From Acidobacteriota bacterium (GTDB lineage Bacteria; Acidobacteriota; UBA890; WLXD01), in the NCBI GenBank assembly GCA_965248695.1, contig CBDFKD010000002.1, forward strand, positions 32,001 through 96,000: 64,000 nt of DNA, in the 5' to 3' direction. The position numbers and the translations under genes were made by a program. The notes below the pieces were generated by a model that was given only the letters and a program-made list of their open reading frames with translations, was not told the origin of the DNA and did not search any database. Shown here one piece after another: positions 1 through 64,000 of this stretch (its first letter is position 1; each line of letters begins with the position of its first letter).

Positions 1-2
1 CG

Positions 3-380
3 CTCGACAAGACGCTCGAGGCGCGGAAGGCAGGCTTCCGGACTCCGGTTCTCGCCGTTGCCGTCGGCATCTACCTGCCTCTGGAGCTCACCACATCGAT
101 CTTCATCGGCGGCCTCGTCTGGTGGGCGGCGGAGCGCGCGTCGGCTGCCAGCGGGGGTGAGCAGTCCATGCGCGGCTTGCTGCTGGCGTCGGGCATGATC
201 ACCGGCGAGGCACTCATCGGCATCGGCCTGGCATTGCCGATCGTGCTGTCGAGCTGGTCGCCGGCCTTCGGCGCCGACATGTTCCGCGTCGCTGTGGCGC
301 CGCTGGGCGGCTGGCCCGGCTTCGTCGCGCTGAGCGCGTTGGCGTACGTCATGTACCGCGTGTCGGTGAGCCGTCGCTGA
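3..380 (+). CDS. OPT family oligopeptide transporter, C-terminal part (5' end outside window)
   Basis: Open frame from the window edge: PVLAVAVGIYLPLELTTSIFIGG...GLLLASGMITGEALIGI, typical of the OPT/YSL C-terminus. Confidence 0.8.
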   Translation, partial: LDKTLEARKAGFRTPVLAVAVGIYLPLELTTSIFIGGLVWWAAERASAASGGEQSMRGLLLASGMITGEALIGIGLALPIVLSSWSPAFGADMFRVAVAPLGGWPGFVALSALAYVMYRVSVSRR

Positions 381-406
381 GACCGCTTTCCGACGCCGGA
401 CCTGAA

Positions 407-1582
407 GTGACCCCGCCTCCACCCATCGGCCCCAACGTCCGCAAGCTGGGCCTCGTCAGCCTGCTCACCGACATGAGCAGCGAGATGCTCTACGCGGTCG
501 TCCCTTTGTACTTGACCGAGGTCCTCGGTGCCCCGATCAGCATCGTCGGGTTGATCGAGGGAATCGCCGAGAGCACGGCCAGTGGGCTGAAAGCGGTTTC
601 GGGCTGGCTGTCGGACCGCACCGGGCGCCGCCGACCGTTCGCGCTCGCCGGCTATGCTCTGTCGGCCCTCGCCAAGCCGCTGTTGGCGCTGGCCGGCACC
701 TGGACCTGGGTACTCGGGGCTCGCGTCGTCGACCGTACCGGCAAGGGCCTGCGGGGCCCGGCCCGCGACGCGCTGCTGGCCGATTCCACCGCGCCAGAGC
801 ATCGCGGCCGGGCATTCGGCTTCCATCGCGCCATGGACACCACCGGAGCCGTCATCGGTCCGCTGTTGGCCCTGCTGGCGCTGTCGATGTTGGGATTGGG
901 CTACACGGGACTCTTCCTGCTCGCCGCCGTACCGGCGTTCGCAGGGGTCGTCGTGCTCGCCGGCGTCGCGGAGATCCGTGGGCCGGCGTCGGAGTCTCCC
1001 GGAACCGGTGCGCGGCGCGCTGTCTCACCGGAGCTACGGCGGTTTCTGGTGGTCGTCGGGCTGTTCGCGCTCGGCAACAGCAGCAACGTCTTCCTGCTAC
1101 TGCGGGCGCGCGATCTTGGCTGGTCACAGGAAGGCGTGATCGGGCTCTATGTGCTCTACAACCTCACCTACGCCGCCGCCGCGTTGCCGGCCGGCTCCTT
1201 ATCAGACCGGATCGGCCGCCGGCGCGTCCTGCTGGGTGGCTTCGCGCTCTCGGCGTCGGTGTACGCCGGCTTTGCCATCGTCGACGAGGCGCTTTATGCC
1301 GTACCGCTCCTCGCCGCCTATGGACTCTATGCCGCCGCCTTTGCGGGCGCCGGGCGCGCCTACGTTGCCGACCTGGCGCCCCGCGGCGGCATGGCCACCG
1401 CCATGGGCATGTATCAAGCCGTTACTGGGGTGCTCGTCCTGGCAGCAAGCCTGATCGCCGGGGCACTGTGGGACCAATTCGGCGCCCACGCGCCGTTCGT
1501 CTTCGGCGCCGCTACGTCGATAGCGGCGGCGATCTTGTTCGCGGTCCTTTGTGCCGAGAAACGCTCCGAGTCCACCAGCTGA
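407..1582 (+). CDS. MFS transporter
   Basis: About 12 hydrophobic segments; MFS motif A twice (GWLSDRTGRR, GSLSDRIGRR). Confidence 0.9.
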   Translation: MTPPPPIGPNVRKLGLVSLLTDMSSEMLYAVVPLYLTEVLGAPISIVGLIEGIAESTASGLKAVSGWLSDRTGRRRPFALAGYALSALAKPLLALAGTWTWVLGARVVDRTGKGLRGPARDALLADSTAPEHRGRAFGFHRAMDTTGAVIGPLLALLALSMLGLGYTGLFLLAAVPAFAGVVVLAGVAEIRGPASESPGTGARRAVSPELRRFLVVVGLFALGNSSNVFLLLRARDLGWSQEGVIGLYVLYNLTYAAAALPAGSLSDRIGRRRVLLGGFALSASVYAGFAIVDEALYAVPLLAAYGLYAAAFAGAGRAYVADLAPRGGMATAMGMYQAVTGVLVLAASLIAGALWDQFGAHAPFVFGAATSIAAAILFAVLCAEKRSESTS

Positions 1583-1623
1583 CCGCGGCCTCGCGCGGCG
1601 ACCTCGCGCTCGACCGTCCCGAC

Positions 1624-3072
1624 CTACTCGTCGTCCGCCGCCGTGCCGAAGGCCTTCAGCACCTCGCGAGTGAGATCCCAGCGGTTGAATCCCTGGCGCC
1701 CGTAGTCGAGCCCGCGTCGGACGATCACCAGGTCGTGCGACGGCACGACGACGGCGTACTGTCCGCGATTGCCGGCGGTCGAATAAGCGTCGGTCGGCAC
1801 GTCGGTCCGATCGTCGGGTACGAGCCACCACTGGCCACCGTAGAAGTTGCCGCGTTGCGCGGTGGACGGCGCCGGCGTTCGGACGAAGTCGATCCAGTCC
1901 TCCGACAGTAGCCGTCGTCCGTTCCAGACACCTTTGCGCAGGTAGAGCAGCCCGAAGCGGGCCAGGTCGCGCGCGTTCGTGTAGACCTGACTGCTGAGGA
2001 TAAAGTCGCCGAAGCGATCGACGCTCATGAGCGTGTTGCGCATGCCGATCGCGTCCAGAAGAGCGCTGCGCGGAAACTGCAGATACTCCTGGTCATCACC
2101 GATCGCCAGCTTCATGGCGTACACCGCCAACAGGGTGTCGTAGTTCTCGTAGTCCCAGTGCGACCCGGGCTCGCGGATCAGACCGCGGCTGCGCGCTCCT
2201 ACGATCGAGCTCGCACCGGCCCAGTACGCCTGGCCCGATCCGGTGGCGTATTCGAGTCCGGCGTTGTCGACCGTGCTCAGCCCGCTCGACATGTTCAGCG
2301 CGTGCCGCAGCGTGATTCGCGCGCGGGGATCGGAATCACCGTCCAGTGCATCCGGTAACCATTCGAAGCCCAGCGGCGCATCGAGGTCCAGCCGCCCCTC
2401 GTCCACCAGCATGCCGATCAGCGTCACCGCCAGGCTCTTGGCGGTCGACCAGGTACGCGTGCGGGTGCTCATGTCGACGCCGGGCGCATAGCGCTCATGC
2501 ACGATGCGGCCGCCATGGACGACGATCAAGCTGAGCGTCACCTGTTCGGGCGACGGGCGCTCGAACGCCCAGTCGGAGGCAGCCTGCAGGCCGGCGACGT
2601 TGAGCGCTGACGGCGGCGGATCATCCGCCACCAGGTCGCCGTCCGGCCACGGGATGGAGGCCGGATCTCCGGATTGCAGTGGCGTCTCGAGCACCGGCAG
2701 GCTGTCGATGTCCTCGAACGTCTGATCCGGCGCCATGATCACACAGCCCAGCCCTTCGCGGAACGCGGCGCGCATCACCGGGGTCCCTCCCGGCGCGCCG
2801 ATGGCGACGGCGCGACGATCCCAGTCGACTGCGTAGTCACCGCCGGACGCCGTTCCGACCGGCTGCCGGAGGTACTTGAGCTCCTGGTCGAACACCTGCT
2901 CGAGGGTGCGATTCGAGGTGAACAGGCCGTTGCACATGAAGATCGCCTGCTGCCCGTGCTGGATCACGTTGCGGTTGAACCGCCAGTAGTCGTAGGACTC
3001 GGTTTGCTGAGCGCTGGCAAGCGTGGGCAGCAGGAGGGCGACGGCAGCGAGTTGGGCCGATAGGCGCTTCAT
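1624..3072 (-). CDS. Serine hydrolase, beta-lactamase class C-like family, secreted
   Basis: Start taken at MKRLSAQ (signal peptide, GGAGG RBS); SxxK (STAK), YxN (YEN), ARDLARFGLLYL. Confidence 0.85.
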   Translation of the reverse strand: MKRLSAQLAAVALLLPTLASAQQTESYDYWRFNRNVIQHGQQAIFMCNGLFTSNRTLEQVFDQELKYLRQPVGTASGGDYAVDWDRRAVAIGAPGGTPVMRAAFREGLGCVIMAPDQTFEDIDSLPVLETPLQSGDPASIPWPDGDLVADDPPPSALNVAGLQAASDWAFERPSPEQVTLSLIVVHGGRIVHERYAPGVDMSTRTRTWSTAKSLAVTLIGMLVDEGRLDLDAPLGFEWLPDALDGDSDPRARITLRHALNMSSGLSTVDNAGLEYATGSGQAYWAGASSIVGARSRGLIREPGSHWDYENYDTLLAVYAMKLAIGDDQEYLQFPRSALLDAIGMRNTLMSVDRFGDFILSSQVYTNARDLARFGLLYLRKGVWNGRRLLSEDWIDFVRTPAPSTAQRGNFYGGQWWLVPDDRTDVPTDAYSTAGNRGQYAVVVPSHDLVIVRRGLDYGRQGFNRWDLTREVLKAFGTAADDE

Positions 3073-3265
3073 GGTGTTTCCCTCCAAGGCGCGACGAAAC
3101 AGGGGAGTTGCCGATAGCCGGCGCCGACGCTCGCCGCCCTGACCACGGTTTGGCGCATGATACCGAACATGGCCGCCGACTTCGCGGCTCGACGACTGCC
3201 GCCAGCGCGTTCGGCTGTGCCGTCCAGACAAGCGTGCGATATGACTCGCAGCGTCTGGACGTGTC

Positions 3266-4435
3266 TCACCCGTCCAGCCACTCCAGCGGCACCTTGGCGG
3301 CGCGGTAGACAACGTTCGCCTCCACGTCACGGAACGGCCCCATCGCTCGGCTGACGTATTCCCAGACGATCTCGCCGTCCGCAGTGACCTCGAAGATGCG
3401 ACCGTAAGCGCCCTCGTCGATCAGCGTATTGCCGTTCGGCAGTCGCTGTGCCGAGCTCAGAATGAAGCTGTTGAAAGTAAACTGCGGCAACCCGGAGGCG
3501 GAGGCTCGATACTCGTAGCGAATCGACTGATCGACCGGATCGATCTCGATCACACGGGAGAACGACCGCCAGCCGGCGCTGCCGCCGGCGTCATAACCGC
3601 TGCCGAGACCGTTGTCGAAGATCAGGATGTTGCCGGCTCCAGGGAGCCCGCGAGGAATCATGAGGGGGTCGTGCTGGCCGATGGTAAGCCCGTCGGTTCG
3701 CCAGACGATCTCGCCGGTCTGACGATCGATAATGGCGACGGCGTTGATGAACCGGTAGCTGATGATGACGTTGCCACGGCGAAAACGCGGATCGGTGTGG
3801 CCGTTGCGCGGGATGACCGAGGCTGCGTTGGCGTGGGCCCAATCCCCGCCCTGCTGCCGGATCATGCGCCTCATTCGCGGCGAGAAAGCGAAATCGTCGA
3901 ATCGATCCGCCGTCTGCCAGTCCCAAGCAACGGTCCCATCGGCTCGAACCTCGAGCACACAATCGTCCTGCAGCGGGGTCGGCGAGATCGCCGCGCGGAC
4001 GACCTCCCGAGAGCACAGGATCAGGGTGTTGCCGTTCGGCAACCGCGAGTGATCATGATGGAAGGTGACGCCAGCGGGCTGGTGGTACTGCCATACCGTT
4101 GCCCCCGACGGGTCAAGCTCGACAATCGAGCGGGCGGCGGTCGACGACTCGTGCAGCCGCACAAGGATGCTGCCGTTGTCCAGCGGCCGCGCGAACGCAT
4201 AGCGATGTCCGGCGGGGGCGCGGAATCGTCGGGCAACCTGTCCTTCCACGCCGATGATGTAGATGTCGCCGTCGTTTCCGGCGAACACGACATACCCGGG
4301 GCTCACTCGTTCACGATCGAGAATCGTGAGGCCTTTCTTGTGATGCGACGGCGGCGTGGCGTGCTTCGCGAGCGTCGGCGGCGTGGGAAGAAGGCAGCAG
4401 ACCAACGTGGCGATGGCAAGACAGCGGATGTTCAT
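3266..4435 (-). CDS. Arylsulfotransferase (ASST)-like beta-propeller protein, secreted
   Basis: Signal peptide; FHHD, DWAHAN, QHDP, SSAQRLPNGNTLI and GEIVWEY motifs. Confidence 0.75.
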   Translation of the reverse strand: MNIRCLAIATLVCCLLPTPPTLAKHATPPSHHKKGLTILDRERVSPGYVVFAGNDGDIYIIGVEGQVARRFRAPAGHRYAFARPLDNGSILVRLHESSTAARSIVELDPSGATVWQYHQPAGVTFHHDHSRLPNGNTLILCSREVVRAAISPTPLQDDCVLEVRADGTVAWDWQTADRFDDFAFSPRMRRMIRQQGGDWAHANAASVIPRNGHTDPRFRRGNVIISYRFINAVAIIDRQTGEIVWRTDGLTIGQHDPLMIPRGLPGAGNILIFDNGLGSGYDAGGSAGWRSFSRVIEIDPVDQSIRYEYRASASGLPQFTFNSFILSSAQRLPNGNTLIDEGAYGRIFEVTADGEIVWEYVSRAMGPFRDVEANVVYRAAKVPLEWLDG

Positions 4436-4457
4436 CGAGGCCTCCGGAGCCGGACGG

Positions 4458-5786
4458 CTAGCGCGGCGCCGATGCCGACAGATCGTCCTTGTAGACGGCG
4501 CCCTGTTTCATCACGAACCCGACGCTCTCGAGCACGCGCACGTTGTCGAGCGGACTGTCCGCCACGGCGATGAGGTCCGCCGAGCGGCCGACGGCCAGCG
4601 CGCCGAACTCATCGTCGCGCTTCAGCAGGGTCGCAGCGTGGATCGTGGCTGCCTGGATCGCCTCCATCGGCGTCATGCCCCATTGCACCATGTAGGCAAA
4701 CTGGCGGCCGTTGGAGCCGTGTGGGTACACGCCGGCGTCCGTTCCGAAGACGATGCGCACTCCCTCACCATGGGCGCGCTGAAAGCTCTCGCGTTGGACA
4801 CGGCCGACCTGACGCTCCTTGTCGAGCGACTCGGGCAGGATCCCGGCCTCCTCTCCCGAGGTGAGGATGTAGTCGGACACGTAGATGTCCATCGACAACG
4901 CCGTACCGTGCTCGACCGCTAACTCGATCGCCTCATCATCGAGCATGCTGGCGTGCTCGATCGAGTCGGCACCCGCCTGGATGGCAAGCTTGATCCCCTC
5001 CGTTCCGTGCGCGTGGGCGGCGACCACGAAGCCGAACTTGTGGGCCTCGTCAACGATCGCCTGCATCTCCTCGAAGGTGTACTGCAGGCCTCCTACCGTC
5101 GTTCCCTTCGACAGAACGCCCCCGGTGGCGCAGAACTTGATGACGTCGACGCCATACTTGGCGTTCTCGCGAATGCGCTGGCGAATCGCCCACGGACCGT
5201 CCGCGACGCCTTCACCGACAAAGCCGAACTCGAGCGGCAACAAGTTCATGTCGCAGTGCCCGCCGGTGATGCCGAGTGCCGGACCCGAGACCAGCATGCG
5301 GGGCCCGACGATGTCGCCATCGTTGATCGCGTCGCGCAGCGCGACGTCGGTGAACCCGCCGGCACCGACATTGCGCACCGTGGTGAAACCGGCATCCAAC
5401 GTTCGCGCCGCCTGGCGTACACCGGTCAGCGCTGAGCGCACGAGCGAGACCGCCAGCGCCGCGTAGCCGTGTGTCTCGCCGTCGGCGGTCAGGTGGGTGT
5501 GGAGGTCGATCAGGCCAGGAAGAACCGTCGCGGCTGACAGATCGATGACCGCCGCGCCGGCCGGCACCGGCGTCGACCCGGCGGGTCCGATCGAGTCGAT
5601 GAGGCCATCGCGCACGATGATGCCCTGATCGGGCAATAGCTCGCCGCCCACGACGTCGATCACCGTGCCGGCGCGGATGTACTGGGTGTCCGGCGTCTGC
5701 GCTGGAACAGCAGTGGCAGCAGCAGTGGCAGCAGTAGCGGCGAGCAGCAACACGCCGGCGACAAATCCTGACGAACGAGACCTCAT
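4458..5786 (-). CDS. Metal-dependent amidohydrolase (Xaa-Pro dipeptidase-like)
   Basis: PGLIDLHTH, GFTTVRNVG, AAHAHG, SIEH, FGTDAGVYPHG; signal peptide. Confidence 0.9.
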   Translation of the reverse strand: MRSRSSGFVAGVLLLAATAATAAATAVPAQTPDTQYIRAGTVIDVVGGELLPDQGIIVRDGLIDSIGPAGSTPVPAGAAVIDLSAATVLPGLIDLHTHLTADGETHGYAALAVSLVRSALTGVRQAARTLDAGFTTVRNVGAGGFTDVALRDAINDGDIVGPRMLVSGPALGITGGHCDMNLLPLEFGFVGEGVADGPWAIRQRIRENAKYGVDVIKFCATGGVLSKGTTVGGLQYTFEEMQAIVDEAHKFGFVVAAHAHGTEGIKLAIQAGADSIEHASMLDDEAIELAVEHGTALSMDIYVSDYILTSGEEAGILPESLDKERQVGRVQRESFQRAHGEGVRIVFGTDAGVYPHGSNGRQFAYMVQWGMTPMEAIQAATIHAATLLKRDDEFGALAVGRSADLIAVADSPLDNVRVLESVGFVMKQGAVYKDDLSASAPR

Positions 5787-5858
5787 GATCTTCTCCTGTG
5801 CGTACGACGGCCATCGCACCGAGCCATCACCAGCCCCGTAAGTGCGCGCCGCGTGTTG

Positions 5859-8570
5859 CTATTGATCCCCTACCCGCGGCCGATCGCGCCACTGCTCCCA
5901 CAGTCGTGTGTGCTTGCTCGACAGGTCAACCTCGTTGCCATCGATCCAGCCGCGCAGCACGTTGGTGCGAACCTCGAGCAAGTCGCCGTCCGCAAGCACG
6001 AGCGTGGCGCTCTTGCCTACTTCGATCGAGCCGAGTGAATCGCCGAGCCCGAGTATCTCTGCCGGCGACAGGGTCACGGCACGAAGCGCTTCCTCGGGTG
6101 AGAGCCCGTAGGCGGCCGCGTGGCCGGCCTGATAGGGCAGGTTGCGATCGTCGCTGCTGGGCCCGGCTGGGCCGTCGCCGATGGCAAAGTGGACGCCGGC
6201 GTCACGCAGCCGAGCTGCGTTCGCATACATGGCGTCGTACGGGTCGTCCTCGTTCCCCGGTATCTGAAACACCGCTGACACGATGACCGGCACGTTCGCG
6301 GCCGCGATCTCGTCGGCGGCGCGCCAGGTGTCGCCGGTGTCCAGGAGCACGATGCGCAGATCCTGCTCGGCTGCCCACGCCAGCGCCGCCTTGATGGCAT
6401 GGGCGCCGGCGGTATGAATGAACACCGGCATATGGCCGCGAATCACGGGAACGAGGCCCTCGAGCTTCACATCAACGTCGGCCGAACGCCCCGCTTGCGC
6501 TGCCGAGCGCGCCCGGTCGTAGGCGCGCGCGGCTTCCAGCGTGGCGTCGACGCGTTCCAGCGCCTCTTCACGCTGGAGCTCGAGGTCGTCTTCCGACGGT
6601 CGCGGCCCGAAGAAGAAGCCACCACCGCCGCCAGGCAGAATCAGGTGCATGCCGGCGCGCGACAGCGCGGTCATTTCCTCCCAGCTCCATCCGTCGAGGC
6701 GCAGTAGCGCGCTGGCGCCGGCTAGGATACCCCCGCGCGGGATCGTCAGCGTGTGCGTGACGCCGTTGGCGCGCGTCACCGCAATGTGCTCGCTCGCCGC
6801 GTTGACCGCTACTTCGGCCCGCAGATCGGAGTTGATATCGTCGATCTCCGCGCTGTCGACCGAACCTGCCGCGCCACCGCTGATCTCCACCAGACCGACC
6901 GTGCTGTCGGCCGAGATCATGCCCGGGAACAGACTCTTGCCAACGACGTCGACGCGCTCGGCGCCCGCCGGGATCGGCGTACCGGGGCCACCGACCGCGG
7001 TGATCACACCGTCGGCGAACACCACGACTCCGTTGTCGATCACGTCGCCGGCTACGGTATGGACTGTAGCTCCGACCAGCGCCGTCGCAGCGCGCTGGGT
7101 ATGCGGGCTCGAGGCGTACGCTCGCGGCAACGGATCGGCGAACCGGTGCGCCTCGCCGGATTCCCCTTCATCGTCCGGATCGGCCTCTGAATCCTCCCCA
7201 GCGTCTGCCTCGGAATCGCCTTCGATCAGCGCGACGATCCTTGCCTTCTCCGCCTCACGGGCCTGGAGCATGCGCCGATCGAGCGCCCGATCGAACACCT
7301 TACGACCGTCCACGAAGGTGGCCTCGGGCCGCGAATAAATCGACAGCGGATGGCCGTTCCAGAGCACGAAGTCGGCATCCTTGCCGACGCTGAGTGAGCC
7401 CATCTGCTCGAACAGCAGCAGCTGCTTGGCAGCGTTGGAAGTGACGAACGCGAGCGCGTTCTGTTCCTCCAGGCCGCCGTACTTGATGGCCTTGGCAGCC
7501 TCCAGGTTCAAGTGCCGGGCCAGCTCGCCGGAGTCCGAGTTGAACGACACCACGATGCCGTCGTCGTGCATGATGGCGCCGTTGTACGGAATGGCGTCGA
7601 AGGCCTCGATCTTGTAGCCCCACCAGTCGGAGAACGTCGACGCGCCGGCGCCGTGGGCGGCGATCTCGTGCGACGCCTTGTAGCCCTCGAGCACGTGCGT
7701 GAAGTCGCCGATCGTGAAGCCCATCTCCTCCGCCACACGGATCAACATGATGATCTCGTCCTGGCGGTAGGAGTGCGCCGTTACCTTGCGTGCCCCGTTC
7801 AGAATCTCGACCAGAGCGTCAAGGCGCAGATCCCTTCGCGGCGGCACGGCGTGCTCGGTCGCCTCCGGCGAGAGCGCGTCGTAGGCCTCCTGCTCGTTCT
7901 GATAGTCGCGCGCCGCCAGGAAGGCGCGACGGATGGAGTTCGCCACTCCCATGCGGGTCGCCGGATAGCGGCGCGGAGCACCGGGAATCGGCAGCGAGAA
8001 CGCCGATCGCTTGGGATTCTCGCCAAGAGCGAACTTGATCCGTGGCGTTGCTCCCTCGATCAGCAGCTGTTCTGCCTGCGGCACTCGATAGCGCCACTTC
8101 ACGATTGCCGACTGGCCTCCTATGGCGTTCGCCGAGCCGTGCAGGATCTGGGCGGCAGTGGTGCCACCAGCGAGCTGGCGGTAGATGTCCGGATCGTTCG
8201 GATCGAGCCGGTCGGTGATGCGCACCTCGGCGGTAATGTTCTCGCTCGCCTCGTTGGACCCGCCGGCCGTATGGCTGTGCGCGTCGATGATGCCGGGCGT
8301 GACGTGCATACCCGAACCGTCGATGATCGTCGCATCGTCAGGCGCATCGAGCCCGACCCCGACCGCGACGATCAGGCCGTCGCGAGCCAGTAGGTCCGCT
8401 CCCTCGAGGATGCCGGCGTCGTCCTGAGTCCAGATCGTCGAGTTACGCACCAGCCAGGTGCCGCCGGTGGCGCGCTCGAAGCTCAACTCCCAGCCCACAT
8501 CGTCCTGCTGTGCCATCGCCAGCGGAGCCACGAACAGCAGGGCAACCAGGGTTGTCAACAGTCGCCTCAT
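5859..8570 (-). CDS. Two-domain amidohydrolase family protein
   Basis: Domain 1 has PGIIDAHSH, KFALGENPK, HSYR, FNSD; domain 2 has PGMISADST (no HxH) and GSIEVGKSA; acidic linker between them. Confidence 0.85.
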   Translation of the reverse strand: MRRLLTTLVALLFVAPLAMAQQDDVGWELSFERATGGTWLVRNSTIWTQDDAGILEGADLLARDGLIVAVGVGLDAPDDATIIDGSGMHVTPGIIDAHSHTAGGSNEASENITAEVRITDRLDPNDPDIYRQLAGGTTAAQILHGSANAIGGQSAIVKWRYRVPQAEQLLIEGATPRIKFALGENPKRSAFSLPIPGAPRRYPATRMGVANSIRRAFLAARDYQNEQEAYDALSPEATEHAVPPRRDLRLDALVEILNGARKVTAHSYRQDEIIMLIRVAEEMGFTIGDFTHVLEGYKASHEIAAHGAGASTFSDWWGYKIEAFDAIPYNGAIMHDDGIVVSFNSDSGELARHLNLEAAKAIKYGGLEEQNALAFVTSNAAKQLLLFEQMGSLSVGKDADFVLWNGHPLSIYSRPEATFVDGRKVFDRALDRRMLQAREAEKARIVALIEGDSEADAGEDSEADPDDEGESGEAHRFADPLPRAYASSPHTQRAATALVGATVHTVAGDVIDNGVVVFADGVITAVGGPGTPIPAGAERVDVVGKSLFPGMISADSTVGLVEISGGAAGSVDSAEIDDINSDLRAEVAVNAASEHIAVTRANGVTHTLTIPRGGILAGASALLRLDGWSWEEMTALSRAGMHLILPGGGGGFFFGPRPSEDDLELQREEALERVDATLEAARAYDRARSAAQAGRSADVDVKLEGLVPVIRGHMPVFIHTAGAHAIKAALAWAAEQDLRIVLLDTGDTWRAADEIAAANVPVIVSAVFQIPGNEDDPYDAMYANAARLRDAGVHFAIGDGPAGPSSDDRNLPYQAGHAAAYGLSPEEALRAVTLSPAEILGLGDSLGSIEVGKSATLVLADGDLLEVRTNVLRGWIDGNEVDLSSKHTRLWEQWRDRPRVGDQ

Positions 8571-10264
8571 CGTCCACCTCCCTGCGGGCCGGAGGTACGT
8601 TCGCCCCTGAAGTCGAGGGTAATGGACCGCCCTCCGGGGCCTTCCACCGACGCGGTTCCGGTGAGCTCGTCGCCTTCGATCACCACGGTCGCCTCGAGCG
8701 ACCCTCTCGGACCCGGTAGCACGAGAGTCAGCGCGTTCCCGGCCAGCTCGACGCTCTCGAAGTCGCGCTCGCCCTGCTGACCGATCGACCGACCGCTGTA
8801 GTCACCCTCATCGCCCTCGATGATCCAAGTAGAGCTGCGCTCGTTGCCCATGACCGTCGTCGTGACCGCCCACTCGCCGCGCGGATCAACTACCGCATCC
8901 GGGTTGCCGACTTCCTCCGTCTCCTCCATCTCGTGGTGAACCCCGTCCACGAACACGTGGCGGATCTCGGTCTCCTCACCGAACGGCTCGCCGGTGGCCA
9001 CCACCAGATTGGCGATCTTGCCGGCCTCCAGCGTGCCCATGCTGGCCGAAACTCCCAGCATCTCTGCCGGAATCGTCGTTACAGCAGCGAGCGCGGTGTC
9101 GCCGGATAACCCGGCATCGATTGCCTTACGGACGTTCTCGGCGAACTTGCCGGCGTTGCCCATACCGTAGGGCGTTAGCGCGAAGGCGATGCCAGCTGCC
9201 TCGAGGGCACCGGGGTTGGACGGCGCCCGCTCCCACTCCTGCAGGCTTGTCAGGCTGATCGCCGGCAGCCGCTCTGGCTTCGACACGTCGGGGTCGGTGG
9301 GAAAATCGACCGGCACGATCAGCCTCGTACCGGCTTGCCTCAGAAGATCGATGATTTGCTGCTCGTCGCCGCCGCCGAGAATGATCGGGTCGCCGTCGAG
9401 CTCGGTGGCCAGCGCCAGCGTACGCTCGATGGCGCGGTTCCCGGCGGCGTACACGATCATCGTGCCGCCGTCGATCATCATCGGCGCCAGAGCCTCCATG
9501 GCGTCGTTGTAGGCGGGGCGCGCCATGCCGCTCGGGTCGGCCTCATATCGACGTCGCCATTCGACGTATCGCGCGGTGTCGTAGTACACCTGTCGAATCG
9601 TCGCCACAGCACCCAGCAGGTCGGCCGGGTAGCCGCCGAAGAAGGATCCGGTGTCGTACCCCAGGTGTTGGGCCACTGTCGCCTTCACCACAAGCTCGCG
9701 CGGATGCCCGTCGCGCAACGCCACCAACGCGCTCCAACCGCGAAAGATACCGCTGCGTGGCACCGCGAGCGCGGCCGTGAACCCTTGTTCCCGGCGTTGC
9801 CCGATCTCGGCGCTGCCCTCCTCCAGCTCGCTCGTGACACGGTACTGAGGATGAACGAGCTCGATCGGATGACTGGTTCCGGGCTCCGCCTCCTCGGGCT
9901 GGAACAGGGCCGCGATGTTGAAGCCGCCGCCGCCACCGCCGCCCTGCTGCGACTGCATGCCGAGGTGCGAGTACGCGTCGATCCAGCCGGCGTAGACGGT
10001 CATGCCGTCGCCATCGATCACCTCGGCATCAGCCGGTACGACCGCATCGGTGCCAACCGCCTCGATGAGCCCGTCGCGCAGCACGATCGTGCCGCCTTCG
10101 ATGACCTCGCCGGGGGCGGTGATCAAGGTGGCACCGGTAATCGCGTACACCCGAGGCCGCTCGGCCGCGGCCGGCTGTGCCAGGACAAGCAAAGCTGCCG
10201 TTGCCAGCGCAGCGGCCACCTTGGACCGCCGACCGACGCGGCGGGTCATCGAGAACGAACGCAT
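8567..10264 (-). CDS. Amidohydrolase family protein with degenerate metal site and C-terminal beta domain
   Basis: GWIDAYSHLG, GTLEAGKIANLVV; stop overlaps the start of the next gene. Confidence 0.8.
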   Translation of the reverse strand: MRSFSMTRRVGRRSKVAAALATAALLVLAQPAAAERPRVYAITGATLITAPGEVIEGGTIVLRDGLIEAVGTDAVVPADAEVIDGDGMTVYAGWIDAYSHLGMQSQQGGGGGGGFNIAALFQPEEAEPGTSHPIELVHPQYRVTSELEEGSAEIGQRREQGFTAALAVPRSGIFRGWSALVALRDGHPRELVVKATVAQHLGYDTGSFFGGYPADLLGAVATIRQVYYDTARYVEWRRRYEADPSGMARPAYNDAMEALAPMMIDGGTMIVYAAGNRAIERTLALATELDGDPIILGGGDEQQIIDLLRQAGTRLIVPVDFPTDPDVSKPERLPAISLTSLQEWERAPSNPGALEAAGIAFALTPYGMGNAGKFAENVRKAIDAGLSGDTALAAVTTIPAEMLGVSASMGTLEAGKIANLVVATGEPFGEETEIRHVFVDGVHHEMEETEEVGNPDAVVDPRGEWAVTTTVMGNERSSTWIIEGDEGDYSGRSIGQQGERDFESVELAGNALTLVLPGPRGSLEATVVIEGDELTGTASVEGPGGRSITLDFRGERTSGPQGGGR

Positions 10265-10374
10265 TTGTTTCTCCTTACCGGATATGCCGGCAATCAAGAT
10301 TCTTCACGGCTCGAGGTCTAATCGCCGCGATTCTACTGACTCGAATCTCCGTCCCTGTCGATCTTCATCACGAG

Positions 10375-12102
10375 CTAACGGGCGCTCGCGGCCTCTTGCT
10401 CGTAGATCACGCGCCCGTCGAACACGGTCATCTGCACGACCGCTTGGTGGATCGTCAACGGCGCTACCTCGAAGAGATTCCGGTCCAGCACCACGAGGTC
10501 GGCCAGCTTCCCTACCTCGATGGAGCCACGTTGACGCTCGTCGAACGACAGCTCCGCACCGGCGATGGTGTAGGCGGCGAGCGCCTCCCCGAGCAAGATG
10601 CGCTCCTCCGGCTCCCAGGCGGTGTCGGTCTCTCCATAGGGGTCGACGCCGCCCAGGTGGCGACGTGTGACAGCGGTTTCCAGCCCGTCAACAGGAACGA
10701 TCGAGGTGACCGGCCAGTCGGTTCCGAAGACGAGCCGAGCACCGGCTGCGAGGATCGACCGGTGCACCAGCAGCTGCAGTGAGCGCTCCGGCCCCAGGCG
10801 CCGGGGCGCGAAGAACGTCTCCCAGTCGTCTCCTCGCGCCCACAATGGCGACATGTTCGCGGCCACACCCAGCGTGCGCAGTCGCGGGATATCGGCTGTG
10901 TTCGGAAAGTGTACGTGGGCCAGAAGGTGGCGCGAGTCGCGCCGGCCGTTGGCGCGTTGCGCCGCCTCGAACGCGTCGAGGATCTCGCGGATGGCGCGAT
11001 CGCCCATGACGTGCACCTGGATCTGGAATCCCTCGGCGTCGAGACGCGTCACCAAACGCTGCAGCCGCTGCGGCTCGACGGTCAGGTGGCCGAGAAAGTC
11101 GGGCCGGTCGGCGTAAGGCTCCAACAACGCCCCGGTGTATTGCTCGATCAGCCCGTCGAGGGCGATCTTGACGCAGGGTGCTCGCACAACCGTGTCTTGA
11201 AGCTGCGCACGACGCCTCAGGAAGCCTCGCACCTGCTCGTCGTCGTCGCCGGCTGGCGAGTAGCGCTGGCAGAGCACGGTGCGCGCGTTCAGCTCGCCGG
11301 CCTCCGCCAGCGCACGATAGTCTGCCTCGCTCTCCGGGCTCGTGCCGGCGTCGATGATCGCCGTGATGCCGTAACGAGCCAGCTCGCCAAAGCCGCGGCG
11401 GTAGCCATCGAGGCGCTGACGCCGCGATGGTTCCGGGATGTGCCGCCTGACCAGCTCCATGGCGCGCTCGTGGAGAACCCCTGTCGGAACTCCCGCCGCA
11501 TCACGCTCGATAACGCCGTTCGGTGGATCGGGGGTGGTGGCGTCGATGCCGGCGATCTCGAGCGCGCGGCTGTTTGCCCAGCCGTCGTGGTGCGACGAGT
11601 TGACCAGAAACGCCGGCCGATCGGTAACCAGCTCGTCGAGCATGTGACGATCCGGCAGCCCCGAGGGCTTGAAGGCCCCTTCCTCCCAGCCGCTACCCTC
11701 TATCCACGGCCGATCAGGGTATGCGGCAGCGTACTCCTCGATGATGCGAAAGACCCCGGCGCGATCGAAGACCCCGCCGACGTCGACAAGATCCATGCCG
11801 AGGCCGCCGCCGCCCGGATGTATATGGGAATCCTGGAAACCCGGCAACAGCATGCGTCCGCGAAGATCGACCACGCGCGTGGTGCGGCCGACGAAAGCCT
11901 CGACGCCGCGGTTGTCACCAACGTAAACGATGCGGTTTCCCGTCACCGCAACCGCAGATGCCCAGCTGCGCGCCGCATCCACTGTGTAGACGGCGCCTCC
12001 GCGAAACACGAGGTCGGCGGCGTCCTGGGCCCCAACGAGGCCCGGGGAAATGCTCGCCGCCAAGGCGACCAGCGCGATGGCGATAGCTCTCATTGTGACC
12101 AT
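10375..12102 (-). CDS. Amidohydrolase 3 family (YtcJ-like) protein
   Basis: PGFQDSHIH, KIALDG, HVMGDRA, FGTDWPV, GSIEVGKLADLVVLD. Confidence 0.9.
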   Translation of the reverse strand: MVTMRAIAIALVALAASISPGLVGAQDAADLVFRGGAVYTVDAARSWASAVAVTGNRIVYVGDNRGVEAFVGRTTRVVDLRGRMLLPGFQDSHIHPGGGGLGMDLVDVGGVFDRAGVFRIIEEYAAAYPDRPWIEGSGWEEGAFKPSGLPDRHMLDELVTDRPAFLVNSSHHDGWANSRALEIAGIDATTPDPPNGVIERDAAGVPTGVLHERAMELVRRHIPEPSRRQRLDGYRRGFGELARYGITAIIDAGTSPESEADYRALAEAGELNARTVLCQRYSPAGDDDEQVRGFLRRRAQLQDTVVRAPCVKIALDGLIEQYTGALLEPYADRPDFLGHLTVEPQRLQRLVTRLDAEGFQIQVHVMGDRAIREILDAFEAAQRANGRRDSRHLLAHVHFPNTADIPRLRTLGVAANMSPLWARGDDWETFFAPRRLGPERSLQLLVHRSILAAGARLVFGTDWPVTSIVPVDGLETAVTRRHLGGVDPYGETDTAWEPEERILLGEALAAYTIAGAELSFDERQRGSIEVGKLADLVVLDRNLFEVAPLTIHQAVVQMTVFDGRVIYEQEAASAR

Positions 12103-12431
12103 CTCGATCTCTCTCCGGTGAACATGGCGTCGACTACGATAGCGTAGCGCCGATCTGCCTGCGGTCGAGGATGAACGAGAGCTGCTTACAGACCTCGGCA
12201 GCTATCCATCAGGAGACGCTCATGTCCAAGTCCTACGCCGAGACGACTCCTGCGAGCGCGATGCGGCGATCAGGCAATAGCGAAGCAGAATCCAGGATTG
12301 AGGACTCGGGTCCGTATCGGCTCCTCCGCGCCGGTAGGATAATCGAGCGTCAAAAGAGACTACCGTCCTATTAGCTGCTAGGCGCAACGCGTTTATTCCC
12401 GACTCCGTACAGTCGGAGGGATCTAGATCAG

Positions 12432-14372
12432 ATGCGACAGAAGATCTCGTGGAAGCAGCTGTTGCCAGGTTGGCTCGTTGTCATCGGGGCATCGAGCGGC
12501 GTTTTCGGGTCCGCGCATGCCTACTCCCAGCAGCAGACGGAGCGGGTCGACGATGTGATCGTCGCACTCGATGTCATGGTGCCGATGCGGGACGGCATCC
12601 GGTTGGCCACCGACATCTATCGGCCGGCTCGTGGAGGCAAGGCGGCCGATGGACGGTTCCCGACCTTGCTCTGCCGCACGCCATACGGGACGTCGTTCCG
12701 GACCCCGGCCGCAACCGGCTTTGGCTGTTCCGAGGAACCTGCGCGTTCCATGGCGCGACACGGATATGTGGTGTTGACTCAGGATGTCCGCGGTCGATTC
12801 GACTCGGAGGGTGAGTTCTATGCCTACGTCAACGAGGGGCCCGACGGGTACGACACCGTGGAATGGGCAGCCGCGCAGCCTTTCTCGAACGGTGACGTCG
12901 GCACCTTCGGATCGTCGTACTACGCCGGCACACAGAACGCGCTGGCCGCGGAGCGTCCACCGAACCTCAAAGCAATGTTCCAGCGTGTCGGTAGCTCCCA
13001 CTACTGGCTAGACGGTGCCGGTAGTGGTGGCGCTTTCGCGCTCAGGCACAACCTCGGCTATGCACTCTACCTGGCTAGCACCGGCCAGGAAGCCGATCGC
13101 CAACCGGCTCTGAAGACAGCCCTGGAGGCCGCTCTACAGCGTGACAACCTCGCGGCTTGGCTCCAGGCCTACCCGTACCGGCCGCATGGGTCGCCGCTGG
13201 AGTTGGTGCCGAGTTATCAGCGCTGGTTCCAGGATTGGGTCGATCACTCCGCCCTCGACGACTACTGGACCCAGAGCGGCTATGCCTTCGAGCCTTACTA
13301 CGACGACTTCCCGGACATCCCTGTCTACTTCGTTGGCGGTTGGTACGACATCTTCCTGCGCGGCACGTTGCAGGGCTACTCGATGCTCTCGGCGATCCAA
13401 TCGAGCGAGAAGCGCCTGCTGGTCGGTCCATGGACCCATGGTGTCGGGCCGCGAACCAGCGGTGAGGTCGACTTCGGAGTCGACGCCGCAATCGATCTGG
13501 AGGCGGAGCAGCTACGCTGGTTCGACCACGTGTTGCGTGGCAAGGACACCGGCTTCACCGACGAACCGCCCGTCCGTGTGTTCGTCATGGGGGGCGGAGA
13601 TGGCTCTCGTACCACGGAAGGCCGCCATCGACACGATGGCGGCTGGCGGTCGCTCGGGGGTTGGCCGCCCGCGGCTGCCGAGTCTCGAGCCTACTACCTG
13701 CAACCGAACGGCCGGCTCGAGCTGCAAGCATCGCGTTCCATCGCGGAGCCATCTGTCTTCACCTTCGATCCCACGGATCCGGTGCCGACGATCGGTGGGA
13801 AGATCAGCTCCGGCAACAACGTGAGCCCGCCCGGCCCCTACGACCAGCGGTGCGATACAACGAAGTTCTTCCCCTGCAAGGACAATCTACCGCTGGCAGC
13901 GCGCCGCGACGTGCTCGTCTTTCAGACGGCACCTTTGCATGAGGATGTCGTCGTCGTCGGTCCGGTTACGGTGACCCTTTGGATAGCCTCGTCAGCGGTG
14001 GACACCGACTTCACCGCCAAGCTTGTCGATGTGCATCCCCCGGGTCCTCACGCACCCGCCGGCTATTCGATGCTGCTGGCGGACAGCATCGTACGGGCAC
14101 GCTACCGAGACAGCCTGGCGACAGCAAAGCCCCTGGACCCTGGTGAGATGTACGAGATCGAGATCGATCTTCTCGGCGTCGCCGCCCGGTTCAAGAAGGG
14201 GCACCGGATTCGACTCGACGTGTCGAGCAGCAACTACCCCTTCTTCGATGTCAACCCGAACACCGGCGAGCGCCCTGGTCATCACACGCACATGGCACCG
14301 GCGCGCAACAGCGTCTATCACGATCGGACGCGCCCTTCGAAGCTTCAGCTGTCCATCCTGCCAGAGCCGTGA
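12432..14372 (+). CDS. CocE/NonD family serine hydrolase
   Basis: VPMRDGIRLATDIYRP, QDVRGRFDSEG, GSSY nucleophile, GGWYD, GPWTH, DTDFTAKLVDV. Confidence 0.92.
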   Translation: MRQKISWKQLLPGWLVVIGASSGVFGSAHAYSQQQTERVDDVIVALDVMVPMRDGIRLATDIYRPARGGKAADGRFPTLLCRTPYGTSFRTPAATGFGCSEEPARSMARHGYVVLTQDVRGRFDSEGEFYAYVNEGPDGYDTVEWAAAQPFSNGDVGTFGSSYYAGTQNALAAERPPNLKAMFQRVGSSHYWLDGAGSGGAFALRHNLGYALYLASTGQEADRQPALKTALEAALQRDNLAAWLQAYPYRPHGSPLELVPSYQRWFQDWVDHSALDDYWTQSGYAFEPYYDDFPDIPVYFVGGWYDIFLRGTLQGYSMLSAIQSSEKRLLVGPWTHGVGPRTSGEVDFGVDAAIDLEAEQLRWFDHVLRGKDTGFTDEPPVRVFVMGGGDGSRTTEGRHRHDGGWRSLGGWPPAAAESRAYYLQPNGRLELQASRSIAEPSVFTFDPTDPVPTIGGKISSGNNVSPPGPYDQRCDTTKFFPCKDNLPLAARRDVLVFQTAPLHEDVVVVGPVTVTLWIASSAVDTDFTAKLVDVHPPGPHAPAGYSMLLADSIVRARYRDSLATAKPLDPGEMYEIEIDLLGVAARFKKGHRIRLDVSSSNYPFFDVNPNTGERPGHHTHMAPARNSVYHDRTRPSKLQLSILPEP

Positions 14373-14406
14373 ACCATGACGGTGGGGCGCTGACGCACGC
14401 GAGAGA

Positions 14407-15483
14407 CTATCTCCGCACTTCCAGCGTCTCCTGATACCGGGCCCCGCTCAGCACGTTGGAGAGCGAGTAGTTGCCCTCGTGACAAGCGAACTCGTACAGC
14501 GGTTGATCGAACCGTTCGAAGGGAACCTGTCCGCCCCAGACACTCGTGTACATCGTCGGGTCATCGATCGTGAACTCGTAGACGACGGTATCCTCGTCGA
14601 CGCGGGTAAAGCGCTCGATCACCTTCTGATCGTTCGATGGTGGAACTCCGCGGAACATGTGAACGGGATTGAGGTTGGTGGTCTCGACCACCAGCGTGTC
14701 GTCCTCCCACCGACCCCACGAGTCGCCGAACCACGGACGGACGTCCTGCGGCAGCCCCGTCGGCTCGCCGAGCCGAATGATCCGCGCGTCGTGCACCATC
14801 TCTGCCATGATCACCACGTGATCGGCATTTTGTACGATGGTGTAGTTGTTGTTGTACCAGTAGTTGGGCAGCATCGGCGGTCCGGCGCTTGATTGGAACG
14901 ATACAAGGCATCGTTCGCCATCTGGGCGGAGCTCCGGATGGTCATACGGACCGAACTGGCTCCTGAGCTCCTGATACTCGTCGACCCGGCGACGCCCCTC
15001 GTGCGTCAGCTCCGGCGCACGTCCGTCCGGCGGATTTGTGACCAGCGAGCTCCGTGGCTCACCGTTGACGATCGCTACCCGCTCACCGGGCTCTCGGTAG
15101 ACTTCGTTGTAGCAATCTGTCGCCGAATGGATGCACTCTGGAATCGTGCCCCCGGCCGGAAGCGGCGCGCGGTTCGGATCGCTCGGAGCGGCGCCTCGGG
15201 CGACCATTTCGAACTGCCTGGCTTCGATCTCGGCAACCTCCTCCGACGTGAGAACAGCTCCCTGGCCTGCGGGACGCTGGAAGGGGGTCAGCGTCGCATT
15301 GGTCCAGTTCCCCTGGAGGTCCGGATGACCGTGCGACGTTCTGGGCACCTCCCACGGTGCAGCCTCGGAGACTTCGGCCTGCTGGGCAGCGGCGTAGGAT
15401 GACACGGCCGCCGCCGATACAAGCGCCGCCACGACGATCGGATGGTGCCTTGCAGAGAAAGGTACCGAGAGCTTGCCGTTCAT
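14407..15483 (-). CDS. Conserved secreted hypothetical protein
   Basis: Signal peptide; PDLQGNW, GDSWGRWEDDTLVVETTN and YEFACHEGN motifs of a family I recognise as common but uncharacterised. Confidence 0.75.
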   Translation of the reverse strand: MNGKLSVPFSARHHPIVVAALVSAAAVSSYAAAQQAEVSEAAPWEVPRTSHGHPDLQGNWTNATLTPFQRPAGQGAVLTSEEVAEIEARQFEMVARGAAPSDPNRAPLPAGGTIPECIHSATDCYNEVYREPGERVAIVNGEPRSSLVTNPPDGRAPELTHEGRRRVDEYQELRSQFGPYDHPELRPDGERCLVSFQSSAGPPMLPNYWYNNNYTIVQNADHVVIMAEMVHDARIIRLGEPTGLPQDVRPWFGDSWGRWEDDTLVVETTNLNPVHMFRGVPPSNDQKVIERFTRVDEDTVVYEFTIDDPTMYTSVWGGQVPFERFDQPLYEFACHEGNYSLSNVLSGARYQETLEVRR

Positions 15484-15653
15484 CTTTGCCTTCCTTTGCC
15501 TGTGTGCACGTACGATCATCGACCCGCAGCAGCCTCCCTCAGGCGATTCGTCTCCCAGTTCGTCACGAGATGACTGACCCAGTTTACAGACACGACGATT
15601 GAGTCACGCGTCGCGTCGCCTCTGTTGTTGAGCTACGGCCTGCTAGAGTCAGG

Positions 15654-15705
15654 GCCGACCCCAGCTGCCTGACGAGAACTAGCGCGCAGTCCACCCCGAT
15701 ACGGA
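15654..15705 (+). repeat. 52-bp direct repeat, copy 1
   Basis: 48/52 identical to 21778-21829. Confidence 0.9.
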
Positions 15706-15838
15706 CAGCGAAGTAGTACTCGATGTAGCGATCGCCGTCGCTCACCCCGAGGCGGCGCAACGCGCGGCCAGCCTGTGCAGTCGACGGTTCCCCACCGCGC
15801 AGCTGCACGGTCCGCTTGAGCGCCTGCGTCAAGTACAT
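15704..15838 (-). pseudogene. Remnant of a long-chain fatty acid-CoA ligase N-terminus
   Basis: MYLTQALKRTVQ...ALRRLGVSDGDR..YIEYYFAV aligns, with deletions, to MFNLTQPLRQAVQ...ALIARGLKPDDR...YFELYYAV of the ligase at 19356. Confidence 0.7.
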
Positions 15839-15944
15839 CGCGTCTTCAGGGTTCGCCGGAGCAGACTCCGAGATGGAGATTGTTGGTAGTCTAGCCAGTG
15901 GATCCAGCGTCATTCTGACCACGTTCGCGGGCCTCTTCTTACTC

Positions 15945-18122
15945 ATGCAAGCCATCAAATTCGATGTAGACGGCGACGGTATCGCCACCATCCTGATCGA
16001 TCTCGAGGACCGCTCGACGAACGTCATCACGCCGGCGTTCAGCAGCGAGCTCGCGGGGGCGGTCGAAAGAGTCGCATCGACCGACGACATCAAAGGCGCC
16101 GTCGTGACGTCGGGTAAGGACTCGTTCATGGCCGGCGCGGACCCGACCTGGCTGGTGACCCTGTTCGCCAGCGGCCAGAGCGCTGATGAGCTCTACGCCG
16201 GATGCCGTGCCCTGCAGCAGACACTGCGGCGCATGGAAACTTGCGGCAAGCCCTTCGCCGCGGCCATCAACGGCACTGCCCTCGGTGGCGGGTTCGAGAT
16301 CTGCCTTGCCTGTCACCATCGAGTTGCCTCCGACATTCCGTCCTACGTCGTCGGCCTGCCCGAGGTGCAGTTGGGGCTGCTTCCGGGCGCCGGGGGCACC
16401 CAGCGGTTGCCGCGTCTCATAGGGCTCGAGGCGGCCCTCCCGCTACTTCTCGAAGGCAAACATCTGAGGCCGAGCGCGGCGCTCGAGTCGGGGCTCGTGC
16501 ACGAGCTCGTGCCGCCCGATCAACTGATCGGTGCCGCCAAGCGGTGGCTGATGAGGTCGGGTAACACGCAACAACCATGGGACATCGAGGGCTTCAAGGT
16601 ACCTGGGGGGGCCGGTCTCATGCATCCGAAGTCAACACGCGTGTTGATGGTGGAAACGGGGCTCGTGGCTCAAAAGACCAGCCACAACTACCCGGCGCCG
16701 ATCTCGATCCTGTCGTCGGCATACGAAGGCACCGTGGTGCCCATCGATACCGGTTTGGACATCGAGACCAAGTACCTCGTCTCATTGCTGATGAGCCCGG
16801 TGGCCCGCAACATGACGCGCACCCTGTTCCTCAGCAAAGACGCCGCCGACAAGCTCGTGCGCCGGCCGAAGGGAATCGCCAAGCACCGCGTGACCAAGCT
16901 CGGTGTCCTCGGTGCCGGAATGATGGGCTCGGGGATCGCCTACGTCTCCGCCCGCGCGGGGATTGAGGTGGTGCTGCTGGACACCACGAGCGAGCGTGCG
17001 CGGAAAGGCAAGAACGTTTCTCGAGCGCTGCTCGAGGGGCGCGTCGCTCGCGGACGCCAGGACGAGGCGGCGGCGACAGAACTGCTCGGGCGGATTCACC
17101 CGACCGACGACTTCGACGATCTGGCCGGCTGTGACCTCGTGATCGAGGCCGTGTTCGAGAGCCGCGAGGTCAAGGTCGACGCGACCCGCAAGGCCGTGGC
17201 GGTGATCCCGGAGGCCGCCGTGTTTGCTTCCAACACGTCTACACTCCCGATCACCAGCTTGGCGGCAGCCTCGGACAGGCCAGAACTGTTCTTGGGCCTC
17301 CATTTCTTCTCTCCGGTCGACCGCATGCCTCTCGTGGAGGTGATCATGGGCGAGCAAACCGGCGAGGTGGCACTGGCACGCGGGCTCGACTACGTGCAGC
17401 AAATCGGCAAGACACCGATCGTGGTCAACGACAGCTGCGGCTTCTATACCAGCCGTGTGTTCGGCACCTACATCCGCGAGGGGATGACGCTTCTTTCCGA
17501 GGGCGTCGGTGCGGCGCTGATCGAGAACGTTGCGCGGCAGGCGGGAATGCCGGTCGGGCCGCTTGCCGCAACCGACGAGGTGTCCCTGGAGCTTGCCTAC
17601 CAGCTCAACAGGCAGACCCGCGCGGATCTGGGCGACGAATATCCGGCGACCCCCGCCGACGAAGTAGTACGTCAATTCGTGGAAGACCTGGACCGTCGCG
17701 GCAAGCGCTTCGGCAAGGGTTTCTACGACTACCCGGAGGGAGGTAAGAAGCGCCTGTGGTCCGGGCTCAGTAGGATCTTCCCGCCCGTGCACGTGCAACC
17801 GGCCGCGGACGAGATCCGCAGGCGCCTGCTCTACATCCAGGCGCTCGAGACGGTTCGTTGTCTGGACGAAGGGGTCGTCGGCCAACCGGCCGATGCCGAC
17901 GTCGGCTCGATCCTGGGCTGGGGTTTCCCCGCCCACACCGGAGGCACCGTATCGTTTATCGAGACGGTCGGGCTGAAGACGTTCGCCGACGGGTGCGAGC
18001 GCATGGCGGAAGCCTACGGAGATCGCTTCGCAGTTCCCGCCAGCCTGCGAGAGCGAGCCGACGAGCGCGCGCCTTTCTACCCTGAGCCTGTGGGCACGGC
18101 CGCCCGACTGGCAGGGAAGTAA
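15945..18122 (+). CDS. fadB: Multifunctional enoyl-CoA hydratase / 3-hydroxyacyl-CoA dehydrogenase
   Basis: ALGGGFE, GLPEVQLGLLPGAGGTQRLPR, GAGMMGSG, ASNTSTLPI, HFFSPV. Confidence 0.92.
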   Translation: MQAIKFDVDGDGIATILIDLEDRSTNVITPAFSSELAGAVERVASTDDIKGAVVTSGKDSFMAGADPTWLVTLFASGQSADELYAGCRALQQTLRRMETCGKPFAAAINGTALGGGFEICLACHHRVASDIPSYVVGLPEVQLGLLPGAGGTQRLPRLIGLEAALPLLLEGKHLRPSAALESGLVHELVPPDQLIGAAKRWLMRSGNTQQPWDIEGFKVPGGAGLMHPKSTRVLMVETGLVAQKTSHNYPAPISILSSAYEGTVVPIDTGLDIETKYLVSLLMSPVARNMTRTLFLSKDAADKLVRRPKGIAKHRVTKLGVLGAGMMGSGIAYVSARAGIEVVLLDTTSERARKGKNVSRALLEGRVARGRQDEAAATELLGRIHPTDDFDDLAGCDLVIEAVFESREVKVDATRKAVAVIPEAAVFASNTSTLPITSLAAASDRPELFLGLHFFSPVDRMPLVEVIMGEQTGEVALARGLDYVQQIGKTPIVVNDSCGFYTSRVFGTYIREGMTLLSEGVGAALIENVARQAGMPVGPLAATDEVSLELAYQLNRQTRADLGDEYPATPADEVVRQFVEDLDRRGKRFGKGFYDYPEGGKKRLWSGLSRIFPPVHVQPAADEIRRRLLYIQALETVRCLDEGVVGQPADADVGSILGWGFPAHTGGTVSFIETVGLKTFADGCERMAEAYGDRFAVPASLRERADERAPFYPEPVGTAARLAGK

Positions 18123-18124
18123 CG

Positions 18125-19333
18125 ATGTCCGACGCATTCATCTTCGACCACGTCCGTAGTCCCAGGGGGCGCGGCAAGTCGACCGGCGCGTTGCACGCAA
18201 TCACCCCGGTTGAATTGACGACACAGGTGCTCGAGGAGTTGCGTGATCGAAACGAGCTGGACACGTCTCGCCTCGACGACGTGGTGCTGGGCTGCGTGAT
18301 GCCGGTAGGCGAGCAGGGCTCCAACATCGCCCGGACGGCAGTGCTCAACGCCGGCTACGCTGAAACGGTCCCCGGCAAGCAGCTGAATCGCTTCTGCGCT
18401 TCGGGACTCGAGGCCGTGAACACGGCCGCGGCGCAGGTCATGTCCGGGCAGTCGGAGCTCGCGATCGGGGGAGGCGTCGAGTGCATGTCGCGCGTCCCCA
18501 TGGGCGCCGACTCGGGCGCCATGTTTGCGGACCCGCAAATCGCTTACAAGACCTACTTCGTACCACAGGGCATCAGCGCCGACCTCATCGCGAGCAGGCA
18601 CGGCTTTTCGCGCCAACAAGTCGACGGCTACGCGGTAGACAGCCAAGAGCGAGCCGCCCACGCCTGGGAGCATGGCTATTTTGATGCCTCGGTGGTGTCG
18701 GTCAAAGACCGTCTCGGGACGACCGTGCTCGAACGTGACGAGCATCCGCGCCCCGGAACCACCCTCGAGGACCTGGCTGTGCTGAGCCCCTCGTTCGCGG
18801 CGGTGGGCGAGCAAGCAGGATTCGATGCCGTCGCCCTGCAGCGATACCCGGAAGTGGAACAGATAGAGCACGTCCATACTCCCGGCAACTCGAGCGGCAT
18901 CGTCGACGGCGCGGCTGCGGTTCTCGTGGGCAACCGCGAGCTCGGCGAGGCGCTGGGACTCAAGCCGCGCGCCCGGATTCTGGGATTCTCGTCGATCGGC
19001 TCGGAGCCGACCATCATGCTGACCGGTCCCCGGCCGGCGGCCGAGAAGGCCATGACCCGCTGCGGCATGACCCCCGACGATATCGACCTATACGAGCTCA
19101 ACGAGGCGTTCGCCGCGGTCGTACTGCTCTTCATGCAGCAGCTGGAGATTTCGCACGAGAGGATCAACGTCAACGGCGGGGCAATCGCCATGGGCCACCC
19201 GCTCGGAGCTACGGGTGCGATGATCCTCGGGATCGCGCTCGATGAGCTCGAGCGACGAGACCTGAGCACCGCCCTCGCTACGCTCTGTGTCGGCGGTGGG
19301 ATGGGTACCGCGACAATCATCGAGCGAGTCTAG
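18125..19333 (+). CDS. fadA: Acetyl-CoA C-acyltransferase (thiolase)
   Basis: NRFCASG, NEAFA, GHPLGATG, CVGGGMG. Confidence 0.95.
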   Translation: MSDAFIFDHVRSPRGRGKSTGALHAITPVELTTQVLEELRDRNELDTSRLDDVVLGCVMPVGEQGSNIARTAVLNAGYAETVPGKQLNRFCASGLEAVNTAAAQVMSGQSELAIGGGVECMSRVPMGADSGAMFADPQIAYKTYFVPQGISADLIASRHGFSRQQVDGYAVDSQERAAHAWEHGYFDASVVSVKDRLGTTVLERDEHPRPGTTLEDLAVLSPSFAAVGEQAGFDAVALQRYPEVEQIEHVHTPGNSSGIVDGAAAVLVGNRELGEALGLKPRARILGFSSIGSEPTIMLTGPRPAAEKAMTRCGMTPDDIDLYELNEAFAAVVLLFMQQLEISHERINVNGGAIAMGHPLGATGAMILGIALDELERRDLSTALATLCVGGGMGTATIIERV

Positions 19334-19355
19334 GGGGCTCCGGACCGAGGGCGCG

Positions 19356-20903
19356 ATGTTCAACCTGACGCAACCGCTCCGACAGGCCGTGCAGGCCGCG
19401 GCCGACGTGCTGGCAACTCGATTCCTCGACCGTGACCGGACCTGGAGCGAGGTCACCGAGAGGATCGCGCGGCTCGCGGCGGCGTTGATCGCCCGGGGCC
19501 TGAAGCCCGACGACCGCGTGGCAGTCCTCGCACTGAACAGCGATCGGTACTTCGAGCTGTACTACGCCGTTTGGTGGGCGGGAGGCGCCATCGTCCCGCT
19601 CAACACGCGCTGGAACGACAGGGAGACCGTTTACGCGCTCGATGACTCCGAGTCCTCGATGTTGTTCATCGACGACGCCTTCCTCGAGGTCGTGCCGGCA
19701 CTCCTGGAGGGCTGCGGGCACATCCGAACCGTCGTCCACATGGGCGAGGGCGAGGCGCGGGAAGATCTGTTGAGCTACGAGTCGATGGTCGCGTCCCACG
19801 AGCCCGCCGAGGACACAATGCGGGCCGGTGACGATCTCGCGGGGCTGTTCTACACGGGCGGCACCACGGGCTTCCCGAAAGGCGTCATGCTGTCGCACGA
19901 CGGCCTGTACATCAGCGGGCTGGGTGGCATGGCGACGGCGATCAGCGACATGCCCGACTACGTGTTTCTCCATCACGCGCCGATGTTCCATCTGGCTGAC
20001 GCGATGATGATCGTCACCGGGTCCATGCTGCGTTGTACACACGCCATGATCCCGCAGTTCGAGCCGAAGGCCTCGTTGGAGGCCGTGCAGCGCTTCCGGG
20101 CAACGAACGCGATCTTCGTTCCGACCATGCTCGCGATGTTCGTGCGGCATCCGGACTTCGACCAGTACGACTTGTCGAGCTTGAAGCTCATCGGCTACGG
20201 CGCTTCGCCCATGCCGACGGCCTTGCTTCGCGAGACCATGGAACGGCTTCCGCACACCGAGCTGTTCCAGGGCTACGGTCAGACCGAGCTGTCGCCGCTC
20301 GCGACGATGCTCGCCCCCGAAGACCATGTTCTCGAAGGGCCCGGCTCCGAGCGTCTGAAGTCGGCGGGTCGCGTCATGCCCCACTGCGAAACGGAGGTCG
20401 TCGACGAGAGCCTGCAACCGGTGCCCAGCGGCACCATCGGACAGATCCGCGTTCGCGGCCCCAACGTGATGCTGGGGTATTGGAAGCAGCCCGCGCTGAC
20501 TGCGGAGACCATCGTCGATGGCTGGTTGCTGACGGGAGACGCCGGCTACATCGACGAGGCCGGGTTTCTCTACGTTGTCGACCGGGTCAAGGACATGATT
20601 GTCTCCGGCGGAGAGAACGTGTACTCGGTCGAAGTCGAGAACGCCATCATGGAGCATGAGGGCATTGGGCAGTGCGCCGTGATCGGGATCCCGCACGAGT
20701 TCTGGGTGGAGCAAGTGCACGCGCTCGTCGTGCCGAAGCCCGGCAGCGAGATAACCGAGCAGGAGATCATAGACCATTGCCACGAGCACATCGCGGGCTA
20801 CAAGTGCCCGCGTTCCGTCGAGATCCGGCGAGAACCGTTACCGCTCTCGGGCGCCGGCAAGGTTCTCAAGCGCGAGCTGCGGCCCGACAAGACAACAGGT
20901 TGA
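19356..20903 (+). CDS. Long-chain fatty acid-CoA ligase
   Basis: YTGGTTGFPKG, GYGQTE, TGD, DRVKDMIVSGGENVY, SGAGK. Confidence 0.92.
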   Translation: MFNLTQPLRQAVQAAADVLATRFLDRDRTWSEVTERIARLAAALIARGLKPDDRVAVLALNSDRYFELYYAVWWAGGAIVPLNTRWNDRETVYALDDSESSMLFIDDAFLEVVPALLEGCGHIRTVVHMGEGEAREDLLSYESMVASHEPAEDTMRAGDDLAGLFYTGGTTGFPKGVMLSHDGLYISGLGGMATAISDMPDYVFLHHAPMFHLADAMMIVTGSMLRCTHAMIPQFEPKASLEAVQRFRATNAIFVPTMLAMFVRHPDFDQYDLSSLKLIGYGASPMPTALLRETMERLPHTELFQGYGQTELSPLATMLAPEDHVLEGPGSERLKSAGRVMPHCETEVVDESLQPVPSGTIGQIRVRGPNVMLGYWKQPALTAETIVDGWLLTGDAGYIDEAGFLYVVDRVKDMIVSGGENVYSVEVENAIMEHEGIGQCAVIGIPHEFWVEQVHALVVPKPGSEITEQEIIDHCHEHIAGYKCPRSVEIRREPLPLSGAGKVLKRELRPDKTTG

Positions 20904-21038
20904 CTCGTAACCACCGTACCGCGGGTGCTTGGCATGACCGTTGATGCGCAGATCCACGACACGCCGGCAGAGTTGCCCGAGTCCCTCGTTCGTGACGGCG
21001 CCTAGCGGCACGTCTTTTCGTACCGTCCGATGGACCGC

Positions 21039-21227
21039 ACACGAGGAGCGTTCGTTCGGGTGGACGGGGACGTGTAGCCGGCGCCGCGATTCAGCCGTAC
21101 GCCTCCCGACCCACCGCGGTCAGGCGTGGTTCCCGGATTCGATACGCGTGAGGTGCTCGCGGAGGCGGGCCTCAGTCGCGATGAGATCGATTCCTTGATC
21201 GAGAACCGGCCCGTCACGCAGCCCTGA
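21039..21227 (+). pseudogene. C-terminal remnant of a CaiB/BaiF CoA-transferase (alpha-methylacyl-CoA racemase-like)
   Basis: RGAFVRVDGDV*PAPRFSRTP...DTREVLAEAGLSRDEIDSL; in-frame TAG at 21075; N-terminal part absent. Confidence 0.75.
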
Positions 21228-21291
21228 CCCCATGCTCGTTCGCGCCCCGAGGGAGATGGTACATTGCACGCCTGTTCGGAGGAGGAAGCCG

Positions 21292-21759
21292 ATGGTTGTG
21301 TATCGATCGGCCCGCGTCGTCGGGTTGCTGCTGGTCGTCCTTGGAGTCTCTTCGAGCTCGGTGACTGCGCAGGACCAGGTAGTGACGCGAGGCGAGTCTC
21401 TGCAGGGGGCGCCCGTGGTCCAGCTTGGCACCGCGTTGCAGTCGGTCGACGAATACATGCATCGGATCGTGGCGCTCGAGGGCAAGGTCGCCAAGGTGTG
21501 CCAGGCCAAGGGCTGCTGGATGGAGCTGGTTGCGGGCGACGATCGAGGTATCCGCGTCACGTTCAAGGACTACGCGTTCTTCGTGCCGACCGACTCGACC
21601 GCGTACCGGGCTCGTCTCGAGGGGACATTCGAAGCCAACCGCTACTCCAAGCAGGACGCGGATCACCTGATCGCTGAAGGGGTGCCGCTCACCCGGAACC
21701 CCGACGGCACAGCCACCGAAATCAGCTTCGTGGCTCAGGGTGTCGAGCTGCGCCGATAG
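21292..21759 (+). CDS. DUF4920 domain-containing secreted protein
   Basis: GGAGGAGG RBS, signal peptide, VCQAKGCWM and RVTFKDYAFFVP. Confidence 0.85.
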   Translation: MVVYRSARVVGLLLVVLGVSSSSVTAQDQVVTRGESLQGAPVVQLGTALQSVDEYMHRIVALEGKVAKVCQAKGCWMELVAGDDRGIRVTFKDYAFFVPTDSTAYRARLEGTFEANRYSKQDADHLIAEGVPLTRNPDGTATEISFVAQGVELRR

Positions 21760-21777
21760 TCGGGGGCTGACCCTTCA

Positions 21778-21829
21778 GCCGACCCCAACTGCCTGACCAG
21801 AACTAGCGCGCAGACCACCCCGAAACGGA
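21778..21829 (+). repeat. 52-bp direct repeat, copy 2
   Basis: 48/52 identical to 15654-15705. Confidence 0.9.
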
Positions 21830-21842
21830 GATCAGCTACCCC

Positions 21843-23546
21843 ATGTACCGAACTGAGTCTGTATCGCTGAAAACCCGTGGCCGGTGGCTGCTGCTGCCGT
21901 CAATTGTGTGGGCGGTCTGCTCCGCTCAAGCTTCCGGCGCCGCCCAATCATCCGGCAGGCCACAGTCGCCCACCGTGGTCAACGACAGCGCCATGGTCGA
22001 CGAGTCGCGGGGCGACAACTGGCTGGCGTTCGGGAGAACCTACAGCGAGCAGCGCTTCAGCCCTCTGAACCAGGTCAATACGTCCAACGTCGGTGACCTG
22101 TCGGTCGATTGGTATCTCGACCTGCCGAACGATCGGGGCCTGACTTCCACACCGCTCGTTGTCGACGGCATCCTGTACTTCATCGGCAGCATGAACGTAG
22201 TGCGCGCCGTCGACGGAGCCAGCGGCGAGATGCTGTGGGAGTACGACCCGGACATCGTCGGGCATGCGGCCCATCGCATCCGGGCCGGCTGGGACCACAG
22301 CCGGGGCATCGGGTTCTGGGAAGGCAAGGTCTACGTCGCCACCTGGGACGGACGTCTCAACGCTGTCGACGCGGCCACCGGAGAGGAGCTGTGGAGCGTC
22401 ATGACGGTCGACCCGGCCGTCCACTACTACATCACCGGCGCCCCCAAGATCTTCAAGGGCAAGGTGCTGATCGGCAACGGCGGCACCGAGAACGGCGCCG
22501 CCCGCGGCTACGTCACCGCTTACGATGCCGAGACCGGCGAGCAGGCCTGGCGCTTCTGGATCGTACCCGGCAACCCCGCCGACGGGTTCGAGAACGACGC
22601 CATGGCGATGGCCGCCGAGACCTGGACCGGCGAGTGGTGGAAGTTCGGCGGCGGCGGTAACGCCTGGCACGGTTTCACCTATGACGCCGAGCTAGACGTG
22701 CTGTACATCGGCACCGGCAACGGCGCGCCGTGGAACCGGAAGATCCGCAGCCCCGGGGGCGGTGACAACCTGTTCCTGTGTTCCATTGTCGCCCTCGACC
22801 CGGATACCGGTGAGTACCTGTGGCACTACCAGACGACGCCCGGCGAGACGTGGGACTACAACTCCAACATGGACATCGTCCTGGCCGATCTAGAGATCGA
22901 CGGCCGCGACGTGAAAGCAATCCTGCACGCCCCAAAGAACGGTTTCTTCTACGTGATCGACCGCGAGACCGGGAAGCTGATCTCGGCCGAACCGTTCGCC
23001 GAGGTCACCTGGGCGACGGAGATCGATCTGGAGACCGGCCGACCCGTCGAGGTGGCAGGCGCGCGGTACGATGATCGACCGGCCCGGATCGCGCCGGGGC
23101 CGATCGGCGCCCACAACTGGCCTGCCATGTCCTACAACCCGTCCACCGGGTTGGCCTACATGCCGACAATCCACACGGCGACGATGTTCAGCGACGAGGG
23201 TATCGACCTCGAAGCCTGGGACTCACCGATCGGAAGGCTCGGAGTGGGGGTCAGGTATAACCTGACAGAGTCCAGTAGGCTGGACGGCGTGCTCGGATCC
23301 CTGCAAGCGTGGGATCCGGTGCGCCAGGAACTGGCCTGGGAGATTCCGCTAGGCGGCCTCTGGAATGCCGGAACGATGACCACCGCCGGCAACCTGGTGT
23401 TCCAGGGACGAGTCGACGGGACGCTCGCGGCGCATGACGCCGCGAGCGGCTCCACGTTGTGGACCTTCGACGTGGGTTCAGGGATCTCCGCCCCGCCGAT
23501 CACCTATGCGATCAACGGGCGCCAGTACGTCGCTCTGCTGGTCTGA
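21843..23546 (+). pseudogene. PQQ-dependent alcohol dehydrogenase family protein, 3'-truncated by IS
   Basis: Tryptophan-docking repeats, ITGAP, GNGG, WDY, GAHNW; ends at PITYAINGRQYVALLV and the TGA is the first codon of the IS end. Confidence 0.85.
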
Positions 23547-23609
23547 CCTGACCCCCGAAAACGGATCCGGATGTAATCTCACGATCTGGGTCAAGAACGG
23601 GAGGTCAGA

Positions 23610-23888
23610 ATGCCGAGTAAGAGGCACAGCGCCGAGCAGATCGTACGCAAGCTCCGGGAGGCTGAGGTGGAGCTGGCTCGAGGGGCGACGGTCAAGGATG
23701 CCTGCCGCAAGCTAGCAATCACCGAGCACACCTACTACCGGTGGCGGCGAGAGTACGGCGGACTGAAGCTCAACCAGGCCAGAAAGCTCAAGCAACTGGA
23801 GAAGGAGAATGCCCGGCTCAAGAGGCTGGTGGCGGAAAAGGAACTCGACCTGTCGATCCTGAAGGAAGTGGCGGAGGGAAACTTCTGA
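23610..23888 (+). CDS. IS3 transposase OrfA (HTH)
   Basis: EQIVRKLREAE...TYYRWRREYGG...LEKENARLKRLVA; ends at a G-GGA-AAC slippery site. Confidence 0.92.
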   Translation: MPSKRHSAEQIVRKLREAEVELARGATVKDACRKLAITEHTYYRWRREYGGLKLNQARKLKQLEKENARLKRLVAEKELDLSILKEVAEGNF

Positions 23889-24769
23889 GCCCAGCTCGGC
23901 GGCGAGAGGCGGTGGCACATGTACGGGGGCGGCTGGGCGTCTCGGAGAGGCGGGCGTGTCGGGTACTGAAACAACCACGCACGACACACCGGTACGTGCC
24001 AAGAGAGCCGCAACAGGAGCAGATTTTGACGGAGCGGATCGTGGATTTAGCCCGACAGTACGGGCGCTACGGATATCGGAGGGTGACAGCGTTGCTGCGC
24101 ATGGAGGGCTGGTCCGTGAACCACAAACGAGTGCAGCGTATCTGGCGGCGCGAAGGGCTGAAAGTACCGAGAAAACAGCCCAAACGAGCACGGCTGTGGC
24201 TGAGCGATGGCTCCTGCATCCGGCTGCGCCCACAGCACCGGGATCATGTCTGGGCGTATGACTTCCTGCACCACCGGACGCACGACGGTCGGGCTATGAG
24301 GCTGCTGACGATCGTCGATGAGTACACACGAGAAAGCCTGGCGATCCATGTAGCACGGAAGCTCAACTCTGAGGACGTGCTGGAGCAGCTCGGGAGGTTG
24401 TTCGTACACCGGGGCATACCTGAGCACATCCGGTCGGATAACGGACCAGAGTTCACCGCCGAGGCGGTTCGCGACTGGCTGGGCCGGTTGGGCGTGGGGA
24501 CGCTGTTCATCGAGCCGGGCTCGCCGTGGGAGAACGGTTACGTGGAGAGCTTCAACGGCAAGCTACGCGACGAGCTGCTGGATGGAGAGATCTTCTACAC
24601 GCTCAAGGAGGCAAAGGTTCTGATCGAGAGATGGCGTCAGCACTACAACCGCATGCGACCGCACAGCTCGCTGAGCTATCGGCCGCCCGCACCCGAAGCG
24701 ACGTTGTTGAAGCCGGCTGCGCTCCGCTTCGCCGGCCTCAACAACCTCTTGTCAGCACCGAGTTACTGA
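23885..24769 (+). CDS. IS3 transposase OrfB (DDE), probably via -1 frameshift
   Basis: YGYRR, WAYDF, IVDEYTRE, RSDNGPEF, PWENGYVESFNG, YNRMRPHSSL; -1 frame relative to orfA. Confidence 0.92.
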   Translation: MSPARRREAVAHVRGRLGVSERRACRVLKQPRTTHRYVPREPQQEQILTERIVDLARQYGRYGYRRVTALLRMEGWSVNHKRVQRIWRREGLKVPRKQPKRARLWLSDGSCIRLRPQHRDHVWAYDFLHHRTHDGRAMRLLTIVDEYTRESLAIHVARKLNSEDVLEQLGRLFVHRGIPEHIRSDNGPEFTAEAVRDWLGRLGVGTLFIEPGSPWENGYVESFNGKLRDELLDGEIFYTLKEAKVLIERWRQHYNRMRPHSSLSYRPPAPEATLLKPAALRFAGLNNLLSAPSY

Positions 24770-24795
24770 GATAAGACATGGTACTAACCGCGGGG

Positions 24796-25119
24796 TCAGG
24801 TCAATAGTGCATCGGCCGCAGTTGCTTTGGCCGTCGGATGCATCTCCCGCAGAAACTCAAGCTTGGCCACCGAAAAGTCGACCCCGAGCAGTCGACATGC
24901 CGGCCGTTCGCGCGAGAGATACCAGAGATTGCTGCCTTCTCCGCAGCCGACCTCCAGGACGCGTCCCTGTGGCGGAATACGCTCTGCGACGAGGCGCGCG
25001 AGCGCTGATTCCTTGCGTCGGAGGAAAGGGTTGTCGATTCGATTCCAGTAGCGGGCGACGTCGACATTTCGATGGAACTCGATCTGTTCGGTGCGCGCGT
25101 TTCGAACGGACGGATTCAT
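24796..25119 (-). pseudogene. Class I SAM-dependent methyltransferase truncated by IS
   Basis: VLEVGCGEG, GVDFS, ADA; stops inside the IS right end after motif III. Confidence 0.8.
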
Positions 25120-25892
25120 GCTATGTCAACCGTCCGTGTCCCGCCTTGCGCGGAAGCAGCTCCATTCTCGGTCTTGGACGCCCGAATTGTAGTCGCGAAC
25201 ACCAGATTGAAGTTTGGCGAAGGCACACCGGTTGGATACCAACACTCCTCTCGGTCTGCGAAGTAGTGGCGGATGAGGGCAAGCAAGCGCCCGCACGTGT
25301 TGACGTGCTCGCGCGCCACAATGTAGTCGTAGTCGAACCCCATTCGGCGAAACGTTCGCCTGGTGGAAAAGTACCTACCTAGGGTCCACGCGAGGCCACC
25401 CTCGGTTGGGATGGCGATCGACAGAATCCCGCCCGGCTTCAGTACGCGAGCCCATTCCTTGAGAACCAGGTGAGGGTCGGTCAGGTGCTCCAATGTGTAG
25501 ATGGATATGACGCGGTCGAATGTGTGGTTCGCGTATGGAAGCCGCCGACCGTCGAGCACCATCGCCTCAACCCGAGGATTCGCACCATGAGAGCGCAGCA
25601 CTTGACCGAGCATCCGAAGGTCCAAATCGCCCACGATGTAGCGGTCGAACCGGTGACGGACATGAGGCAGGTGTGGATGTCCCCCGCCGCCCACCTCGAG
25701 CACATTCCTGTATCCGTCGCTTGCGGTATGTGGCCTCTCCAGCATGCGGTGACCCGCAGCACCGATCCTTCGAATAAGAGCGCTGCCATCGTAGAACACG
25801 TCGGCATACGAACGACCCCGGTATTCTTTCCAGCGCTCCCACATTTCGTCCTCGGGTGCCTCAGGTCCCGAGGCCGGGATGTCTAGTCCCAT
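25116..25892 (-). CDS. Class I SAM-dependent methyltransferase (start uncertain)
   Basis: VLEVGGGG, LPYANHTFDRV, LEHL, RVLKPGG. Confidence 0.85.
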   Translation of the reverse strand: MGLDIPASGPEAPEDEMWERWKEYRGRSYADVFYDGSALIRRIGAAGHRMLERPHTASDGYRNVLEVGGGGHPHLPHVRHRFDRYIVGDLDLRMLGQVLRSHGANPRVEAMVLDGRRLPYANHTFDRVISIYTLEHLTDPHLVLKEWARVLKPGGILSIAIPTEGGLAWTLGRYFSTRRTFRRMGFDYDYIVAREHVNTCGRLLALIRHYFADREECWYPTGVPSPNFNLVFATTIRASKTENGAASAQGGTRTVDIA

Positions 25893-26032
25893 CGACTTAC
25901 TCCCGCGCTCCGGCCGCGCAGGCGCTTCGGGATCGGAACCACCTGGAAATGAGGGTGACTCAACCAACACTGGGCCCCAGGGTGCTGACGATGACGCATC
26001 TTTCGAGACAAAAAGGTGCGTGCCGCCGAGTC

Positions 26033-26128
26033 GGCGTCCAATACGCAGCCAGTGTAGACGAACTCGTGGGAGTGGCCGACGCTACGGTCATCATGACGGC
26101 GTGGCCCGAGTTCGGACAGATGCGGCGA
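26033..26128 (+). pseudogene. Possible remnant of a UDP-glucose/GDP-mannose dehydrogenase C-terminal domain
   Basis: GVQYAASVDELVGVADATVIMTAWPEF resembles the AD-x-V-I-x-T-x-W-x-E-F motif. Confidence 0.5.
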
Positions 26129-26157
26129 GCGATGATACGTCTTGCGGCGACAATCAG

Positions 26158-26235
26158 TGGCGGGGCCGACGGGATTTGAACCCGCGATCTCCGGCTTGAC
26201 AGGCCGGCGTGTTAACCAGGCTACACCACGGCCCC
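26158..26235 (-). tRNA. tRNA-Asp(GTC)
   Basis: GGGGCCG acceptor stem, anticodon loop CTGTCAA, GGTTCAAATCC, encoded CCA. Confidence 0.97.
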
Positions 26236-26278
26236 GCCCGAAAAGCGGTCTGCTGCGCCGCTGGCGACGGCAAAAAAA

Positions 26279-26354
26279 TGGTGGGCGGTACCGGACTCGA
26301 ACCAGTGGCCCCCTGCTTGTAAGGCAGGTGCTCTCCCAGCTGAGCTAACCGCCC
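26279..26354 (-). tRNA. tRNA-Val(TAC)
   Basis: GGGCGGT acceptor stem, anticodon loop CTTACAA, GGTTCGAGTCC, encoded CCA. Confidence 0.97.
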
Positions 26355-26365
26355 ACGCGGGTCGG

Positions 26366-26374
26366 ATTCTAGCA
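26366..26374 (-). promoter_or_regulatory. Extended -10 promoter for tRNA-Val/tRNA-Asp
   Basis: TGcTAGAAT 11 nt upstream of tRNA-Val. Confidence 0.55.
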
Positions 26375-26467
26375 TAAGCGCGGGCCCCTAAAGCTCACCG
26401 CGAGGCAGCCTCAACGGCTCACCGAGAGACAGCTCGAATATCTCAGCGGCTCGGCAGCTCGAACGGC

Positions 26468-27202
26468 TCAGCGACGCAGCAGCGCCTTCATCTCGGCGAC
26501 CGCCCGCGTCAGACCCACGAAGCTCGCGCGCGCAACGATGTTGTGGCCGATGTTGAGCTCGATAATCTCCGGCACCTGCACGATGGCACCGACGTTGCGG
26601 TAAGTAAGCCCGTGACCGGCAGCCACTCGTAGGCCGGCCTCGCGCGCGTGTCTGGCCGTCTCGGCCGCCTTGTCTCGCTGGCGCATCGTGACCGCCGAAT
26701 CACGCTCCTCGCTGGCGTCGGCGTAGGCCGCGGTATTGATCTCGATCTGCTGAACACCGGACTCAGCGGCCGCGTCCACCTGGCGGCGGTCCGGGTCGAT
26801 GAAAATCGCCACATCGATACCCACTTCCTGGAGCGCCTGCACGGTGTCAGCCAGGCGAGCAGGATCGGCGGCGACATCGAGACCGCCCTCGGTAGTGATC
26901 TCGTCGTCACGTTCGGGTACCAGCGAGACGTTGTGCGGCCGAAACTGCAGCGCCAACTTCAGCATCTCCTCCGTGCACGCCATCTCGACGTTCAGGTGCG
27001 TCTTGACGGTGGCCGCCAGCAACTCGACGTCGCGCTCGTTGATATGGCGCCTGTCGGTGCGCAGGTGGACGGTGATGCCGTCGGCGCCCCCCAGCTCCGC
27101 CAGCACCGCTGCCTGCACGGGATCAGGTTCCGGAGCGCGCCGCGCCTGCCGCAGGGTGGCGATATGGTCGATGTTGACGCCCAGGAACATCGCGTCTGCC
27201 AT
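26468..27202 (-). CDS. pdxJ: Pyridoxine 5'-phosphate synthase
   Basis: LGVNIDHIATLRQAR, GITVHLR, AGHGLTY, ELNIGH. Confidence 0.97.
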   Translation of the reverse strand: MADAMFLGVNIDHIATLRQARRAPEPDPVQAAVLAELGGADGITVHLRTDRRHINERDVELLAATVKTHLNVEMACTEEMLKLALQFRPHNVSLVPERDDEITTEGGLDVAADPARLADTVQALQEVGIDVAIFIDPDRRQVDAAAESGVQQIEINTAAYADASEERDSAVTMRQRDKAAETARHAREAGLRVAAGHGLTYRNVGAIVQVPEIIELNIGHNIVARASFVGLTRAVAEMKALLRR

Positions 27203-27251
27203 CGGAACAACCTCGTCGAAGCGGAGAGGGTGCTGCGGCGGCGAGGCGAGC

Positions 27252-28625
27252 TCAGGCCGACGCTTCGAGAGCGCTCACGATATCACTGGCCAGGCTGGCG
27301 ATCTGTCCGGCGTCCTCGCCCTCCACCATCACCCGCGCCATCGCCTGCGTTCCCGAGTACCGGACCAGCACCCTGCCGCGCTCACCCAGGCTCGACTCGG
27401 CCTCGCGGATCGCCGCCAGCACCTCCGGTAGCTCCTCGATCGGTCGGCGGTCGGCGACATCGACGTTCTTCAGCACTTGCGGGAGCGGCTGCATCGACGC
27501 GGCGAGCTCGCTCAGGGAGCGGCCCGTCTCGCGCATCACCTGCAACACCTGGAGAGCCGTGATCAACCCGTCACCGGTAGTGTTGAAATCGAGAAACACC
27601 GTATGCCCGGATTGCTCACCGCCAATACAGAAGCCGCCGCTGCGCATTTTGGCGACGACGTGCCGATCGCCGACGTCCGTACGCTCGACCTTCACGTCGA
27701 TCTCGCGCAACGCCAGGTCGAGGCCGAGGTTGCTCATCACTGTGGCCACGACCGTATCGTGGCGAAGATCACCCTTGTCCTTCCAAGCGTTGGCGCAGAT
27801 CGCCAACACATGATCGCCGTCGATCAGGTTGCCGTCGCTATCGACCAGCACGCAGCGATCCGCGTCGCCGTCCAGGCACACTCCAACGTCGGCCGCCCCT
27901 TCGCGCACCCGCGACGCGGCCGCCTGAGCGTGCATCGACCCCACCCCGTCGTTGATGTTCGTGCCGCTCGGCGAGGTGCCGAGGGCGATAACGTCGGCGC
28001 CGAGCTCGGCCATCACCGCGGGGCCGACACGATACGCCGCACCGTGCGCCGCATCGACGACGACTCGCATACCGTCGAGCGTGAATCCCCGTGGCAGTGT
28101 CCCTTTGAGGAACTCCACGTAGCGCCCCGCCACGTCGTCGACGCGGAACGCTTTACCGACAGAGTCTGCCGTGGGTCGAACATCATCGATCCGGCCAGTG
28201 AAGGTGAGGTCCTCGATCTCCTCCTCGAGCTTGTCGGGAAGCTTGTACCCGTCGCGGTTGAAGAACTTGATCCCGTTGTCCATGTACGGGTTGTGAGACG
28301 CAGAGATGACGATGCCGGCATCGGCGCGCAGTGACCGCGTCGCGAAGGCGATACCAGGCGTAGGCAGTGGGCCCACCAGAATCGCGTCGACGCCCATCGA
28401 GCAGATCCCGGCGACCAGCGCGCTCTCGAGCATGTAGCCCGACAGCCGCGTGTCCTTGCCGATCAGGATGCGATGACGGTGCGTGCCCCCACGGAAGACG
28501 TGCGCCGCGGAGCGGCCCAACCGCACCGCCGTCTCCACCGTCATGGGCTCGATGTTGGCGACGCCACGAACCCCGTCGGTGCCGAACAGCCGCACACCAC
28601 CGGCGCGCTTACCGAACTCGTTCAT
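27252..28625 (-). CDS. glmM: Phosphoglucosamine mutase
   Basis: FGTDGVRG, SASHNP, DGDADR, GGEQSGH, VRYSGT. Confidence 0.97.
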   Translation of the reverse strand: MNEFGKRAGGVRLFGTDGVRGVANIEPMTVETAVRLGRSAAHVFRGGTHRHRILIGKDTRLSGYMLESALVAGICSMGVDAILVGPLPTPGIAFATRSLRADAGIVISASHNPYMDNGIKFFNRDGYKLPDKLEEEIEDLTFTGRIDDVRPTADSVGKAFRVDDVAGRYVEFLKGTLPRGFTLDGMRVVVDAAHGAAYRVGPAVMAELGADVIALGTSPSGTNINDGVGSMHAQAAASRVREGAADVGVCLDGDADRCVLVDSDGNLIDGDHVLAICANAWKDKGDLRHDTVVATVMSNLGLDLALREIDVKVERTDVGDRHVVAKMRSGGFCIGGEQSGHTVFLDFNTTGDGLITALQVLQVMRETGRSLSELAASMQPLPQVLKNVDVADRRPIEELPEVLAAIREAESSLGERGRVLVRYSGTQAMARVMVEGEDAGQIASLASDIVSALEASA

Positions 28626-29596
28626 GACGAGCTCGCAGGCTGATCGTAGACGTGGACATCGATTCGGCTCTGCGGCGTGATCGCCATGACCTCGATGTGT
28701 TCGGCCAGTGAGGGGTCGGCGAACTCGATTTGCGGCTCGACTCGGTAGTCTTCGGTACGCGGCGCCAGCTCGGTGGCGTCCAGACGAGCAATGATGTCGT
28801 CGGGCTCGAGGGCATCCAGCACCGAGGGCGGGCCGCGCAACACCAGGCCGATCTCGCCGGGGTTCACCACGACACGATACGCGTCCGCGACAATCGACAC
28901 GGTGATTCCGTCCAGCTGCCGAGGAACCGCCGCCTCCGTGATGACGATCGTCATGACCACGCTCGTACCCCGCTCGACCGTCACCAGCGGATCGTCGGTC
29001 AGCACGGCCAACTCTCGCGTGACCGGCTCACGACGACCGGCAACGTTGACAATCTCCGTCGACACGCTGGTGAGCTGACCGACGAGTGAGGCCGGCCCGG
29101 TCACCGACACTACCGTGGGCTCGACCACCTTGTCGCTGATCTCGAAGCCCTCCGCTGGACTGCCCTCGACGACCGCGTTCACCGGCAGCTCGGCGCGCAC
29201 GCGTTCGTCGAGCTGGACTCTGAGCAGCGGAGGGTCAATGCGCGCGACCCGGACGCCGAACGGATTGTCGATGTCGTCGCCCGACAGCGTGATCACATTG
29301 TCGCCGAGCGTGGCGCCGAACATATCGATGCGCGGTGACAGTTGACCGGGGGTCAGATCTCGTGTCCGAGCCGGCATGCCACGAACGGTCACCTCGACCG
29401 TCGGGGAGGCACCGTCAAGCAATGCCATGTCGGACGGGATGTTCAGCAGCTGTACCGGGACGCCGACGACGATGTGCGGTACGTCGGCGTCGGGTACCAC
29501 ACTCCACAGTCCTAGCGCCATCGCCAGCGACACCAGCTTGAGCGGCAGGTTGTCGAACGGCCGGAGGTTTGCCCAGGCCGCCGTTACGCGGTTCAT
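28622..29596 (-). CDS. cdaR: CdaR/YbbR-domain protein
   Basis: N-terminal TM (KLVSLAMALGLW), repeated beta domains (VSVTGP), position between cdaA and glmM. Confidence 0.85.
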   Translation of the reverse strand: MNRVTAAWANLRPFDNLPLKLVSLAMALGLWSVVPDADVPHIVVGVPVQLLNIPSDMALLDGASPTVEVTVRGMPARTRDLTPGQLSPRIDMFGATLGDNVITLSGDDIDNPFGVRVARIDPPLLRVQLDERVRAELPVNAVVEGSPAEGFEISDKVVEPTVVSVTGPASLVGQLTSVSTEIVNVAGRREPVTRELAVLTDDPLVTVERGTSVVMTIVITEAAVPRQLDGITVSIVADAYRVVVNPGEIGLVLRGPPSVLDALEPDDIIARLDATELAPRTEDYRVEPQIEFADPSLAEHIEVMAITPQSRIDVHVYDQPASSS

Positions 29597-30474
29597 TCGT
29601 GCACCGCCTGCGGCGTACCATCGTGCTCCGCCCGAGGCACGCTGACAGGCTCGGTTGCTTCGGCCTGCACGGCAGTAGACTCCTGAAGGCCCTCCTCAGG
29701 GGCCTGCGCCTCCCGCGCCTCGGACTCCACCACCAGCAGCTCCCGTAGCCGCCGGCTCAGCGAGGCTGCATCGAGACGCCTGGTTATCTTGCCTCCGACG
29801 GCCAGTGCCAAGCTGCCGGACTCCTCGGAAACGACCAGCGCGACAGCGTCAGTCTCTTCAGAAATGCCGATTGCCGCTCGGTGACGCGAGCCGAGAGCGC
29901 GCGCCAGCCGCGGATTGGACGTCAGGGGTAAGAAACACGAGCCGGCGGCAATGCGCTCGCCACGCACAATCACCGCGCCGTCGTGCAGTGAGGTACCGGG
30001 ATGGAAGATCGAGAACAGCAGATCGTACGAGATGCTGGCGTCCAGCGTGATGCCCTGATCGATGTAGTTCTGCAACCCGACGCCACGCTCGAACACGATG
30101 ATGGCGCCGCGACGCTCGGCCGCCATCGCGGTTGCCGCGCTGACGATGTCGTCGAACGGCTCGGTAGGAATCGCCGGGGTCAACCCGCGGAGCGCCGCGG
30201 TGCGTCCGAGATGCGCCAGGCCGCGGCGAAGCTCGGACTGAAACAGCACGATGACGGCGAGCACGATGTAGGTAAACACGTTCGACAGCAGCCAAACCAC
30301 CGTGCTTAGCTGCAGCAGATTGGCGACCGTATAGGCGACGAATACGAGCACCAGCCCGACTACCACGCGGACGGCGCGAGTGCCCTGGATGAGGATCAGG
30401 CTCCGGTAGAGTACATACGCCACCAGCAGGACGTCGACGACGTCACGTAACTCGAACTGGGTCAGGAGATCCAT
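29593..30474 (-). CDS. cdaA: Diadenylate cyclase
   Basis: Three N-terminal TMs, LHDGA and GSRHRAA motifs, VVSEESG. Confidence 0.95.
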   Translation of the reverse strand: MDLLTQFELRDVVDVLLVAYVLYRSLILIQGTRAVRVVVGLVLVFVAYTVANLLQLSTVVWLLSNVFTYIVLAVIVLFQSELRRGLAHLGRTAALRGLTPAIPTEPFDDIVSAATAMAAERRGAIIVFERGVGLQNYIDQGITLDASISYDLLFSIFHPGTSLHDGAVIVRGERIAAGSCFLPLTSNPRLARALGSRHRAAIGISEETDAVALVVSEESGSLALAVGGKITRRLDAASLSRRLRELLVVESEAREAQAPEEGLQESTAVQAEATEPVSVPRAEHDGTPQAVHE

Positions 30475-31697
30475 CCCGCGCCCTCGGACCGGATAGCCGC
30501 GGCGACTGCGACGACCCGACGCATCGCGCCGACATCGTGAACTCTGAGGATATTGGCCCCGTAGAGAACTGCTGCGGCTACCGCTGCTGCGGTGCCTTCT
30601 AAACGCTCTTCTGTAGGCAAATCTAACACGGCTCCAACAAAGGATTTGCGCGACGGTCCGACCATCAGCGGGCGGCCGAGCGAGCGTAGGGCCGCAGTGT
30701 GCCGCAGGATCGTCAGGCTGTGCTCGGCACGCTTGGCAAAGCCGATGCCGGGATCGATAACTATGGCGTCCTCGGCCACACCGGCGACGTGGGCGCGGGC
30801 GATCGCTTCGCGCAGCTCACGAACCACCTCGGCAACCACATCCTGATATTCCGCCCGCTCGGTCATGTCGGCTGGATCGCCGCGCGTATGCATGAGTACG
30901 AGCGGGACATCGGCAGCCGCTGCGACGCCGCCGAGCTCCGGATCGTGGTCCAGGCCACTGACATCGTTGATCATGCAGGCTCCCGCCTGCAGGGCGGCGC
31001 GCGCCACCTCGGCGTGGCGCGTGTCGATCGAGATCGGCACGTCCACTCTGGCCGCGAGTGCCTCAACCACCGGTGCCACGCGCTCGATCTCATCGGCAAC
31101 GGCAACCGGTTCGCCTCCCGGGCGGGTCGACTCACCGCCAACGTCGACGATGTCGGCGCCCTCGTCGACCATCCGCACTCCCTGGTCGGCGGCGTTGGTT
31201 CCCTGCACTCGGCTCCCGGCGTAGAACGAGTCGGGGGTACAGTTGACGATCCCCATCAGCAGCGGCTTCACTCCGCACTGCAAAGTCCGGGGGCCGCAAC
31301 GCAACGTGAACTCGCGGCGATGGTAGGCGCGGAGCACAGTCGCGATCTCTTCAGCGATCGACAGCAGCCCAGATGGCGCCGCCAGGAGCTGACTACGCAG
31401 GGCCTCTAGCTGCTGGATGCTGATAGCGATATGGACGACGCCAGTCGCTCCGTGGGCCAGCTGGCAGCACCCGCCAACGAGCCCGACGGCTCGTAGAAAG
31501 GCCTCGATCAGGGCGTCGTCCAGCCGATCGACGCGGATCAGGTAGCTGCCCAGCTCGGCGCCCAACCGATCGGTCTCCGGGCTGCCTGCGAGCGCCTCCG
31601 GTACCGGATCGAATCCCTTCAGAACGACGGCGTTGGGCGGCGACGACTGGCCCGCCTGCGATGGCCGGGCCGCTGGGGCGCCGGCCGGGTGGGTCAC
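30462..31697 (-). CDS. folP: Dihydropteroate synthase with N-terminal extension
   Basis: [35 protein letters not shown]. Confidence 0.95.
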
Positions 31698-33619
31698 CCG
31701 GTGAACCCTTCTGCCGGCTGCGCGGGCAGGCCGATCGCCGGCTCTTCGTCGGCCATCTCGTCCGCCTCGGGCTCGGTCCGCACGGGCGACACCGGTCCAT
31801 CGCCTGAATCGAGATCCGGCAACGGCCGACCGTCGATGAGCGCTGACACGTCGTCGGCATCGAGCACCTCGCGCGCCAGCAGCGCCTTGGCGATGGAGTG
31901 CAGGTGCTCGAGGTTTTCGGTCAACATCTGCGTGGTCGCCACGTAGCCCTCGTCGATGATGCGCTTGATCTCTTCGTCGATGATGTATGCCGTGCCCTCG
32001 GAGTACTCGTTCTGTTGCGCGAAGTCACGACCCAGGAAGATCTCACCGCTGCCGCTTCGGAAAGTGAGCGGGCCCACGCGAGTGCTCATGCCCCATTCGG
32101 TCACCATCCGACGAGCCAGTTCGGTGACGCGGTCCAGATCGTTTCCGGCCCCGGTGGTCTTTTCCTCCAGGACGATCTCCTCGGCGATGCGACCGCCGAG
32201 CAGGACTTGCACCTGCGTCTCGAGATAGCTGAGGCTGTAGTTGTGCCGGTCGTCCAGGGGCATCTGTTGGGTGGCGCCCAGCGCGCGGCCACGAGGGATG
32301 ATGGTGACCTTGTGCAGCGGATCGGCGTTGGGCAGCAGGAACGCGACCAGCGCGTGACCCGCCTCGTGATACGCGGTAATGCGCTTCTCCGCGTCGGAAA
32401 TGATCATGCTGCGGCGCTCGGCGCCCATCAGCACCTTGTCCTTGGCGTATTCGAAGTCGTCCATCACGACCTTGTCTCGATCGTGGCGGGCAGCAAACAA
32501 CGCTGCTTCGTTGACCAGATTCTCCAGGTCCGCTCCGCTGAACCCCGGAGTGCTGCGTGCCACCACCGACAGATCAACGTCGGCGGCGAGCGGGATGTGC
32601 CGGCTGTGCACCTTGAGGATCCCCTCGCGCCCCCGGATATCGGGAAGATCGACCATCACTCGGCGATCGAAGCGCCCGGGCCGCAACAGCGCCGGATCGA
32701 GCACGTCGGGTCGGTTCGTCGCCGCCATCAAGATGACGCCTTCGTTGCTGACGAAGCCATCCATCTCCACGAGCAGCTGGTTGAGCGTCTGCTCGCGCTC
32801 ATCGTGACCACCACCCAGACCGGCGCCGCGATGCCGGCCGACGGCGTCAATCTCGTCGATGAACACGATGCAGGGAGCGTTCTTCTTACCCTGCTCGAAC
32901 AGATCCCGTACGCGTGAAGCGCCAACGCCGACAAACATCTCGACGAAGTCGGACCCGGAGATGGAGAAGAACGGAACGCTCGCCTCGCCGGCCACCGCAC
33001 GACCCATGAGAGTCTTGCCAGTACCCGGCGGACCGATCAGCAGTACGCCTTTCGGTATGCGTCCGCCGAGGCGCTGGAACTTCTGCGGCTCCCGCAGGAA
33101 CTCGATGATCTCGGAGAGCTCCTCCTTGGCTTCATCGGCGCCGGCGACGTCTTTGAATGTGACCTTTTTCTGCTGATTCGACGACAGACGAGCGCGGCTC
33201 TTGCCGAACGCCAAGGCACGATTACCGCCGCTCTGCATCTGCCGCATGAAGAAGATCCAGACCGCGATCAAAATCAGCATCGGGGCCCACGAGATCAACG
33301 CCGCGATGTAGGGGCTCTGGTTGGCGGCCTCCACCTCCATGCCAACGCCGTTCGCGCGCAGCGTGTCGACCAGGCCGTCCCAGCCTTCCGGTCTGACGGT
33401 GGTGAACGGTCGGCCGCTCTCGACGAACTCCCCCTCGATCGTCGCGCCGGTGATTTTCACCTGTGCGACCTCGCGACTCTCGACGCGGTCGAGGAAGTCG
33501 GAGAACGGGATCTCCGTGTCGGGCGGAGTGGTCTCGTTGAACACGTTGTAGACTACGATGGCGATGGCGATGACCACCAGCCACAATGCTACCTGTTTTA
33601 TCCCGGCACCAGCATTCAT
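31694..33619 (-). CDS. ftsH: ATP-dependent zinc metalloprotease FtsH
   Basis: Two TMs, [29 protein letters not shown]. Confidence 0.98.
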
Positions 33620-33675
33620 GAGGTCTCCAGAGTACACCAACCAGAACAAGGCGAGCTAGCTTGTTCGAACCGGCT

Positions 33676-34707
33676 TCAGGGCCTGTCCGGGGCCGCCAAA
33701 CGGCGATTTTCCAGCGGCAGCAGGCGCAGGCGCCCCGCCTCCAGGCGAACCCGCACGCCGGGAAGATCCCGCGCCGATTCCGCCCCGCTAAGCAGCCGGT
33801 CGACGATGGCTCCGATATGTGCTTGGTGAAGACCGCTCAGTCCACCTCGAACTTCAGACAGCGCCCGGCGTAGCACGCGTGTGAGGAGCGCCGGCGGCAG
33901 GCCGTGAAGCACCGCGACATCCAGCGCCAGACCGCGTACATGCGCCTCGTCACGGCGCGCACAGGCCAGCGCGTCGCGCACCAGACCCGCGAGCCACTCG
34001 TCGTCCTGCTCGAGCAGCTCGGCGGTCCGGCCGATGCTCTCCACGGCTCCCGGCAGAGCTTCCTCGAGAGCGGGCATCACGAGCCCGCGGACGCGGTTGC
34101 GGGTGAATCGATGGTCGTTGTTCGAAACGTCCTCGCGCCAGGTCAGGCCGCGCGCCTGGGCGTGCCGGCGCAGCGCCTGTCGCCGTAGCCCCAGCATCGG
34201 GCGGACCAGGAGCAAGCCGTGCACACGGTTGCGCCAGCGCATTGCCGCCAGCCCGCGGCGACCGGAGCCGCGCGCCAGATTCATGATGACGGTTTCGGCC
34301 CGATCATCGAGCGTATGGCCCAGCATCGCGGCGTCGGCACCGATGCGGTTGACGGTCTCCGCCAGGAAGCTGTGCCTGGCGTTCCGCAGCCGCTCCTCGA
34401 GCCCACCGGCGGCGGCATTCGCGTCCTCGAGGCGGCCAATCTCACAGACGACACCGTACCGCTGCGCCAGCTCTGCAACATGGCGCTCGTCGGCCTCCGA
34501 ATCGGGTCCGCGCAGGCCGTGATTCAGGTGCGCCAGGGTAACGCGAACATCGAATCGGGGAGCGAGATCGACCATCAGGTCAGCCAGCGCGACGGAGTCG
34601 CCGCCGCCGCTGCAGGCCACCACCACGTGACGAACTCCACGCAGCAGCCCGCGGCGCTCGACCGCCTCGATGACCGCATCCTGCACCGTCGTCTCGCGCC
34701 CGGACAT
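33676..34707 (-). CDS. tilS: tRNA(Ile)-lysidine synthetase (short form)
   Basis: SGGGDS PP-loop, HLNHGLRG, GHTLDDRAET, RNRVR; the longer ORF-track call overlaps a tRNA. Confidence 0.93.
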   Translation of the reverse strand: MSGRETTVQDAVIEAVERRGLLRGVRHVVVACSGGGDSVALADLMVDLAPRFDVRVTLAHLNHGLRGPDSEADERHVAELAQRYGVVCEIGRLEDANAAAGGLEERLRNARHSFLAETVNRIGADAAMLGHTLDDRAETVIMNLARGSGRRGLAAMRWRNRVHGLLLVRPMLGLRRQALRRHAQARGLTWREDVSNNDHRFTRNRVRGLVMPALEEALPGAVESIGRTAELLEQDDEWLAGLVRDALACARRDEAHVRGLALDVAVLHGLPPALLTRVLRRALSEVRGGLSGLHQAHIGAIVDRLLSGAESARDLPGVRVRLEAGRLRLLPLENRRLAAPDRP

Positions 34708-34801
34708 AACTCGACTCACTGCTGCCTTGGCGCCCGGCGCACCTGCGCGCGCTGAGGCGATCAGAGCGCTCGAAACTGCTGACGCCGCACGCTCAAAATA
34801 G

Positions 34802-34874
34802 TGGCGGTGGAGGGACTTGAACCCCCGACTCGGCGGATATGAGCCGCCTGCTCTGCCGACTGAGCTACACCGCC
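34802..34874 (-). tRNA. tRNA with CAT anticodon, most likely elongator tRNA-Met; CCA not encoded
   Basis: GGCGGTG acceptor with paired G1-C72, anticodon loop CTCATAT, GGTTCAAGTCC. Confidence 0.92.
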
Positions 34875-35201
34875 AGGCGTGGCGCGCAGCGCGCGGTGAC
34901 TGACCAGGCAACGGCCGTCCCAGACCCTGCCACGACGGGCCCTTCCGCCGTTGGATGGTAGGTGCCGTACCCCGTGATGTCAAAGCGCATTCCGGCCGCC
35001 GTGCGGTGCCACCTCGCCCGCACGGGCCTCGATTGAAGGGTCCCGGCCGGGCCTGTCCGGCGGCCGTGTTTTTGGGTTTGCTCGGGCTTTCTTCGGCCTG
35101 CCAAACTCACCGCAGTCATACCCCGAAACCGGCCCGAACTGGCCCTCGGCACGGCACACGAGCCGCCCCGAGTGCCTGGCTCGACACCTGGGAGTTCCGA
35201 G

Positions 35202-35732
35202 ATGCGCAAGAACGCGCCGACAATCTGCATGATCGGCCTACTCGCCCTTATCGGGCTCGGGTGCGTCGAACACAAAGGACAGCTGGCCGTCTTCATGACG
35301 AGCGGCTCCACATCGACCGCCGCGGTCACGACCGCCGCACAACAGGTGACCGTGGAAGTCGTCGGCGTCGACATTCTCGACGACGAATCAGGCAACTACA
35401 TCACCTTGTCAGCCGGCAGCCAGCTCTATGAGATCCTCGGGCTCGGCAGCAACGTGCACCTTCTGGCGCTTGCCAACCAGCTTAACGAAGGCACCTACCA
35501 GCAGGTCCGCATTCGCTTCTCCGAGGCCAACAGCACGGTGATCAACGCCGGAGGTCGAAGCTCGAAGCTGAAGATCGATCCGGAGTCCGTCACGGTAGCG
35601 GTGCCCTTCAACGTTCTGACCGATGGCAGCACCGAGCTGACGATCGCACTGGACGTGGCGCAGAGCTTGTCGCAGAAGGCTAACGGCGCGTGGGTGCTGC
35701 GTCCGGTGTTCCGTCCGGTAGCGACCAACTAG
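35202..35732 (+). CDS. DUF4382-like lipoprotein
   Basis: Lipobox LGC after a hydrophobic stretch; GTYQQVRIRF; LDVAQSL...LRPV. Confidence 0.65.
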   Translation: MRKNAPTICMIGLLALIGLGCVEHKGQLAVFMTSGSTSTAAVTTAAQQVTVEVVGVDILDDESGNYITLSAGSQLYEILGLGSNVHLLALANQLNEGTYQQVRIRFSEANSTVINAGGRSSKLKIDPESVTVAVPFNVLTDGSTELTIALDVAQSLSQKANGAWVLRPVFRPVATN

Positions 35733-35752
35733 CGCCTCGAGCCGACGCCGGG

Positions 35753-37021
35753 CTAGCCGGAGAACGGATCGCCATCGGCACGGTCCTCGTCGTACCAGAT
35801 CTGCCCTTCGGAAGCGGCAACCACCACTGCCGCTGACGCGTCACCGGTGATGTTGGTCGCCGTGCGCAGCATGTCGACGATCCGGTCAACTCCCAGAATC
35901 AGAGCGATACCCTCGAGTGGCAGGCCGAGCTGCTCCAGGACCATCGCCAGGGTGATCAGGCCGACGCCGGGCACGCCGGCAGCGCCGATAGAGGCGATCG
36001 TTGCCATGAGCACGATGGTCAACTGACCGCCGATCCCGAGCTCGATGCCGTAGACCTGGGCGATGAACACCGTCGCCACGCCCTGGTACAGAGCGGTGCC
36101 GTCCATGTTGACGGTAGCGCCGAGCGGCAGGACGAATGCCGCGACCTGCTCCGACACGCCGAGCTTGGTGACCGTGCGATCCATCGTCACCGGCAGCGTG
36201 GCGCTGCTCGAGGAGGTGGAGAACGCCACCAGCTGCGCCGGCCGGATGGCGGCAAAGAAGCGTCGCACGGATACCTTCCCGAGCCACCTCACGACGGTGC
36301 CGTAGACCAGCGTCATGTGTAGCAACAGCCCGACGACGACGCACAGCGTGTACAGCGCCAGCACGCGCAGGATATCCAGCCCGAACTGGCCGACCGCCGC
36401 GGCAATGAGCGCCAACACCCCGATCGGCGCCATGCGCATCACGATGTGGACAATCTGGATCATCGCCTCGCTGACGCCGTCGAAGAACACCAAGACCGAC
36501 TCGCGGTGCGACTTCTTGGGAATGAGCGTCAGCGCCACTCCGAACAGGATGGCAAAGAAGATGATCTGCAACATGTTGCCGGTCGCCAGTGCCTCGATCG
36601 GGTTGGTGGGCACGATCGCCAGGAGCGTATCCACTACGCTGGGGCGATCGCGCATGCGCTCGGCGTCGGCCTCGCTTCCGAAGCTGGCGAGCAACTGCTC
36701 CTGGGCCGCGGAGTCGATGCCGGCGCCCGGTTGCACCGCGTTCGCTAGCAGCAGGCCGATGGTGATGGCGATGGCCGTCGTGCACAGGTAGTACGCCATC
36801 GTCTTGCCGCCGATACGTCCGAGCTTCTTGGGATCCCCGACGGTGGCCGTGCCGACCAGCAGCGACGAGAAGACCAGCGGCACTACGACCAGCCGTATCA
36901 ACCTCAGGAACAGGTCGCCAATCGGCCGCAGCATCGTGGCACCGTCGGCAAAGACCGCGCCGACGAGGATGCCGACGACCATGCCGATCGCGATCTGGGT
37001 GGGCAGCGACAGCTTTCGCAT
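35753..37021 (-). CDS. Dicarboxylate/amino acid:cation symporter (GltP/DAACS family)
   Basis: AFSTSSSSATLP, GATVNMDGT, GVDRIVDMLRT. Confidence 0.95.
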   Translation of the reverse strand: MRKLSLPTQIAIGMVVGILVGAVFADGATMLRPIGDLFLRLIRLVVVPLVFSSLLVGTATVGDPKKLGRIGGKTMAYYLCTTAIAITIGLLLANAVQPGAGIDSAAQEQLLASFGSEADAERMRDRPSVVDTLLAIVPTNPIEALATGNMLQIIFFAILFGVALTLIPKKSHRESVLVFFDGVSEAMIQIVHIVMRMAPIGVLALIAAAVGQFGLDILRVLALYTLCVVVGLLLHMTLVYGTVVRWLGKVSVRRFFAAIRPAQLVAFSTSSSSATLPVTMDRTVTKLGVSEQVAAFVLPLGATVNMDGTALYQGVATVFIAQVYGIELGIGGQLTIVLMATIASIGAAGVPGVGLITLAMVLEQLGLPLEGIALILGVDRIVDMLRTATNITGDASAAVVVAASEGQIWYDEDRADGDPFSG

Positions 37022-37120
37022 TCAGGCGTCCCGGGTCGCAAAGAAGGTCATCAGCCGATGCTCGATGGGTCAGAGGCGGCGCCAGCTTACCAGTGCAAAC
37101 GCGCGGCGTTGATCGGCACG

Positions 37121-37155
37121 AAAAAAGCTCCGGGAGACGCTTGTCTCCCGGAGCT
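37121..37155 (-). terminator. Intrinsic terminator after carD
   Basis: AGCTCCGGGAGAC-loop-GTCTCCCGGAGCT stem followed by a U tract on the minus strand. Confidence 0.85.
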
Positions 37156-37176
37156 GAATCCCGCCGGCGTCGTGGG

Positions 37177-37701
37177 TCAGGACGCCTTGAGATCGCGCGC
37201 CGCATTGCGCGCCTCGATGCAATCGTCCAGGGCCGTTTCGACGTCCCCTTGCACGATCTCCTCGGTGCGGTTCTGCACCATGGCGATCTCGGAGATGATC
37301 AGACCCTTCGCCTTGTCGTACATGCGCTTCTCCCGATAGGAAAGCGCCTTGCGCTGCGACAGGTGTTGCAGGTTCTTGAGAACGTCAGCCATCTCGAAAA
37401 GATGCCCTGAGCGCATCTTCTCGGCGTTTTCCTTGTAGCGACCCTTCCAGTTGCTGTGGGTCTCGAAGTTGTGATCACGCAGATGCTTGAACAGCCTTCG
37501 GATCTGCGTCTTGCCGAAGATCTTGCGGAGTCCGACCGCCTTGGAGTTGCCGACCGGAACCATCACCGTGGTTTCGTTCGCGAATAGCCGGAGGTGGTAG
37601 AAGTCCTGGTCGAGACCGGCGATTTGGGTCTGCTTGACTTCCTCTATGATCCCCACGCCGTGGTTCGGATAGACGACATAGTCGCCGACTTCAAAGCGCA
37701 A
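37177..37701 (-). CDS. carD: CarD family transcriptional regulator
   Basis: TTG start with AGGAG RBS; FEVGDYVVYPNHGVG, VMVPV...GLR, NWKGRY, LSYREKRM. Confidence 0.93.
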   Translation of the reverse strand: MRFEVGDYVVYPNHGVGIIEEVKQTQIAGLDQDFYHLRLFANETTVMVPVGNSKAVGLRKIFGKTQIRRLFKHLRDHNFETHSNWKGRYKENAEKMRSGHLFEMADVLKNLQHLSQRKALSYREKRMYDKAKGLIISEIAMVQNRTEEIVQGDVETALDDCIEARNAARDLKAS

Positions 37702-37756
37702 ATGGATCTCCTGATGTTTACGAGCGGGCTGCTGCAGAACGTGCGGGAAGTTCCTT

Positions 37757-37785
37757 AGTATATTCGAAAATGAGGCAAAATTCAA
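37757..37785 (-). promoter_or_regulatory. Sigma70-type promoter of carD
   Basis: TTGAAT-N17-TATACT on the minus strand. Confidence 0.7.
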
Positions 37786-37866
37786 CGCCCGGATCAGCCC
37801 GTAGAGCCCACCGCTACGGGCGGTTTCAGGATTCTCCGGCCCTGATGTGCAGCCTGCGGCATCCGG

Positions 37867-37894
37867 TTGACAAGCGCGGCCCGGCGACCATAAT
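37867..37894 (+). promoter_or_regulatory. Sigma70-type promoter of the putative ncRNA
   Basis: TTGACA-N16-CATAAT, with no credible downstream CDS on the + strand. Confidence 0.75.
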
Positions 37895-37896
37895 CA

Positions 37897-38188
37897 GGGC
37901 GGTTCGGGCGATCCTCATGGCCGCGCGGCGCGCGCCTGCGATCTCCGGCAACAACAATCAGGTAATACCGGCTCGCAACATGGCTCGCCCGAAAGGGCGC
38001 CAGTAACACCGGTGTGCGGCGCAGCCCCGACCGCATATCGGGCGGGAGGCTTACTGGTCGGCTTCCGAAGCCATGCGCGCTCCGGTGTGAACGTGGCCGA
38101 AAGGGGCAGACCTCGTTCCGCGCCTGGTTGGCCGGTGCCGCTTGCCGCATCGCGAGGAGGCTGTTCGCGAGGATCGCCCGTTCCGTCT
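37897..38188 (+). ncRNA. Putative ~290-nt structured non-coding RNA of unknown family
   Basis: Own promoter; ends pair (CGGGCGATCCTC/GAGGATCGCCCG); about 10 nested helices, GAAA loops and a perfect four-way junction. Confidence 0.75.
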
Positions 38189-40412
38189 ACTGGAGGGCGT
38201 CGCGGCTCGCCGGTGGGGTACCAGCGACCCGTGAGTCGGCCGCCGCGCGCAGGCTGGTCGCGGCCGCGACGAGCTCGACCGTAGCCGTCCGCATCGATGT
38301 CGCCAGATCGTCGAGCTCGACCGCCAGGGCAGCACCGTCGCCATCCCGCAGCGCGCGCTGAACTCCGGGCAACAACTCGGACGCATAGAGGTCGCCGTCG
38401 GACGGCGCGTAGACCAGGTTGTTGAACCATGGGCGCGCCGCGAGCCCACCGGCCCGCGTGAAGGCTCGTTCGACCCGCAGCAAATGGTCGTTGACCGGTT
38501 GCAGCCCCGCCGCTATCCGACCCACAGAATTCTTTTGCAGTGTCAGACGGGTATGCGCCTCGAGCTCACCGGCGGCGGCCGCCAGACGACCGAGGGCACG
38601 CCATACAAGCTCGGTGCCAGCGGTACGGGCGTTGGCCCCCGGACCGGCGAGAGCGGCATCGACGTTGCTCAGCGCCGTAGCCAGCTCTGCGGCCTGATCA
38701 CGGTAATCCAGCGGCAGCACGTCCGCGCTTGCCAGGCGCCAGCCGAGCACCGCCGCCAGCGCCGCTACGGCGCGGTGCTGCCGGTAGCCGGGATCGCCGA
38801 ATCGCTCCACGAAGGTGTTGGTGTCATACGCCGAGTGGTACACGCCTGAGCTTCCCGAAAACCCGAAGCTCATGGTCGGCACACCGAGCACAGCAAAGAA
38901 GGGTGCGTCATCAGAGCCGCCAGCCGGGAGCGATACGCGCGGCTCACCGCTGGGAAGCATGGCCGCCCGCCGCCGCCAGGAGTCGTAGACGGTGGTGGTC
39001 GGCAACGTCGGGTCGGCGACCACCTTGGATGTATCGCGGATGAGGGTGCGCAGCGAAGGCGACGCCGTGGCGGAGAAATAGGGGCCACCTACGACACCGT
39101 CGAGATTGATATAGGCGACGGCGGAGTCCCGTAGCTGATCCGCGTACGCCTCCGTCCACTCGGTGGAACCGATCAACCCCCACTCCTCTGCGTCCCACGC
39201 AGCGAACAGAATGCTACGCCGGGGCGGCCAGCCGGCGGCGCTCAGCTCCGCCAGTACGCGCGCCGACTCCAGTAGAGCCACCGTGCCCGAGAGGTTGTCC
39301 ATCGCCCCGGCCGTCCAGGAGTCGTAGTGCGCCCCGAGGATTACCCACTCGTCCGGACGCTCCCGCCCGCGAAGCGTCCCGACAACGTTGCGGATGCGTC
39401 GCATCGGAGCGTCATCGAGCTCGACCCACACACGCGCCCTGACGCCGCCGAGGCCGACGTGATAGCGAAACGGGAGGGCTCCCTGCCAACCTGAGGGCGC
39501 TTCGGCGCCTTCCAGGTGTTGCAGAAGCTCGGCTGCCGAGGCGTAGCTCAACGCGACGACGGGGATCGAGGGCAAGGGCGTTGCGGGAACTTGCTGAGCG
39601 GCCGCGGCAGCGCCGACGGTCGCTGGCAGTCCGGGCGTGTTGGGGTCGCCCGGTGGTCCCGTACGTACGGAGCCGCGCTGCACCCCGGTCCACGGCCGGT
39701 ACGGACCACGCGGATAGACGTCGCCGCGGTAGTAGCCGTCGTCGAACGGATCCGAGTACAGGAGCACCGCCGCCGCACCGGCGGCTTCGGCGTTGCGTAC
39801 CTTCGCACCGCGAAACACATTGCCGTATCGCATCACGACGATCTTGCCGGTGACATCCGCGTTCAGTGCTCGGAGAGCGGTGAAATCCGCCGTCGTCCCA
39901 TAGTTGGCGTAGACCACGCCGGCTTCCACGTTGCCGGCTGCCGAGTACGCCGCCACTGCCGGATACCGACTGGCGTCACTGTCGGGGTCGTCGGTCAGTG
40001 GTTCCTCATCGAGGGTCAGCGTCAGCGGAGCCGGCGTCAGGCGGTCGACGCGCGCAGCGCGCGCGTGCGGCAATAGGACGTTGTACTCATGAACCTTGAC
40101 GTCGAGGCCCCAGCTCGTCATCCGATCGGCGATCTTGCCGGCGGCGCGCGCCGCTGCCGGTGTGCCGGCCACCCGCGCCTCGCCCCCAAGCTGCTGCGCC
40201 AGAGCGCGCAATCGGTCAGCATCGGGCGTCGTCGCGAGGCGTTGCTCGCGCTCGATGGCGGCCCCCCAAGGAGCCTGGAACCCGCGTGGGCCGGACACCA
40301 GCGGTACCTCGCCCCGTCCGGGCAACGCCGCCAGCAGCATCATCGCAGCCAGGAACCCGCGCAACGCGGCACGTGGCAAACTGGAGATGGTCCGTCGTTC
40401 GGTCGACAACAT
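38187..40412 (-). CDS. M28 peptidase (glutamate carboxypeptidase II-like; PA and TfR-dimerisation domains)
   Basis: VYANYG, RYG..FRGAK, VQRGS, GAHYDSW, DAEEWGLIGS, YINLD, YHSAYD. Confidence 0.92.
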   Translation of the reverse strand: MLSTERRTISSLPRAALRGFLAAMMLLAALPGRGEVPLVSGPRGFQAPWGAAIEREQRLATTPDADRLRALAQQLGGEARVAGTPAAARAAGKIADRMTSWGLDVKVHEYNVLLPHARAARVDRLTPAPLTLTLDEEPLTDDPDSDASRYPAVAAYSAAGNVEAGVVYANYGTTADFTALRALNADVTGKIVVMRYGNVFRGAKVRNAEAAGAAAVLLYSDPFDDGYYRGDVYPRGPYRPWTGVQRGSVRTGPPGDPNTPGLPATVGAAAAAQQVPATPLPSIPVVALSYASAAELLQHLEGAEAPSGWQGALPFRYHVGLGGVRARVWVELDDAPMRRIRNVVGTLRGRERPDEWVILGAHYDSWTAGAMDNLSGTVALLESARVLAELSAAGWPPRRSILFAAWDAEEWGLIGSTEWTEAYADQLRDSAVAYINLDGVVGGPYFSATASPSLRTLIRDTSKVVADPTLPTTTVYDSWRRRAAMLPSGEPRVSLPAGGSDDAPFFAVLGVPTMSFGFSGSSGVYHSAYDTNTFVERFGDPGYRQHRAVAALAAVLGWRLASADVLPLDYRDQAAELATALSNVDAALAGPGANARTAGTELVWRALGRLAAAAGELEAHTRLTLQKNSVGRIAAGLQPVNDHLLRVERAFTRAGGLAARPWFNNLVYAPSDGDLYASELLPGVQRALRDGDGAALAVELDDLATSMRTATVELVAAATSLRAAADSRVAGTPPASRDALQ

Positions 40413-40624
40413 TGGGGCACACTAGAGTCCCCGGAAGACAAACTCAAAGCAGGGCGGCCACGCATGACCGTGGAAGGCTATCGACTTGGAAAACGTCGGT
40501 ATACCGACGACTGTCCGAAAACGGTGTCGGTATTTGAACGCTTGCTGCCGTCCGCGACAAGCTACGGTTCCGCGCTCGGCCCGTCACCACGGGCTCGGAG
40601 ACCGCGGGCGTGCAACCCGACCGT

Positions 40625-40640
40625 CGGCACGAAGCTTGCA
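40625..40640 (+). promoter_or_regulatory. Sigma54 (-24/-12) promoter
   Basis: CGGCACGAAGCTTGCA matches YGGCAC-N5-TTGCW, 88 nt upstream of the barrel gene. Confidence 0.65.
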
Positions 40641-40727
40641 GACATATCCGGTGGGTCGAGGTTGATGGGTTCGTCCGCTGCCGCACGCCACGGCGCGTCG
40701 GGCGTCCCCAATCGGAGGATGGTTCGA

Positions 40728-41546
40728 ATGAGCATCACTTGGTCTGAGATTCTCGACCGCGGTCGTCGACATCTGGCCTCGGGCTGTCGAGCGACGGCGT
40801 TAGGCGCGCTGCTGGTGCTCGTTCCCGCCGTGGCGCTGGCGGCCCCTGACGATGAGCCCGAGCCCACCGGCACGACACAAGGACCGGACTTCCGATTCAG
40901 TGCTCCGCGCAACACGCTGGGGATCCGTGTTGGTTACGCCTTCAACCGCGCCCAGGGCGAGATCTTCGATTTCTTGACCGACGAGCTGACGCTCGAGCCG
41001 TCCGACTTCAAGGGCGGGATCGTGGCGCTCGATTTCGGGTTTCGGATCTCCGACCGGGTCGACCTGGTGGCCGGTTTGGAATACAGCCGCACGAGCAAGG
41101 TCTCGGAATACCGCGACTTCGTCGACCAAGACGACATTCCGATCGTTCAGGAGACCGAGCTGACGCAGCTACCGCTGACGCTGAGCTTGAAATGGTACCT
41201 GGGATCGCGCGGCCAGCGTGTCGGTCAGTACGCCTGGGTGCCGCGGCCGGTCGTCCCCTACATCGGCGCGGGCGGCGGCTTCACGTGGTATGAGTTGAAG
41301 CAGGCTGGTGAGTTCGTCGATTTCCGCGACTTTGCCATCTTCCAGGACACGTTCACCTCAGACGGCTTTACCGCCGCCGCCCATGTGTTCGCTGGGCTGG
41401 ACATCAAGCTCACACCGTCCATCGGACTGATCATCGACGCGCGCTACCATTGGGCAAACGCTGATCTGAAAGACAGTTTCGTCGGCTTTGCGCCGATCGA
41501 TTTGAACGGATTGCACGCCACCGCGGGTGTGGCGTTCAAGTTCTAA
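40728..41546 (+). CDS. Outer-membrane beta-barrel protein
   Basis: Signal peptide, alternating beta strands, VPYIGAGGG, C-terminal GVAFKF. Confidence 0.8.
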   Translation: MSITWSEILDRGRRHLASGCRATALGALLVLVPAVALAAPDDEPEPTGTTQGPDFRFSAPRNTLGIRVGYAFNRAQGEIFDFLTDELTLEPSDFKGGIVALDFGFRISDRVDLVAGLEYSRTSKVSEYRDFVDQDDIPIVQETELTQLPLTLSLKWYLGSRGQRVGQYAWVPRPVVPYIGAGGGFTWYELKQAGEFVDFRDFAIFQDTFTSDGFTAAAHVFAGLDIKLTPSIGLIIDARYHWANADLKDSFVGFAPIDLNGLHATAGVAFKF

Positions 41547-41556
41547 CGGAGGGGTC

Positions 41557-42792
41557 ATGCGGCAGAACGGACGATTGCAGGTTTCGCACCGAGCGCTGTT
41601 TTGCGGGGTCGGTGCCATCGTTATGGTGCTCGCACCGGCGGCTGCCATGGCGCAGCCCGGAGTGGGCGCTTCCAACGACGCCTGGGGCGCCTGGAGTGGT
41701 TGCTGGGAGTTGATCAACGGTCTGGACGATCGTGGCCTGGGGACTGCCGACGGCCAGCGGCTGGTGTGCCTGGAACCGGGTCCTGAGCCTCAGAGCGCCA
41801 TCGTCACGACGCTGATCGATGGCGAGCTCGCCGACACGCGCACGGTCTACGGCGACGGTGGCACGCGCCCGGTCGACGATGGCGCCTGCGCCGGCACCGA
41901 GCAGACGATGTTCTCGGCCGACCGGGAACGGCTGTTCAACCTCGCGAGCCTGCAATGTGAGGACGGTCTCGCACGCAAGGCCTCGGGGATCTCCCTGCTG
42001 CCGACCGCGAACCGCTGGGTCGACGTGCAGGTGATCGACACCGACGGCGAGCGCGAGGTGCTCATCCGCCGATATCGCCGCGTGGCAGACGAGACCGGTA
42101 CCGCCATTACGCGCTTCGGACTCGATTCCTACGCAACGTCCACCACCGGCAGTCAGTCGACCGCGAGCTCGACCTTCGATGTCGAGGACGTGATTGAGGC
42201 CGTCGGCATCATCGACGCCGCCGGGGTGGAAGCAGCGTTGCTCGAAGCCAACGCCGGCTTCGAGGTCGACTCGGCGCTACTGATGCGCCTCGCGGAAGCC
42301 GAGGTTCCGACGCCGGTGATCGATGTCATGGTGGCGCTGTCGTTCCCCGACTACTTCCTCGTAGACGGCGAGGAGAACACCGAGGAAGGACGTCGACGTC
42401 GCTCCGGCTACTATCCGGTGTACGGCTACGGCTACTGGAGCCCGGCTTTCGCGCCGTTCGGCTTCGGTTCGTACTACGGCTATGGGTACGGGTATGGCTA
42501 TAGCGGTTACGGCTCCGGCTACGGCTACGGCTTCTATCCGGGCGGCACGAGGCCCGGAAGCGCGGGCCGATTCGGCGGACGCGTCGTCGCCGGCCAGGGG
42601 TACGCCCGAGTCGGCCTGAGCCAGAACGCTCCAGGCGGGTTTCGCAACGTGTTCGGTCGTCGCGGCGGACGCTCGGGCGGCTCGATGGGGTCAGGCGGTC
42701 GGTCGAGCGGCGGCTCGGGCTCGGTGAGCCCGGGGGGCCGCAGCAGTGGATCGGGAGGCACCCGTACGGCCAAGCCACGCGGGCAACAATAG
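41557..42792 (+). CDS. Secreted hypothetical protein with Gly/Tyr-rich and Gly/Ser/Arg-rich tail
   Basis: GGAGG RBS, signal peptide, four Cys in the mature N-terminal domain, YGYGYGYG repeats. Confidence 0.75.
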   Translation: MRQNGRLQVSHRALFCGVGAIVMVLAPAAAMAQPGVGASNDAWGAWSGCWELINGLDDRGLGTADGQRLVCLEPGPEPQSAIVTTLIDGELADTRTVYGDGGTRPVDDGACAGTEQTMFSADRERLFNLASLQCEDGLARKASGISLLPTANRWVDVQVIDTDGEREVLIRRYRRVADETGTAITRFGLDSYATSTTGSQSTASSTFDVEDVIEAVGIIDAAGVEAALLEANAGFEVDSALLMRLAEAEVPTPVIDVMVALSFPDYFLVDGEENTEEGRRRRSGYYPVYGYGYWSPAFAPFGFGSYYGYGYGYGYSGYGSGYGYGFYPGGTRPGSAGRFGGRVVAGQGYARVGLSQNAPGGFRNVFGRRGGRSGGSMGSGGRSSGGSGSVSPGGRSSGSGGTRTAKPRGQQ

Positions 42793-42811
42793 CTGGCGGC
42801 ATCGTGGCGGC

Positions 42812-42847
42812 GCAGATAGCAGATAGCAGATAGCAGATAGCAGATAG
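42812..42847. repeat. Heptamer tandem repeat (GCAGATA)x5
   Basis: Five exact copies between convergent genes. Confidence 0.95.
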
Positions 42848-42858
42848 AGTCTGCGCCA

Positions 42859-44043
42859 TTAGCTCTCGAGGCGAAGGCGCGGCCCCTCTTCGGTCGGTTC
42901 CACACTGACTCGGGCCGCGCCGCGCAGCAACGCCAGCAACTGCTCGCCCACGTGCTCGCGACGCCAACCCTCCAGTACCGGAATCCCTCCGGGTTCGGAA
43001 TCGGCGGACGCCTCCTGGCGAACCAGGCGCTCCAGGTCGGCTCGTTTCGCCAGCAGTCGAGGCGCGAGATCGAGCTCGGCCGCGCGCGTACGGACCACGG
43101 CATCGAGAAGCGAGGCCAGTACATCGACCGTTTGCTCGTCGCCGCGCCCCCGCGGCTTACGCGCCTCCGGCCAGGTGGTCGGGTCGGAATCGAGCACGTC
43201 GCAAACGAACGCAACGATCGTGGCCGCCGATCGCTGCGCCTCGCGGGGATGTAGCCCACGCAGGCGTTCCACCTGCGCTGCCTGCTTCGGTGCTCTGCGG
43301 GCGATCTCGACCAGCACGCGGTCCGCCGCCACTCGTTGGCGCGGAATGTCCCGGCGCACCGCTTCGCGCTCCCGCCACGCAGCGGCGCGACCGAGGATCG
43401 CCAGCCCACGGCCATTCAGCGATCGTGCGCCGGCGACACGCTTCCACATCTGATCTGGATCAGGGCTAGCGTGGACGCCGCGAGCCAGCCGCTCCAGCTC
43501 TTCCTCGACCCAGGAGTAGCGGTCGCGCTCGATCAGCTGAGCTCGCAAGGTATCGGCAATTGCGAGCAGGTAGCGGACGTCGTCGAGCGCGTATTGCAGC
43601 TGGTCGTCAGACAGCGGCCGCCGCGCCCAGTCGGTGTATGCCTCCGAGCGCTTGAGCGTGACCCGAGCGACGCGCTCCACGAGCTTGGCGTGGCTGATGC
43701 TGTCGCCGTAGCCCAGGTAGGCGGCAGCCACCTGCGTGTCAAAGTGCCGCTCCGGTAGCTGACCGGCCAGCCGTTGGACGATCTCCAGGTCCTGGCCGGC
43801 CGCGTGCAGGACGATCTCCGCGCCGCCGACCAGCACTTGCCATAGCGGCTCGAGGTCGTCGACGGCAAGTGGATCGACGGCGGCGAGCAGGCCGGGCGCG
43901 GCGAGCTGGACCAGACACAGGCGTGGATAGTAGGTGCGCTCGCGGATGAACTCGGTATCGATCGCCAGCGGACTGACGCCTCGAAGCCGATCCACGAGCG
44001 GCGCCAAGGAGGCTTGGTCGCGAATGTAGAGCGTCTCGGTCAT
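42859..44043 (-). CDS. rnd: Ribonuclease D
   Basis: AIDTEFIRERTYYPRLCLVQ, DTQVAA, DWARRPL, YALDDV, HRDC region, GWRR. Confidence 0.93.
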   Translation of the reverse strand: MTETLYIRDQASLAPLVDRLRGVSPLAIDTEFIRERTYYPRLCLVQLAAPGLLAAVDPLAVDDLEPLWQVLVGGAEIVLHAAGQDLEIVQRLAGQLPERHFDTQVAAAYLGYGDSISHAKLVERVARVTLKRSEAYTDWARRPLSDDQLQYALDDVRYLLAIADTLRAQLIERDRYSWVEEELERLARGVHASPDPDQMWKRVAGARSLNGRGLAILGRAAAWREREAVRRDIPRQRVAADRVLVEIARRAPKQAAQVERLRGLHPREAQRSAATIVAFVCDVLDSDPTTWPEARKPRGRGDEQTVDVLASLLDAVVRTRAAELDLAPRLLAKRADLERLVRQEASADSEPGGIPVLEGWRREHVGEQLLALLRGAARVSVEPTEEGPRLRLES

Positions 44044-44126
44044 GGCATCATGGCGCGCGCTGGCGGCAGACGGAAGATTGTAGTCGAACGGATTGCTGCA
44101 TGACTTGCGAAGGACGGAACCACCCC

Positions 44127-45524
44127 ATGACCTCGGAGCCACCGCTATCGGCGGAGCGCGGGCATGCAACGCCCGACGACGACACGGTCGTCGGCATCGC
44201 CCGCGGTGTCGCCGCCGGACGCGTCGCGCCAAGCGCTATTGTCGATCGTTGCTTGCGACGGATCGAGCGGCTCGACCCCTACCTGAACGCCTTCATCACC
44301 ATCACCGAAGATCGTGCCCGTGCCGACGCCGCCCGGATCGAATCGTGCAGCGAGGACGCACTACCGGCGCTGGCCGGTGTGCCAATCGCTCACAAGGACA
44401 TCCTGATGACCGCCGGGATTGCCACCACAGCGGGATCACAGCGGCTGGAGGGATGGATCCCCGACGCCGACGCGGTGGTCGTCCGGCGCCTCGCCGATGC
44501 CGGTTGCCTGATGCTCGGCAAGGTCAACACCCACGAGTACGCCACCGGCGTTACGGGCACGATCTCGGCTGCGGGTCCGACGGTCAATCCGTGGAATCCG
44601 GAACGGATTGCGGGCGGTAGCAGCTGTGGGTCGGCCGCCGCCGTCGCCGCCGGCATGGTGGCGGCGGCCACTGGCACTGACACCGGAGGGTCAATCCGCA
44701 TACCGGCAGCCTGCTGCGGCCTCGCCGGGATCAAGCCGACCTACGACAGGATCAGCCGCCGTGGAGTGCTGCCCTTCGCCTGGACCCTGGATCATGTCGG
44801 GGCGATGGCACGCCGCAGCGAGGATCTGGAGATGTTGCTCGACGCCATGCTCGACTCGTCGGCCTCGTCGGCTCCAGGGCGACCGCTGTCCGACAGCCGG
44901 TTCGCGATCCTCGACGAGCTCTGCGACCAGGCGCAACCAGCCGTCGCCGCCGCGGTGCGGGAGGTTGCCGTCACGCTCGAGGGCGCGGGTGCTCGGCGGA
45001 TCGGGGTACGGCTACCCGATTCATGGCGCCTGGTGCCGGCAACGGCGACGGCGATCTTCCTGACCGAGGGGGGCGCCGTGCACGGCGACGCACTGCGCCA
45101 GCATCCGGAGCAGTATCAGGAGCCCACCCGCAGCTTTCTGAGCCAGGCTGCTGCGCAGCTGCCAGCCCGATACACGCAGGCCCTTGACGTGCGGAAATCG
45201 CTGAGTCAACAACTCGACCGGCTGCTGCAGGAGGTCGACCTGCTCATCTGCCCAACCCTGCCGATCGTTGCGCCGCCGCTCGACGCCGGCATGATCGAGC
45301 TGCCCGACGGTACGGTCGACACGCGCGCTGCGCTGACGCTGTTCACGCGCGCGTTCAATCTTACCGGGTTGCCGGCCCTGTCGCTGCCCTGCGGCTTCGA
45401 AAACGGTCTCCCCATCGGAGTGCAGCTTGTCGGCCGCCGCGGTGACGATGGCGACTTGATTCGTGCCGGAATGGAGTTCGAGCGCCTGACCGACTGGGTC
45501 CGGTTTCCGCGAATCACCAGCTGA
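44127..45524 (+). CDS. Amidase signature family protein
   Basis: GVPIAHKD, GGSSCGSA, GTDTGGSIRIPA. Confidence 0.92.
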   Translation: MTSEPPLSAERGHATPDDDTVVGIARGVAAGRVAPSAIVDRCLRRIERLDPYLNAFITITEDRARADAARIESCSEDALPALAGVPIAHKDILMTAGIATTAGSQRLEGWIPDADAVVVRRLADAGCLMLGKVNTHEYATGVTGTISAAGPTVNPWNPERIAGGSSCGSAAAVAAGMVAAATGTDTGGSIRIPAACCGLAGIKPTYDRISRRGVLPFAWTLDHVGAMARRSEDLEMLLDAMLDSSASSAPGRPLSDSRFAILDELCDQAQPAVAAAVREVAVTLEGAGARRIGVRLPDSWRLVPATATAIFLTEGGAVHGDALRQHPEQYQEPTRSFLSQAAAQLPARYTQALDVRKSLSQQLDRLLQEVDLLICPTLPIVAPPLDAGMIELPDGTVDTRAALTLFTRAFNLTGLPALSLPCGFENGLPIGVQLVGRRGDDGDLIRAGMEFERLTDWVRFPRITS

Positions 45525-45645
45525 GCGGTGCCCGTGTAGAATCCGATGCGGCCGAGCGCCGAAAACCCTTCCGTCGCCGCGATGGACCGGCTCAGCGAGA
45601 ATACTGAGCTTTCGAACCTGCTGGCGCGGCACGCACCAATAAGCA

Positions 45646-46815
45646 ATGACGACTCCGTCGACGACCGCGTCCAGAATTCCCGCTCGCAGCAAGCTCGAAC
45701 GGCTCCTCGGAGCCTACGATCGAGACGTCGACGGGCCTACCGTGGTGATCGCAGCCGTGATCCACGGCAACGAGCCTGCCGGTGTCGTAGCGTTTCGCAA
45801 CCTGCTGGCGCGTCTGAACGCCGACCGTGTCGACCTGCGCGGTCGAGTTGTCGGATTGGCCGGCAATCTTGCCGCCTACGAGCTCGAGCAGCGTTTCGTC
45901 GAGGAAGACTTCAATCGAATCTGGTCGGCGGATCGCGTCGCCCAGATCCGGGCGCCGGGGTTCACCCCCAGAACAGTTGAGGCGGCCCAGCAAGTGGAGC
46001 TGCTCGCCGTTCTCGAGGGCGAGCTGGCGCGCGCCCGCGGTCCGGTCTTTTTCCTCGACCTGCATACGAGCTCGGCCGCGGGCGAGCCGTTCGTCTGTAT
46101 CGGCGACACGATTCGCAACCGGCGCTATGCGCAAGGCTTCCCGGTACCGGCAATCCTCGGCCTCGAGGAACAGATCGACGGGGCGCTGCTGGAGTACGTG
46201 AACAACCTGGGTCACGTCACCGTCGGCGTCGAGGCGGGCCAGCACGATCGGCCCCAGTCGGTCGCCCACCACGAGGCGTTTCTGACCCTGGCGCTGGTCA
46301 ACGCCGGCTGCTTGGAACGCTCGCAGGCTCCCGACGCCGACCGACATTTCGCGCTGCTCCGCGACGCATCCGGCGACCTTCCGCCGGTGCTGGAAGTGCG
46401 CCATCGGCATCCGATCGTGGCCAGCGACGGGTTCCGAATGAGCCCCGGCTATAACAACTTCGCCAGCGTCAGAGCAAGCGAGCTAGTAGCGAGCGACTCC
46501 AATGGCGAGATCCGCGCCTCGGAGACCGCCCGGATGCTGCTGCCGCTCTACCAGGGTCTCGGCAACGACGGCTTTTTCCTGGTGCGCGAGGTCCATCCGT
46601 TCTGGCTGCGGCTGTCGGCCTGGATGCGGGCCATCCGGCTCGACAGGCTGGCTCATCTGCTGCCAGGCGTGCGCCGGGCGCCGGAAGACGCGGCGACACT
46701 GATTGTCGATCGCCGGGTCGCACGGTGGCTCACGGTCGAGGTGTTCCACTTGCTCGGGTTCCGCAAGGAACGCGCCGACGGCGCCCTGCTGCGCTTTTCG
46801 AGGCGGCGCGAGTAG
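45646..46815 (+). CDS. Succinylglutamate desuccinylase/aspartoacylase family (M14-like) protein
   Basis: HGNE, DFNRIW, LDLHT, EAGQH. Confidence 0.85.
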   Translation: MTTPSTTASRIPARSKLERLLGAYDRDVDGPTVVIAAVIHGNEPAGVVAFRNLLARLNADRVDLRGRVVGLAGNLAAYELEQRFVEEDFNRIWSADRVAQIRAPGFTPRTVEAAQQVELLAVLEGELARARGPVFFLDLHTSSAAGEPFVCIGDTIRNRRYAQGFPVPAILGLEEQIDGALLEYVNNLGHVTVGVEAGQHDRPQSVAHHEAFLTLALVNAGCLERSQAPDADRHFALLRDASGDLPPVLEVRHRHPIVASDGFRMSPGYNNFASVRASELVASDSNGEIRASETARMLLPLYQGLGNDGFFLVREVHPFWLRLSAWMRAIRLDRLAHLLPGVRRAPEDAATLIVDRRVARWLTVEVFHLLGFRKERADGALLRFSRRRE

Positions 46816-46863
46816 TCACGCATATCGACCCCGGCTGGCAGGAAACGCCCCGCGCTCGCGGCC

Positions 46864-47667
46864 TCATGGACTCACGTCCGCTGGTGGACGAAAGAGCCGC
46901 TGGTTTCGAAGGCCGGCACGGAACAACACGTAGCGCCACAACGTCGCCATCGTGCCCAACGCGTATACCGTGCTGCGGCGCAACGAGATGCTGCTCGACT
47001 CGGGCCCGTAGTGGGTCGGTACCGGCACGGCGCCGACCCGCAGATCGTGAGCCCGTGCCTGCACCAGCAGCTGCTGATCGAACACGAAATCGTCGGAGCA
47101 GGCCTCGAAGTCGACGCGTTCCAGAGCCCGCCGATGATAGGCGCGGTAGCCCGTGTGGTACTCGGGCAGATTGAATCCCAGGATGACGTTCTCGATGATG
47201 GTCAGCAATCGGTTGGCGAAGTACTTCATCGGCGGCATGCCGCCGCGTAGCACATCCACACGTCGCAGGATGCGCGACCCGAGCACCACGTCCACAACGC
47301 CGGCCTCGATGAATCCCACCAAGTGTGGCACCAGCGCCGGATCATACTGATTGTCCGGGTGCAGCATCACGATCACATCGGCATCAGTTTCCAGCGCCGC
47401 TCGATAGCAGGTCTTCTGATTGCCGCCGTAGCCACGGTTCACCTCGTGGCGAATGACCCGCATCGGATAGCCGCTCTGGCTCAGTGAGGTAGCCACTTCG
47501 AAGGTCCCGTCGGTACTGCAGTCGTCGACGAGAATCAGGTGCTGGCAGCATCCCGGCGGCAGCCGATCAAGCGTCTCGCGCAGCGTGTCCGCTGCGTTGT
47601 AGGCCGGCAACACGACGCAAACCGTGTGCGGTCGAACGTCGGCGAACGGCGCCGCTGTGGCATCCAC
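46864..47667 (-). CDS. Glycosyltransferase family 2
   Basis: VLPAYN, VDDCSTD, NRGYGGNQK, HPDNQY, GYRAY. Confidence 0.92.
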   Translation of the reverse strand: MDATAAPFADVRPHTVCVVLPAYNAADTLRETLDRLPPGCCQHLILVDDCSTDGTFEVATSLSQSGYPMRVIRHEVNRGYGGNQKTCYRAALETDADVIVMLHPDNQYDPALVPHLVGFIEAGVVDVVLGSRILRRVDVLRGGMPPMKYFANRLLTIIENVILGFNLPEYHTGYRAYHRRALERVDFEACSDDFVFDQQLLVQARAHDLRVGAVPVPTHYGPESSSISLRRSTVYALGTMATLWRYVLFRAGLRNQRLFRPPADVSP

Positions 47668-47670
47668 AGA

Positions 47671-48741
47671 TCAGTGACGGTGCCCGCCAGGCGTCCGCAG
47701 GTCGGTAGGCGGCGTTGCGCCGGGGGCCGGCGGATAGGTCATGTTCTGACCGCCCAGCGGGTGGTGATACAGGTACATCACCGCCATCGCATCGACGGGC
47801 GCGTCCGTGCTGTTGTCGTACACCGATTCGATCTCGTAGGTGTGGTCCGGGTGCATGACGAACCCGGTGTCGCTGGAGTACACCGGGATGCGGGTGATCT
47901 GGGAGTGATCTAGGTCGGCATCGTACTCGACGCGCGTCTCCCACAGCACACGCCCGTCGGTCACGTCCGTGAGCTTGAGCGAGCTACCGTAGTTGTGCAT
48001 GTGCACGACGCCATAGTGAACGCGCGTCGACCCCGGTACCAGCCCGGTGTGCTGCTGCCGGATCACCTGCTTGCCGGGCGGCACGATCCAGTGGCCGGTC
48101 TTGCCGTGAGCGTTCGTCGGCAGCTGGCTCGGTTGTAGCTGATCGCCCGCCAACACCGTTACGCCGCGATGCGGAAGCACGGTGACGCTAGCCCGGTAGA
48201 GCTTGTCGATGTTGTCGGCGCCGCTCGGATCGCTGGCTGAGACGTAGTCGATCAGGAACCGGATGTTGACGTCGGCGCTGAGATCCGCGTCGTGGTTATT
48301 GAGCACCATGCCCAACAGCGAGACACCTCGCCAGGGCTCATCCAAGTCTCCGATGATCTGCTGCAACGGGATACCGAACCCGCTTGGCAGCTGCAGCGCC
48401 GGGATCCCCGACGCCGCCACCATCAGTCGAGCACCGGTAGCCAGCTGGATCTGCGAATGGCAGAAGAACTCGTCGCCGAGAGGATCCCCGGTGGCGGCAT
48501 CGACCACCTCTGTACGAAACCCGGTGATCCAGCCAATGTCGCTCGTGTCGAGCATCGCTCGCTCGAACACGCCCTCCATCGAGTGATAGATGCCATCGAT
48601 CTGCAACGGGCCGAGCTCGACGACTCGGGTCCTGACCGTCGGTGGAGCACCGGGACCCGCGGCACCGGCGGGCTGAACGGTGAGCACCAGCAGCGAAAGG
48701 CCAAGCAAGGCAACGGGCACGCGGGAACTCACGTTCGACAT
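47671..48741 (-). CDS. Secreted hypothetical protein, possible copper monooxygenase (PHM-like) C-terminal domain
   Basis: Signal peptide; HYGVVHMH and YDN...MAVMYLY resemble the His-x-His...Met CuM site. Confidence 0.55.
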   Translation of the reverse strand: MSNVSSRVPVALLGLSLLVLTVQPAGAAGPGAPPTVRTRVVELGPLQIDGIYHSMEGVFERAMLDTSDIGWITGFRTEVVDAATGDPLGDEFFCHSQIQLATGARLMVAASGIPALQLPSGFGIPLQQIIGDLDEPWRGVSLLGMVLNNHDADLSADVNIRFLIDYVSASDPSGADNIDKLYRASVTVLPHRGVTVLAGDQLQPSQLPTNAHGKTGHWIVPPGKQVIRQQHTGLVPGSTRVHYGVVHMHNYGSSLKLTDVTDGRVLWETRVEYDADLDHSQITRIPVYSSDTGFVMHPDHTYEIESVYDNSTDAPVDAMAVMYLYHHPLGGQNMTYPPAPGATPPTDLRTPGGHRH

Positions 48742-48977
48742 TGAACGAGCCTCCTGAAAGGCTTTCGTTGGGCGATCGGAATTCATGAAGTTTAATAAGC
48801 ATCCCCAGGGATTTTCAAGTTGCTGAGCTAATAAATTCTATAGTTTTCAGTCTAATCATAGTCAACGATGGCTATTTCTGACTCTTCATATCCGAGGACG
48901 CACAGCGCACCGCACGGAATCCAGGCGTAAGCAACCGCTCGGGGCGGCCTCACTGTCCAGGGTTGCCGATCCGCGGG

Positions 48978-51848
48978 TCAGTTCTCCGGCAGGAGCGCCA
49001 CCTGCACGTAGTTTTCGAGATCGAAGTACAGCGCCGCGGAGTCTCTGACAGTCTCCAGCGTGATCTCTTGCAGGGTCTCCTCGTACTCGAGGATCTCGAG
49101 CGGGTCCTTGGCGTGGCGATAGCTGTTCACCAGCTGTCCGAGCCAGAAGCCGTTCTCCTTGAGCGACAGCTCGTACTGGCGCCGGAAGCCCTCACGCACG
49201 TTGAGCAGCTCCTGCTCTTCGGGAAGGGTGCTGCGCAAGCGCTCGATCTCCTCGAACACCACGCCGGTAAGCTCCTCGGCGCGCTCGGGATCGGACCCGA
49301 AGGTGATCGAGATCGAATACTGCTCGGTCGGACGGTTGTCCGCCGAGGCCTCGACGCGCACGCCGTAGGTACCACCGAGCTCCTCGCGCATCACCTCGCG
49401 CAGACGCGTCTGCAACACCTCGGCCATGGCGCCGAGCGCGTTCTCCTCCGGGCTCTCGTAGTCCAGCCCGCCAGAGAACACGATCGAGGTCCGGCTCTTG
49501 GGCTCGACGCCACGGCGTACTTCCTTGCGAATCACGCCCCGCGGCGGCACCACGCCCTCGTCACGCCAGGTCTCGTCACGGTCGATATTCGGCAGGCTGG
49601 CCAGATATGTAGCCACCAGCGGACGCAGCGTGTCGATGTCGATGTTGCCGACGAACACGAAGGTGAAATCGCTGGCGTCGGCAAACCGGTCCATGTAGAA
49701 CTCGAACGACTTGCCCAGATCCATCTCTTCGAGCAATTCGACGGAGATCGGGCGGCGGCGCGGGTGATCCTGACTCAGGGTGCGCTGCAGGGTCTCCTGG
49801 AAAGCGACGTCAGGGCTCACATCGCGGTTGGCCAGCGAGGCGCGCATCTGCTGCTGGATCAAGCTGAAGATCCCGTCGTCGGCACGCGGCTCGGTGAAGG
49901 TCAGATAGGCGAGCTGCAGCAGCGACTCGATGTCCCGCGGCGACGCCGATCCGGCTACGCCCTCCTCCAGCGAGGCTACGAACGGCCGCACGTTGGCGAC
50001 CTTGTCGGACATCATGTTGGTGATCTGACGGGCGCTCAGCCCGCCGAAACCACTGGCGGCCACAACCTGGACTGCGCTGCTGGCGGCGACCCAATCTTCG
50101 TCCTCGGCCAGCGAGGTACCCCCCGGGCTGATACCCCGGAACAGGATCTGATCCTGCCGAAAATCGGTCGGCTTGAGGATCACGCGGGCGCCGTTGGAGA
50201 GCTCCCAGACCGTCAGGTCGAGCTCCGGGACGGTCGACTCGTCGACGATCTCGCCGGCCTCCGGGGTGTCCTCGAGCAACGGGCGATCCGTCGTCGTATC
50301 GACGTAGCGACGCAAGCGGCCACTGTCGGCGCGCTCGATTGCGGCCAGCAGCTCGTCTTCCGTGGGTAGCTCGACGCCCTCTTTCTCCGGTGCCGTCACC
50401 AGCACGACGCGGTTGTTCTCGCGCATCCAGCGCTCCCCCACCGCGTTGACGTCCTCGAGCGTGATCCCCGGCATGAAGCGCTGGTACAGCGCCCACTCGT
50501 AGTCGATGCCCGGCGTCGACTCGCCTTCCAGGAAGGCGCGAGTGAACTCCTCCGCGAACTGCGTCGAGTCCTGATCTTCGCGTTCGGTGTAGATGCGCTC
50601 GAAGCCACGCATCAGCTGGTTCTTGTCGCGATCCAGCTCCGACTGCGCGAACCCGTATTGGGCGACGCGCTCGAGCTCGCGGAACGCCGCCCCGAGCCCT
50701 TCGGCTACCTGCCCGTCCGGAGTGGCGGCGCCGAGCACGAACGCCTCGGAGGTGGGAATGAAGATGCTCTGGCTGGCGCGCGCCCCCAGGTACGGCGGGT
50801 TCGGCTGCTGCGCCTGCTCGGTCAGCCGACGGTTGAACATGCGACTGAACAGGCCCTCGACCATGCTGCGGCGATACGACCCGTGATATGCCTGGCGCCG
50901 CAGCGGCTGAAGCTGGAAGAACTCGACGATCGAGTTGGTCGCTTCCTTGTCAGTAACGATAGAGAACCGAGTGCCTTCCTGCTCCGGCAACCTCGTGTAC
51001 TCGCGCTCACGTCCGTCCTCGGCACGCGGCAGGGCGCCGAAGTGCTCCTCGATCTTCGCGGTGATCGCTGCGGTATCCACGTCCCCGACGACGATCACGC
51101 CCATCAGGTCGGGGCGATACCAGTCGCGGTAGAAGCGTCGCGCCGCCTCGTACGGGAAATTCTCGAGCACCTCCACCTTGCCAATCGGCAGGCGCTCCGT
51201 GTACCTCGAGTCGGCGAACAGCACTGGCAACTGGCGATCGCGAACGCGCGAGCCGGCACCCAACCCCAAACGCCACTCCTCGATGACGACGCCGCGCTCC
51301 TTGTCGATCTCCTCATCCTCGAAGGCCACGCTGTGCGCCCAGTCCTCGAGAATCTGGAACGCCGTATCGATGATGTCCTGCCGATCCGTCGGGATCTGCA
51401 AGAAGTAGATGGTCTCGTCGAACGACGTCGAGGCGTTGACGTGCGCCCCGAAACGCATGCCGAACGACTCGAGCGCCTTCACCAGATCCATCTTCGGGAA
51501 GTGCTCGGTACCGTTGAAGGCCATGTGCTCGACGAAGTGGGCCAGGCCGAGCTGGTCGTCGTCTTCCTGCAACGAACCGACGCGCACCACCAGCCGTAGC
51601 TCGGCGCGCTTCTCGGGGTAGCTGTTCTCGCGGATCCAGTAGCGCAGGCCGTTCTCGAGCTCACCGACGGTGATCAACGGGTCGAGCGGCATCGGCGCCT
51701 CGAGCGGCGCGGTGGCGGCGCTCGTCGGATCGGCAACCACGGGCGGCGGCGTCAGAGGGATCGGTCCCTGCGCCCATGCCGGCAACGGAATCGAGACGAC
51801 GAGCAGGGTCAGCGCGGAGAGCATCAAGGTCGAGCGGGTCAGTTTCAC
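48978..51848 (-). CDS. M16 family zinc protease (PqqL-like)
   Basis: GLAHFVEHMAFNG (HxxEH), ERGVVIEEWR, FYRDWYRPD; signal peptide; GTG start. Confidence 0.93.
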   Translation of the reverse strand: MKLTRSTLMLSALTLLVVSIPLPAWAQGPIPLTPPPVVADPTSAATAPLEAPMPLDPLITVGELENGLRYWIRENSYPEKRAELRLVVRVGSLQEDDDQLGLAHFVEHMAFNGTEHFPKMDLVKALESFGMRFGAHVNASTSFDETIYFLQIPTDRQDIIDTAFQILEDWAHSVAFEDEEIDKERGVVIEEWRLGLGAGSRVRDRQLPVLFADSRYTERLPIGKVEVLENFPYEAARRFYRDWYRPDLMGVIVVGDVDTAAITAKIEEHFGALPRAEDGREREYTRLPEQEGTRFSIVTDKEATNSIVEFFQLQPLRRQAYHGSYRRSMVEGLFSRMFNRRLTEQAQQPNPPYLGARASQSIFIPTSEAFVLGAATPDGQVAEGLGAAFRELERVAQYGFAQSELDRDKNQLMRGFERIYTEREDQDSTQFAEEFTRAFLEGESTPGIDYEWALYQRFMPGITLEDVNAVGERWMRENNRVVLVTAPEKEGVELPTEDELLAAIERADSGRLRRYVDTTTDRPLLEDTPEAGEIVDESTVPELDLTVWELSNGARVILKPTDFRQDQILFRGISPGGTSLAEDEDWVAASSAVQVVAASGFGGLSARQITNMMSDKVANVRPFVASLEEGVAGSASPRDIESLLQLAYLTFTEPRADDGIFSLIQQQMRASLANRDVSPDVAFQETLQRTLSQDHPRRRPISVELLEEMDLGKSFEFYMDRFADASDFTFVFVGNIDIDTLRPLVATYLASLPNIDRDETWRDEGVVPPRGVIRKEVRRGVEPKSRTSIVFSGGLDYESPEENALGAMAEVLQTRLREVMREELGGTYGVRVEASADNRPTEQYSISITFGSDPERAEELTGVVFEEIERLRSTLPEEQELLNVREGFRRQYELSLKENGFWLGQLVNSYRHAKDPLEILEYEETLQEITLETVRDSAALYFDLENYVQVALLPEN

Positions 51849-52028
51849 GAGCGAGCGTCCTCTGTCGGTTTCGGGGGTGCCTCTGAATTCATATGGGAGC
51901 GCACCTATACATGATCGACTACCGGGCACGGGCGGTCTAGTGATTGGACGCGGGGAAGGCGCTTCCCGACGCCGAGCACGGTCGGTTCCGGGGCAATCGA
52001 CGACCCGGACACCCCGACGTGACCAAGG

Positions 52029-54458
52029 TCAGACGGGCCTCTGGCGGCGCATGCCAGCGAACGACAGCCAGGCGAGCGCGTAGATCATCAGGCCGACGAT
52101 GAGGGCGGCGCGGAAGCCGTAATTCACCGACACGACGACGCTGGCCAAGCCACCGATCACGGTGAAAAGACCGTTCATGCCCCAGCCCCACGCCACCGCG
52201 GCGCGCGAAAGATCTTGCACGGCGAGCACACCGAGTGGGAACGGCATTCCCATGAAGAACGCCACCGGAAATACCAGCGCTGCCGCCGCGATCAAACGAA
52301 CGGCGAGCGGCGTCGCCAGCAGCGCCCCGGTCACCGGACCGTGGGCGATCAGGAAGACGATGCCCGCCAGCAGCACGCCGGCGTACGGCCACCACCAGCT
52401 CGACGAGTCGGGTGTGATCCGAAGTCGATCGGAAGCCAAGCTGCCGAGCCCCGCTCCGAGCAGGACGGTGAACAGCACCAGCGAGTAGGTGTACAGCGGA
52501 TAGCCGACGAAGTGCATCAACAGCTGGATCAGCACCAGCTCGACGAGGATGAACCCGGCGCCGAGGCTGGCGAAATACACCAGCGAGGCGCCCCACCCGG
52601 GCCACCGCTGCCGGGCAACCGGCGACAGCGCCAGCGGCAGGACGACGAAGACGCCGGCGAACACCAGTGACACGAAACCCGTAACCCAGAGGTGGACCAC
52701 GTCGAGCGGCACACCGCCGCCCTGATCACGCGCCACGTTGAGGAACCAGGCCACCGCCTCGGGTACGAAGCGCTCACGGTCAGCTCGGAGCTCCCCCCAG
52801 CCGCGCCGCAAGAACTTGAAGTATGGCCGGTTGTCGGTGGTTGGAGCGACTCGATAGGGCACCCGCTCGATGATCTCGTCCGGCAACTCGCCGGTGAAGA
52901 ACTCCGGTGACAGGAACCCGTTCCGTGGGCGGAGCGGGTTCTCCTCGAGCCTGAAGATCTGCATCTCGACGCCTTCGCGCAGGCCGAGGAAGCCGCGCGC
53001 CTGGGTCATGTCGTCGCGCGTGAACGGGCTCATCTTGATGAGCACGGTCGGCAACGTGTCGTCGTCCTGCATCGTGCGCGAGGTCACCAGAACGTGGCTG
53101 CGGAAATCGTCACGCCCCATCCACTTCCACGCCAGTGCGGCGGTCGCCACGATGCGCGGGAACGTGTGGTGGTTGATCTGCAGGACGCCGTCCTCGGACA
53201 GGTGCTCGAAGTAGTCGACGAATGCGTCGGCAGTGAGCAGATACGTCGGGTCCAGCGCGCCGGCGCCAGCGGCGACCGAAGACGACGAGTGGTTGCTGAA
53301 GATCTGGATGATGTCGTAGATGCGACCACTGGAGCGAATGAACCCACGCCCCTCGCCGCGCAGACTGTTGACGCGCGGATCGTTGAAGATGCCACCGTTG
53401 AAATCGGCGTAGTCGTTCTTGCCCAGATCGACCACGGCGCCGACCATCTCGATCGCGTCAATGTGCCCGGCGCCATACGCCAGCGCGCCCTTCACTTCCT
53501 GCCCGGCGGCGCTGCCGATCACGAGCACCTGTTGCTCCGTGTCGCGCTTCATGTAGTGCGCCAGCAGCACCGCGCGCGTCCAGAAGTGGCTCTTGAAAAA
53601 GCCCTCGGCATTGGTGCGGACACCGCGATCGAGACGGTGACGGAAGAGCTCCCAGTTGCCATCGAACGGGTACAGGAAGCTGCTCTGGCTGCCGCCGTCG
53701 TAGATGATGTTCTTGACGCCGCGGAAGTGGATCACCTCGACCTTCGACACCGGATCCCAGCGGACGTACTCGGCATGGCCCATGGCGCGGGCGTCGGCCA
53801 GACCCCGATCGACCTTGTGCTCCACGAACGACAGGTATCCGGGCGACAGCAACGGCACCGCCAACATCACCACCGCGTAGGCAGCGGCGAACGACAGCGA
53901 ACGACGCGTGCCGGCGAACACGGCGGCTGCGATCGCCAGAAGTCCGGAGACTGCCAGCAACAGCCCGCCCGGCCCCAGCGCCGGAATCAGCGGAATGATC
54001 ACCACGCAGCCCACTGCCGCGCCCGCCAGATCCCAGAAATACAGCCGCTGAATGATCTCGGCCCAGGCGGAGAAGGCGCGTGCCAGCACCAGTCCGCAGA
54101 GCACGAACGGGATGGTGATGACGGCGTACATCAGCAGAAACCAGATGCCCTGCCCGAGCGGATCCGAGGCGATCGCCTCGAAGCGGAACGGGATGGCGTT
54201 GAGCGCCGGCCGGATCAGCAGTAAGGAGGCCGCCATGAGCGCCGTCAACCGAGCCAGCTGAACCGACGGGTCAACGCCCGCGGGCAGCGGCCGCAGCGTC
54301 GTGTAGATCCCCGCCAGGCCGAACGCGAACACCGCGCCGGTGATGATCATGTACGCCAGATTCGGGTACAGGATCACATCGAAGATGCGCGTCAGCAGCA
54401 ACTCGACAGCGAGCGTCGAGCCAGCGACCAGACAGATGGCGAGCGGAATTCTGCGCAC
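52029..54458 (-). CDS. Membrane protein with central spermidine synthase-like SAM-binding domain
   Basis: TM bundles on both sides, LYFWDLAGAA, VLVIGSAAG, PTTDNRPYF, MGMPFPLG, WGMNG. Confidence 0.8.
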   Translation of the reverse strand: MRRIPLAICLVAGSTLAVELLLTRIFDVILYPNLAYMIITGAVFAFGLAGIYTTLRPLPAGVDPSVQLARLTALMAASLLLIRPALNAIPFRFEAIASDPLGQGIWFLLMYAVITIPFVLCGLVLARAFSAWAEIIQRLYFWDLAGAAVGCVVIIPLIPALGPGGLLLAVSGLLAIAAAVFAGTRRSLSFAAAYAVVMLAVPLLSPGYLSFVEHKVDRGLADARAMGHAEYVRWDPVSKVEVIHFRGVKNIIYDGGSQSSFLYPFDGNWELFRHRLDRGVRTNAEGFFKSHFWTRAVLLAHYMKRDTEQQVLVIGSAAGQEVKGALAYGAGHIDAIEMVGAVVDLGKNDYADFNGGIFNDPRVNSLRGEGRGFIRSSGRIYDIIQIFSNHSSSSVAAGAGALDPTYLLTADAFVDYFEHLSEDGVLQINHHTFPRIVATAALAWKWMGRDDFRSHVLVTSRTMQDDDTLPTVLIKMSPFTRDDMTQARGFLGLREGVEMQIFRLEENPLRPRNGFLSPEFFTGELPDEIIERVPYRVAPTTDNRPYFKFLRRGWGELRADRERFVPEAVAWFLNVARDQGGGVPLDVVHLWVTGFVSLVFAGVFVVLPLALSPVARQRWPGWGASLVYFASLGAGFILVELVLIQLLMHFVGYPLYTYSLVLFTVLLGAGLGSLASDRLRITPDSSSWWWPYAGVLLAGIVFLIAHGPVTGALLATPLAVRLIAAAALVFPVAFFMGMPFPLGVLAVQDLSRAAVAWGWGMNGLFTVIGGLASVVVSVNYGFRAALIVGLMIYALAWLSFAGMRRQRPV

Positions 54459-54545
54459 GTGTCCCGACGGCCAGAGGCGTTACGAGGGAGGGTGTCCGGG
54501 ATTATCGCATCGGCACTTTCGAGGCGCTAGCGAGCCCGCTGAGAC

Positions 54546-56735
54546 TCAGCCGTGCACTGGCTCCGGGCGCTCGATCGAGTCCAGGATCACCTGGAACCGC
54601 GGGTCGTCGCGGATCGGAGCCAGATCACCGTCGTGCTCGATCCAGTCGCGATGCGCGAAGCCGAAGCGCACCGCGTCCTCTAGCCGGGCAAGTGCCGCGT
54701 CGGGCTGGCCCGCCTGCGCCAGCAGACAGGCAACCGCGTAGTGCGTCGCGGCGTCGCCGGTGCCCAGCTCCAACGCTCGATCGGCCCAGTCCAGGGATGC
54801 CTGACGCTCGCCGAGCTGGAACAAGCAGCGCGCGCCGATGGAATAGGCGCGACCATCGCCGGGCTGCAGCGCCAGGTGTCGCTCGACGCGGCGTACGGCG
54901 CGACGCGCACTGGCTACCTCGCGGGTCGGATCCTGGAGATCCCTGTACACCTGACTCAGGAGCGCCGGAGCCTGAAAGTCTTCTGATCGCACCGCGCCGG
55001 CAACCTCGAACTCACGTGCGGCAAGCTCCAGCTGCCCGCACGCGAACGCGCTGCGGGCACGCGAGTAACGCGCCTCGAACGAGTCGGGGTCGAGCTTGAT
55101 TGCGGTCGTGAAGGCCCGGTCGGCCTCGGCGTGACGCTGCGAAAGCGACAATGCGAGGCCGAGTGCTGCGTACCCCTCCGCAAGCGCTGGCCCGACCTCT
55201 ACGGCGCGTTCCGCCGCCGCGATCGCCTGCTCGAGCGCCTCGCGGCCGCCTCCGGCGTGCATGTACAGGTACGAGCACGCATCGGCCAGGCCGCTGTGGG
55301 CCGGGGCGTAGCCGGGATCGTGGGTCACGGCGGCGGCGAACATGTCGCGCGCCTGGGCGATCTCTCGCGCGGTGCTGCGGTACAGCAGGCTGCGACCTCG
55401 GAGATAGTAGTCGTAGGCCTCGAAGTCCGGCGGTCGGGTCGGTTGTGGTCGCACACCCAGAACACCCTGCAACGCTTCGACCACGCTGGCCGATATCTCG
55501 TCCTCCAGGGTGAACACGTCCTCAACGTCGCCCTCGAACCGCTGCGACCAGAGATCGGCCTCGTCGGCCACATCGATCAGGCGGGCGGAGATCCGCAGCC
55601 GGTCCTTGGCTCGACGCACCGAGCCTTCGAGCACCGTCTCGACCCCGAGACGACGGCCGATATCACGCACATCCCTATTGGCGTCGCGATAGCGGAACGT
55701 CGAAGTACGCGAGGCAACGCGCAACTCGGGCACCTCCGAAAGGTCGTTGAGGATTCCCTCGGCGATGCCCTCGGAGAAATGGCGCTGGTCGCCCTCCGGA
55801 CTCAGATCGACGAACGGCAGCACCGCCACCGACCGACCGCCCCGATCGCTGCGGCGCAACCGTGCCAGCACAGAGGCGACCTCATCGGCCGACTGCGGTC
55901 GAGCCTCCGGGTCTTTGGCGAGACAGCTGCCGACGAGATCCGACAGCACCCGTGGAACGAGTGGCCGGCGCGCCGCCAGGTCGCGGGGCGTCTGGGTGGT
56001 GATCGAGGCCGCGAGCTCCCGCAGTGTCCCGCCGTGAAAGGGCCTCGCACCCGTCAGCATCTCGTAGAACAGCACTCCGAGTGAGAAGACGTCTGAGCGT
56101 TGATCGACGGCCTCGCCGCGCACTTGCTCGGGCGCCATGTAGGCGGGCGTGCCGGCCACTGCCCCATCGTTCGTGGTGAGCTCCTCGAGCGGAGTCTCGT
56201 CCAGGTGTGCCTCGACGCTGCGGTCATCCCACACATGTTGCTGCCCGCCGTGATGTACCGCCAGACCGAGATCGAGCAGCTTGACGCGCCCGGCGCGGCT
56301 CACCATCACGTGCGCCGCCTTGAGATCGCGATGGATGACGCCGGCCCCATGGGCAGCCGCCAGCCCATCGGCCAGCGGGATGGCGATCTGCAGGAACTCC
56401 TGCACCGACATGCCGCGATCGGGAATGACGCGATCGAGGCTCTCGCCCTCCACCAACTCCATGGCCAGGAAGTGGACGCCGTCCACCTCCTCGACCGCAT
56501 AGATGGTTACGATGTTGGGGTGGTTGATCGCCGCCAGTGCGCGCGCCTCACGCTCGATGGCGTCGACGTCAGCGGCCGACCCGGAGATCTGCGAGGCGAG
56601 GAACTTGAGCGCCACCGAGCGTTGCAGTCGAGTGTCCAAAGCTCGGTACACGTCGCCCATCCGCCCCTGACCCAGCTTGCGCTCGATCCGATAGGCGCCT
56701 ATAAGCTCTCCGATGTCCGGCATGTGCTCCCCCAA
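54546..56735 (-). CDS. Hanks-type Ser/Thr kinase domain fused to TolB-like and TPR domains
   Basis: VALK, HRDLK, GTPAYMAPE, SDVFSLG, SVAVLPF, LEGSVR, TPR repeats. Confidence 0.9.
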   Translation of the reverse strand: MGEHMPDIGELIGAYRIERKLGQGRMGDVYRALDTRLQRSVALKFLASQISGSAADVDAIEREARALAAINHPNIVTIYAVEEVDGVHFLAMELVEGESLDRVIPDRGMSVQEFLQIAIPLADGLAAAHGAGVIHRDLKAAHVMVSRAGRVKLLDLGLAVHHGGQQHVWDDRSVEAHLDETPLEELTTNDGAVAGTPAYMAPEQVRGEAVDQRSDVFSLGVLFYEMLTGARPFHGGTLRELAASITTQTPRDLAARRPLVPRVLSDLVGSCLAKDPEARPQSADEVASVLARLRRSDRGGRSVAVLPFVDLSPEGDQRHFSEGIAEGILNDLSEVPELRVASRTSTFRYRDANRDVRDIGRRLGVETVLEGSVRRAKDRLRISARLIDVADEADLWSQRFEGDVEDVFTLEDEISASVVEALQGVLGVRPQPTRPPDFEAYDYYLRGRSLLYRSTAREIAQARDMFAAAVTHDPGYAPAHSGLADACSYLYMHAGGGREALEQAIAAAERAVEVGPALAEGYAALGLALSLSQRHAEADRAFTTAIKLDPDSFEARYSRARSAFACGQLELAAREFEVAGAVRSEDFQAPALLSQVYRDLQDPTREVASARRAVRRVERHLALQPGDGRAYSIGARCLFQLGERQASLDWADRALELGTGDAATHYAVACLLAQAGQPDAALARLEDAVRFGFAHRDWIEHDGDLAPIRDDPRFQVILDSIERPEPVHG

Positions 56736-56774
56736 GCACGATCGCCGACCCTCTGACCCGGTCCTTCTTCGCCC

Positions 56775-57173
56775 CTACCGCTCGGCGGCGTCGCAGTAGT
56801 CGACGATATCGTCCAGCGTAAAGACAAGGTCGTCGATCACGTCGACGAGGTAGGCTGCGAGGTCCTCGCCGCTCACGTCGTACAGATCTTCGATGACGTA
56901 GAGCAAATCCTCGCCCATCACCTGTTCGTCTTCATTGCCCTCGTCTACGAGGGATTCGCCGAGAATCTGGGTCGGGTCGAGCAGCGTGTTGACGTCGTTC
57001 TCCAGTCGCGACACGTCGAGGTCGCCGATATCCTCGCCGGAAGTCTCCTCGAGCGCATTGGCGACCGCGTTCCAGCCGTTGGAGACGGTGTTGATGTCGT
57101 CGCAGATCTGGGCCTCCGCAGCGGTCGGAAGCAAGGTGCAGACAGCTGTAATAATTGCGAGTCTGCGAAGCAT
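56775..57173 (-). CDS. Small acidic secreted hypothetical protein
   Basis: AAGGAG RBS, signal peptide ending AEA, D/E-rich helical body, Cys near each end. Confidence 0.7.
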   Translation of the reverse strand: MLRRLAIITAVCTLLPTAAEAQICDDINTVSNGWNAVANALEETSGEDIGDLDVSRLENDVNTLLDPTQILGESLVDEGNEDEQVMGEDLLYVIEDLYDVSGEDLAAYLVDVIDDLVFTLDDIVDYCDAAER

Positions 57174-57293
57174 CGTGCGACTCCTTTCTTTGATCGATCT
57201 GACGCGCTTGGCTGCAGAATCTCGAGCCCGTATTTTACACCGGTAGCGAACTGCCGCCGGCAGCGCCCGGCTCATGTTTGACGTTGGTACATC

Positions 57294-57746
57294 GTGAACG
57301 ACCGCTTCGAATACCGCCGGGTCAGGACCCCTGAAGAGCTCACCCAAGCGTTACAGATACGCCAGGAGGTGTTCACCCAGGAGCAACGAATTCCGGCCAG
57401 CCGCGACAACGATGGCCTCGATCCTGACGGGCTCCACCTGCTGGTGTGCGCCGGCGACAGCTCGGTCGCTACCGGCCGCATCTCGCTCGACGGCGACCAG
57501 GCAACGCTGGCTCGAATCGCCGTACGATCGACCCACCGAGGCCGCGGCGTAGGGAAGCAGATCGTTCGGATTCTGGAGGCCTGGGCCACGGAAGCTGGCG
57601 CACGAACGTTCGTCCTCTACCCCCACGCCCATCTGGAGCGATTCTATGCCCAGCTCGGCTACAACAAAACGGCGGATGCCGGGATGGTGGGCGAGCACCC
57701 AGTTATAGAGATGCGCCGGGAGCCTGGCGAAACGAAAACCGGCTAG
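57294..57746 (+). CDS. GNAT family N-acetyltransferase (ElaA/YjcF-like)
   Basis: IRQEVF..EQ, RIAV...RGRGVG, FYAQLGY. Confidence 0.88.
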   Translation: MNDRFEYRRVRTPEELTQALQIRQEVFTQEQRIPASRDNDGLDPDGLHLLVCAGDSSVATGRISLDGDQATLARIAVRSTHRGRGVGKQIVRILEAWATEAGARTFVLYPHAHLERFYAQLGYNKTADAGMVGEHPVIEMRREPGETKTG

Positions 57747-57821
57747 ACACAGACGGATCCCGGAATGGCGCCCCGAACAGGCTGCGGCTATTCTTGGGCC
57801 TTGCGGCACAATGAGCAGCGA

Positions 57822-57905
57822 GCCGAGGTGGCGGAATTGGCAGACGCGCCGGACTCAAAATCCGGTGGGCTTACGCTCGTGAGGGTTCGAGTCCCTCCCT
57901 CGGTA
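57822..57905 (+). tRNA. tRNA-Leu(CAA); CCA not encoded
   Basis: GCCGAGG acceptor, CCGGA-CTCAAAA-TCCGG anticodon arm, long variable arm, GGTTCGAGTCC. Confidence 0.97.
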
Positions 57906-58113
57906 CTTCAATGATAACAACGGGTTAGCGGCCATCGGACCGGCACACCGATTGTGTCGACGCTCACTCGTTGCACCGTTTCTTGGACCACTTCAGACGC
58001 TTCCCGAACGGTCAGAGGTGTGAATGGACAGCCAGCGACGCATGGTCGGCGTCCGCCTTACCGTTGGGTGGTTGCTCTTGGGGGCTTTGGCTAAGGCGGC
58101 CGCGCTGCGGCGT

Positions 58114-59205
58114 TCAGTCGATGACCGCCTCCACCAAGAGCTTGAGCCGCGCGTTCAGGCGCTCGAAGTCGGGGTCGTTGTTGATGTCCACGCGGTGCGC
58201 CACCACGACGAGCCCGAGGCTGCGCATGACGATCACCACGCGGGCATCCCAGTTGCCGTCGGCCATGAACGTGTCCGCGGGCGCGTCGGGCCAGGGACGT
58301 AGTCCCGTCGTGCCAACGAGACCGTTGAACCACCAGGCGTAGCCGAAGATCCCAGGCCCGACATGAGTGGCGTTGCAGCCGGCGCCGAAGCTCTTCAGCC
58401 GCAGGTAGTTGTTGCAGCTCTTGTCGTCGCCCTGTGAGATGCGCTGCGTCCCCGGCACGGCGAGCTGCACGATCGAATCGAACAGCTCCCGCGGCACGAT
58501 CTGCCGATCGCCCCAGCGGCCTCGGCTGGCCCACAGCCAGCCGACGCGCGCGAAGTCGCGTATGGAGATCAACATCGCGCAGCGCTCGCGGGCGCCCGGC
58601 AGCCGGTCCTCGAACTGCAGCTTGCGAGTGCGCCGGCGAAACGACTGGGCGACCGTGCGGCCGTCGAACACCTTGCGCAGGCTGCGGCAGAGCAGGCGAG
58701 TCCCGTAGTCGTTGTAGCCCCAGGCACGACCCGGCCGCTCCGGCAGCGCGTAGCCGCTCGTGTTGTTGACGAGTTGCCCGAATGTGATCTCGCTGTCCCG
58801 ACGAGTCAGCGTGTTCCAGTACGGTCCGATCGGATCGCCAGGACCGCTCAGGAGGTTTTCGTCGATGGCGAACATGAGCAACATGCCGAGCAGCGGCTTG
58901 ATCGCGGAGGCCCAATCGAGTGGCTCGTCGACCTGCCCCCACGAGTAGGCGACGTAACCGTCGCGCACCACCATTCCGGCGCCTGCGGACATCGCCGCGA
59001 ACTGTGCCAGCTTGGCGACGTTGAGTCCGAGCGCCTGCGGGGTGCGAGATTCCCAGGAGTCGCCGGCGAAGACGACCGCTCGCGGTTGCGACCCGGCAGG
59101 CACCTGGCCGTGGGCCGACGTTGCCAGCGACAGCGACACCAACAGCAGCAGCGTAAGCAGCACGATGCACAGCCCTTTCATGCCAGTCGGTCGACTCGTA
59201 TCCAT
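58114..59205 (-). CDS. Serine hydrolase, beta-lactamase-like, secreted
   Basis: Signal peptide, SAIK (SxxK), WGYND, IRDFARVGWL, YAWWFN. Confidence 0.8.
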   Translation of the reverse strand: MDTSRPTGMKGLCIVLLTLLLLVSLSLATSAHGQVPAGSQPRAVVFAGDSWESRTPQALGLNVAKLAQFAAMSAGAGMVVRDGYVAYSWGQVDEPLDWASAIKPLLGMLLMFAIDENLLSGPGDPIGPYWNTLTRRDSEITFGQLVNNTSGYALPERPGRAWGYNDYGTRLLCRSLRKVFDGRTVAQSFRRRTRKLQFEDRLPGARERCAMLISIRDFARVGWLWASRGRWGDRQIVPRELFDSIVQLAVPGTQRISQGDDKSCNNYLRLKSFGAGCNATHVGPGIFGYAWWFNGLVGTTGLRPWPDAPADTFMADGNWDARVVIVMRSLGLVVVAHRVDINNDPDFERLNARLKLLVEAVID

Positions 59206-59338
59206 GCGGATCCGGTTCGCACGGGAATCGGCGAGCGCGCCGCATGGTGCCCCCCGGAACCACGACGGCTTCGAGTGGAATTTTACACCCGTGGCCGCGT
59301 TTATCGTGGTTCGGCTCTACCGTACGAGATCAAAGTAC

Positions 59339-59367
59339 TTGACATAATAAAGTTCATTCCTCATACT
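59339..59367 (+). promoter_or_regulatory. Sigma70-type promoter inside islet 1
   Basis: TTGACA-N17-CATACT. Confidence 0.65.
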
Positions 59368-59478
59368 CCGCCCGAGTGGAAGCGTCGGCTTGCGGCAATC
59401 TGGAGGGGTGACAGGCGTCATCAACCCGGGCCGACGAGTCGGACCGGCGTTCTCGCCCAGCCAGGGGGTCCTCAGGCC

Positions 59479-59811
59479 ATGCAGCAAGCGCTCAGCTCTC
59501 TCGAAGACCGGATGGCTCCCGCCGAGGAGATCTTCTTCAGCTGGCTGCTGCGGGTCGCCCTCGCGGCAACGCTGTTCGGGTCCGCGTGGATCGACGACGC
59601 GCCCCCACTGGAGCTCGGGGCCTGGATCGTCACGATCTGGGTCGCGGTCCGGGTGGCCACGCAGTTCGTCAACCTTTCGGCCGCAGCGCCGTTCGAGAAC
59701 GGCGCCATGAATGCGATCTTCGCGCTCGTCGCGATCCTGACGCTCGCTCTGGCGTTCATGACGGTCACTACCCTCGTCGAGACCGTGTCGCGCTCGCTCG
59801 TCGCAAGGTGA
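59479..59811 (+). CDS. Small hypothetical membrane protein (about 3 TM)
   Basis: Hydrophobic 110-aa frame with host-like codon use, downstream of a promoter. Confidence 0.6.
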   Translation: MQQALSSLEDRMAPAEEIFFSWLLRVALAATLFGSAWIDDAPPLELGAWIVTIWVAVRVATQFVNLSAAAPFENGAMNAIFALVAILTLALAFMTVTTLVETVSRSLVAR

Positions 59812-60051
59812 CGGCGGCGGGCTCGCCCCGCCGCGGAATCGTATCGATCCCGGAACCGCCGCGTAGGCGCGCCGGGCCCCCAGTTTACGCGGCGCTGGGC
59901 GCCTGCTCGTGGACGCGGTCCAGCCAGGCTACCAGCGTCGGCAGGGCGTTGCTCTCGAGGACCCGAATCACGATCAAGGCCATTGAACTTACACAGTCAC
60001 AGATTATTATTCTGTAAGTAACTGATAATAAGTTACTTGTGACTAGACTAC

Positions 60052-60113
60052 CCGGACTCAAAATCCGGTGGGCTTACGCTCGTGAGGGTTCGAGTCCCTC
60101 CCTCGGTACTTCA
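60052..60113 (+). repeat. att-like duplicate of the tRNA-Leu 3' part (copy 2)
   Basis: Identical to 57849-57910. Confidence 0.95.
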
Positions 60114-60459
60114 GTAGGAACAGGCACTTACGGTCGCTGATCCTAGGCAATGGCTTGGGGCTGGAGGACCGTTGGCACCGTTTTCGGCACCACTCCTGCG
60201 CAGGATGCTCGGGCCAATAGTCGGCGGCCTCCGGTCCGGGCGACGTCGCGCCGGTTCGCGGGCTACGCTGCGCTGGGGCACGAGAACGGCGGCCTTCCCC
60301 GTATATCGGTGGTGCAGCAGGACACACGCCGCAACGATCTGCACCGCCGAAGGCCCCGCGTGCGCTAGCGAATCGGCCGATTCGCCGTGTTTTCAGCCGG
60401 TTACCGAAGAGGAACCCTGCACGCACTGACTCCTTGCCACGTCAACTCCTAATCTTGTT

Positions 60460-60804
60460 TCAAACATCCGAGGGTCGAAAGATCTTGCTTGCTAGAATCG
60501 CTTCTGGATTGATCCCGACGAGGGACCACTCGAGGATGTCCGCGCCAAAGGGTCCTTCCTTGACGTACGGATCGCTCGCGGCAATCGATCGCGCCTCAGT
60601 CTCGGACTGACAATAGAGAAGGTAGCCTCCTGGTATTCCTTCAACCCCGGAGAAACCGCCCCCCAATAGGATGCTATTGCTCCGGATCAGGTCGTCAATG
60701 AAAACAACGTGCGCCTGATTGACTTCATCGGTCGGAACAGCGTCGCCTCGCAGTAAGACGAGCCAGTAACCCTTTTCACTTTCGCGTTGTTCGGGGAGCG
60801 ACAT
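60460..60804 (-). CDS. YciI family protein
   Basis: H..FIDDL...LLGGGF...GG..L...SETEARSIAASDPYVKEG. Confidence 0.75.
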   Translation of the reverse strand: MSLPEQRESEKGYWLVLLRGDAVPTDEVNQAHVVFIDDLIRSNSILLGGGFSGVEGIPGGYLLYCQSETEARSIAASDPYVKEGPFGADILEWSLVGINPEAILASKIFRPSDV

Positions 60805-60934
60805 TATTCAGGCTCTTCTCCTCTCTTCCGTCTTGCCGAGCGATGGACGTGACCCTTTCACACTTTCTTACACACTTTCTCCGTCACTACACGTTAAGTT
60901 ATTTTTTATCAGTCACTTACGTCTAGACGAAATA

Positions 60935-60991
60935 GACTCAAAATCCGGTGGGCTTACGCTCGTGAGGGTTCGAGTCCCTCCCTCGGTACTT
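60935..60991 (+). repeat. att-like duplicate of the tRNA-Leu 3' part (copy 3)
   Basis: 57 bp identical to 57852-57908. Confidence 0.95.
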
Positions 60992-61084
60992 GAAAACAAA
61001 GGACTTACGCGGCGGCGCGGGTTCGAGTTGTTGTCTCATATCGGCTGATTGTCCCTATTCTGTCCCTGTCACGGGCCTCGGGCC

Positions 61085-61225
61085 TTCCACTGGGTGTCCC
61101 ATGCGGGGTCGTAAAGGCCGTTGGCGCCGCCAGCGTAGCCGTGCGGCAAGCGGTTCACTGTGATGGCCCCGATGTCCCGTGCTGCATCGAAGCCGCCATC
61201 TGCCGAGGTGCGCACGAAGCCGCAG
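61085..61225 (-). pseudogene. Possible C-terminal remnant of a spermidine dehydrogenase-like flavoprotein
   Basis: GGFDAARDIGAITVNRLPHGYA...LYDP resembles the RDIxAITVNRWPHGYA motif, recalled from memory. Confidence 0.6.
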
Positions 61226-61453
61226 CTGCCGCTCAACAAGGCACTCGGCTTGGCAAGCAAGCTTGCCGAGGCTCCGCTTGCGTGAGCACTCATCCCTCTA
61301 ATTGGAAGAGTCGGTTGGCTCCGTGGAGGATGGGATCATCGGCTTGTCGAGGTTGACGCGACAGTCAATCCATCCTTCGATCTTCTCGTCGCGCGAGTCC
61401 ATGCCGTAGAAGGGTACTGTCAACTTGATCCAAACTGGTTGAGGAGGAAGGTC

Positions 61454-63190
61454 ATGAAGAGCAGGGACCGTGAGCTCGGGGTGGATCGTGAGATCACACG
61501 ACGCGACTTCCTTGACGGTGCCAGCGTAGCAATCGGCGGGGCGATGTTGTCTTCTCATGGGGCAGCTAGCGCCGAAGTAGCACAGGTGACTCAAGGCGGC
61601 ATTCGAGCCGGTGTGGATACCATTTCTGAGGAGAAACAAACTGCTATCGACTGGATAGAAGACAACGAGAAAATGCTCTCGGACTTCGACAAGAGGATCT
61701 GGCGCTACGCTGAACCCGCGTTGAGAGAGTACAAATCAGCTAGAGCGTACGTCGAGTTGCTTCGAAGTCAGGGCTTCAATGTGGAGGAGGGAACCGGAGG
61801 CATGCCAACGGCCTTCTTGGCCACTTATGGCGGGGGCAAACCGGTGCTCGCGTCCTTCGCCGAATACGATGCGGTGCCCGGGAGCAACCAGGCGGCCGTG
61901 CCATATGAGAAGTTGAGGGACGAACGTCTTCATCCATACGCGCCTGGGCACACCGACCCTCACTCAGCTCTCGGCGTCACGGCGCTGGCTGGCGTCCTCG
62001 GGGTCAAAGCGGCCATGGAGAAGCACGGGCTGCGCGGCACCATCAAGTTCTTCGGCGAGCCCGGCGAGAAGATCTGCGTCTCGAAGCCTTACCACGCCGC
62101 CAAGGGATACTACGACGGCATCGACGCCAGCATCCTGTTTCACCCCAGGAGCGTGAACCGGGTGCTCTGGGAGACCCAATGGGGGTCCTACTGGAACGTG
62201 GCGTTCACCTTTGAGGCCGACGAGCCCGAGAAGTGGTTCTCGCCGGCGGGGAGAGTGGGAGGGCCCTCTGTGCCAATGTGGTACAGGCCGAACCCCGGGG
62301 CCCTCGACGCGGTCACCATGATGTACACCATGACGAAGTACACCAAAGAGGCCATACACCCCAGGACTGCCGGCTGGACGATAACCGAGTACATCTCGAT
62401 AGGGGGGCAGAGCACCACGGCCCCCCCCCTGATAAGCGAGATAACCTACGCCTTCAGATCCCCAACCCTCGAGATGCAGGAGAGGACGCATGAGTTCCTC
62501 CGCAGAAACGCCAAGGCTGTGGCGGAGGCGACCGGATGCAGGGTCACCGAGCGCATCGTTACCAAGACCCGCGTAGGTTTGTTCAACCAGACCATGGCGG
62601 AGCTAGTGCACAGAAACCTCCGGTTGATCGGCCCTGCAGTGTACGGTGATCAGGCCAGGGAGTTCGGGAGGCAAATCCAGCGCAACCTCGGGCTGGAGCC
62701 GATGGAGGATCCTTTCACGGACAACTGCCAGAGGCTGATGACGCTGGAGGAGGGCGAGGAGATGCAGCGGAGAGCTCTGCCCGGGTGGGTAGAGAACTAC
62801 GGGTCGGACGACCACGTCGAGTACACGTGGCACGCCCCCTCGGTCCGCCTTGAGGCGGCGAAGGCCGTTCTGAGGCCTGCCGAGGGCTTCCGATACCCGC
62901 GCTGGGCGCGGCTGGCGATGACCGGTGAGCCGAGCACGATAGATCCCATGATCCTCGCCGGAGGCAAGACAATGGCCACCAGTTTCGTCGAGCTGCTTTC
63001 GGAGCCCGGGTTGCTGAAAGGGGCCTGGGAAGAGTTCAACGACCGGACGGGGGGCGGCATAGGCGGCTCCAAGTGGGTCGCACCCCTGCTACCCCCAGAC
63101 CTGGATCCTCCCATAGACATGAGGTGGCCGGAGTACATCAAGACGGAGCGCGGAGAGGAGTGGTGGATACCCACACCGAGAAAAGAGTGA
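61454..63190 (+). CDS. M20 family amidohydrolase (AbgB-like) with Tat signal
   Basis: TRRDFL, GGMPTAF, AEYDAVPG, GHTDPHSALG, FGEPGEK, GSDD. Confidence 0.85.
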   Translation: MKSRDRELGVDREITRRDFLDGASVAIGGAMLSSHGAASAEVAQVTQGGIRAGVDTISEEKQTAIDWIEDNEKMLSDFDKRIWRYAEPALREYKSARAYVELLRSQGFNVEEGTGGMPTAFLATYGGGKPVLASFAEYDAVPGSNQAAVPYEKLRDERLHPYAPGHTDPHSALGVTALAGVLGVKAAMEKHGLRGTIKFFGEPGEKICVSKPYHAAKGYYDGIDASILFHPRSVNRVLWETQWGSYWNVAFTFEADEPEKWFSPAGRVGGPSVPMWYRPNPGALDAVTMMYTMTKYTKEAIHPRTAGWTITEYISIGGQSTTAPPLISEITYAFRSPTLEMQERTHEFLRRNAKAVAEATGCRVTERIVTKTRVGLFNQTMAELVHRNLRLIGPAVYGDQAREFGRQIQRNLGLEPMEDPFTDNCQRLMTLEEGEEMQRRALPGWVENYGSDDHVEYTWHAPSVRLEAAKAVLRPAEGFRYPRWARLAMTGEPSTIDPMILAGGKTMATSFVELLSEPGLLKGAWEEFNDRTGGGIGGSKWVAPLLPPDLDPPIDMRWPEYIKTERGEEWWIPTPRKE

Positions 63191-63236
63191 ATTCTCGGGA
63201 CACCTGGCCAGGGTCCGTGAAGACGGGAGGTTCAGA

Positions 63237-64000
63237 ATGATGATGAACCGCAGAATGCTCCTTGCGGCAACGATGGCGGCCATGGGAATGAGGCACAGCG
63301 CGTTCGGATCGGATCCGAAGTCGCAGGGCTACTTCGTACCAGCGGAGGGGTCGCCCCACACCCGCACCTGGATGTGCTGGCCGTCGGATCCATCGGTCTA
63401 CAGCTCCAAACGGCGATGGAAAGCGCGATCTCTCGCAGAGCATCGTAGCTATTTCGAAAGCGTTCAAGAAACGATCGGCAGACTCGCGGCGGCGATCGCC
63501 GAGCACGAGCCCGTCACCTTACTCGCGGAGAAGAAGCATCACGCACTGGCCTCGAAATTGTGCGGGCCCAAGGTCCAGCTGCTCGACATCCCGACGGACG
63601 ATATCTGGGCGCGGGATTCCGGTCCCGTGTTCCTCCGGAACGGTAAAGGCGGTATCGCGATACTCGATCTCAATTACAACGGTTGGGGCGCCAAGACACC
63701 GCGGATTCAAAAAGACAGCCGTATTTCCGCGGCCATCGCCGAGAATTTGGGCTGTCCGTACTTTAAGGCAGACATCGTCGGCGAGGGAGGTGCGGTCGAG
63801 TTCGACGGCGAAGGCACGATCATTCTGAACGAGAGCTCCTGGGTCAACGACAATCGCAATCCGGGAAAAACGCGCGACGAAATCGAGGCCGCCCTCAAAG
63901 CGGGCCTCGGTGTGGAGACGGTGATCTGGCTCCCCGGGGTGCGCGGGGGCGTCACGGACGATCACATCGACGGCTCGCTCCGGATCGTGCGCCCCGGCGT
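63237..64000 (+). CDS. Agmatine deiminase family protein (runs off window)
   Basis: GGAGG RBS; PAE..PH..TWMCWP, DDIWARDSGP, NGWG, GEGG..EFDGEGT, NRNP, HIDG. Confidence 0.9.
   Translation, partial: MMMNRRMLLAATMAAMGMRHSAFGSDPKSQGYFVPAEGSPHTRTWMCWPSDPSVYSSKRRWKARSLAEHRSYFESVQETIGRLAAAIAEHEPVTLLAEKKHHALASKLCGPKVQLLDIPTDDIWARDSGPVFLRNGKGGIAILDLNYNGWGAKTPRIQKDSRISAAIAENLGCPYFKADIVGEGGAVEFDGEGTIILNESSWVNDNRNPGKTRDEIEAALKAGLGVETVIWLPGVRGGVTDDHIDGSLRIVRPG

Follow-up and report, generated by a model that had tools for sequence, protein, structure and literature searches.

A conserved structured RNA encoded next to carD, and its relatives of variable size, in an Acidobacteriota class without 6S RNA matches

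6S RNA, a rod of about 180-200 nt with a large conserved central bubble, binds the sigma-70 holoenzyme and serves as the template of short product RNAs. It is close to universal in bacteria, and some lineages are without it. In actinobacteria that lack 6S RNA, a polymerase-binding RNA of about 300 nt, Ms1, was predicted by its structure before its function was known (PMC4191392, PMC9130861). By its published description, Ms1 forms a long hairpin whose central bubble is conserved and which has two short hairpins near its ends, the bubble and its flanks being most conserved (PMC4191392), and in actinobacteria it shows a conserved linkage to a HAD hydrolase gene (PMC9130861). In Corynebacterium, a lineage without 6S and Ms1, the ~500-nt RNA CoRP is reported to bind both the core and the holoenzyme forms of the polymerase (PMC11077062). 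On the basis of RIP-seq, the authors of that study proposed that each species has one abundant polymerase-binding RNA, which is often missed by searches (PMC11077062).

The RNA described here is encoded in a 64,000-nt stretch of DNA, the whole of which was analysed and is called the window, from an uncultured, soil-type bacterium of the Acidobacteriota (genome of 5.9 Mb in 2 contigs, 96% complete). We refer to the gene at 37899-38192 (+) as the window RNA; its features and neighbours are given in Table 1. It is flanked by two minus-strand genes, one for a CarD-family protein and one for an M28-family peptidase. The sequence-only reading of this DNA had proposed a promoter that fires into a region with no credible coding sequence, and both parts of the proposal were borne out. 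The promoter matched 11 of 12 consensus positions in a consensus scan, and no credible CDS was found in the region of the window RNA: each + strand ORF there begins before the promoter or continues, as antisense, into the peptidase gene. The scan returned two promoter-like sites in 37000-39000, as compared to 0.3 expected from shuffled sequence. The second of them, TTGAAT-17-TATACT at 37785-37757 (-), fits carD; the carD promoter and that of the window RNA would stand back to back, with 82 bp between them, and fire divergently. We also observed that the longest carD reading frame starts at 37785, while in the frame from the TTG at 37701 the Pfam domain starts with residue 3. The shorter gene is likely, because of this Pfam start and the upstream GGAG, and because the promoter-like site at 37785-37757 would fall inside the longer frame.

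At the 3' end of the window RNA, a terminator scan found no intrinsic terminator. After its closing stem the window RNA has only a degenerate T-rich tail; runs of at least 5 T are present in 5 of 10 homologues, one of them in the window's genus. The tail overlaps the peptidase stop codon by a few bases only.

Table 1. Coordinates, in the window, of the window RNA gene, its predicted structural elements and the flanking genes
Feature	Position	Strand	Remarks
CarD-family gene	37177-37701	-	Pfam domains CarD_C and CarD_TRCF_RID; likely start TTG, with GGAG six bases upstream
Sigma-70-type promoter	37867-37894	+	-35 TTGACA (37867-72), 16-nt spacer, -10 CATAAT (37889-94)
ncRNA gene	37899-38192	+	~294 nt; 5' end inferred from the -10 box, 3' end from the closing stem and T-rich tail
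Closing stem P1, 5' strand	37905-37916	+	Pairs with 38169-38180; 12 bp, perfect
P2, 5' strand	37917-37922	+	Pairs with 38159-38164; contains the invariant GGCC; basal module; G-U pairs fit + strand only
Middle rod, 5' strand	37923-37954	+	Pairs with 38131-38154; ends in a 5-nt unpaired AACAA bulge (37950-54)
Helix below the three-way junction	37955-37963	+	Pairs with 38122-38130, 9 bp; two-sided changes in 7 of 9 pairs, still paired
Main apical arm	37965-38088	+	Stems 37965-71/38082-88, 37974-76/38077-79 and 37979-85/38069-75, up to the four-way junction
Four-way-junction hairpin CGCCC-GAAA-GGGCG	37986-37999	+	88% of cells paired; 2 pairs changed on both sides
Most conserved apical element, 58 nt	38000-38057	+	7-bp stem 38000-06/38051-57 around an 11-bp hairpin and a loop
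Four-way-junction hairpin UCGG-CUU-CCGA	38058-38068	+	In three genera; absent in a fourth, whose strand has another pairing partner
Side arm GAACG...CGUUC of the three-way junction	38089-38118	+	Conserved GGGG(C) inside; helix 12, 88% of cells paired
Basal module, 3' strand	38155-38168	+	GGAGGC core 38156-38161 invariant in the family (columns of alignment A1)
Closing stem P1, 3' strand	38169-38180	+	Followed by the degenerate T-rich tail, 38181-38192
M28-family peptidase gene	38187-40412	-	Pfam; convergent with the window RNA; stop codon 38187-89

The + strand from 37895 to 38190 is predicted to fold with a minimum free energy (MFE) of -158.1 kcal/mol, as compared to -136.7 +/- 5.1 for dinucleotide shuffles (z = -4.2), and none of 200 shuffles folded as well. 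The fold of the minus strand is weaker (-147.1, z = -3.4), and conserved G-U pairs fit the + strand only, in agreement with the earlier remark that such pairs favour this strand. The MFE structure contains 105 pairs. Nine helices of a nested fold that had been drawn by hand were checked; all nine are fully complementary, and seven are also present in the MFE structure. So are two elements that had been described with them, the side arm and a four-way junction (37979-38075) with no unpaired nucleotides. The other two helices, 37938-42/38149-53 and 37946-51/38142-47, form the G+C-rich middle rod, for which the MFE structure has the pairings 37924-28/38150-54 and 37945-49/38131-35 instead. Both are candidates, and the pairing register of the modelled rod is ambiguous. 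The GGGGC of the side arm might make a loop-loop contact with the C-rich hairpin loop at about 38022-27, and the one variant seen is consistent with such a contact.

We examined conservation in the window's family, which comprises 11 genomes of five genera and is an Acidobacteriota lineage of metagenome-assembled genomes. A BLAST search of 40 relatives recovered the whole stretch of the RNA at 87-93% identity in all four genomes of the genus and parts of it in the other genera, a total of 9 of the 10 family genomes besides the window's own; the sole family genome without the window RNA is 71% complete. Ten sequences from the five genera, extending from the -35 box to the 3' tail, were aligned by sequence (alignment A1) and used to build covariance model R1. 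This model found one full-length copy per genome, of 286-299 nt and 201-295 bits, in 10 of the 11 family genomes. The window RNA is single-copy in its own genome, where the other BLAST matches are at most 39 nt long, with E values of at least 0.03. At all ten family loci the same block of genes is found: M28 peptidase, RNA, carD and a sodium:dicarboxylate symporter. TTGAC of the -35 box is kept in every homologue and ATAAT of the -10 box in 8 of 10.

Base-pairing was assessed on the sequence-only alignment. RNAalifold predicted 66 pairs, 22 of which carry, in at least one sequence, a two-sided change that keeps the pairing. For the MFE structure of the window RNA, tested on ten related sequences of one family from one of which it was itself derived, 82.6% of cells were paired, as compared to 34-43% when partners were slid by 1-3 columns; 31 pairs were changed on both sides (11-20 with slid partners), and the covariation score was 0.212 (at most 0.096). 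In 500 column shuffles, the observed percentage of paired cells, the covariation score and the numbers of pairs and of cells with two-sided changes were never reached; 91 of the 500 reached the observed number of further pair types. The idea of a functional RNA had been made to depend on a transcript, on homologues and on covariation, and the last two speak for it: homologues exist in 10 of the 11 family genomes, and the two-sided changes exceed those with slid partners and in shuffles. Across the five genera, these comparisons demonstrate conservation of sequence, position and predicted base-pairing.

The support was uneven along the molecule. It was best for the closing stem, the helix 37955-63/38122-30, the hairpin at 37986-99, the stem 38000-06/38051-57 and the 11-bp hairpin inside the latter. 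In the closing stem, 10 of 12 pairs are invariant in A1, one changes from G-C to A-U in 5 of the 10 sequences, and one is U-G, C-G or U-A. After the GGAGGC core of the basal module, G.UC (38163-38166) shows no variation among the ten ~290-nt RNAs. Alignment among genera is poor for the middle rod and for the arm 37965-38088. Helices 3 and 4 of the rod had 73% and 64% of cells paired, with a loop whose size and sequence differ among genera, and helix 6 of the arm had 67% of cells paired on the sequence-only alignment, being formed in each genus by different sequences. The apical element 38000-38057 is the sole part that BLAST detects in the most distant genus. Its 7-bp stem (helix 8) had 100% of cells paired, including two-sided changes in 4 pairs, and encloses the 11-bp hairpin (38009-41; helix 9, 91.5% paired) and a small GC-GGGAG-GC loop (38042-50).

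The window RNA was compared with catalogued RNAs. At gathering scores, Rfam 15 identified four tRNAs in the window and gave no match at the window RNA; the tRNA genes are at 26161-26354 (two, adjacent, minus strand), 34802-34874 and 57822-57905. Only three matches, all at chance level and none of them to RF00013, were obtained with 37700-38300 at E values up to 10. The searches, at gathering score and at E up to 10, gave only chance-level matches for a ~180-nt relative and a ~460-nt paralogue described below. The 6S model RF00013 (gathering score 46.4 bits) had no match in the window, and among 55 candidates scored in the whole genome there were 0 matches. RNase P RNA (290 bits) and tmRNA (167 bits) are found elsewhere in the genome, and the model for small bacterial SRP RNA has two matches above its gathering score on contig 2 (2283459-2283558 and 2816376-2816463). 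The two SRP RNA matches score 69.9 and 52.8 bits, and one may be a second copy or a look-alike. The sequence-only reading had held that this RNA is not RNase P RNA, SRP RNA, tmRNA or tRNA, and that view is confirmed, as those RNAs lie elsewhere in the genome and the window RNA has no Rfam 15 match. Its novelty, which a 6S, SRP or Ms1 match would have removed, likewise stands.

Searches with DNA patterns were also made. A first pattern, for the 5' stem, had at least 120 chance matches across phyla, none of which fitted the profile, and a second had 8 loci, which were 7 family genomes already known and 1 chance match. A metagenome scan with a pattern for the apical element gave 9 loci, all by chance and coding-like by eye, with the RNA in none of them. 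The sequencing runs listed as containing the stretch were 3 DNA runs from one study, and RNA runs were none of those listed. A MITE or REP-type repeat was rejected, because the RNA is single-copy and is syntenic at 10 of 10 loci. Judging from these genomes, the window RNA appears to be a single-copy, branched, highly structured and, by prediction, independently transcribed gene with a near-consensus sigma-70 promoter. The promoter, the fold and the homologues support the original description of a stand-alone, structured + strand RNA gene with a promoter of its own, and we regard it as highly probable that the window RNA is a genuine new structured ncRNA gene.

We then considered how the window RNA compares with described RNA systems. 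Like 6S RNA, it is stand-alone, strongly promoted and stable-looking, with its two ends in a long closing stem, and its ~180-nt relatives show 6S-like length, rod shape and a conserved internal loop. Unlike the 6S rod, the window RNA has 294 nt with three-way and four-way junctions, and its sequence conservation lies in the basal stem and not around a bubble. Ms1 is similar in its size of about 300 nt and its occurrence in a lineage without 6S, and it is a precedent for a lineage-specific RNA that binds polymerase, in its case the core enzyme. However, the window RNA has no conserved bubble, as judged for architecture against the published description and for sequence only through the Rfam scan; it belongs to the Acidobacteriota, and its neighbours are M28 peptidase and CarD genes rather than a HAD hydrolase gene. 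CoRP is likewise large and genus-restricted and escapes bioinformatic searches, and the ~460-nt paralogue is similar to it in size. The difference, in a comparison made by description only, is that CoRP comes from one actinobacterial genus and its binding to polymerase has been shown, whereas binding by the window RNA is only a guess.

The Y RNAs and bacterial Yrl RNAs that occur with Ro60, a protein usually encoded nearby, are paralogues with a conserved basal stem, formed by their 5' and 3' ends, and variable apices, and the paralogues of the superfamily described below likewise combine a conserved basal stem with variable apical parts. No match to the Ro60/TROVE domain (PF05731) was found in the genome, while control genomes were positive, and none of the Y or Yrl families of Rfam matched the window RNA; a Y/Yrl-like system is therefore unlikely. 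A sponge of the Csr/Rsm type is also unlikely, because CsrA (PF02599) has no match in the genome and the window RNA contains 3 GGA motifs, as compared to 5.5 +/- 2.0 in shuffles. A kink-turn in the basal loop was considered as well. It fits the ~180-nt forms on paper, but by eye its key A is a C in the window's family.

The family of the window RNA and a sister family of 15 genomes make up a class of 26 genomes in all. Model R1 also matched ~180-nt RNAs in 10 of the 15 sister-family genomes and, in a single genome of the window's family, a second RNA, and it aligned the window RNA end to end with the ~180-nt members. The latter have a TTGACA -35 box after an A-rich stretch and a U-run; they have the closing stem, the 5' strand and the GGAGGC..UCG 3' strand in common with the window RNA, and interiors unrelated to it. 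They are of two types, each predicted to fold as a rod whose internal-loop region, about 50 nt in from both ends, is invariant. By its end sequences, the window RNA could be either the orthologue of 'type a' of the sister family or a duplicate of 'type b'. A second model, R2, was built from the ~180-nt RNAs of the sister family and matched all 15 genomes of that family, so that R1 and R2 together placed the superfamily in 25 of the 26 class genomes. Outside the class, R2 had no match in a sample of 151 genomes of the phylum, searched with stricter filters.

Two further size classes came to light with R2. One is a form of ~105 nt with the same promoter and basal module, found in sister-family genomes (L216:1501-1605, L217:1501-1605 and L213:1501-1605) and equipped with a U-run and a TTGACA promoter of its own. 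At all three loci examined it lies 8 to about 70 nt upstream, on the same strand, of a homoserine dehydrogenase-type gene, whose identity was confirmed by Pfam in one locus (L216). Instead of being a free sRNA, this form might serve as a leader or attenuator. The other is a ~460-nt paralogue in the window's own genome, on contig 2 at about 204145-204612 (-) (L218:1197-1660), both ends of which were matched by R2. It has a fold z of -5.8, keeps the same basal module, the U-run and the loop motif, and adjoins the same gene as a ~180-nt form in another genus of the window's family. Its apex has many small hairpins with GNRA-like loops and 4x4 purine loops, and it contains 26 GGA motifs, as compared to 17 +/- 3 in shuffles. 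Two other family genomes contain likely orthologues, which measure about 460-510 nt.

The ~180-, ~105- and ~460-nt relatives keep the GGAGGC core as well, and a variable ..UCG stretch comes after it. A regular expression for this 3' strand hit 37 sites in the genome, only 2 of which, the window RNA and the ~460-nt paralogue, had the full context. The traits by which members of the superfamily were recognized are TTGAC in the -35 box, an end stem of at least 10 bp, a 5' GGCC helix and GGAGGC..UCG on the 3' side, and the window RNA has them all. A U-run is typical of most members, and a good one is absent from the window RNA. These comparisons establish, from sequence and predicted structure, that the window RNA belongs to an uncatalogued superfamily that is confined, as far as we searched, to one Acidobacteriota class. 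The superfamily consists of a fixed basal module, made of the paired ends and an internal loop, with a variable apex that brings the total to about 105, 180, 290 or 460 nt. Pfam scans of neighbours found no neighbouring gene common to the paralogues. Beside the ~180-nt RNA of two sister-family genomes, we noted a redoxin/AhpC-TSA-type gene (L176:1140-1484, L178:1092-1436) that in both is interrupted by an in-frame TGA at the first cysteine of the active-site motif (…FWTPT-TGA-xxC…); the TGA is probably a selenocysteine codon.

The distribution of 6S RNA bears on what the superfamily might do. RF00013 scored above its gathering score in none of the 26 class genomes, as compared to 11 of 15 genomes from other families of the phylum. 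This complementary distribution amounts to one evolutionary event, because the 26 class genomes are kin and 4 of the 15 other genomes are also without RF00013. The phylum's own 6S RNAs carry conserved bubble motifs that are absent from the new RNAs, which argues that the latter are not simply a diverged 6S RNA narrowly missed by the model. With the place of 6S vacant and Ms1 and CoRP as precedents, binding to RNA polymerase is the guess that attracts most, and it suits the ~180-nt rods best. The case is weaker for the window RNA itself, because the molecule is branched, most of its loop is closed and its conservation lies elsewhere. Where 6S RNA has its bubble, the ~180-nt relatives and the ~460-nt paralogue retain a conserved internal loop; the window RNA shows no more than a 5x0 bulge and a 4x3 loop there, both differing from genus to genus, and its most conserved parts are the basal module and the apical element 38000-38057, not a bubble. 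By analogy with 6S, Ms1 and CoRP, RNA polymerase may be the partner of the window RNA; we put this forward as the leading guess, and a tentative one.

The sequence-only reading had suggested a 6S/Ms1-like polymerase ligand. The missing 6S RNA and the rod-shaped ~180-nt relatives keep that suggestion in the lead, while the want of a conserved central bubble in the window RNA tells against it. The argument that had been drawn from the adjacency of carD, which encodes an RNA polymerase-binding factor, was not supported. carD adjoins the RNA at all 10 loci of the window's family only; it was found beside none of the sister-family loci that were fetched and screened, whose Pfam-scanned neighbours are unrelated. 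The adjacency carries little weight, because it is restricted to the one family in which the entire block of genes is syntenic. Should this genome have an RNA that stands in for 6S, the ~460-nt paralogue, which keeps the loop motif, would be the better candidate. The ~105-nt member is too short for a 6S-like role; since it is so short and lies upstream of a homoserine dehydrogenase-type gene, the basal module may serve another protein or RNA stability.

In a second reading, the window RNA would be a stable RNP scaffold whose basal module binds a protein other than polymerase, such as a chaperone, a nuclease or another RNA-binding protein, and the apices of the paralogues serve different tasks. 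The 105-, 180-, 290- and 460-nt members have only the basal module in common, the apical domains are unrelated to each other, and the window RNA has no conserved bubble, all of which this reading accommodates. However, it has no candidate protein, Ro60/TROVE and CsrA not having been found in the genome; the paralogues have no neighbouring gene in common, and the missing 6S RNA is left unexplained. We consider it only slightly less probable than the guess of polymerase, and just as tentative.

Less probable by a wide measure is a base-pairing regulatory RNA or sponge, in which the GGGAG loop, the GGAGGC strand and the C-rich loop would pair with mRNAs, sRNAs or the anti-Shine-Dalgarno sequence of 16S rRNA. 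Two invariant GGAGG-type motifs, one invariant C-rich loop and a strong independent promoter are what such an RNA might have, but with its 294 nt, some 100 base pairs and branches the molecule does not resemble typical base-pairing sRNAs, and the GGA count given above shows no enrichment. A cis-acting element, either a 3' end or antisense RNA for the convergent peptidase gene or an element that regulates carD from its divergent promoter, 82 bp off, is very improbable: the RNA tail does overlap the peptidase stop codon, and the gene block is conserved at 10 of 10 family loci, but the overlap is only a few bases, the window RNA has its own conserved promoter firing away from carD, and the sister-family relatives lie in unrelated contexts. 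Finally, a domesticated or decaying non-autonomous mobile element, whose terminal inverted repeats would form the 'closing stem', would account for conserved inverted ends and variable interiors, but is scarcely credible for a single-copy sequence with only 2 superfamily members in 5.9 Mb. Its position is fixed and syntenic in all five genera, its G-U pairs and two-sided changes agree with an RNA from one strand only, and promoter and U-run are on one strand.

Returning to the leading guess of a polymerase-bound RNA, the window RNA would act in trans as a stable protein-bound RNA. The basal module would be a protein handle shared by the superfamily, and the conserved 58-nt apical element would give the window RNA its own role. 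RNA polymerase would be the most likely partner, the superfamily would replace 6S RNA in this lineage, and the RNA would sequester or store polymerase, as core or holoenzyme, under slow growth. A bolder version is that a modular RNA system replaced 6S in the class, with one basal handle, one protein (polymerase or another) and interchangeable apices of ~40-400 nt, giving 2-3 paralogous RNPs per cell. We think this version less likely than not. If true, it would mean a new class of bacterial RNAs that associate with polymerase or form other RNPs and whose architecture differs from that of 6S, Ms1 and CoRP; in the window's family, their apices would have grown into ornate 290-nt and 460-nt RNAs.

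By analogy with the described systems, the family of the window RNA may stand in for the missing 6S RNA that controls RNA polymerase. It offers a concrete, conserved candidate family for a polymerase-binding RNA in a class-level lineage of uncultured Acidobacteriota, and the covariance models and defined ends make the polymerase-binding idea directly testable. Whatever the partner may be, the RNAs of 290 and about 460 nt are large structured bacterial RNAs new to Rfam 15, and they provide an example of an apical domain expanding on a fixed basal module.
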